From Halomicrobium mukohataei DSM 12286 (GTDB lineage Archaea; Halobacteriota; Halobacteria; Halobacteriales; Haloarculaceae): a stretch of DNA of 32,000 bases. Positions 1-32,000 of this stretch are shown piece after piece (position 1 is the stretch's first letter; every line of letters starts with the position of its first letter). The stretch spans positions 1,560,001 to 1,592,000 of the forward strand of contig NC_013202.1 of assembly GCF_000023965.1 (NCBI RefSeq), given 5' to 3'. The position numbers and the translations under genes are program-made. Under the pieces are notes generated by a model that saw nothing but the letters and a program-made list of their open reading frames with translations, was not told the DNA's origin and made no database searches.

Positions 1-19
1 ATTGGATCCAGTCCGGTGA

Positions 20-307
20 TCATGATTGCCCCTCTGCCATGATCACGTCACGCCGACGGACGTACGCCGCGACCAAGAAGACGAGGCCCGCGAGCCCGAC
101 GCCGATCCCGTGTTCGACGAAGTTCAACACGCCACCGAGCAAGAGCGCCTCGATGTTCGTCGCGACCATCCCGACGACGAGTAGGACGTAGCCTGCTGTG
201 AACCATTTTGTCTCTTCTTTGTACTGCGAGAGGACCGGAATAAGACCTACGAGGGCAACGATCAGCCCAACGAGTTCGAGTGGAGTGAATACCCAAACTT
301 GTACCAT
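20..307 (-). CDS. small integral membrane protein, function unknown
   Basis: ATG at 305-307 (minus strand) and TGA at 20-22 give 95 aa. Three hydrophobic helices are visible. A TATA-like CTATATTT lies on the minus strand at 332-339, about 25-30 nt upstream. Confidence 0.6.
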   Translation of the reverse strand: MVQVWVFTPLELVGLIVALVGLIPVLSQYKEETKWFTAGYVLLVVGMVATNIEALLLGGVLNFVEHGIGVGLAGLVFLVAAYVRRRDVIMAEGQS

Positions 308-436
308 ACTCGTGGATAGTGATTGGTATACAAATATAGCACGGCCAGAGTATCACGCCTGAAAACACGCCGGACGGTCGTTTGAGCGGTTGCGGCCGTC
401 ACGAGAGCGTTCACTGACGACGTGAAAATTGGACCA

Positions 437-520
437 CTTAGTAACAATTGAAACGATTTACACACCGATCGCACTGCCGTCGTGCGATCGGGTGTGCATT
501 GATTTTCAATGTCTACTATA
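437..520 (-). repeat. 84-bp palindromic MITE-like repeat, copy 1 (inverted relative to copies 2 and 3)
   Basis: Its reverse complement differs from copy 2 at 3 internal positions plus the last 2 nt. It has the same central hairpin GATCGCAC-N7-GTGCGATC. It ends 2 nt from the stop codon of the 523-936 gene. Confidence 0.9.
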
Positions 521-522
521 GC

Positions 523-936
523 TCAGGGCCAGTCGTCGCGCTGCTCTTCCTCGTCGACGGCGTCGGGCGCTTCGGGATCGCCCAGTTCCCAGTCGGCCGC
601 CTCGGCGGCTCCTTCGACGGTGAGGTACTCCCAGCCCGCCGTCTCGGCGAGTGCTTCGTCCTCGTCGCTCGTGCCGACGAAGACGTGGCGCTCGGTGTCG
701 AACTGCTCTTTGACGTTGCCGAGGCTCTCTTCGCGGCCGCGCGGGCCCGAGAAGAAGTCCTGTCTGATGCGGTGTTTCCGACAGAAGTTCGTGACGACGT
801 AGGTGGGTTTCTCGGAGATGACGCCGACGTACTCGGCCCACTGGCGCGCGTCGTTGAAGACTGCGTCAGGCTGAGCCAGTTCTTTGAGCGCCGCGAGTTC
901 GATCGCGAGTGTCATGTCGCCGCTGCCGCCAACCAT
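523..936 (-). CDS. conserved acidic hypothetical protein
   Basis: 137-aa ORF with ATG at 936 (alternative ATG at 915) and TGA at 523-525. The composition is acidic and haloarchaeal-like. I recognise no catalytic motif. Confidence 0.6.
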   Translation of the reverse strand: MVGGSGDMTLAIELAALKELAQPDAVFNDARQWAEYVGVISEKPTYVVTNFCRKHRIRQDFFSGPRGREESLGNVKEQFDTERHVFVGTSDEDEALAETAGWEYLTVEGAAEAADWELGDPEAPDAVDEEEQRDDWP

Positions 937-955
937 GCCCGGATCTCGGCTGCCA

Positions 956-970
956 CCGGAAAAAAGGCCG
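956..970 (-). terminator. oligo-T terminator candidate after the 987-1208 gene
   Basis: The minus strand reads CGGCCTTTTTTCCGG, with a T6 run 22-27 nt downstream of the stop. Archaeal termination uses oligo-T tracts. Confidence 0.35.
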
Positions 971-986
971 TCGGTTCACCCGCCGA

Positions 987-1208
987 TCAGCGCTGGCGGT
1001 CGTCCACGTCCCGCAGTTTCGACGCCTGCCCGTTGATCTCCCGCATCTCCCTGACGGCGTCCTGCCCGTTTTTGTGACCGTGGGCATAGTTGACGGAGGC
1101 GTCGAGCAGCGACCCGGCGAAGCCAGCGTCTTCGTCGTCGCCACCGTCATCGTCCTCGCTGCTTCGTTTCGGAATGCCGACCAGCCAGCGGACGAATCGT
1201 CGGAGCAT
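987..1208 (-). CDS. small acidic hypothetical protein
   Basis: 73 aa, ATG at 1208, TGA at 987-989, with an acidic stretch SSEDDDGGDDEDAG. It is followed by an oligo-T run. No recognisable domain. Confidence 0.5.
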   Translation of the reverse strand: MLRRFVRWLVGIPKRSSEDDDGGDDEDAGFAGSLLDASVNYAHGHKNGQDAVREMREINGQASKLRDVDDRQR

Positions 1209-1258
1209 GCGCTCAAGTTTCCGTTACAGCGACAAAAAACGCTCGCCGACTGTCGACG

Positions 1259-2509
1259 TTACTCGGCCTGTGCGGGCGCGACTTCTTCGAGGCGTTCGAT
1301 GTCCACGTCTTCTTCGAGCAGCAGTTCCTTCTTGTCTGCGACCTCGCGCTCTTCGCGGATGAGCTTCTTGAACTTCGACTGCTGGGAGAGATCGCCGATG
1401 AGCACGCCGCCGATGAGCTTGCCGTCCTTGAAGGTGAGTCGCCGCCACTCCGTGTCGGAGTACTTTCGCTCGCAGTCCTCGTCGCCGAGCGTCGGGTGAC
1501 CGAAGGAGAGGAAGGGGAAGTCGAAGTGGGTGATCGAGTACGTCGAGACCCAGCGGAACTCTTCTTCCTCGGCATCGGCGACCATGTTGGCACCGGCGAC
1601 CGAACCCTGCTCTTTGGCCGAGCCCCACGCGCCGTTCTGTGCGCGCTCGTCGAGGATCGTGTCGTAGAACTGCGTGATGTCGCCCGCGGCGTAGACATCT
1701 TCCACGTTGGTCTGCATGTACTCGTCGACGACGATCCCGTCGTCGGTCTCGATGTCCGAGCCGGCGAGGAACTCGGTGTTGAAGTCCAGCCCGATCGCGA
1801 CGCCCGCGAAGTCGCCGTCGTAGCGGTTGCCGTCGGGGTCGACGGCCGCCTCCACGTGGCCGTCGTCGTCGACCTTGAAGTGATCGACGCCGGACTCGAA
1901 GACGGGTTCGACGCCGACGCCGCGCATCGCGTCGTGGATGATCTCCGCGCCGTCGAGGCTGAGCGCGTAGCGCCACCAGCGGTTGCCACGCATGAGGAAC
2001 GTCCCGTCGATCCCCTGTGCGCCACAGATCGCGGCGAGGTCGATCCCCAGCAGACCCGCACCGACGATGATCGCGTCGTCGGTCTCCTCTGCGTGTTCGC
2101 GGATGTTGCGGGCGTCCTGGAACGTCCAGAAGTGGTGGATCCCGTCGGCGTCGGCGTTGTCGACCGGGAGCTGGGCCGGCGTCCCGCCGGTCGCGACGAG
2201 CAGTTTGTCGTACTCGTAGCTGTCGCCCTCGTGAGTGTGAATCTCGTGGGCGTCGGTGTCGACCTCCGTGACGTGGGTGTTCAGTTCGAGGTCGATGTCT
2301 CGCTCCTCGTACCACTCTGGTTCGTGGATCGAGATCGGTGCTTCGGGGAGCTTGCCCTTCGCGAACTCCTTGATGAGGATCCGGTTGTACAGGGCCTCTC
2401 CCTCGTCCGTGATGACTGTGACGTCTGCGTCTGGATCGGCTTCGCGGATCGACTCTGCGGCCGACGACCCCGCGATGCCGTCACCGATAATCACGTGCGA
2501 CGTGCTCAT
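1259..2509 (-). CDS. FAD-dependent pyridine nucleotide-disulfide oxidoreductase family protein
   Basis: Start moved to the ATG at 2509 (MSTSHVIIGDGIAGSSAA is the Rossmann GxGxxG). A second dinucleotide fold is IIVGAGLLGIDLA, and AAGD is present near the C-terminal part. 416 aa. The 106-aa upstream extension in the ORF track is basic and not protein-like. Confidence 0.85.
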   Translation of the reverse strand: MSTSHVIIGDGIAGSSAAESIREADPDADVTVITDEGEALYNRILIKEFAKGKLPEAPISIHEPEWYEERDIDLELNTHVTEVDTDAHEIHTHEGDSYEYDKLLVATGGTPAQLPVDNADADGIHHFWTFQDARNIREHAEETDDAIIVGAGLLGIDLAAICGAQGIDGTFLMRGNRWWRYALSLDGAEIIHDAMRGVGVEPVFESGVDHFKVDDDGHVEAAVDPDGNRYDGDFAGVAIGLDFNTEFLAGSDIETDDGIVVDEYMQTNVEDVYAAGDITQFYDTILDERAQNGAWGSAKEQGSVAGANMVADAEEEEFRWVSTYSITHFDFPFLSFGHPTLGDEDCERKYSDTEWRRLTFKDGKLIGGVLIGDLSQQSKFKKLIREEREVADKKELLLEEDVDIERLEEVAPAQAE

Positions 2510-2639
2510 AGGCGGGACGTTGGATATCGGGCTTAATGTGGATTGCCATCTCCGCGCCAGGTGGCAAGTATTGACGCGGTGGGTGGAAATCACCCCCCCG
2601 ATCGCGGGGTTGAAGGCCGTCGCGACCAAGGGAAACGTG

Positions 2640-3218
2640 ATGAAACTCCGCCAGAACGTCAAGCACTTCGCGGCCAAGCAGGCGCTGACACTCCCAGTCG
2701 TCGGCGATGCGGTCAACGACCGGCTGGTGGACTTGCACACGAACGTCTTCGCCGACAAGGCCGAGCCCGGCCGCGCCGACGAACGGCGCGCCCACCTCGA
2801 CGACTTCTTCGACGCGACGATGGACACCTACGTCGCCGCGCTGGACGCCGGCTTCCCCGAGGCCGAGGCCAGAGAGATCACGCACGTGCAGGCGAACTTC
2901 GACTTCTACAACCACGGCTGGACGGAGATGATGGAGTTCCCCGTCGACGAGCTGGCGGACCACTACGAGCGCTACGAGTCGTTCTTCGAGCGCTACGACA
3001 TCACGATCGACGAGCCACTCGGGACGTTCGCTCCCGCGGACGGCATCACCGAGGCCCCGTCGACGCCCGAGAAGCTCGACGATCCCGAACACCCCCACGC
3101 AGAGGGCGGATTCGCCGACGACGTGTACGTCGAGACCGACGACGGCGAGATCGTGGTCGGCGGCCAGGAAGAGCCCACCGACGTGGATCCGAGCGAGGCC
3201 CCCGGCGTCGGTGAGTGA
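2640..3218 (+). CDS. acidic hypothetical protein
   Basis: ATG at 2640, in frame with the 2256-3218 ORF. The upstream part overlaps the divergent oxidoreductase gene, so it was trimmed. 192 aa, very acidic C-terminal tail. No motif recognised. Confidence 0.65.
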   Translation: MKLRQNVKHFAAKQALTLPVVGDAVNDRLVDLHTNVFADKAEPGRADERRAHLDDFFDATMDTYVAALDAGFPEAEAREITHVQANFDFYNHGWTEMMEFPVDELADHYERYESFFERYDITIDEPLGTFAPADGITEAPSTPEKLDDPEHPHAEGGFADDVYVETDDGEIVVGGQEEPTDVDPSEAPGVGE

Positions 3219-3680
3219 CTACCTCGATTCGTCCGCGACAACGGCGAACAGCGCGATCCACTCTACGGTCGTCCGGGCGGTCCCGGTGATCGCCACGACG
3301 GCGAACGCGTAGCGTCCTGGCGGGAAGGTGACGCGTCCGTCGGTGACGCCCGCACCGCTCCGATCGCGAGGATCGGGACGGGTGGCAGCCGGTGGAGCAG
3401 ATCCGACGGAGACTCGAGGAGAGGAAGCTCGGACGACCGATGTCGGTGAATCGCTCGCCGGCCGATGTCGGCGTCGCCCGGGGTTCCGAGGTCTGGACGG
3501 GCGCGGGCGTCAGCGTCTGGGACTAGTCGTTCCCGAGGCCGCTACAGCCGCTGAGGCCAGCCAGTACAGCGAGAAACGCCCGTCAGTCTATTACTCGCTT
3601 CTACGAACTGCCGAGTCAAGAACTCCCGACACGGGCGTCAGAGAGACCAGTTATCACCACTGAGAAATCCAGGGGAGACA

Positions 3681-3688
3681 TTATCTAT
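3681..3688 (+). promoter_or_regulatory. TATA-box candidate for the transducer gene
   Basis: TTATCTAT lies 22-29 nt upstream of the ATG at 3710, which is leaderless-type spacing. Confidence 0.35.
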
Positions 3689-3709
3689 CAGTCACACTCA
3701 ACGTTACTC

Positions 3710-5356
3710 ATGAGCTCGTCCGAGGCCGATCTCGAAGACGTCTCTGGATCAGTGGTCCTCGAACCGTCAGCGTCCGGCAGCGCTCGTTTGTGGACGGTGA
3801 TGGGTGCGTTATCACATCGAATCAATAGATACCTACCGGCGTCGCTGCAGTCGACGCTGAATCGCGCGCTGTACGTTCATGCTGGAATAGCCGTCGTCGC
3901 TCCGCTGTTTGTCGCGTTCGTGACCGGATCGATCCTCACAGCGGTCGCGATTCTCTTGTTTACGTTCGGCTTCGGTGCCCTGATCTACGGCGAAATGTAC
4001 CGGATCATCCAGAACCTCCAGGACGCGACGGGTGCGATCGGCGAGGAGACGTACGACATCGAGATCGCCGAGCACCGTGCCGACGAAATCGACGACGTCT
4101 ATCGCCGGATCGAGGCGACAGCGGCCGATCTGGACGAACGCATCAGCGAGGCAGAAGCGGCCCGTGAGGAAGCAGAGACGGCCCGCAGAGAGGCGGAAGC
4201 GGCACAGGACGAGGCCGAAGCGACAGCCGAGCGGTTACGGCGACGGGCAGACGAATACAGTACGGTGATGCGGACCGTCGCAGACGGGGACCTGACGCGA
4301 CGACTACCGACTGACGCCGACAACGAGGCCATGGCCGAGATCGCGACCTCGTTCAACGCGATGCTCGACGATCTGGAGGGGACGGTCCAGGAGGTGATCG
4401 CGTTCGCCGAGACGGTGTCGACGGTCACTGGCAGCGTCGAGGCGCGTAGCGAGGCGATCGAACGCGCGAGCAGCGACGTCGACGACGCGATGGACGAGAT
4501 CGTCGAGGGGGCAGACGACCAGCGGGACCGTCTCGGTGACGCAACCAACCAAGTCAACGACATTTCAGCGACCGTCGAGGAGATCGCGGCCTCCGCGACG
4601 GAGGTCGCAGAGACGGCCGACGAGGCAGCCGAAACGGGTCGAGACGCGGGGTCGGCGGCTGGTGCTGCCGTCGACGAGATCGAGACGATCACGGCAGCAG
4701 TGTCGGCGATGGCCGACGACGTGACCGAACTCTCGGCGCACATCGATCAGGTCGACGAGATCGTCGACCTGATCGACGGGATCGCGGAGCAGACCAACAC
4801 GCTCGCACTCAACGCGTCGATCGAGGCCGCACGTGCCGGCGAGGCGGGTGAGGGATTCGCCGTGGTCGCCGACGAGGTCAAGGGGCTGGCACAGGAGACC
4901 CAGGAAGCGACAAAGGAGGTCGAGTCGCTGATCGATGCGATGCGCGAGCAGGCGACGACCGCGGTCGATGGCGTCGAGACTGTCGAGTCGAGCGTCGAGC
5001 AGGGCACAGAGACCATCGAGGACGCGATGGGCGCGATCACGACGGTCGTCGACAAGATCGAGACGCTCAACGCGGGCGTACAGGAGATCGACGCCGCGAC
5101 CGACGAACAGGCCGAGACGACCCAACGCGTCGTCGGGACGATCGAGGAGACCGCCGCAGTCAGTGACCAGACGGCGTCGCGGGCACGCTCTGTCGGCGAG
5201 ACTGTCGGCGAGCAACTGGGCGAGACAGACGCACTGACCGACGCGATCGGCGACCTCTCGACGGAGGCGAGGCGGCTGCAGACCGCACTCGAAGATCTCC
5301 AGGTGAGCGATTCGGCGACGGAGGCCGGCGGTGTCGCCACCGCGACCGACGACTGA
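3710..5356 (+). CDS. methyl-accepting chemotaxis protein (haloarchaeal Htr-type transducer)
   Basis: 548 aa. A TM hairpin (aa ~55-95) has no intervening extracellular domain. A HAMP-like segment ([29 protein letters not shown]) is present. The canonical MCP signalling tip is [38 protein letters not shown]. Confidence 0.92.
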
Positions 5357-5374
5357 AGCCCGAGACGGCGACCG

Positions 5375-6688
5375 CTATCCGCCGTCGGCGATCTGATCGG
5401 CACACTCGTAGCCGGCGACGATGCCGCCGTTGAGGCTGCGCTCGGGGTACTGTGCCCGAGAGGCCATCCCGGCGTAGTAGACGCCGTCCGCGATCTCGTC
5501 GGCCAGGTCGTACGGGACGACCATGTCCAGATAGCCCCGCTCGTAGATCGGTGCCGTCCGCGGATTCCGAGCGGTCTCGACCCAGTTGACGCTCTCGCGG
5601 TCGAAGTCGGGGAACAGCCCCTCGATGCCGGACAGCCACGTCTCGCGGATCTCCGTGTCGTCCTGTTGCCAGTAGGGGTCTTCCGTGTGCTGAACGTACT
5701 TGGCGATGTAGACGAGGTGTTCGCCGCCGTAGCGCTCGGGCGGGACGAAGTTGGTGTGCTCGATGAGCGCCCCGAACGGAGCCTCGTCGGCGATGTTGAG
5801 CCAGTAGGTGTCGGTCAGCGACTCGTCCATACTGATCACCGAGCAGATCGTCCCCTGGAAGTCGATCGCACACTCGTAGCCCGTCAGGGCTTCGAGGACG
5901 GTCGGCATCGCGGCGACGATCGCCGCGTCAACGTCGTGGGTGGTCGTGCCGTCGTCCGTCTCGACCGTCATCGTCTCGACCGCGCCGCCGACCGTCGCGA
6001 GGTCCTGCACGCGCGCCCCTGTCGTGATGTTTTCCCGACCGACCGCCTCGACGAGCGCGTCCAGCAGCCGGCCGAAACCGCCGTCGAGGTAGCCGAGGAT
6101 CTCCCCGTTGAGGATGTCTCGCTCCCCGCGGAACTTGATGCGTCCGAGCAGCCAGGCGGCGCTTACGTCCGCCGCGCGCTCGCCGAACTTCGCTTCGAGC
6201 AGCGGTTCGAAGAACGTCTCGTAGACGTTCTCGGTCGTGTGCTCTCGGGCGAACTCCTTGACCGGCACGTCCTCGAAGTCTTCGAGGCGCTCGTAGGTGT
6301 CGAACTTCGGGACGCCGCCGCGAACGTCGATATCGAGCGTGAGCATCCCGAGCCTGAACTTGTCGTAGACGCTCCAGTGGGGGAACGCGAGGATCTCCCA
6401 GGGCTTGTCCATCGGGTGGACGACCCCGTCGACGTAGTAGGCGTTCTCGCCGATCCGCCACTCGACGTCCTCGCCCAGCCCCAGCTCGTGGGCCAGCTCG
6501 ACGATCGTCTCCTCGGACTTCGAGAGGTGGTGATAGAACTTCTCCAGAGGGTCCCCGGCGGTCTCGTACACCGCGGCCAGTCCGCCGACCTGGTCTGTGG
6601 CCTCGAACACGTGGACTTCGTGGCCGCGTTGCTGGAGCCGGTACGCGGCCGCCAGCCCCGCGATGCCGCCGCCGACGACGCCGATCAT
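5375..6688 (-). CDS. NAD(P)/FAD-dependent oxidoreductase (amine-oxidase / protoporphyrinogen-oxidase-like fold)
   Basis: 437 aa with N-terminal MIGVVGGGIAGLAAAYRL..EVHVFEA (FAD beta-alpha-beta fold). The ATG at 6686-6688 overlaps the TGA of the upstream kinase gene (ATGA overlap). Confidence 0.85.
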   Translation of the reverse strand: MIGVVGGGIAGLAAAYRLQQRGHEVHVFEATDQVGGLAAVYETAGDPLEKFYHHLSKSEETIVELAHELGLGEDVEWRIGENAYYVDGVVHPMDKPWEILAFPHWSVYDKFRLGMLTLDIDVRGGVPKFDTYERLEDFEDVPVKEFAREHTTENVYETFFEPLLEAKFGERAADVSAAWLLGRIKFRGERDILNGEILGYLDGGFGRLLDALVEAVGRENITTGARVQDLATVGGAVETMTVETDDGTTTHDVDAAIVAAMPTVLEALTGYECAIDFQGTICSVISMDESLTDTYWLNIADEAPFGALIEHTNFVPPERYGGEHLVYIAKYVQHTEDPYWQQDDTEIRETWLSGIEGLFPDFDRESVNWVETARNPRTAPIYERGYLDMVVPYDLADEIADGVYYAGMASRAQYPERSLNGGIVAGYECADQIADGG

Positions 6689-8904
6689 GTCCGCTCGTTT
6701 TCGGGCGACCGGGATGTGTGTTGTGTCTCGGCCTGCTGGAACTCCAGCACGGCGACGGCACCGCGGCGCGTGCCCTCGTCGCGGATGTCGTTGTCCTCGA
6801 TCCAGACTGTCCCGCCGTAGAGGTTCATCATCACCGAAACGAAGTAGAGTCCGAAGCCGTGGCTGGTCTGGCTGGCCCCGACGTTGCGCTCGAAGACGGT
6901 CTCTTTCATCTCGTCGGTCATGCCGGGGCCGTTGTCTGCGACTCTGAGCTGGACGCGGTCGGCGATCTCGCTGGCGGTGATCTCGACGCGGGGCGCTGGT
7001 GCGTCGTTGTGCGTGATGGCGTTCGAGATGACGCTGTCGACGACCTTCTCGACGAGGTCGTTGGCGAGGACGGTCAGCCCGTCGTCGACGGCCAGGTCGA
7101 TGGTCACGTCCGTGAAGTCCTCCGAGAGCACGTCGACGCGGTCGGACAACACCCCGCCGAGATCGATCCTGTCGAGGCGCTGTGCCTCGCTGGCCGTGAC
7201 GGTGTCGTTGATCGCTTCGATCTCCTCGCTGAGTTCCGAGAGATCCTCACACCACTGGACGATGCGGTCGAGGTGTCGCTGTCTGGCGTCGTCGACGTGG
7301 TCTCGCAGGTGGTTTGCTCGTCCTTCGATGACGAGCAGGGCGTTGCGCAGCGTGTGTCGCAGCACCCCGTTGAAGAACGCGACCTGCTCGTTGCGACGCT
7401 CGATGGCCTGTCGGCTCTGGCGCAGCTCGTGTTCGCGGTCGACCTGCGTGAACGCGACCTGCGTCGTCCGGGCGAGGATCGTCGCGAACTGCTCGTCTTC
7501 GGTCACGAACGCACCGGGCTCGCGCGAGCCGATCGCCAGCACGCCGTGGTTGTCGATCGGAACGAGGAGGAGATACCGGAACGGCATCGTCGTTCCCGAG
7601 TCTCGTACGTCCGCTCTCTCGATCGTCTCGGACTCGTAGGCGCTGTAGATCGGGTGGCCCCGATCCTCGACCGTCAACTCCGTCAGCGTACACTCTCGTT
7701 CGAGCCCGTCGCTGGCGGCGATCGGGCACAGTCGATCGTTCTCGTGGACGTATACGGCCGCGATGTCCTGATCGAGGACGCGGTCCGCGAACCTCACCGT
7801 CAGCTCGGCGATGCGCTCGACCGAGTTGGCCGTGATGAACTTCTGGGTCGCCGCCTGGAGGGCTTCCAGGCGGTCCTGGCGGCGCTGCTGGCCGGTCACG
7901 TCACGCAAGACGACGAGTCGCCCCCGTTCGACGCCGTGCTGGTCGTCGATCGAGGTGACCTGCGGGTCGAAGTACGTGACCTCTTCGGCGGGCCCGTCGG
8001 ACCGCGAGTAGACCGAACTGCCGTCGAGCCGTTCTGCGAGTCGCGGTGCGACGGTGGTAAGCCGTCGGTCACAGAGAGGGTCGGCGTCGAACATCGCCTC
8101 GGCGGCGCGGTTGTGGTCGAGGATCCGACCGTCTTCCGCCAGCACGAAGACCGGATCGGGCAGTTCGTCGACGAGGATGTCGCTCGCCAGTGGCGTCACG
8201 TCGAGGAGGTCGTACCGGAACAGTCCCCAGCCGAGCACCAGTCCGGTGAGGCCCAGCGCGGCCGGCGTCAGATCCACGCCCGGGTGCGAGAACTGATAGA
8301 ACTGCGTCGCGGCGTTGACGATGACCGGGACGAGGATCGCAGTCACTACCGTCGCCGTCTGGAGGCGGTAGATGGCCCGCGATCTGACGAGAAAGCGTGC
8401 CAGGAGGACGAACGCCGCCGCGAGGACGACGTACGTGTAGAGGAGATCGATCTGGGAGGGAATCCCCTCTGTGACGGTCAACACGGCGGCATCCTCCCAC
8501 GTTCCGACCCAAACGCTCTCGGGGCCCTGCACGTAGCCGTGGAGCGGTGCCGTCGCCGAGAGGGCGGTGTAGCCGGCCGGAACGATCCACACCAGCCCGA
8601 CGAACCGCGGCGTGAGAACGTCTTCACGTCCGATATAGGAGAGCACGAACACCAGTACGAGCGGGGCAGTGCTACTGGAGGCAGCCCGAGCGAAGCGGTC
8701 GAACAGATACGCGCTCGCCGGTTCCGCGGTCAAGACTCGGGCCGTCGCCATGAACGCCCACGCGGCGGCAGCGACCATCAGCCAGCCAAACGCCGCGGCC
8801 GCCGGGCGATCGTGGTTGCGCCAGGCGAACACCGCCATGGCACTGCAGATCAGCCCGCTGACCAACGTCGTGGCGACGGTCCCCCAGAAGACGTACGTGG
8901 CCAT
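6685..8904 (-). CDS. membrane sensor histidine kinase (N-terminal multi-TM domain, PAS, GAF, HisKA, HATPase_c)
   Basis: ATG at 8904; the longest ORF uses a GTG at 8940. About 7 TM helices occupy aa 1-230. H-box LRHTLRNAL, N-box NAITHND, G1 VADNGPGM, G2 GFGLYFV. TGA at 6685-6687. Confidence 0.9.
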   Translation of the reverse strand: MATYVFWGTVATTLVSGLICSAMAVFAWRNHDRPAAAAFGWLMVAAAAWAFMATARVLTAEPASAYLFDRFARAASSSTAPLVLVFVLSYIGREDVLTPRFVGLVWIVPAGYTALSATAPLHGYVQGPESVWVGTWEDAAVLTVTEGIPSQIDLLYTYVVLAAAFVLLARFLVRSRAIYRLQTATVVTAILVPVIVNAATQFYQFSHPGVDLTPAALGLTGLVLGWGLFRYDLLDVTPLASDILVDELPDPVFVLAEDGRILDHNRAAEAMFDADPLCDRRLTTVAPRLAERLDGSSVYSRSDGPAEEVTYFDPQVTSIDDQHGVERGRLVVLRDVTGQQRRQDRLEALQAATQKFITANSVERIAELTVRFADRVLDQDIAAVYVHENDRLCPIAASDGLERECTLTELTVEDRGHPIYSAYESETIERADVRDSGTTMPFRYLLLVPIDNHGVLAIGSREPGAFVTEDEQFATILARTTQVAFTQVDREHELRQSRQAIERRNEQVAFFNGVLRHTLRNALLVIEGRANHLRDHVDDARQRHLDRIVQWCEDLSELSEEIEAINDTVTASEAQRLDRIDLGGVLSDRVDVLSEDFTDVTIDLAVDDGLTVLANDLVEKVVDSVISNAITHNDAPAPRVEITASEIADRVQLRVADNGPGMTDEMKETVFERNVGASQTSHGFGLYFVSVMMNLYGGTVWIEDNDIRDEGTRRGAVAVLEFQQAETQHTSRSPENERT

Positions 8905-9037
8905 TCGATTGTCTCGTTCCGACAATATCCGTTCCGACACTAATCAGTTGCCCTGACGAACAGCCACACCGCCGGTCCCGGCCACACCCTGCGTACGGTC
9001 CGCTACCTTTTTGCCTGCAGTGGGGATACTCGGATGC

Positions 9038-9913
9038 ATGTTGACCGTCCGGGCACCGGCAACGAGTGCCAATCTGGGGAGCGGGTTCGACGTGTTCGGC
9101 GTCGCGCTCGAGCGCCCGGCGGACGTGGTTCGCGTCTCGAAGGCCGAGCGGACGACCATCGAGGTGACGGGGGCCGGGAGCGAGTACATCCCGGAAGATC
9201 CGGAGAAAAACACCGTCGGCGCGGTCGCCAAAGCGCTCGACGCCCCGGCTCACATCGAGATCGACAAGGGCATCCGGCCCGCGTCGGGACTGGGTTCGTC
9301 GGCCGCCAGCGCCGCTGCCGCGGCCGTCGGCCTCAACGAGCTCTACGGCCGGGGCCACAGCCGCGAGGCGCTCGTGCCGATCGCCGCCAAGGGCGAAGCC
9401 GTCGTCTCCGGGGACGCCCACGACGACAACGTCGCCCCGTCGATCATGGGCGGGTTCACGATCGCGACCGACGACGGGGTCACGCAGGTCGACGCCGACA
9501 TCCCGCTGGTGGCCTGCCTCCCCGACATCGTCGTCTCGACGCGCGACGCGCGACGCGTCGTCCCCGAGCGGGCCGGCGTCGATCAGCTCGTCGAGACCGT
9601 CGGCAACGCCGCCAGGCTCACGACCGGGATGCATCGGGACGACCCCGATCTCGTGGGGGCCGGGATGTACGACTCGATCGTCACGCCGGCCCGAGCGAAG
9701 CTGATCGACGGCTACGCGGGCGTTCGGGAGGCCGCGCTGGAAGCGGGCGCGACCGGGGTCACCATCAGCGGTGCCGGCCCGACCGTCATCGCCGCCTGTC
9801 ACGAGGGCGACCAGCGCGCGATCGGCTCGGCGATGATCGAGCGCTTCGCCGAGGAGGACGTGGAGGCCCAGGTGTACCAGACCCGCATCGGCGCTGGTGC
9901 GACTGTGTTCTAG
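9038..9913 (+). CDS. thrB: homoserine kinase
   Basis: ATG at 9038 gives MLTVRAPATSANLGSGFDVFG (typical ThrB N-terminus). GHMP kinase motif PASGLGSSAASAAAA. 291 aa. The longest ORF starts at a TTG at 9011. Confidence 0.9.
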   Translation: MLTVRAPATSANLGSGFDVFGVALERPADVVRVSKAERTTIEVTGAGSEYIPEDPEKNTVGAVAKALDAPAHIEIDKGIRPASGLGSSAASAAAAAVGLNELYGRGHSREALVPIAAKGEAVVSGDAHDDNVAPSIMGGFTIATDDGVTQVDADIPLVACLPDIVVSTRDARRVVPERAGVDQLVETVGNAARLTTGMHRDDPDLVGAGMYDSIVTPARAKLIDGYAGVREAALEAGATGVTISGAGPTVIAACHEGDQRAIGSAMIERFAEEDVEAQVYQTRIGAGATVF

Positions 9914-9962
9914 GCGCTGTCTCCACCAGTTCGCTTTTGTGTCACGTGATCGACGTGCGAAT

Positions 9963-10289
9963 ATGGTCCCCGACGCGAGCGACGACAGTCACGACCAGTC
10001 AACCGACGACGGCCGACCACGGCGAAGCGACGGCGGCGTCGATCCGGGGTTCGATCCGGACACGCTGTACCGGGTCGTTCGGGCCGCGATCAAAGACGCG
10101 CTGCTGGACGTGATCGGCACGCTGCTGTTGCTCGGCGTCGCGCTGGTGATCGTCGCTATGGGCGGACAGTTGCTCCTCGCTGCGATGTCCGAGGTGGCGA
10201 TGGTGCTCGGTGCCCTGCTCGTCCTGTTCGGGCTCTACCTCGGGGCTGCGACGCTGGAGCTGATCCCGCCGCTTCGAGAGTGGCTGTGA
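9963..10289 (+). CDS. small membrane protein, function unknown
   Basis: ATG at 9963. An acidic N-terminus is followed by two hydrophobic helices. 108 aa. Confidence 0.5.
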   Translation: MVPDASDDSHDQSTDDGRPRRSDGGVDPGFDPDTLYRVVRAAIKDALLDVIGTLLLLGVALVIVAMGGQLLLAAMSEVAMVLGALLVLFGLYLGAATLELIPPLREWL

Positions 10290-10340
10290 CCCTCAGTATA
10301 GCGGGTGAGTTTATCTGGCCAGAGTGCGTCGTGTGTGCAC

Positions 10341-10649
10341 ATGGCACGCAGACAACCGGAGTTCGGGACGGACGGCACCAGGTCGCCGGCACCGGTCGCG
10401 GATCGGCTCGTGTGGCTCGGTACCGCGCTGTGCGTGTTCGGAGTGCCGCTCGTCGTCGGCGTCGCTCTCGCGATCGTCCTGTCGGCACCGTCGCTGGCGG
10501 CGGGTGTCGACAGCGCCCTCGCGGCCGTCGAGGGGCCACTCGGCGCGCCCGACGGCGTCGAGTGGCTGCTCCACGTGGGCGTCCTCGGCGTGCTCGTCGG
10601 CGCGTGGCTCGTCGGTGCGGGGCTCGTGATCGGGGAGCTGTTGCCCTGA
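10341..10649 (+). CDS. small membrane protein, function unknown
   Basis: ATG at 10341. 102 aa with two or three hydrophobic helices. Its stop TGA (10647-10649) directly abuts the stop of the convergent MscS gene. Confidence 0.45.
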   Translation: MARRQPEFGTDGTRSPAPVADRLVWLGTALCVFGVPLVVGVALAIVLSAPSLAAGVDSALAAVEGPLGAPDGVEWLLHVGVLGVLVGAWLVGAGLVIGELLP

Positions 10650-11939
10650 TCAGTCCGTCTCGCCGTCGGCTTCCGCCGACGGTTGTCCGTCGGCCAGCGG
10701 ACCGTCGCGCAGTCGGGCCGCGGTTCCGTCGCGTGCGGACAGTTCGCGCTGCGGGTACGGCACCGTGATCCCCTCGTCGTCGAACGCCTCCTTGACGCCG
10801 CTGACGACCCCCGAGACCGCCCGCCACTTGCGCGGTGGGCTCGGGTGCTCGATCCAGTAGCGCAGTTCCAGCACGATCGCGGAGTCGCCGAAGGCCTTCG
10901 GGATGACTTTCGGTGCCGGCGCGTCCTCGACGATCTCGACGGCTTCGATCGCGTCGAGGGCCACCGCCTCGGCGTGGTCGGGATCGGCGTCGTAGTCGAT
11001 CCCGACCTCCGTCCGCAGCCGCAGTCGGCCGTTGGAACTCCGGTTGGTCAGGGACTGATCGTTGACCTTGTCGTTGGGCAGGACGACCGTCTCGCCGTCG
11101 AAGTTCTGGAGTCGCGTGTTGAGGATCGTGATGTCGGTGACGATCCCCTCCTGGCCGCCGACTTCGACCCAGTCTCCGACGGTGAAGGGGCGCGAGAACA
11201 TGAGGACGAAGCCGGCGATTAGCGAACCCAGGGTCTGGCGGGCGGCCAGACCGACGACGATACCGAGGAATCCGGCCCCCACCAGCAGACCGCTGAGGTT
11301 GATTCCCCACAGCGTCATGATCGACGAACCGACGGTGACGAGCAGGACCACCTGGCCGACCCGCAGCATCACCTCTTCCTGGTGCTGGGTAACTCGATCT
11401 GCGCCCTGGCTGAACCGACTGATCACGTTCCTGAGCTGATCCGAGCCGACGTAGGCCAACACCAGTAACGCGGCCGTAATCGTCGCTTTGACCAGATGAG
11501 GGATCGCGTCGAGAATGAGGCGACCGGTGACGACGGCCACATCGACGAGTCCCCACACGACCAGCAGTGAGAGCGCACCGACGATCGTGACAGACACCTG
11601 CAACACCCGCAGCGCGATCCCCGAGATCGTCGTCGGAATGTACATGCCGACCAGCTCGACGCCGTCCGCGACGCGGCTGTCGAACAGCCGGGACGCGAGG
11701 ACGCGACGGATCTGGCGAACGAGCAGCGGGACGACGACGAAGACGGCGAGCAGTGCGGCGATCACGAGTACGGCGGTGACGGCGGCCCGCCCCTGTGTCG
11801 TCGCGAGTTCTTCGAGGAACTGTTGGCCCTCCCCGAAGACGGACGCGACGGTGTCCTGAAACACCGGCCAGTTCGACGCGGAGCCGTTGGTCGGAGCTGG
11901 TGTCTCCTCGCCGACCGGGGTCGGCGTCGTCGCCTGCAT
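10650..11939 (-). CDS. mechanosensitive ion channel (MscS family)
   Basis: 429 aa with N-terminal TM helices. The conserved MscS beta-domain signature is FSRPFTVGDWVEVGGQEGIVTDITILNTRLQNFDGETVVLPNDKV. Confidence 0.9.
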   Translation of the reverse strand: MQATTPTPVGEETPAPTNGSASNWPVFQDTVASVFGEGQQFLEELATTQGRAAVTAVLVIAALLAVFVVVPLLVRQIRRVLASRLFDSRVADGVELVGMYIPTTISGIALRVLQVSVTIVGALSLLVVWGLVDVAVVTGRLILDAIPHLVKATITAALLVLAYVGSDQLRNVISRFSQGADRVTQHQEEVMLRVGQVVLLVTVGSSIMTLWGINLSGLLVGAGFLGIVVGLAARQTLGSLIAGFVLMFSRPFTVGDWVEVGGQEGIVTDITILNTRLQNFDGETVVLPNDKVNDQSLTNRSSNGRLRLRTEVGIDYDADPDHAEAVALDAIEAVEIVEDAPAPKVIPKAFGDSAIVLELRYWIEHPSPPRKWRAVSGVVSGVKEAFDDEGITVPYPQRELSARDGTAARLRDGPLADGQPSAEADGETD

Positions 11940-11999
11940 GGTTCCTCGGGGGACCTACAGCGGCTTCAGGGTTGTCCTCCGGATCGACACTGTCGGGCG

Positions 12000-12497
12000 T
12001 CAGTCGAGCCGCCGCTCGACGAACCGATCGCGGATCTCGGGATCGGGCACCTGACACTCCTCGCTGCGTCCGAACACGCGATAGCGATACGCTGCCACCA
12101 CGTCGTACGCCCGGTCGAGAACGCCCGCGGGCAGTGCGATCGCCGGGTACAACAGCGGCCACGGGCCGTCGAGCCGTCGGGCCACGCGCAGTGCGGCCGT
12201 CGACTTCGTGGCGACCTCGCCGTCCTCGATCAGGACGACGGAGTCGAAGGTCTCGGTCGACAGGTCGTGGCGTTCGAGCAGGGCCTGGCCGATCTCGGAC
12301 TGGAGCGGTGCGAACTGGAACGTCCCGGCCGCGTCGAACCGCACGACGAACCGAACTGCGGCGTTACAGAGGTTACAGACGCCGTCGAACAGGAGGACTG
12401 GTCCGTCGATGGCATCGAGTCGAGCCGCCACGGCGCGCCCGTCGCTCCCGCCGTCGCGGTCGTCGGAGCCGTCGTCCGCGGGAGTGTCGGCGCTCAC
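12000..12497 (-). CDS. thiol-disulfide oxidoreductase, DCC family (DUF393)
   Basis: 165 aa with a GTG start at 12497. The DCC motif is LLFDGVCNLCN. Confidence 0.8.
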   Translation of the reverse strand: MSADTPADDGSDDRDGGSDGRAVAARLDAIDGPVLLFDGVCNLCNAAVRFVVRFDAAGTFQFAPLQSEIGQALLERHDLSTETFDSVVLIEDGEVATKSTAALRVARRLDGPWPLLYPAIALPAGVLDRAYDVVAAYRYRVFGRSEECQVPDPEIRDRFVERRLD

Positions 12498-12527
12498 GGG
12501 TCGTGGTTGCTCGCCGTGTTCGAACGC

Positions 12528-13433
12528 TCAGACGCCACGGCCCTGCATCTTCTCTTCTTCGGGCAGGTCGGCGTTGGCGTCGCCCTTCATGCCGCCGCCG
12601 ATGTCCGACGCGATCTCGGCGAGTCGCTCGGGGTCGTCCCAGTTGTTGACCGCCTCGACGATGGCGGTGCCCATCGCTTCGGGGTCCTCTGCGCCGAAGA
12701 TGCCCGAGCCGACGAAGATGCCGTCACAGCCGTGGTGCATCATCAGCGCGGCGTCGGCGGGAGTCGCGATGCCACCGGCGGCGAAGTTGACGACCGGGAG
12801 GCGTCCCATCTCGGCGGTCTCGTGGACGAGATCGGCCGGGGCCTCGTGCTCGCGGGCCCACTTCTCGCGTTCCTCGTAGCTCATCCCGTCAAGCTGTCGG
12901 ATCGCGCCCTTAATCGACCGCTGGTGGTGGACGGCCTGGTTCACGTCGCCGGTGCCGGCCTCGCCTTTGGTTCGAATCATCGCCGCGCCCTCGTCGATCC
13001 GGCGCAGCGCCTCGCCGAGGTTCCGCGCGCCACAGACGAACGGGGCGGTGAACTCGCGCTTGTCGATGTGATAGCGGTCGTCGGCCGGCGTGAGCACCTC
13101 GCTCTCGTCGACCATGTCCGCACCGGCGGCCTCGAGGATCTGGGCCTCCTTGGTGTGTCCGATCCGGGACTTGCCCATCACCGGGATCGACACCTCGTCG
13201 ATGATCGCCTGCAGCGAGGCGGGGTCGGCCATCCGGGAGACGCCACCGCGCTTGCGGATGTCCGCCGGCACGGCTTCGAGGTTCATCACGGCGACGGCAC
13301 CCACGTCCTCCGCGATGCGGGCCTGCTCGCGGTCGACGACGTCCATGATGACGCCGCCCTTCTGCATCTTCGCGAAGCCGCGCTTGACCAGTTCCGTCCC
13401 CCGCTTGAGCTCTTCGAGATCGGTATCGGACAT
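12528..13433 (-). CDS. pdxS: pyridoxal 5'-phosphate synthase lyase subunit PdxS
   Basis: Start moved to the ATG at 13433 ([32 protein letters not shown]). Conserved [12 protein letters not shown] and FVGSGIF are present. 301 aa. A TATA-like GTTAAGTG lies on the minus strand about 25 nt upstream. Confidence 0.95.
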
Positions 13434-13587
13434 TACGCTCCGCTTAGGGTCGGACTCACTTAACGCGTGTCCTTCTGTGTGGGACACAGTTTCACGGCGT
13501 GTGCCCGCTCGCGCTCGGGCCGGCGGCGAACCGACGCCGTCGATTCGGTACACAAAGGCTTTGGCCAACGCGGCCGGCGGATCAGGT

Positions 13588-13860
13588 ATGCACTGGCGGC
13601 TCTTCGCGACGCTGGCCGAGACGGCCGGCGAGGATCGGGTGTCGGTCGACGACGCCGAGACGGTCGGCGAGGCCCTCGACGCACTGCTGTCGGCCCACCC
13701 CGCACTCGAATCGGAAGTGCTGGACGACGACGGCTCGATGGTCGATCACATCCGGCTGCTCCACGACGGCGACGATCCGTTCGCGGCCGGCGACGGACTC
13801 GACACGCCCGTCTCACCGGGCGACGAGTTGGCGCTGTTCCCGCCGGTTAGCGGCGGATAG
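13588..13860 (+). CDS. MoaD/ThiS-family ubiquitin-like small archaeal modifier protein (SAMP)
   Basis: ATG at 13588, 90 aa, beta-grasp-like, ending FPPVSGG with the C-terminal diglycine. It is in frame inside the longer 13090-13860 ORF, which overlaps pdxS in antisense. Confidence 0.8.
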
Positions 13861-13864
13861 CGCG

Positions 13865-14755
13865 TCACTCTTCGCCCGTCAGATCCGCGGCCGTGACGAA
13901 GGTCGGCGAGTCGTCGGTGTCGGCCCGGACGAACGCCGCCTGCCCGACGTGGCGTGGCGTCTCCGGGAGCAGGATTCGGACGGCGTCGGCACCGATCGCC
14001 GCGGCGTCGTCGCGGATCGCAGTGACCAGCGCGTCGGCGGCGTCGGCGTCGTCCCACGCGGCGACGCCGTACTCGGCGATCCGTTCGTCAGCGCCGGCTG
14101 CCGTCCTGACCCGGCAGGCCATCCCGCAGGTGCCGTCGCGCCTGACCGCGAACACGCGCTGCTCGTCGGCCAGGTCGTGGAGGGCGTCGCGGGTCAGCTC
14201 CGAGAGGGCCCAGGAGTGTCCCGCATCGAGGGCCAGCCCCCGCAGTGCCGTCCGCGCGTCGCTGTCGGTCCAGTAGTCCCAGGCCGCCGCGGGATCGGGG
14301 TCGACGGTCTCGCTGGGGGTTCCCTCCCGTGGTGTCGGCTCGGCCCACCGGAAGCTCGTCACCGGCTCGAACCCCGCGGCGATCGACTGACCCAGTCCGG
14401 CGTCGTTCCACGAGAACACCATGTTCCGGGCGACGGTCGCGCCCCGGTCCCGTGCCCACTCGAAGAGCGCGTCGACCATCCGGAGTCCCAGGCCTGCTCG
14501 CCGGTGGTCGGGATCGACGCGCATCCCCTGGAGCCACGCCTCGTGGTCGGTGAGCACGAGCGCCTGACAGAGCCCGACTGCCCGGCCGTCGATGTCCGCG
14601 ACCACCGTGCGTTGGTCCGGCCCGTCGCCCGCGACCCAGTCGCGGAACACGTCCGGAATGTAATCGCGCTGCTCGCGGTCGTCCCAGGTGTCGGCGGTGA
14701 AGGCGGCGACGGCCTCGTCGTCGTCCTCGCGGGCCTGTCGAACGGTCCCGTTCAT
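13865..14755 (-). CDS. GNAT-family N-acetyltransferase (apparently two-domain)
   Basis: 296 aa. The acetyl-CoA binding region is QGMRVDPDHRRAGLGLRMVDALFEWA (R/Q-x-x-G-x-G/A pattern). About 140 further aa lie C-terminal to it. Confidence 0.75.
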   Translation of the reverse strand: MNGTVRQAREDDDEAVAAFTADTWDDREQRDYIPDVFRDWVAGDGPDQRTVVADIDGRAVGLCQALVLTDHEAWLQGMRVDPDHRRAGLGLRMVDALFEWARDRGATVARNMVFSWNDAGLGQSIAAGFEPVTSFRWAEPTPREGTPSETVDPDPAAAWDYWTDSDARTALRGLALDAGHSWALSELTRDALHDLADEQRVFAVRRDGTCGMACRVRTAAGADERIAEYGVAAWDDADAADALVTAIRDDAAAIGADAVRILLPETPRHVGQAAFVRADTDDSPTFVTAADLTGEE

Positions 14756-14785
14756 GCGTGACCCTACGTGCCGAGCGCCTTGAAA

Positions 14786-16057
14786 CTACGTCCAGGGGCG
14801 GGACTGGGACTGGATCTCGCCGGCCAGGGGCTCGCTCATCGTGTCGGCCACGTCGGACGTGTTCGCCAGCGCCCACATCAGCTTCACCTTCGCCGTTCCG
14901 GGGAGCATGTCCTCGCCTTCGACGACGCCGGCCGCCAGCAGATCACGGCCGGTGTCGTAGACCCGGTCACACACTCGCCCGTCGAGACACTGACTGGTCA
15001 TGACCACCGCGGTGCCGTCGTCGGTCAGGTCGTCGACGACCTCGATCCAGTCGGTGTCGACGTGGCCCAGCCCGGTGCCCTCGACGACGATGCCCGCGGC
15101 GTCGTCGAGCATCGCCAGCCGACTCGCGTCGGTGCCCGGCGTGAACTTCACCAGCTCCACGTCCGTCTCAAGTTCGTCGTGCAGTGCCAGTTCGATCTCG
15201 CCGCGCTGGGCGTGCTCCCGGCGGAACGTGACGCCATCGGTCGAGTCCGAATCGCTCTCGCTGACCGCCTCGTAGTCGACGGTGCCGAGGGGCTCGGCAC
15301 CGACGGTCTCGAAGGCGTCCCGACGGGAGGTGTGGTTCTTCCGGACGCGGGTCCCGCGGTGGAGCGCACAGCGGTCGTCGGACTCGCTTTCGTGCATACA
15401 GACCATGACCTCCGCGGCGTCGCTCTTTGCCGCCGCGACCGCAGACACCGCGTTCATGACGTTGTCCGAGGAGGGACGGTCGGCCGATCGCTGGCTGCCG
15501 GTGAAGACGATCGGCACCGGCGTATCGAGCATGAAGGCCACGGCGCTGGCCGTGAACTGCATCGTGTCGGTGCCGTGCATGACGACGACGCCGTCCGCAC
15601 CGGCCTCGATCTCCTCGTGGATCGCCCGTGCGAGGTCCTGCCAGACGGCCGGCGTCATGTTCTCCGAGAGGATGTTGGCGACGACGCGGCCGCGGTAGTT
15701 GGCCATCCCCGCGAGGTCTGGCACCGCTCGTAACACGTCTTCGGCGTCGAACTGTGCGGTCACCGCGCCGGTGCGGTAGTCGACGGTGGAGGCGATCGTG
15801 CCCCCGGTCGAGATCAGCGACACCGTCGGCAGCGACTCGTCGAACTCCACCGTCGAGGTGCCTTCCTCGTCCTGTGCGCTCTCGACGTCGTACACGTCGG
15901 TCTCGACGACCTCGACGGTCGCGTCTTCGCGATCGATGCCGACGTTGTATCCGCCGTCGAGCTTGACGACGAGGTGGTCGGGCGTGCTCGACGGCAGGAG
16001 GACGCCCTCGTAGGCCTGCGCTCCGCGTTCGACGTGGATCCGGTCGCCTGCGTTCAT
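14786..16057 (-). CDS. gatD: Glu-tRNA(Gln) amidotransferase subunit D
   Basis: Start moved to the ATG at 16057 (MNAGDRIHVERG...). Asparaginase-type motifs SLISTGGTIAS and HGTDTM are present. 423 aa. The longer ORF (to 16219) begins inside the 84-bp repeat. Confidence 0.9.
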   Translation of the reverse strand: MNAGDRIHVERGAQAYEGVLLPSSTPDHLVVKLDGGYNVGIDREDATVEVVETDVYDVESAQDEEGTSTVEFDESLPTVSLISTGGTIASTVDYRTGAVTAQFDAEDVLRAVPDLAGMANYRGRVVANILSENMTPAVWQDLARAIHEEIEAGADGVVVMHGTDTMQFTASAVAFMLDTPVPIVFTGSQRSADRPSSDNVMNAVSAVAAAKSDAAEVMVCMHESESDDRCALHRGTRVRKNHTSRRDAFETVGAEPLGTVDYEAVSESDSDSTDGVTFRREHAQRGEIELALHDELETDVELVKFTPGTDASRLAMLDDAAGIVVEGTGLGHVDTDWIEVVDDLTDDGTAVVMTSQCLDGRVCDRVYDTGRDLLAAGVVEGEDMLPGTAKVKLMWALANTSDVADTMSEPLAGEIQSQSRPWT

Positions 16058-16146
16058 GGCCGGTCGTTCCCGCCGCCGGGACGTAAACCCTCTCGTTTCA
16101 CCGCCGAGCGGGACCGCCAGCCGGGAGCGGGCCGCGCCGTCGTCGA

Positions 16147-16230
16147 TATAGTAGCCATTGAAAATCAATGCACACCAGATCGCACGACGGCAGTGCGATC
16201 GATGTGTAAATCGTTTCAATTGTTACTATA
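16147..16230 (+). repeat. 84-bp palindromic MITE-like repeat, copy 2
   Basis: TATAGTAGCCATTGAAAATCAATGCACACCAGATCGCACGACGGCAGTGCGATCGATGTGTAAATCGTTTCAATTGTTACTATA. It matches copy 3 at 79/84 positions. It lies in the divergent gatD / 16289 intergenic region. Confidence 0.92.
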
Positions 16231-16259
16231 GGGGCCAACGGTCGCCGCGAACCCCGAAG

Positions 16260-16265
16260 TTATAC
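16260..16265 (+). promoter_or_regulatory. TATA-box candidate
   Basis: TTATAC lies 24-29 nt upstream of the ATG at 16289. Confidence 0.35.
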
Positions 16266-16288
16266 GTCTCGCAGGCGACCGTCGGCGT

Positions 16289-16678
16289 ATGAGCCAGTCG
16301 ATCATCGACCCAGAGTTCGGCGACAACATCGTCACGACCGCCCGGACGGCGACCGGCGACAGCCTCCGGTCGGTGACCTACTTCACGCGGGCCAACTTCG
16401 AACAGCTCTATCTGCGCGAGGACCTCGAACAGGACGCCGACCTCAACGACTTCGTCGGCCACGAGTGGCAGGGGTACAAGCAGACCGAAAACGCCTACCA
16501 GGAGTCAGAGCTTGGCGAGTACCTGTTCACCGTCCGGGCCTTCGAGAACGGCTACCTCCTGCGGGTCACCGCGGAGCGCTCTGGCGTGTTGATCACGACC
16601 GACGGGCTGTCGATGAGCTCCTACGAGGAGATCGCCGAGGCCATCGGTCGGATGCTCGACGAGCAAAACGAGGAGTGA
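16289..16678 (+). CDS. acidic hypothetical protein upstream of nurA
   Basis: 129 aa, ATG at 16289, acidic haloarchaeal composition. No motif recognised. It is 75 nt upstream of nurA on the same strand. Confidence 0.6.
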   Translation: MSQSIIDPEFGDNIVTTARTATGDSLRSVTYFTRANFEQLYLREDLEQDADLNDFVGHEWQGYKQTENAYQESELGEYLFTVRAFENGYLLRVTAERSGVLITTDGLSMSSYEEIAEAIGRMLDEQNEE

Positions 16679-16722
16679 CACCACTTCGGGGCCGCTGGGG
16701 CGACCGTCGCCGGCCGTGACAA

Positions 16723-16730
16723 TTCTTATG
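16723..16730 (+). promoter_or_regulatory. TATA-box candidate for nurA
   Basis: TTCTTATG is centred about 28 nt upstream of the ATG at 16754. Confidence 0.3.
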
Positions 16731-16753
16731 ACTCGTCGGCGAAAGGCTCGGGT

Positions 16754-18004
16754 ATGACACTCGACCCGGTGCACGTCGACGGGATCGCGCGCCTCGCCGG
16801 GCAGATCGAGCAGGGGGTCGACGAACAGGACCACCGCGCGTTCGCCGAGACCGTCTGGCAGGAGTTTCTGGACCCGCTCGTGGTCGACGGCCGGGCGGTG
16901 CTGGAGCCGATCGACGAGCAGCGCCGCCGCAAGGTCGACATGCAGGACGCCGCGCTCCAGGCGACGCCGTTTCCCACCCAGCACGGGCTGGACTCGGGGA
17001 CGATCAACCCAACGACGTTCAAAAACGGCGTCGTACTGGACGTTGCCCAGGCCGCGATGAGCGCCGTCCCCTCCGACCTGGAGTTGCACCGCGGCCGGAC
17101 GATCGTCATGACCGCCCACTCGAACGACGCCACGGCCAGCCTGACCGAGGACTGGCGGATGGACGACCAGGGGTACGCCCGCCAGCGAGTCCTCCAGACG
17201 CCACGGGTCGACCGGTACGAACAGGACGTGGTCCACGCGCTCGCGCTGTACCTCGCCGAGAGCGAGCACGCCCTCCAGCAGGCCGACGTGGTCGAGGACC
17301 TGCTCGTCCTCGACGGTCCGATATACCCGACCGGGCTCCTCCAGTGGGCCGACCACGATCCCGAACTCGCCGAGTTGCTCGTCAAGGAGGACGTGCTCGC
17401 CGTCGTCGAGAACTACGTCACCCTCGTCGAGACGTTCCTCGATCGAGATGTCCCCCTGATCGGCTTCGTCAAGTCGACCGGCTCGAAGGCGCTGAGCCGC
17501 GCCGTCCGCAAGAACCAGGGGCAGGCTCCGTGGGCCAACGACGCCGCCTTCTTCGAGAAGCTTCTCGCGCGGCGCGACGACGACGGCGAACTCCTGACCG
17601 ACGCACTGACCTGCACGAACTGGTTCCGGTCGCGGATCGGCACCGACCGCCCGCTCTCGACGGACGGCGACGCGCTGGGGATCGACCGCGAACTCGATCC
17701 GGCCGCCTACGAGGTGACGTTCTTCGTCGTCTACGATCCCCGCGAGGACGTGCTGTACCGCGTCGAAGCCCCCTACGGCGTCACCCGCGACGCGGAGACG
17801 CGGGACGCGATCACCCGCCAGGTGCTCGCCGACGTGGCCGCCGAGCGCGGCCCGCCGCTGTCGGTCGCCAAGGCCGACGAACTCGCCCGGATCGGGCGCG
17901 ACGAGAAGGCGGCGCTCCGGGAGAAAATCGAGAGCCAGCTCGACAGCGACCGCCAGCGCGAGTACAACGACGTGCGCTGGGGGGCCGACTTCGAGGAGCT
18001 GTAG
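16754..18004 (+). CDS. nurA: NurA-domain 5'-3' nuclease (DNA double-strand-break end processing)
   Basis: 416 aa. It has NurA-like conserved acidic positions: HGLDSGTINP, LAESEHAL, LLVLDGPIYPTG, and then IGFVKSTGSK. Confidence 0.8.
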   Translation: MTLDPVHVDGIARLAGQIEQGVDEQDHRAFAETVWQEFLDPLVVDGRAVLEPIDEQRRRKVDMQDAALQATPFPTQHGLDSGTINPTTFKNGVVLDVAQAAMSAVPSDLELHRGRTIVMTAHSNDATASLTEDWRMDDQGYARQRVLQTPRVDRYEQDVVHALALYLAESEHALQQADVVEDLLVLDGPIYPTGLLQWADHDPELAELLVKEDVLAVVENYVTLVETFLDRDVPLIGFVKSTGSKALSRAVRKNQGQAPWANDAAFFEKLLARRDDDGELLTDALTCTNWFRSRIGTDRPLSTDGDALGIDRELDPAAYEVTFFVVYDPREDVLYRVEAPYGVTRDAETRDAITRQVLADVAAERGPPLSVAKADELARIGRDEKAALREKIESQLDSDRQREYNDVRWGADFEEL

Positions 18005-18052
18005 ACTCCCGTCTCGGCCGAGACACTGGCCCACGACACCCCAGAACGACGC

Positions 18053-20131
18053 TCACACCTCGTCGGCGCTCCCTGTCAGGTCGGCGTCGGGCTCTCGTTC
18101 GAGTGCCGGCGGGACCGATCGGTCCGCCGCGTAGCCGTCGAACCAGCGGACGATCCGCTCGATCCGGTCGACGACGTGGCCGGGCTGGCCGCTCCGGGAG
18201 AGTTCGTGGCCCTCGTCGGGATACCGGACGAGACGCGTGTCGACGCCGTGTTTCCGCAGGATGCGATGGAAGAGTTCGGCCGAACAGATCGGCGTCCGGT
18301 AGTCGTCCTCGCTGTGGAGGATCAGCGTCGGCGTCGCCACCTCGTGTGCGTGCCCCGTCGGCGACTGAGATTGCAGGAACGCGGGCTCCTCCCAGGGAGT
18401 CGTATCGAAGTCGTCCTCGACCAGCTTGTAGGCCCAGTCCGTCGATCCGTAGAAGCCGAGCAGGTCGTAGACCCCGCGCTGTGAGACCGCGGCCTCGAAC
18501 TGGTCCGTCTGACTCACCAGCCAGGCGGTCATGTACCCGCCGAAGCTCCCACCCGTGACGAACAGCTGGTCCTCGTCGACGGAGGGCCGCTCGGCGACCG
18601 TCGCGACGCCGGACAGCACGTCGCTGGCCGTGACATCGCCCCAGTCGCGCTCGATCGCCTGCATGTACTCCTTGCCGTACCCCGCCGAGCCACGCGGGTT
18701 CGACCAGAAGACGACGTAGCCCCTGGACGCGAGAGTCTGGAACTCGTGCCACATCGTCCCGCTGGTCGTCCACATCGCGTGTGGGCCGCCGTGGACCTCG
18801 ACGGCCAACGGGTACGACTCCTCGGGGTCGAACTCCGGCGGCGTCAGCACCCACCCCTGGCACGTCCTGTCGTCGGTCTCGTGGCCCGCGTCGCCAGCGG
18901 GAAAGCGGATCTCCTCGGGTTCCTGGACCGCGTGCGTATCGAGGTACTCGGCGTTGCACTCGGTGAGTCGCGTCGTCTCGCCGTCGGCGTCGGCGACGAA
19001 CAGGTCCCCGGGATGGTCCCAGCTGCTCTGGACGTACGCGACGCGGTCGTCCCCGATGTCGAAGCCGTCGATCGCCGACCACTCGTCGCGACGCACTCGC
19101 TCCGGCTCGACCGCGACCGGTCGCGGCTCCGATTCGGGGCTGTCCGTCGTCGCGAGGTCGGCCGCGTGGACTCGCCAGAGCGCCGTCGCGCCCTCGTCCG
19201 GCGTCCCGAAGTACAGAGTCCCACCGTTCGGGTCCCACGTCGGTCCCAGATCGGTGTCGAGCGTCCGGTCGAGCGCTGCGGTGAGGTCGTGGACGGTGTC
19301 GGTCTCGTCGAGCAGGTGCAGCTCCGTCTGTGCCATGGTCCCCTGCTCCGGGTCGGTGTAGGAGAACGCGACGCGTCGCCCGCTGGCCGCGAGCGTCGGC
19401 TGGAACGTCGTCGTCTCGTGGCGCACGACGCTGTCGCCGCTGTCGAGGTCGTACGCTCTGATCTCCGTCGCCAGCGAGTCGTCGGGGTCGGCCACGTCGG
19501 CGTCGCGGGCGACGTACAGCGTGTCTCCGTCGCCCCAGGTCGGACTCGCGTGGTCGCGGTCGGCCGTCGTCACGCGCTCGACGCCCTCGCCGTCCGCGGT
19601 GGCGAGATACACCTGACTCCGTCTCCCGTCGCGATACCGCTCTGCGGTCCGGTACACCGTCCGGTCGACCACGCGCGGGTCCGGCGTCTCCGGCTCGAAG
19701 TCGGGTTCGACTTCGAGATCGCGGTCCGCCTCGCGGTCTGCGTCGGTCACCTGCTGGACGAACGCGATGCGCTCGCCGTCGGGTGCCCAGGCGATCTGGC
19801 CGACGCCGCCGACGACGCTGGTGACCTGCGTCGCCTCGCCGCCGTCGGTCGGCACCACCCAGAGCTGCTGGCGGTCGTCGGCCCCGCGGGTCGAGACGAA
19901 CGCGAGGCGGTCGCCGCTCGGGCTCCATCGTGGCTCCGAGTCGACGCCCTCCGCGAGCGTGAATCGCTGCACCTCGCCGCCGGTGGCGTCGGCGACGTAC
20001 ACCGTGGCCTCGTACTCGCTGTCGTCGCTGGGGGTTCGCCGGACGTAGGCGACCCGGTCGCCCGAGGGCGAGAGACGTGGCGTCGAAACTTGCGCGAGAT
20101 CGTGATAGTCGGCGGCGCTGATCGGCTCCAT
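18053..20131 (-). CDS. S9-family serine peptidase (prolyl oligopeptidase / acylaminoacyl-peptidase type)
   Basis: Start moved to the ATG at 20131 (MEPISAADYHDLAQV...). The N-terminal half has beta-propeller repeats (SPSGDRVAYV, SPSGDRLAFV, APDGERIAFV). The C-terminal half is an alpha/beta hydrolase with nucleophile GGSFGGYM and His in YPDEGHEL. 692 aa. Confidence 0.9.
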   Translation of the reverse strand: MEPISAADYHDLAQVSTPRLSPSGDRVAYVRRTPSDDSEYEATVYVADATGGEVQRFTLAEGVDSEPRWSPSGDRLAFVSTRGADDRQQLWVVPTDGGEATQVTSVVGGVGQIAWAPDGERIAFVQQVTDADREADRDLEVEPDFEPETPDPRVVDRTVYRTAERYRDGRRSQVYLATADGEGVERVTTADRDHASPTWGDGDTLYVARDADVADPDDSLATEIRAYDLDSGDSVVRHETTTFQPTLAASGRRVAFSYTDPEQGTMAQTELHLLDETDTVHDLTAALDRTLDTDLGPTWDPNGGTLYFGTPDEGATALWRVHAADLATTDSPESEPRPVAVEPERVRRDEWSAIDGFDIGDDRVAYVQSSWDHPGDLFVADADGETTRLTECNAEYLDTHAVQEPEEIRFPAGDAGHETDDRTCQGWVLTPPEFDPEESYPLAVEVHGGPHAMWTTSGTMWHEFQTLASRGYVVFWSNPRGSAGYGKEYMQAIERDWGDVTASDVLSGVATVAERPSVDEDQLFVTGGSFGGYMTAWLVSQTDQFEAAVSQRGVYDLLGFYGSTDWAYKLVEDDFDTTPWEEPAFLQSQSPTGHAHEVATPTLILHSEDDYRTPICSAELFHRILRKHGVDTRLVRYPDEGHELSRSGQPGHVVDRIERIVRWFDGYAADRSVPPALEREPDADLTGSADEV

Positions 20132-20222
20132 ACCATCGCCTGTGACTGACAGCCAAAGACAGTGGTGGATCCCGTCGCAGATCGCCGTGACACGGCCCGG
20201 AGAGTTCGTCTCATACTGCCAG

Positions 20223-20282
20223 CTGTAACTTCGTGAAGATCTTCGCCACCCCGGGGTGGCGAAATCGGTCACAGATTTACAG
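20223..20282. repeat. 60-bp imperfect palindrome (element A) with a perfect 22-bp core
   Basis: CTGTAA...TTACAG termini. The perfect palindrome TTCGCCACCCCGGGGTGGCGAA is at 20242-20263, exactly centred in the element. It lies between the stop of the 20292 gene and the peptidase start. Confidence 0.8.
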
Positions 20283-20291
20283 CCGGTAGTA

Positions 20292-20639
20292 TCACTCCGC
20301 GTGCTCTGGGTCGGACTCCCGGGTCACCGTGATCTCGACCTCGTCGGCGTCGATACCGAGCCTGACGAACTGGGTTCGGACGTGATCTTTCGCGGCGTCG
20401 AGGGCCTGCTCGCGGTCCTGAAAGCCCCGCGGCATCGGCGACTCGAACGCGATCTGGATCTCTTCGCCACCGATCGTCTGCGTGCTACCGCCGGTGTCCA
20501 CTTCGTAGAACTCGTCGCAGATCCAGACGTACGGCGCGTCGTCGTCGGGGCTGCCGGCGAACTCCGGGGCGTCCTCGCCGTCCTCGTAGATCGTGCCCGT
20601 CAGCGCCGTCCCGCCGGCCGCACCGTGTACCAGAAGCAT
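20292..20639 (-). CDS. acidic hypothetical protein
   Basis: ATG at 20639 (MLLVHGAAGG...), 115 aa, with alternative ATG at 20723 and GTG at 20735. A TATA-like AAATATC lies on the minus strand at 20668-20674, about 30 nt upstream of 20639. Confidence 0.55.
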   Translation of the reverse strand: MLLVHGAAGGTALTGTIYEDGEDAPEFAGSPDDDAPYVWICDEFYEVDTGGSTQTIGGEEIQIAFESPMPRGFQDREQALDAAKDHVRTQFVRLGIDADEVEITVTRESDPEHAE

Positions 20640-20954
20640 CGTCGGAACTTGTGTCTCCACTCTCTTCGATATTTCGGCCTCGAAGCCGACACCACGGCAC
20701 GAACGATCACGAGAGCGTGTCATGGAACCCGCCACGAGATGTTATTTCTTAGAAACCCTCACCGAAATATTCGATTAGTATGAATGCGAATTGGACGCTG
20801 GGGGCTATGCTAACAATAACTCAGCTTTAAACGTTAGCGTCGGAGAGGTCCGTGATCGGCATCATCTGTCCTTGTCACCGCCTTCGTCACACTCCAACGT
20901 GTAAAGCCGAGCTTTTAATATAGTCCAATAACAATTATAGGTTGACACTATCGG

Positions 20955-21013
20955 TTGTAGCCTCGTGAAAATCTTTGCCATCTCGGGTAGTACCATCGTT
21001 CATAGATTTACAG
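20955..21013. repeat. diverged AT-shifted copy (element B) of the 60-bp element A
   Basis: It aligns to 20223-20282 with 45 identical columns of 60 and one 1-nt gap. The palindromic core is degraded. It ends with the same AGATTTACAG, 35 nt before the GT2 start codon. Confidence 0.7.
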
Positions 21014-21048
21014 GCTCCGACCCACCTGCTTGCCGCTGACATCATTCT

Positions 21049-23247
21049 ATGAGGGGATCAAAAACAATACAGAAATTAAAAAGTGTTTTGGTAGTATACA
21101 AGCTAATATGGTATATTTCTCTCGGACTTGGTGTTTTTGGGGCTTTTACTGCTGGAATTACAAATCATTCTGCAGGCTGGGTGTTTTTTATTTTTCCAAT
21201 GGTAATTCTCATCAGTTTCTCTCTGATTAATAGTTGGCAAGTAATGCAACGAGGTGTAGCGCAACCAGCAGGCGGGCAATTCACAATACTTGCTGGTCCA
21301 ACTGTATTTTTTCTTGCGCTCATTCTGTCATCAGAGATTATACCAGCACAAGTACAAATCCCATTTATCGGCAAGCTCACTATTCTTGTTACCGGTACAC
21401 AGGCGTTGTTTTTGTCGATAAGTTTGCAAGGTGAGGAAGCACCTCTCTTTCGGCGGAATATAATTCCAGCAGCCAGTCATCTGCTCATCGGTCTGGGTTC
21501 TATTCTGTTGGTTGTAGCTGCGCTTCGAATTACGGTCACGCGTGTGTTCCAAGGAGTGGTACTTTGGTACGCTACTGGATTGACTGTGTTGTTACTCAAT
21601 ACGTTCTGGCGAAATCAGCGAATTGATTCAAGTAGGTTCAAATCATCAAGTGGAATTTCTGATGATTGGAACAATATATTGTTAATTTCAGTTGTTATTG
21701 GTATTATTTCTGCTATATTTATTGTCTTTAGTTCATTAAACCAGCCGTTGACTCTAGAGATCGTCGCTCTGGCTCGACCATGGGCATTTGATACTACGCT
21801 CGAACAATTTGCAGTAATAGTTGTCGGGACCTGTGCAGTGCTCGCATTTGCAACACTCAGTGCTCCGACATCTGCACCTAGTCCCGTGCAGCGACTCAAT
21901 CGCATAGCAATTACTATCAGCTCGCAAGCCCTCACAACCGCTATTTTGCTGAACACGCTACTGCTTGGTCTGTTCTTCGTGGTTCCACCTCTACTGACAC
22001 TAATATTTGGCCTACTTATCGTGCTCGTTACACTCACAGTTATTCTGGATTATCTAAGAGCTGTATACATTAGCCGCAATCAGACTGGAAACACGCCAAC
22101 TGAGCCGGTGTCAGCCTGTATTTCGTCGTCTATAACTGTAGTTATTCCGGCATACAATGAAGCCGGTGTTCTGTCAGAAACAATTGAGCGCAATATCAAA
22201 GCATTGAACAGACTGCAATTCTTGTTGGTCCCAGCAGCGGGGTCTACGGATGAAACTGTAGAAATTGCACATCAGTTCCAGGCCAACTATCCTGATCGCA
22301 TCCGTGTATTTGAGGGGACAACTGGATCCAAGGCGGGTGATTTAAATCGTGCATGGAACAGAATTGACACTCCATTTGTGCTTCTGTTGGATGCTGATGA
22401 GGTTACAGATATGGTATTTGTTTCACGGGCACTTCGAACTCTAAAAGAGTCTCCAGATGTAGGCATTGTCCAAGCCCGCAAGGTACCCCGTCAGCTAGAT
22501 AACTGGATGGCTCGATTCGTTGCGGCAGAGCGTCGAGTTCAGACATGGATAAGTCACCAATTTATTCACGATGTGTGCGCAGCGAGCCATTTTGCGGGGT
22601 CAGGAGCAGTACTCAGACATAAGGTCCCAAATGAAATAGATGGCTGGTCGCCACAAGCTCTGACTGAGGATATTGATTTTACTATACGGTTATACTTACA
22701 GACTGACTGGCAGATTAGTTACAACTCGCGGCTAGCCGTGTATACTCTTCCACCTGCAACGATCTCCAATTTGATTCGACAGCGTCGGCGGTGGACACGC
22801 GGCTGGGTAGAAGTAACGTGGCGTTACACACGTAATCTCATTCATTCACGACAGACCCTCGGATGGCGGAAAACGGCCGGTCTTCTTTGGGAACTATTTT
22901 CAACTATCAGTGCACCACTTTATTTGGTTTCGATAGCAATTACAATATTCATATTTGGCGAATTAGGACAGTCTTTTCCCCTATTGTTCGTAGTTTCACT
23001 TGCAGTATTTTTATTGCCTGCACGGGGCATTATTTTTTCATACACAGCAAAGAACGACATAATAAAATCCGTAGATGGAATCCAGATTGTAGCAGTGTTC
23101 TTCTTCGCGTATCTCTGGATGCTTTTTATATGGCTAATACAGCTTCATGTTCTCTATCTTCAAATATCAGGAACTCCAAAAAAATGGGAGGTGACACAGA
23201 AACAAATATATGAAAATAATTCTGCTCATAATCTTTGGTCTGATTGA
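21049..23247 (+). CDS. polytopic membrane family-2 glycosyltransferase, processive beta-glycan synthase type
   Basis: 732 aa. Motifs in order: VVIPAYNE (aa 364-371), GSKAGDLN (426-433), DAD (448-450), QARK (475-478), TED (539-541), QRRRW (578-582). About 10 hydrophobic helices precede the catalytic domain and 3-4 follow it. Codon usage is AT-rich. Confidence 0.85.
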   Translation: MRGSKTIQKLKSVLVVYKLIWYISLGLGVFGAFTAGITNHSAGWVFFIFPMVILISFSLINSWQVMQRGVAQPAGGQFTILAGPTVFFLALILSSEIIPAQVQIPFIGKLTILVTGTQALFLSISLQGEEAPLFRRNIIPAASHLLIGLGSILLVVAALRITVTRVFQGVVLWYATGLTVLLLNTFWRNQRIDSSRFKSSSGISDDWNNILLISVVIGIISAIFIVFSSLNQPLTLEIVALARPWAFDTTLEQFAVIVVGTCAVLAFATLSAPTSAPSPVQRLNRIAITISSQALTTAILLNTLLLGLFFVVPPLLTLIFGLLIVLVTLTVILDYLRAVYISRNQTGNTPTEPVSACISSSITVVIPAYNEAGVLSETIERNIKALNRLQFLLVPAAGSTDETVEIAHQFQANYPDRIRVFEGTTGSKAGDLNRAWNRIDTPFVLLLDADEVTDMVFVSRALRTLKESPDVGIVQARKVPRQLDNWMARFVAAERRVQTWISHQFIHDVCAASHFAGSGAVLRHKVPNEIDGWSPQALTEDIDFTIRLYLQTDWQISYNSRLAVYTLPPATISNLIRQRRRWTRGWVEVTWRYTRNLIHSRQTLGWRKTAGLLWELFSTISAPLYLVSIAITIFIFGELGQSFPLLFVVSLAVFLLPARGIIFSYTAKNDIIKSVDGIQIVAVFFFAYLWMLFIWLIQLHVLYLQISGTPKKWEVTQKQIYENNSAHNLWSD

Positions 23248-23695
23248 TTACTTGTTATTATAGATGATACATGTAGTAACTAATATGAAATGGTTGTGTC
23301 CGCCAGAATCTCTAGTCAGCCGGTAGAGGTGTGCTAAGTATTTCCCACGCCTGCCAATGCTGCTAATTTGGCATATAGATATTCTGTATCTTGCACCGGA
23401 ATCCTAACAGGTAGCGGATGGGTTGTCGCTTCCCGCGTCACGTTCTTTGCCTGTATTGTCCGAGTCGTATTCCGCTCGAACGACCGGATTCTTCGAACCA
23501 CTCGTCCGCGCGATTCACTGGTCGAGCGGAGCGAGACCGGCTTTTGGTATCGACGGGTTTTCGCCGAGCGGTTCGCGTCGTGAATCCGAGGCGAAAAACG
23601 GTCGCACAGTATCGGTCGTCGGCAGATGGCCACAACGAGGATTGTGACCGTCTCCGGGGGAAAGGGGTTAGTCGGGGGAGCGACATTGGTCCCGT

Positions 23696-25510
23696 ATGTC
23701 TGATCTCGGGGATTTCACGGAGTTCGACGCCGACGACAGCGAGTCGTCGACGCCAGCCGACGGAGCGACGGGAGACGAAGACGGGGCCGCGGCCGACGAG
23801 GACGAGGCCTTCGAGGAGATGGACATCGAGCCAAGCGGGCGCGACCGCGGGATCGGCGTCCTCTCGGCCTCGGAGGGGCTGGCGATCTGCGAGGACGAGC
23901 GCGAGACCTGCCTGCGGGCGTACGTCACCGTCGGCAACCGCTCGGACGTGCGCATCGGCAAGTACCTGCTCGTCCCCTATCCGGACGGTGAGCGACTGTT
24001 CTGTCGGATCTCGGCGCTGGAGTACGCCCAGGAGTTCCGCGCCGACGACGCGACCGAGATCCACGCGCGCCGCGCCATGCGCTCGGGTGGGATCGACGAG
24101 CAGGACTTCAAGTTCATGGCGACGCTGGAGCCCGTCGCCGTCCTCTATGGGACGGGCGACGACATGAAGCGCCGGATGACCGACCGCGTGCCAAAGCCCG
24201 AGACAGTCGTCCGCCAGGCCACCGACAAGAGCGAGATCAAGACCGGGCTGAAGATCCCCGAGGACGGCGTCTTCCTCGGGCATCTCTCGGTCGGCGGCGA
24301 GAAGGTCCAGACGGCCGCCGAGCCGCCGACGATCGACTACCGGCTAAAAGACGACTACGAAGCGGGCGATCCGCTGGTCTTCCGGCACACGCTCGTGGCC
24401 GGCGGCACCGGGTCGGGCAAGACCCACGGCTCGAAGAACATCCTCCGGCAGTACCTCGCCGAGGACCGAACGTATCCCATCGAGGGAGAGGACCGCGACG
24501 TGTCTCCCTGTCTGGTCATGTTCGACCCACAGGACGAGTACGCTCAGATGCACGACGACGGCGACCTCCCCGAGGAGTTCCAGCGCCGCTGTGAGCGCGA
24601 GGGGATCGCCTGTGGCGGCCACGAGGACACGACGGCGTTCGTCCCGAAGGTGTCGGGTTCGAGCTACGCCGCGAGCCACCACCGCGCCGAGCAGGTCGAG
24701 TTCACCATCCCCTTCTCGATGGTCTACTCGAACCCGTGGCTGATCGCCGGCAGCCAGCTCAACGACAATCAGTACAGCGCCCTCCACTACCTGCTCGACC
24801 GGTTCGAGAAGGAGTACGGCGAGGACGGGACCTACGACCAGTTCACGACGTTCCTCGACGACCCCGCGCTCAAGGAGGAACTCGACGAGTCCGGCCGCGT
24901 CCACGAGGCGACCTTCGACGCCGTCAAGCGCCGGGCCTACGGCTTCGGCGGCGTCTTCGATCAGGACGCCCGGCCGATCACCGACATGGTCAAACAGTTC
25001 GTCCGCTCGGGCGGGATCAGCGTGGTCCCGACCTACCACATCAACGACTCCCGCTCGAAGACGACGGTCGTGCTGGCGCTGGCCTCGATGCTCGTCGACG
25101 AGAAGCTCTCGAACAGCCCGCGCTACGACCGCATCAAGGAGACGCCGCTCATCCTCGGGATGGACGAGGCCCACAACTTCCTGACCGACGCCGACAACGT
25201 CCAGGCCCGGAAGGTCATCGGGAAGTTCACCGAGGCCGCGAAACAGGGCCGCAAGGAGCGCCTCGGGCTCTTCCTCATCACGCAGGACCCCCAGGACATC
25301 GCTGATCCCGTCTTCAAACAGATCAACAGCACCGTCGTCCTCAATCTGGGCGACGAGGACGCCATCTCCGCGGTCAACATCCCCGCGAACCTGGAGTCGA
25401 AGGTCCCCTACATGGAGAAAGGCCAGATGGTGGTGTACTCGCCGGACAACTCCGAGCCCGTCGAGATCCAGGGACTCGCGACCTGCGTGACCAAGCACGG
25501 GCGAGAGTGA
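23696..25510 (+). CDS. herA: HerA-type (DUF87/FtsK-HerA superfamily) hexameric ATPase/helicase
   Basis: 604 aa. An acidic N-terminal tail is followed by a HAS-barrel-like region. Walker A is VAGGTGSGKTH and Walker B is LILGMDEAHNF. Confidence 0.8.
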   Translation: MSDLGDFTEFDADDSESSTPADGATGDEDGAAADEDEAFEEMDIEPSGRDRGIGVLSASEGLAICEDERETCLRAYVTVGNRSDVRIGKYLLVPYPDGERLFCRISALEYAQEFRADDATEIHARRAMRSGGIDEQDFKFMATLEPVAVLYGTGDDMKRRMTDRVPKPETVVRQATDKSEIKTGLKIPEDGVFLGHLSVGGEKVQTAAEPPTIDYRLKDDYEAGDPLVFRHTLVAGGTGSGKTHGSKNILRQYLAEDRTYPIEGEDRDVSPCLVMFDPQDEYAQMHDDGDLPEEFQRRCEREGIACGGHEDTTAFVPKVSGSSYAASHHRAEQVEFTIPFSMVYSNPWLIAGSQLNDNQYSALHYLLDRFEKEYGEDGTYDQFTTFLDDPALKEELDESGRVHEATFDAVKRRAYGFGGVFDQDARPITDMVKQFVRSGGISVVPTYHINDSRSKTTVVLALASMLVDEKLSNSPRYDRIKETPLILGMDEAHNFLTDADNVQARKVIGKFTEAAKQGRKERLGLFLITQDPQDIADPVFKQINSTVVLNLGDEDAISAVNIPANLESKVPYMEKGQMVVYSPDNSEPVEIQGLATCVTKHGRE

Positions 25511-25554
25511 TCCCGCCGGCACGCGCGATGGCTCACGGCGAAGCAGTCGAAGGG

Positions 25555-25560
25555 TATAAT
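25555..25560 (+). promoter_or_regulatory. TATA-box candidate (TATAAT)
   Basis: It is centred 27 nt upstream of the ATG at 25584 but only about 10 nt upstream of the ATG at 25569. This favours 25584 as a leaderless start. Confidence 0.4.
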
Positions 25561-25568
25561 CCACAGCC

Positions 25569-26012
25569 ATGACAGTACCGGACATGGGCAAGCGAATTCT
25601 GGTCCCGGTCGACGGCTCAGAGCAGGCGGAGACGGCTTTCGAGTTCGCGATCGACGAATTTCCGGACGCGACGATCGTCCTGCTGAACGTCATCAATCCG
25701 GCCGAAGCCGGTTACAGCGCACAGGCCTCGATGCCCTCCTTTTCCGAGGAGTGGTACGAACAGCAACAGAGCGCCGCACAGGAGTTGTTCGACGATCTGA
25801 TCGCCGACGCCGGTATCGGCGACCGCGAGGTCGAACGGGCCGTCGAGGTCGGGCGGCCGACCACGGCGATCGTCGACTACGCCGACGACAACGACATCGA
25901 CCAGATCGTCATGGGGAGTCACGGCCGCTCGGGCGTCTCCCGGATCGTCCTGGGCAGCGTCGCCGAGACGGTCGTCCGACGGGCGGACGTGCCCGTGACC
26001 GTCGCGCGGTAG
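25569..26012 (+). CDS. universal stress protein (UspA family)
   Basis: Motifs KRILVPVDGS ... IVMGSHGRSGVSRIVLGSVAETVVRRADVPVTV. The longest ATG is 25569. The ATG at 25584 (MGKRILVPVDGS) is likely the true start, given the TATA spacing. Confidence 0.85.
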   Translation: MTVPDMGKRILVPVDGSEQAETAFEFAIDEFPDATIVLLNVINPAEAGYSAQASMPSFSEEWYEQQQSAAQELFDDLIADAGIGDREVERAVEVGRPTTAIVDYADDNDIDQIVMGSHGRSGVSRIVLGSVAETVVRRADVPVTVAR

Positions 26013-26043
26013 GGCGGGCCTCGCGGCGTGCTGTGGCCTCCGT

Positions 26044-26490
26044 TCACCCCGCGTGGCGCACGATGTGTACGTCGTAGGTGGGATCTTCCGAGATCGGCGC
26101 GCCGACGCTACAGACCGGCGTCGACACGCGCCCGGCGTTCTCGCTGCCGATGAACACGATAGAAGCCTCGATATCGTGGGACACTTCCCGGATCGTCCGC
26201 ACCACGTCGGTGGTCACGTCCGCCATCGAACTCACGTCCGCGGGCCGCTCGACGCGGAAGGTGGCCGCGGGCGCGATCTCTGTCACCTGCCGCTCGAACC
26301 GGTCGGCGACGGCCGCTGGATCGTACGATTCGCCCTCGTCGATCCAGCCCCGCTCGACCGCGTAGTCGGCGTCGTCGGGGATCACCGAGAGCGCGACCAC
26401 GTCTTGCCCGGTGTACTCAGAGAACTCCACGGCGCGTTCGAGGGCGGCTCGTGCGAGCGCCGACCCGTCGAAGGGAACGAGCAGCGTCAT
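26044..26490 (-). CDS. universal stress protein family protein
   Basis: Start moved to the ATG at 26490 (MTLLVPFDGSALARAALERA). 148 aa with a USP-like alpha/beta pattern. The longer ORF start at 26568 lies inside the 84-bp repeat. Confidence 0.75.
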   Translation of the reverse strand: MTLLVPFDGSALARAALERAVEFSEYTGQDVVALSVIPDDADYAVERGWIDEGESYDPAAVADRFERQVTEIAPAATFRVERPADVSSMADVTTDVVRTIREVSHDIEASIVFIGSENAGRVSTPVCSVGAPISEDPTYDVHIVRHAG

Positions 26491-26556
26491 GATCGTCGGA
26501 TCTCGCGGCGGTCGCTTAACTCTTGGCGAGACGGCTGACAACGTGAACGGAGTGGA

Positions 26557-26640
26557 TATAGTAGCCATTGAAAATCAATGCACATCCGATCGCACGGCCG
26601 CAGTGCGATCGGTGTGTAAATCGTTTCAATTGTTACTATA
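26557..26640 (+). repeat. 84-bp palindromic MITE-like repeat, copy 3
   Basis: Same orientation as copy 2, 79/84 identical. The loop of the central hairpin differs (GGCCGCA versus GACGGCA). It lies 67 nt upstream of the usp start at 26490. Confidence 0.92.
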
Positions 26641-26812
26641 GCACCTCGTGTCTCTCCAGTCAGTGGCGTTACTCGACTGGTTCGGTCTCTGCGTTCTCAG
26701 CTCTCGCACAATGCTGTCGCGGCTTCCGTGCCGCGATAGTGCATGCAAGTTCGTTGCTGTGAGCACCCCGGCGACCGAGCGGTCCGGAGGACCCGGCAGG
26801 TCGCCGGGTTCA

Positions 26813-26849
26813 CCGCGAGCGTGCCGACGGCACGACTCGCGGCTTTTTT
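26813..26849 (+). terminator. GC-rich hairpin followed by T6 (intrinsic-terminator-like) on the plus strand
   Basis: A 13-bp stem pairs 26813-26825 with 26829-26842, with one bulged A at 26835 and a 3-nt loop. It is followed by C and TTTTTT (26844-26849). No annotated plus-strand gene lies upstream. Confidence 0.4.
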
Positions 26850-26907
26850 CATCGACGTTTTTGCGCGAGCGGTGCGCGAAGCGCACCCGAAGCGGAAAAA
26901 GGTCGGT

Positions 26908-27942
26908 TTAGAAAATATTGGCCTGCTGGTAGACGCTGATGCCCTCCATCGTGATCTCGTAGGGCTTGGTCTCGCGGGAGTGGTTGGCGTTGCGGATCTT
27001 CTGGATCTCGACGGCGAGGCGGGTCTCACGGGTTTCGGTGCGGACGTACTGGAGGACGAAGACGGCGTCGGTCAGGTACTCGATGATGCCGTGGCGCGAG
27101 GCGTAGGGGTTGTCCTCGCTGGCCTCGGAGGTGAGCATCGTCGTGACCCCGGCGTTTTTCAGCGAGCGGGTGAAGTCGAACACTTCCGTCCGGCGCTTGG
27201 CCTGGTCGTCGTACATCATCTCCAGCAAGGACACCGAGTCGAGCACGAGTCGGTCGGCGTCGAACTCCTCGATCAGCGCCGGGAGTTCGCCCCGGATGTT
27301 GTCGAGGCTGTTGGCCATCTCGACCGGGTCGAGGTCGACGATGGCCAGCTGGCCCGTCTCCTCGTAGTGTTCGAACTCCCAGCCCCGCTCCTCGGCGGTG
27401 GCGATGATGGCTTCACGGCTCTGTTCGAGCGTGATGAACACGGCGTTGTCGCCCTGTTGGAGGCCGTGGTGGAGAAACTGGAGGCCGAAGGTGGTCTTCC
27501 CGGTCCCGGCAGAGCCGATGGTGACGATGAGGTGGCGTTCGGGGATGCCTCCCTGGATCATCTGGTCGAGGCCGTCGATGCCGAGGTCGATCCGCGGGAT
27601 CTCGGACTCGAAGTCATCGTCCTCGAACCCCTCGGAGTCGTCGCCCGGGTCGCCGGCCGAGGCGAACGCCGACTCGAAGTCGTCGTCGAACAGCGAACCG
27701 TCGTCGTCTTCATCGAAGGGACCCGCCTCGTCGGTACCGCCGTCGAAGGGACCGTTCCCGACCGCTTCGTCCGGGGAGTCGTCCCGGTCGAAGGGGCTGT
27801 CGCTGTCGGTGTCTGCTTCGAAGGGGCTGTCGCTGTCGGTGTCTGCTTCGAAGGGGCTGTCGCTGTCGGCGGGTTCTGACTCGCCGTCGTCGTCGGACTC
27901 GTCGACGGCGCTCTCGAACCAGTCGTCGTCGTCTTCACTCAT
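26908..27942 (-). CDS. KaiC/RecA-superfamily ATPase (single KaiC-like domain) with a long acidic repeat-containing N-terminus
   Basis: 344 aa. Walker A is GSAGTGKTTF and Walker B is LVLDSVS, with KaiC-like GIDGLDQMIQGGIPE. The first ~115 aa are low-complexity acidic. Confidence 0.85.
   Translation of the reverse strand: MSEDDDDWFESAVDESDDDGESEPADSDSPFEADTDSDSPFEADTDSDSPFDRDDSPDEAVGNGPFDGGTDEAGPFDEDDDGSLFDDDFESAFASAGDPGDDSEGFEDDDFESEIPRIDLGIDGLDQMIQGGIPERHLIVTIGSAGTGKTTFGLQFLHHGLQQGDNAVFITLEQSREAIIATAEERGWEFEHYEETGQLAIVDLDPVEMANSLDNIRGELPALIEEFDADRLVLDSVSLLEMMYDDQAKRRTEVFDFTRSLKNAGVTTMLTSEASEDNPYASRHGIIEYLTDAVFVLQYVRTETRETRLAVEIQKIRNANHSRETKPYEITMEGISVYQQANIF
27788..27869 (-). repeat. 30-bp in-frame tandem repeat (2 perfect units plus a 22-nt partial unit) within the KaiC-like gene
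   Basis: TCGAAGGGGCTGTCGCTGTCGG starts at 27788, 27818 and 27848. On the minus strand it encodes DSDSPFEADT twice, then DSDSPFDRD. Confidence 0.9.
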
Positions 27943-28044
27943 GGCGTGATCGAGCCCCGGTGGCCGTCATACGCGCCCGTTTTTACCCGAACGGATTAAC
28001 CTTACCGCCGACGTTATCACCTGCGAACATTGGCGTGTGAACGG

Positions 28045-28052
28045 GTTTATGT
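28045..28052 (+). promoter_or_regulatory. TATA-box candidate for nadK
   Basis: GTTTATGT is centred about 29 nt upstream of the ATG at 28077. Confidence 0.35.
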
Positions 28053-28076
28053 ACGCGCCGCCGAAAACCCGGGACG

Positions 28077-28940
28077 ATGAAGGTCGGGATCGTCGCCCAG
28101 CGATCGAACCGACGGGCGACTGCGCTCGCGACGCGGCTGTTCGAACGACTGCACGACGGGGAGACGACGGTCGTCTTCGACGAGACGACGGCGGCCGCCC
28201 TGTCGGCCGACGAGAGCCGCTGGCTGGACGGGCAGACGGCGACGCCGACGGGCCGTGGCGTCGACCAGATGGACGGCTGTGATCTGGTGGTCAGCATCGG
28301 CGGCGACGGCACTTTCCTGTTTGCCGCACGGGGGGCCGGATCGACGCCGATCCTGGGCGTCAACCTCGGTGAGGTCGGCTTTCTGAACGCGGTCGCTCCC
28401 GACGAGGCGGTCGAGACCGTCGTCGAGGAGGTCCGCCGGATCCGTGAAACCGGGAGTGCGCGGACGCGCACGGTACCTCGGCTTCGGGCCACCGGTGACG
28501 ACTGGACGCTCCCGCCGGCCCTCAACGAGATCGTGATACAGGGATCACAGCGCGGTCACGGCGGCGGCGCGGGGTTCGAGGTTCGCGTGGACGGGTCGCT
28601 GTACACGAGCGGTCACGCGGACGGCGTGCTCGTCGCGACGCCGACGGGCTCGACGGCGTACAACCTCAGCGAGGACGGACCGCTGGTCCATCCCGGCGTC
28701 GACGGGCTCGTCGTCACCGAGATGGCGGGCGAGGAAGCGATGCCACCGCTGGTCGTCGACGACAGCAGCGAGATTACAGTCCGTATCGAAAGCGGTGCCG
28801 AGAGCGTCGTCGTCAGCGACGGCCGAGTGAGAGAGGCCGTCGCGCCACCGTCACAGGTGACTGTCGCTCGCGCGAGCGAGTCGGTCAAGATCGCCGGGCC
28901 ACAGCGTGACTTCTTCGCCGCGCTCGGGAAGTTGGCCTAG
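28077..28940 (+). CDS. nadK: NAD(+) kinase
   Basis: 287 aa with motifs [18 protein letters not shown] and [14 protein letters not shown]. Confidence 0.9.
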
Positions 28941-29221
28941 CGGCGGCCGACGGAGTAGATGACGGGTGCGACGACGAGCAGTCCCAGTCCGACGAACTTG
29001 TACATCGCGATCGTCCCGAGCAGGCTGCCGGCGGCCGGTTCGAACATGCCACCGGGCAGGATCAGGAACAGCAGGCCAAACGAGAGGAGGTGGAGCCCGA
29101 GCGCCTTGTTCGACCGCTGCAGAAAGACCCCCACCGCACCGAGGACAGTCACCAGCAGCAACACGTCACCGAGGTTGTAGTTCAACAGGAAGCTGTCGAC
29201 GACTTGCAGTGGCGTGAACAT
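28937..29221 (-). CDS. small membrane protein, function unknown
   Basis: Start moved to the ATG at 29221 ([13 protein letters not shown]...). 94 aa with three hydrophobic helices. A strong TATA-like TTTAAAG lies on the minus strand at 29251-29257. Its stop overlaps the nadK stop (shared CTAG). Confidence 0.55.
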
Positions 29222-29390
29222 CCTTGTTCGGATTTTCGCCGTGAGGTAATCTTTAAACTTCCGTTCCGCGGGAGCCGGACGAGGCGGCCCTACGACGGCC
29301 GTCCGAGATTTTTTCAGGGAGATCGAGACAGAATCGAGCGAGGGCGGACGACAAACAAATATATGCACGCGGCTACCAACGTTGAACCTA

Positions 29391-29972
29391 GTGTCAGAGT
29401 CAACTGACGATGCCACCGTCCTCGTCGTCGACGACGAGAAAGAGGTCGCCGACGTGTACGCGCTGCGGCTGCGTGACGAGTTCGACACGGAGACGGCCTA
29501 CGGCGGCGAGGCGGCACTGGACGCCATCGGGGATGGTGAGGACATCGACGTGGTGTTGCTCGACCGGCGGATGCCGGGAGTCTCTGGTGACGAGGTCCTC
29601 CAGACCATCAGGGAACGCGGCGTCGACTGTCGAGTGATCATGATCACGGCGGTCGATCCGGACTTCGAGATCATCGACATGGCCTTCGACGACTACCTCT
29701 GTAAGCCGATCGAGAAAGACGACCTCGTCGCCGCGATCGAACAGCAGCTCACGGCGCGACGGTACGACGACCAGTTGACCCAGTATCTCGAAGCGACCTC
29801 GAAGCTCGCCCTGCTCGAAGCCGAGAAGACCGCACAGACGCTCGACGACAACGAAGACGTGGCCCAGCTACGAGACCGCATCGAAGCGCTGAAAGACGAG
29901 ATGGACGACACGCTCGGCGAGTTCGACGACATCGAGCGGGCGTTCAAAGAGATCGGCCGTCATCCGGGCTGA
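29391..29972 (+). CDS. response regulator with receiver and HalX domains
   Basis: The receiver has VLVVDDE ... DVVLLDRRMPGVSG ... CKP. The C-terminal coiled-coil is HalX-like. GTG at 29391 is preferred over TTG at 29382 because the TATA-like AAATATATG (29357-29365) lies about 30 nt upstream. Confidence 0.8.
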   Translation: MSESTDDATVLVVDDEKEVADVYALRLRDEFDTETAYGGEAALDAIGDGEDIDVVLLDRRMPGVSGDEVLQTIRERGVDCRVIMITAVDPDFEIIDMAFDDYLCKPIEKDDLVAAIEQQLTARRYDDQLTQYLEATSKLALLEAEKTAQTLDDNEDVAQLRDRIEALKDEMDDTLGEFDDIERAFKEIGRHPG

Positions 29973-30667
29973 TCGCGACGGCGGGGCGTGTAGACGAGAT
30001 AGCCGTCGTCGCCGCTCCCGGCCGTCCGGACTCTGAACGGTCGCGGGCCGTCGGCCGTCTCGCAGGTCACGACCGTATCGAGCCCCGCGCCGTCGGCGAC
30101 CGCCGTGACGACCTCGTCGGCGTCCTCGCCGGCCAGTACTGCCTCGGCCAGCGGTGCGTCGGCGACGGCGTCGGCCGGAACGTCGAACGTCTCGGCGTAG
30201 GCGGCGTTGGCGGCGCGGACGACCGGGCCGTGTCCGTCGTCGACGACGTACAGGACCGGATCGGGATGGTCGTCGAACAGGTCCGCGGGCGTCGGGGTGG
30301 GCCGTCGCGGTTCCCGTCCGACGGTCATCGTCTCGTCGACCGGCTCGCCGTCGCCCGTCGCGGCGTAGTTGGTCACGACGCCGATGCCGCCCCCGAGTGC
30401 GATACCCAGACCCACCGCGCCGGACATCGCGAGTGGGACGCCCAGGAACGCGACCGCGACGTAGCCGATCGCCGCCCCGGAGACAGCGCCGACGACGATA
30501 CCAGCGAGGAGTCCGCCGACGCCACGGAGCCGGCGTGTCCCGGCGGCGACCAGCACTGTCGCCACGGCGGTGTCCTGTGTGAACACACCGGTGACCGCGA
30601 GGGCGACACAGACGAGTGTGACGGCGCTCACCACCAGACGCTGACCGCGTACACCAACCCCCGTCAT
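29960..30667 (-). CDS. membrane-anchored protein with a C-terminal PAS-like domain and no output domain
   Basis: 235 aa, ATG at 30667. Gly/Ala-rich TM helices span aa 1-110, followed by about 110 aa resembling haloarchaeal PAS cores (DPVLYVVDDGHGPVVRAANAAYAETFDV...). Its 3' end overlaps the convergent response regulator by 13 nt. Confidence 0.55.
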   Translation of the reverse strand: MTGVGVRGQRLVVSAVTLVCVALAVTGVFTQDTAVATVLVAAGTRRLRGVGGLLAGIVVGAVSGAAIGYVAVAFLGVPLAMSGAVGLGIALGGGIGVVTNYAATGDGEPVDETMTVGREPRRPTPTPADLFDDHPDPVLYVVDDGHGPVVRAANAAYAETFDVPADAVADAPLAEAVLAGEDADEVVTAVADGAGLDTVVTCETADGPRPFRVRTAGSGDDGYLVYTPRRRDQPG

Positions 30668-30719
30668 CGTTTCGTCACTGATCGCCAGACGGTAAAACAG
30701 TGTCTCATCGACGCCGTGG

Positions 30720-31349
30720 TCAGGCGTCGTCTCGGAGCAGCGATTCCCGTACGTAGTCGTCGAAGGCAGCCAGCACTGCCTCCGAGGGGTCGTCGTCTCT
30801 GGTCGACTGTCGGAACGTCTGTCCGGCGACGAGCGTCGAGACGAACGTCGCGGTCTGTTCCGGGTCCACGTCCCTGAACACGCCGGACGCGACGCCGTTT
30901 TCGACGATCTCCGCGATCTGGTCCTCGAAGCTGCGGTCGACCTCGGTGAACTTCTCGCGGATCGTCTCGTCCTGGACGGCCTGTGCGCGCAGTTCGACGT
31001 AGGTGCCCAGCACTGTCGACGCGGGCGATTCCTCGGAGACCTTCTCGGCGGTCGTCGGGTCGAGAATGAGACGAACGAACGTCCGGAGGTTCGCTTCCGG
31101 ACCGTCGCCGGCCTCCAGTGAGAACACGCGGGTGAACTCCGCGAGGATGAAGTCGACGAACGAGGTCAACAGATCGTGTTTGTCGTCGTAGTGGTGGTAG
31201 AACGTCGACTTGCTCAGATCCGCCTCGTCGGCGATCCGCTGGATCGAGAGCCCGGCGTAGCCGTACTGCTTCAGCGCACAGTACGTCGCACGCATGATCG
31301 CCTCCCGCGAGTCGTCGGGGTCGCCCGGGAAGGGCGTCTCTGGAGCCAT
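30720..31349 (-). CDS. TetR/AcrR-family transcriptional regulator
   Basis: Start moved to the ATG at 31349 (MAPETPFPGDPDDSREAIMRATY). The HTH is GLSIQRIADEADLSKSTFYHHYDDKHDLL. 209 aa. Confidence 0.85.
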   Translation of the reverse strand: MAPETPFPGDPDDSREAIMRATYCALKQYGYAGLSIQRIADEADLSKSTFYHHYDDKHDLLTSFVDFILAEFTRVFSLEAGDGPEANLRTFVRLILDPTTAEKVSEESPASTVLGTYVELRAQAVQDETIREKFTEVDRSFEDQIAEIVENGVASGVFRDVDPEQTATFVSTLVAGQTFRQSTRDDDPSEAVLAAFDDYVRESLLRDDA

Positions 31350-31350
31350 A

Positions 31351-31370
31351 CCGAACGAATATTCGGTCGG
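31351..31370. promoter_or_regulatory. 20-bp near-perfect palindrome (operator candidate) abutting the tetR start
   Basis: CCGAACGAAT|ATTCGGTCGG has 9 of 10 positions complementary and contains the CGAACG half-site. Confidence 0.4.
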
Positions 31371-31418
31371 CTTGGTAAGGGTTTCGGTGGGTGCGACAGC
31401 GATAGATTGATATGATAC

Positions 31419-31432
31419 CGAACGTTCGTTCG
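31419..31432. promoter_or_regulatory. inverted repeat CGAACG-TT-CGTTCG (operator candidate)
   Basis: Perfect 6-bp arms, immediately downstream of the AT-rich GATAGATTGATATGATA. Confidence 0.45.
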
Positions 31433-31443
31433 ACACGAATGCC

Positions 31444-31457
31444 CGAACGATCGTTCG
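31444..31457. promoter_or_regulatory. perfect 14-bp palindrome CGAACGATCGTTCG (operator candidate)
   Basis: It has the same half-sites as 31419-31432, 25 bp further downstream. Confidence 0.45.
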
Positions 31458-31569
31458 AGAGCGCTCGGCTGCGAGCGTCGACCGACCGCCACGCCCTCTT
31501 TTGTGCTCTGTGGCGTGGATCGGCCCGCCGCGACACGGCACCTCGAACGGTCTGGCGGGCCAGAAACTC

Positions 31570-32000
31570 ATGAACGGACGCACCCTTCTTCCGATAGCCG
31601 TCGTTGTATTGCTCGTCACGTCGGGACTCGCCACGGCAGCGGTCACCGGCAGTCCCGATATCAGCGTTCACGTGGCCGACGACACCCTCGCACCCGGCGA
31701 GGAGTCGACGCTGGACGTCGTCCTCGTCAACAGCGGCGACCTCGACTCGGGGTCGGCGCGAAACCCCGCGCTCAACAGCGAGGTGACGACCGCTCGCGGA
31801 ACGACCGTCAGCGTCGACAACGGAAACGCTCCGCTGACCGTCGAGACGGGTGAGCAGGCCGTCGGGTCGCTTCCGGAGGGATCGACGCGCGAGCCGCTCC
31901 CGTTCAAAGTCTCCGTTCCGGACGACGCCGAACCCGGAACCTACGACGTGCAGGTCACCGTCGAGTACGACTACTACAGCTACGTCTCGGAGGCGTCGGG
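31570..32000 (+). CDS. secreted/cell-surface protein, partial (runs off the window)
   Basis: ATG at 31570. The signal peptide is MNGRTLLPIAVVVLLVTSGLATAAV. A beta-rich acidic domain follows (APGEESTLDVVLVNSG ... AEPGTYDVQVTVEYDY), resembling CARDB / S-layer-like folds. No stop codon occurs before 32000, so it is absent from the ORF track. Confidence 0.7.
   Translation, partial: MNGRTLLPIAVVVLLVTSGLATAAVTGSPDISVHVADDTLAPGEESTLDVVLVNSGDLDSGSARNPALNSEVTTARGTTVSVDNGNAPLTVETGEQAVGSLPEGSTREPLPFKVSVPDDAEPGTYDVQVTVEYDYYSYVSEAS

What the first reader, a model, noticed from the sequence alone, without database searches (positions are those of the whole stretch)
20745..23410. Low-GC single-gene island encoding an atypical polytopic GT2 synthase in a high-GC haloarchaeal backbone
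Composition drops sharply. My hand counts of 60-nt lines give 28%, 40% and 53% G+C inside the ORF, against 68% in herA. The only credible gene (21049-23247, 732 aa) carries PAYNE, KAGDLN, DAD, QARK, TED and QRRRW in order. This is the signature of processive family-2 beta-glycan synthases (cellulose, chitin, hyaluronan, PNAG and NodC types). Three points are unusual. First, about 360 aa with about 10 hydrophobic helices precede the catalytic domain, and 3-4 helices follow it. Second, no partner export, modification or regulatory gene is present. Third, the soluble catalytic region (aa ~362-590) has roughly balanced charge (I count about 26 D/E against about 27 K/R), whereas every neighbouring protein is strongly acidic. 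This points to recent acquisition from a lower-GC and possibly non-salt-in donor. It may be a self-contained synthase-plus-translocon for an uncharacterised surface polysaccharide.
Basis: partly seen in the sequence, partly recalled or inferred. Interest (0 to 1): 0.7.

Follow-up and report, generated by a model that had tools for sequence, protein, structure and literature searches.

The report
Imported sugar-polymer synthase gene island
A single low-GC gene recently dropped into a conserved gap of the Halomicrobium mukohataei chromosome encodes a rare membrane sugar-polymer synthase; its catalytic half looks like cellulose or hyaluronan synthase, and its large front half matches no known protein family or structure.

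Summary

**Composition.** Window 21049-23247 is an intact 732-aa ORF at 43.6% GC (GC3 0.37). Its neighbours sit near 67% GC (GC3 0.80-0.93). The GC z-score is -12 and the CAI is 0.17.

**Recent gain.** The source is Halomicrobium mukohataei. Four close relatives (HerA 90-94% identical) have the two flanking genes, DUF7113 and herA, only 96-126 nt apart. H. katesii (HerA 99%) carries a different small gene at the same spot. The cassette was therefore gained very recently, at a site that varies across Haloarculaceae.

**The protein.**
- It has a GT-A domain with invariant DxD, TED and QRxRW motifs that align to cellulose synthase BcsA.
- It has a C-terminal WxVTxK motif that resembles a gating loop.
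- Its structure model (pLDDT 85) matches BcsA and hyaluronan synthases.
- It scores far below the cut-offs for PgaC, BcsA and NodC, so it belongs to none of these.

**The N-terminal module.** The first ~345 aa form ten helices with invariant Q, H, Y, W and N residues.
- It has no Pfam family and no PDB fold match.
- It occurs in only 46 of 1.84 billion protein clusters, where those are full length (660-790 aa) as in the GT2 family.

**Still open.** No partner gene is conserved. The polymer made and the donor organism are unknown. A non-salt-in donor is not supported.

The parts
20677..23654 (.). Whole segment absent from the empty-site Halomicrobium relatives. In them it is replaced by about 18 nt of a 96-nt DUF7113-herA spacer.
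   Evidence: blastn of the window against L181 and L183. Homology stops at 20676 and resumes at 23655.
20740..23576 (.). Low-GC cassette specific to H. mukohataei. H. katesii has an unrelated 854-nt segment here, carrying a 229-aa DUF8127-like gene.
   Evidence: The flanks are 97.6% identical to H. katesii L179 up to 20739 and from 23577. GC profile.
20677..20739 (.). Left arm, shared by H. mukohataei and H. katesii and absent from empty-site genomes.
23577..23654 (.). Right arm, shared by H. mukohataei and H. katesii and absent from empty-site genomes.
21049..23247 (+). GT2 synthase gene, 732 aa, identical to WP_015762615.1 / ACV47771.1.
21049..22080 (+). N-terminal module of ten helices (aa 1-344) with no known family or fold. 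Invariant residues are W21, G31, Q118, H144, Y174, G177, W187 and N302.
22132..22803 (+). Cytoplasmic GT-A catalytic domain (aa 362-585). Motifs in window coordinates: PAYNE 22147-22161, KAGDLN 22330-22347, DAD 22390-22398, QARK 22471-22482, HFAGS 22588-22602, TED 22663-22671, QRRRW 22780-22794.
   Evidence: Pfam PF13641 1.7e-30 and PF13632 3.3e-23. Alignment to BcsA. Coordinates.
22762..23169 (+). Interface and transmembrane helices after the catalytic domain (aa 572-707). By analogy with BcsA and HAS these would form the channel.
   Evidence: AF2 helices 572-599, 606-636, 645-668 and 677-707. Foldseek matches to BcsA and CvHAS over 430-480 columns.
23185..23202 (+). C-terminal WEVTQK motif. 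W713, T716 and K718 are invariant. It resembles the FxVTxK gating-loop motif of cellulose synthases.
   Evidence: Invariant columns; coordinates. The likeness to FxVTxK rests on my own knowledge of BcsA and was not shown by an alignment.
20942..21013 (+). Decayed, AT-enriched partial copy of an 80-nt palindromic mobile repeat (model positions 3-75 of 90). It ends 36 nt before the GT2 start codon and no longer folds significantly.
23318..23327 (+). CAGCCGGTAG, identical to the outer right arm of the palindromic repeat. It may be the missing end of the split copy. This is weak evidence, a 10-mer only.
   Evidence: Read from the sequence and compared. nhmmer did not detect it.
20213..20292 (.). 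Intact 80-nt palindromic small mobile repeat, abutting the DUF7113 stop codon. It lies outside the island.
20292..20639 (-). Left flanking host gene, DUF7113 (115 aa, 67% GC).
23696..25510 (+). Right flanking host gene, herA / DUF87 ATPase (604 aa, 66% GC).

Best explanation
A cassette of about 2.8-3.0 kb holding one gene was recently inserted by horizontal transfer into the short divergent spacer between DUF7113 and herA of Halomicrobium mukohataei. The donor was an unsampled low-GC haloarchaeon. The spacer is a recurrent variable site in Haloarculaceae.

The gene encodes a membrane-embedded processive family-2 glycosyltransferase. A cytoplasmic GT-A domain (DxD binds the metal and nucleotide-sugar, TED supplies the catalytic base, QRxRW holds the acceptor end) most likely adds sugars one at a time to a growing beta-linked glycan. 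The chain would be threaded out through a channel formed by the enzyme's own transmembrane helices, so no separate exporter is needed in an archaeon that has no outer membrane.

A conserved N-terminal module of ten helices is unique to this rare family. It packs with the channel helices in the model. It probably extends or gates the conduit, or binds a lipid or glycan partner.

What is shown: the composition, the borders, the recent gain, the family membership at motif and fold level, and the novelty and rarity of the N-terminal module. What is inferred: processivity, translocation, the product, and the role of the N-terminal module.
For: **Horizontal transfer.**
- GC 0.436 against 0.668 (z = -12), GC3 0.37 against 0.80-0.93, CAI 0.17.
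- Empty sites with 96-126 nt spacers in four syntenic relatives, HerA 90-94% identical.
- A different cargo in H. katesii, HerA 99% and flanks 97.6% identical.
- Identical junctions in three complete genomes and two read-archive assemblies.
- None of the Haloarculaceae herA loci in which DUF7113 was also found upstream carries a relative of the gene.

**Variable site.** The same spacer holds other cargo in other species, part of it of lower GC, or a TnpB gene.

**Enzyme.**
- Pfam GT2 domains.
- D401, K428, D431, D448, D450, Q475, R477, K478, H514, F515, G517, S518, T539-E540-D541, Q578, R579, R581, W582, W713, T716 and K718 are invariant in 31 relatives.
- A profile search hits BcsA structures at E 5e-20, aligning KAG, DAD, FxGS, TED and QRxRW.
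- The AF2 model has pLDDT 85.4 and pTM 0.86.
- The best Foldseek matches are BcsA, Chlorella-virus and Xenopus hyaluronan synthases, and PcManGT.

**Stand-alone gene.** No neighbour is conserved across family loci.

**N-terminal module.**
- It is conserved, with invariant polar and aromatic residues.
- It has no Pfam hit, no PDB fold match (best E 0.27) and no detectable internal repeat.
- It gives only 46 hits among 1.84 billion representatives. Those that are full length are 660-790 aa, and the six inspected all carry the GT2 domain.

**Gene integrity.** The ORF is intact. It departs at only 3 of 38 near-invariant columns, which is within the family range.
Against: - No experiment shows a polymer, expression of the gene, or the sugar used.
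- Scores against curated equivalogs are far below their cut-offs: PgaC 98 against 422, BcsA 69 against 699, NodC 26 against 550. The product cannot be inferred by homology.
- GT2 enzymes with the same motifs include makers of oligosaccharides and glycolipids. Homologues also hit PF13506 (Glyco_transf_21).
- The cytoplasmic domain is not acidic (pI 8.6) in a salt-in host, codon adaptation is very poor, and this protein has the longest branch in its subclade. It may work poorly or not be expressed.
- The insertion mechanism is unresolved. There is no integrase, tRNA or IS element.
- The link to the palindromic repeat rests on one decayed partial copy and a 10-mer.
- The channel and the packing of the N-terminal module come from a predicted model only.
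Confidence: 0.72

Rival explanations
1. The enzyme is not a secreted-polymer synthase. It would make a short oligosaccharide or a glycolipid (like NodC, ceramide or diacylglycerol glucosyltransferases, or polyprenyl-phosphate glycosyltransferases), and the N-terminal helices would bind the lipid acceptor.
For: - Homologues also match PF13506 (Glyco_transf_21).
- The archaeal membrane mannosyltransferase PcManGT and DPMS appear among the structural and sequence matches.
- No export or modification partner is present.
- The invariant polar residues inside N-terminal helices could form a lipid head-group site.
Against: - The best sequence and structure matches are the processive synthases BcsA and HAS, over the catalytic domain plus the flanking helices.
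- TED, QRxRW and FxGS, together with a C-terminal WxVTxK motif, are the set typical of processive enzymes (typicality is from my own knowledge).
- The best NCBIfam match, PgaC, spans aa 344-704 including the membrane helices.
Confidence: 0.17
2. The gene is an inert, newly arrived passenger. It would not be expressed or not fold in the salt-in cytoplasm of H. mukohataei, it would contribute nothing, and it is on its way to decay.
For: - CAI 0.17 and GC3 0.37.
- The cytoplasmic domain has net charge +2 and pI 8.6, whereas relatives have net -1 to -17.
- It has the longest branch in its subclade.
- Three near-invariant positions are changed: G50P, E208N and P671I.
- It is found in only one species, and a sister species has a different cargo at the site.
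Against: - A 732-codon open frame in AT-rich DNA is about 6e-19 likely by chance (my estimate from base frequencies).
- All catalytic and invariant residues are kept.
- The protein sequence is identical in three sequenced strains, although those strains are very close.
- This rival concerns present-day function in the host, not what the protein is.
Confidence: 0.2
3. The gene is ancestral to the genus and was lost in the relatives. Its low GC would be a gene-specific property, not a sign of transfer.
For: Some homologues sit below the GC of their flanks in other genomes too, by up to 17 points.
Against: - Four syntenic relatives have a clean 96-126 nt spacer with no remnant.
- H. katesii has unrelated cargo between the same arms.
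- In most family loci the gene's GC equals that of its flanks, over a range of 0.49-0.74. Low GC is therefore not intrinsic to the family.
- The 23-point deficit here is the largest seen.
Confidence: 0.02

Closest known systems
Bacterial cellulose synthase BcsA (Rhodobacter sphaeroides, PDB 4HG6/4P00/5EJ1; E. coli 9B8V/9FNN)
   Same: - It is the best sequence-profile match (E 5e-20) and the best Foldseek match.
- KAG, DAD, FxGS, TED and QRxRW align.
- The GT-A domain sits between transmembrane helices.
- The C-terminal WxVTxK motif resembles the FxVTxK gating loop.
   Different: - There is no PilZ domain and no equivalent of TM7 and TM8 after the gating loop.
- No BcsB partner is present.
- The NCBIfam CelA score is 69 against a cut-off of 699.
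- The extra N-terminal module of about 290-345 aa has no counterpart in BcsA.
PgaC/IcaA poly-beta-1,6-GlcNAc synthase (TIGR03937)
   Same: It is the best NCBIfam match. The alignment spans aa 344-704 (model positions 30-385 of 407), that is two helices, the GT domain and the C-terminal helices.
   Different: - The score is 98.5 against a cut-off of 422, so this is not an equivalog.
- No PgaD or IcaD partner and no deacetylase gene is nearby.
- The N-terminal eight or so extra helices are absent from PgaC.
Class I hyaluronan synthases (Chlorella virus 7SP6; Xenopus HAS1 8SMP)
   Same: - They are stand-alone enzymes that both make and translocate the polymer.
- Foldseek TM-score normalised to the target is 0.55-0.58 over about 430-495 columns.
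   Different: - Sequence identity is only 13-15%.
- HAS uses two sugars and has WGTSGRK and QxxRW variants.
- HAS has no large N-terminal module.
Variable cell-surface and glycosylation gene regions in haloarchaeal genomes (Haloquadratum genomic islands; strain-variable glycosyltransferases of Halorubrum lacusprofundi and Haloferax)
   Same: A strain- or species-specific surface-glycan gene of foreign composition in a high-GC chromosome. Such variation is usually ascribed to virus pressure (PMC6011602, PMC3119063, PMC5867893).
   Different: Here the island is a single gene, not a cluster. It encodes a synthase-type GT2, not N-glycosylation (Agl) enzymes. It sits at a precisely defined spacer with an empty-site comparison available.
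Small mobile repeats, MITEs and PATEs of Haloquadratum walsbyi (PMC3119063)
   Same: The 80-nt palindrome at 20213-20292 is short and non-coding. It occurs in many copies across genera and shows insertion polymorphism between close relatives.
   Different: - The sequence was not compared with the published families.
- The flanking TCA repeat looks like a 3-bp target duplication, whereas SMRs and PATEs are described as making none.

Membership tests
Glycosyltransferase family 2 (GT-A fold, inverting) | A GT2 Pfam domain above the gathering score | tested here: met
   PF13641 107 bits (cut-off 27), PF13632 83 bits, PF00535 58.5 bits.
Glycosyltransferase family 2 (GT-A fold, inverting) | A DxD metal and nucleotide-sugar motif | tested here: met
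   D448-A-D450 is invariant in 31 relatives and aligns to the DAD of BcsA.
Membrane-integrated processive GT2 synthases (BcsA / HAS / chitin synthase / PgaC / NodC type) | TED catalytic-base motif and Q(R/Q)xRW acceptor motif | tested here: met
   T539-E540-D541 and Q578-R579-x-R581-W582 are invariant. They align to the TED and QRGRW of BcsA.
Membrane-integrated processive GT2 synthases (BcsA / HAS / chitin synthase / PgaC / NodC type) | Catalytic domain flanked by transmembrane and interface helices that form a glycan channel | tested here: inconclusive
   The AF2 model (pLDDT 85, pTM 0.86) has helices on both sides. Foldseek aligns 430-480 columns to BcsA and HAS. This is a prediction only, and the channel itself could not be inspected because no coordinates were available.
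Membrane-integrated processive GT2 synthases (BcsA / HAS / chitin synthase / PgaC / NodC type) | Gating loop motif (FxVTxK / WGTxxK) | tested here: inconclusive
   WEVTQK at aa 713-718, with W, T and K invariant. Its equivalence to the BcsA loop was not shown by alignment, because the HMM alignment ended at profile position 566.
Membrane-integrated processive GT2 synthases (BcsA / HAS / chitin synthase / PgaC / NodC type) | Processive synthesis and export of a polymer | not testable with these tools
   Needs biochemistry or genetics.
PgaC/IcaA (TIGR03937 equivalog) | Score at or above the curated cut-off of 422.3 bits | tested here: not met
   98.5 bits.
BcsA cellulose synthase (TIGR03030 / NF008558) | Score at or above the cut-off (699 / 992), a PilZ domain, and a BcsB partner | tested here: not met
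   68.6 and 50.7 bits. No PilZ hit in Pfam. No conserved neighbour.
NodC chitooligosaccharide synthase (TIGR04242) | Score at or above the cut-off of 550 | tested here: not met
   26.1 bits.
Horizontally acquired genomic island | Atypical composition together with absence from close relatives at a syntenic site | tested here: met
   z = -12 and CAI 0.17. Empty sites in L181, L183, L184 and L187; different cargo in H. katesii L179.
Horizontally acquired genomic island | Mobility signatures (integrase, tRNA target, flanking direct repeats) | tested here: not met
   No tRNA and no integrase or IS gene. There is only a decayed partial palindromic repeat and a 10-mer at the edges.
Known anti-virus defence systems (PADLOC) | A match to a defence-system protein model | tested here: not met
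   No hits.

The most novel reading that the evidence does not exclude
The N-terminal ten-helix module is a new kind of membrane domain that works with a processive GT2 core, for example as an extended glycan conduit, a lipid-primer site or a polymer-modifying site. This would define a previously unrecognised class of single-polypeptide exopolysaccharide synthase, found mainly in haloarchaea. In addition, the DUF7113-herA spacer would be a cassette-exchange site where surface-altering genes are swapped between haloarchaea, seeded by small palindromic mobile repeats, to change recognition by viruses, mating partners or nanohaloarchaeal symbionts.
Probability: 0.25. Interest if true: 0.7.

Novelty: new variant of a known kind. 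Interest (0 to 1): 0.5.

Why it matters
- To my knowledge, no processive synthase-translocase of the BcsA / HAS type has been characterised in archaea.
- This family offers a compact stand-alone example from organisms without an outer membrane. It carries a conserved 345-aa membrane module that has no known fold.
- Working out what that module does could show a new way of priming, guiding or modifying a glycan as it crosses a membrane.
- The locus is also an unusually clean natural experiment. Near-identical genomes carry the cassette, a different cassette, or nothing between the same two genes.
- That allows a direct test of what a single surface-glycan gene does for a haloarchaeon: biofilm, virus adsorption, mating or symbiont attachment.
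- As a plain case of horizontal transfer into a haloarchaeon it is unremarkable.

Tried and rejected
1. **tRNA or integrase-type island.** No tRNA is in the window and no integrase or IS gene lies near the cassette.
2. **Virus-borne gene.** No family member was found in 2.9 million viral contigs or in GenBank phages, only GT2 proteins 24-27% identical.
3. **Plasmid origin.** One 37%-identical homologue lies on Haloplanus rubicundus pCBA1112-02. It is too distant to be the donor and is unannotated there.
4. **Known family for the N-terminal module.** Pfam at E up to 10 on eight diverse members gave only two sub-threshold chance hits. Foldseek of a separate model against the PDB gave nothing below E 0.27. 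hhalign of the two halves found no internal repeat.
5. **Conserved partner genes.** Clustering the flanking ORFs of 33 family loci showed sharing only among near-identical loci.
6. **Structured RNA in or beside the island.** There were no Rfam hits at the gathering score or at E up to 1. The decayed palindrome before the gene does not fold better than shuffled sequence.
7. **Palindrome linked to the GT2 family in general.** No palindrome copies flank the homologues.
8. **Palindrome in viruses.** The 13 single-arm 16-mer matches are about what chance would give, by my own estimate from the collection's size.
9. **Pseudogene drift.** Departures at near-invariant columns are within the family range.
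10. **Defence-system membership.** There were no PADLOC hits.
11. **Genome scan with HerA.** It returned no Halomicrobium genome at all. I reached the sister genomes instead through a protein search and exact look-ups.
12. **Literature.** No paper mentions WP_015762615 or ACV47771.


Full report

Yes. In 500-nt windows, G+C falls from about 0.64-0.74 to 0.41-0.47 between 21001 and 23500. The only long ORF there is 21049-23247 on the + strand, 732 aa.

- The gene is 43.6% G+C. 2199-nt windows elsewhere in the window average 66.8% (sd 1.9), giving z = -12.1.
- GC3 is 0.368, against 0.80-0.93 in ten neighbouring genes.
- A codon adaptation index trained on those neighbours gives 0.166, against 0.61-0.81 for the neighbours themselves.
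Residues 355-600 hold 26 D/E and 28 K/R (pI 8.6), while neighbouring proteins have pI 4.05-4.7.

**2. Where the window comes from, and the locus**

The protein is identical to WP_015762615.1 / ACV47771.1 / QCD66222.1 / QFR21027.1, named 'MULTISPECIES: glycosyltransferase [Halomicrobium]'. It is found on three chromosomes longer than 1 Mb and in read-archive assemblies. The window is therefore Halomicrobium mukohataei.

The gene order is NurA(+), peptidase S9(-), DUF7113(-), GT2(+), HerA/DUF87(+), Usp, Usp.

**3. Is the gene recently acquired?**

A scan of one genome per species with HerA returned 80 loci, mostly Haloarculaceae, and no Halomicrobium genome.
- Where DUF7113 could be found upstream (about 54 of these loci), it is the divergent upstream neighbour of herA.
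- The gap between the two genes is 100-250 nt in about 15 species and about 950 nt in many others.
- That 950-nt gap holds an endonuclease/exonuclease/phosphatase-family gene in the loci I inspected.
- None of these loci carries a relative of the GT2 gene.

A protein search then found the true sister taxa. Exact look-ups gave their loci.

| Relative | HerA identity | DUF7113-herA spacer |
|---|---|---|
| Halomicrobium sp. HM KBTZ05 | 94% | 96 nt, empty |
| Metagenome contig L183 | 93% | 96 nt, empty |
| Metagenome contig L184 | 91% | 126 nt, empty |
| Metagenome contig L187 | 90% | 126 nt, empty |
| H. katesii (L179) | 99% (flanks 97.6% nt) | 854 nt of unrelated DNA with a 229-aa DUF8127-like gene, 57% GC |

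Synteny is otherwise perfect in all five.

The alignments fix the borders.
- Against the empty site, the extra DNA is 20677-23654.
- Against H. katesii, the differing core is 20740-23576.
- The two species share short arms (20677-20739 and 23577-23654) that the empty-site genomes lack.

The ancestral state of the genus is therefore an empty spacer. The mukohataei-katesii lineage acquired an insert, and its core differs between the two species. The GT2 cassette is specific to H. mukohataei.

**4. Is the site special?**

In other Haloarculaceae the same spacer holds other cargo, some of it of lower GC.
- Haloarcula argentinensis (L078): 4.6 kb at 52% GC, including a GT87-like membrane protein.
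- A Haloarcula MAG (L076): 4.6 kb at 57% GC, with a 564-aa membrane protein and an FAD-dependent oxidoreductase.
- Halapricum sp. (L014): 7.4 kb, with a 38-55% GC core encoding an MFS transporter, a methyltransferase and an ATP-grasp protein.
- Halapricum hydrolyticum (L013): a TnpB (Cas12f-like) gene.

This looks like a recurrently hit variable site. Neither a tRNA nor an integrase explains it.

**5. A small palindromic mobile repeat near the island**

An 80-nt palindrome sits at 20213-20292, abutting the DUF7113 stop codon. Its outer arms are ATACTGCCAGCTGTAA and TTACAGCCGGTAGTAT, and the inner stem is GCCACCCC/GGGGTGGC. It folds at -45.9 kcal/mol, z = -6.4.

- Copies about 88% identical occur at unrelated places in Halovenus, Haloarcula and other loci. 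An nhmmer model finds about 20 places in 14 of the loci held at that point, including the herA-proximal spacer in L007 and L073.
- At the window's position the element is absent in HM KBTZ05 and L183, where the sequence reads ...TC[TCA]CTCC.
- In the window the element is flanked by TCA on both sides, which looks like a 3-bp target duplication. Both of those genomes carry copies elsewhere.
- It is therefore a small mobile repeat, of the general kind catalogued as MITE, SMR or PATE in Haloquadratum (PMC3119063). Rfam has nothing here.

Its possible link to the island:
- A decayed, AT-enriched partial copy (model positions 3-75) lies inside the cassette at 20942-21013, 36 nt before the GT2 start.
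- The 10-mer CAGCCGGTAG, which is the missing outer arm, recurs 70 nt after the stop codon.
- The H. katesii cargo also ends in a partial copy (L179 6836-6890).

This hints that the repeats mark or mediate cargo exchange. The evidence is thin: the right-hand remnant is only 10 nt, and no palindromes flank the homologues elsewhere.

**6. What the protein is**

*Sequence and family searches.*
- Pfam finds GT2 domains over aa 362-634.
- The best NCBIfam hit is PgaC/IcaA at 98.5 bits over aa 344-704, against a cut-off of 422.
- BcsA (69 against 699) and NodC (26 against 550) are also far below their cut-offs. The protein is not an equivalog of any characterised synthase.

*Conserved residues.* Thirty full-length relatives, 33-62% identical, were aligned. 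The following are invariant.
- Nucleotide-sugar and metal site: D401, K428, D431, D448, D450.
- Acceptor and catalytic motifs: Q475, R477, K478, H514, F515, G517, S518, T539-E540-D541, Q578, R579, R581, W582.
- C-terminal motif: W713, T716, K718.

*Comparison with solved structures.*
- A profile of the family hits the BcsA structures 4HG6, 4P00 and 5EJ1 at E 5e-20 to 7e-20. KAG, DAD, FxGS, TED and QRxRW are in register.
- The AlphaFold2 model is confident: pLDDT 85.4, pTM 0.86.
- Its best PDB matches are E. coli and Rhodobacter BcsA, Chlorella-virus and Xenopus hyaluronan synthases, and the archaeal PcManGT.

*Inferred topology.* Ten helices come before the catalytic domain. With a basic N-terminus inside the cell, this places the GT domain in the cytoplasm. 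After it come an interface helix carrying QRRRW, two membrane helices, a long hydrophobic helix (677-707), and the WEVTQK motif at the very C-terminus. From my own knowledge of BcsA, this order (TM, TM, interface helix 3, FxVTxK gating loop) matches cellulose synthase up to the gating loop, with TM7, TM8 and PilZ missing. No alignment showed that equivalence.

*The N-terminal module.*
- Residues 1-345 are conserved across the family, with invariant W21, G31, Q118, H144, Y174, G177, W187 and N302.
- It has no Pfam family, even at E up to 10 in eight diverse members.
- It has no detectable internal repeat.
- A separate model (pLDDT 80.8) has no PDB match better than E 0.27 and TM-score about 0.3.
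- An exhaustive profile search of 1.84 billion cluster representatives found 46 proteins. One is a low-complexity false positive, about 30 are 660-790 aa, and the rest are mostly shorter fragments. The six full-length ones I inspected all carry the GT2 domain.

The module is thus essentially confined to this rare family. It is not a common domain of haloarchaeal GT2 enzymes.

**7. The family and the donor**

- Family genes range from 40% to 74% GC. In most loci they match their flanks, so low GC is not a property of the family.
- In L113, L114, L115, L124, L004 and the Haloplanus plasmid the gene is 8-17 points below its flanks, which suggests repeated transfers. The 23-point deficit here is the largest.
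- Neighbours carry haloarchaeal DUF7xxx and DUF8xxx families.
- A more distant branch is arginine-rich and not acidic. One such member lies next to a CDP-archaeol synthase gene, so it is archaeal.
- No neighbour is conserved across the family. Stand-alone operation is a family trait.
- Some members carry C-terminal DUF1508 repeats or an extra membrane domain.
- The H. mukohataei protein nests within the P0002-P0010 subclade and has the longest branch there.
- Its nearest relative is 62% identical in protein, 68% in DNA, and has 53% GC. The donor is therefore unsampled.
- The catalytic domain is the least acidic in the family: net +2, against -1 to -17 in the relatives. It nevertheless keeps R far above K (23 to 5) and uses CGN arginine codons. 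That fits a haloarchaeal lineage with low GC3 better than a non-salt-in, lysine-rich donor.

**8. Mechanism, and how sure**

*Shown:* a foreign single-gene cassette; a recent gain at a variable spacer; a GT2 enzyme with the full catalytic motif set and the predicted fold of processive synthase-translocases; a novel conserved N-terminal membrane module; no partner genes.

*Inferred, about 0.7:* the enzyme polymerises a beta-linked glycan from a nucleotide sugar in the cytoplasm and extrudes it through its own helices.

*Not determined:* the sugar, the linkage, expression in this host, and the role of the N-terminal module. The invariant Q, H, Y, W and N residues within its helices suggest a polar path or a binding site.

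*Rivals:*
- A maker of glycolipid or oligosaccharide (about 0.17).
- A passenger not working in this host (about 0.2). This concerns present function in the host, not what the protein is.
- An ancestral gene lost in the relatives (about 0.02).

Assembly error is excluded by identical junctions in three genomes and two independent assemblies.

**9. Novelty and verdict**

Variable, foreign-looking cell-surface and glycosylation genes are a known theme in haloarchaeal genomes and are usually linked to virus pressure (PMC6011602; PMC3119063). The island as such is therefore ordinary.

What is new is the protein family. It has a BcsA/HAS/PgaC-like core fused to a large membrane module of unknown fold, it is very rare, and it is annotated only as 'glycosyltransferase family 2'. 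No paper mentions it. I rate it a new variant of a known kind, with interest 0.5.

Noticed in passing
window 20213-20292 (also L179 5498-5584; L181 1325-1410; L183 9988-10074; L068, L073, L120, L076, L007, L041, L057, L078): An 80-nt palindromic repeat (hairpin -45.9 kcal/mol, z = -6.4) is found at about 88% identity in several Haloarculaceae genera. It is present after the DUF7113 stop codon in H. mukohataei and H. katesii. It is absent at that exact spot in two close relatives, where a single TCA stands; in the window TCA flanks the element on both sides. It looks like a small mobile repeat. Rfam has no match.
   Followed up: partly
DUF7113-herA spacer: window 20640-23695; L078 3344-7968; L076 3306-7920; L014 451-7887; L013 4927-8001; L179 5929-7000: The short divergent spacer upstream of herA is a recurrent variable site in Haloarculaceae. 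It is empty in some species (96-250 nt). In others it holds an EEP-family nuclease gene of about 950 nt, cargo that is in part of lower GC (a GT87-like membrane protein; MFS, methyltransferase and ATP-grasp genes), or a TnpB gene.
   Followed up: partly
L179 6028-6881 (H. katesii): H. katesii has a different cargo between the same 63-nt and 78-nt arms as the GT2 cassette. It is a 229-aa DUF8127-like gene on the minus strand (57% GC), and the segment ends in a partial copy of the palindromic repeat (6836-6890).
   Followed up: partly
family members P0020, P0025, P0027, P0028 (974-986 aa) and P0004, P0006, P0007 (924-932 aa): Some relatives carry C-terminal extensions. One type has several DUF1508 (PF07411) repeats and the other has an extra hydrophobic domain of about 200 aa. 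Their meaning for regulation or function is unknown.
   Followed up: no
P0034 (L174), P0077, P0081, P0087, P0092, P0098, P0102: A distant branch of the family has the same architecture but is arginine-rich and not acidic, so it is probably not from salt-in halophiles. P0034 lies next to a CDP-archaeol synthase gene, which points to an archaeon.
   Followed up: partly
L087 (Haloplanus rubicundus plasmid pCBA1112-02, record 507-2180): A 37%-identical homologue covering aa 159-726 lies near the start of a 147-kb plasmid record. No feature is annotated under it, so it may be a pseudogene, or the gene table for that record may be incomplete.
   Followed up: no
window 23473-23513 and L179 10113-10153: A 41-nt stretch inside the right-hand non-coding part of the cassette matches, at 85% and in reverse orientation, an intergenic spot elsewhere in H. 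katesii. It may be another short repeat.
   Followed up: no
Genome-contig scan: The scan of one genome per species with HerA returned no Halomicrobium genome at all, not even the source species. The collection appears to lack or mask this genus, so absence from that scan says nothing about the genus.
   Followed up: yes
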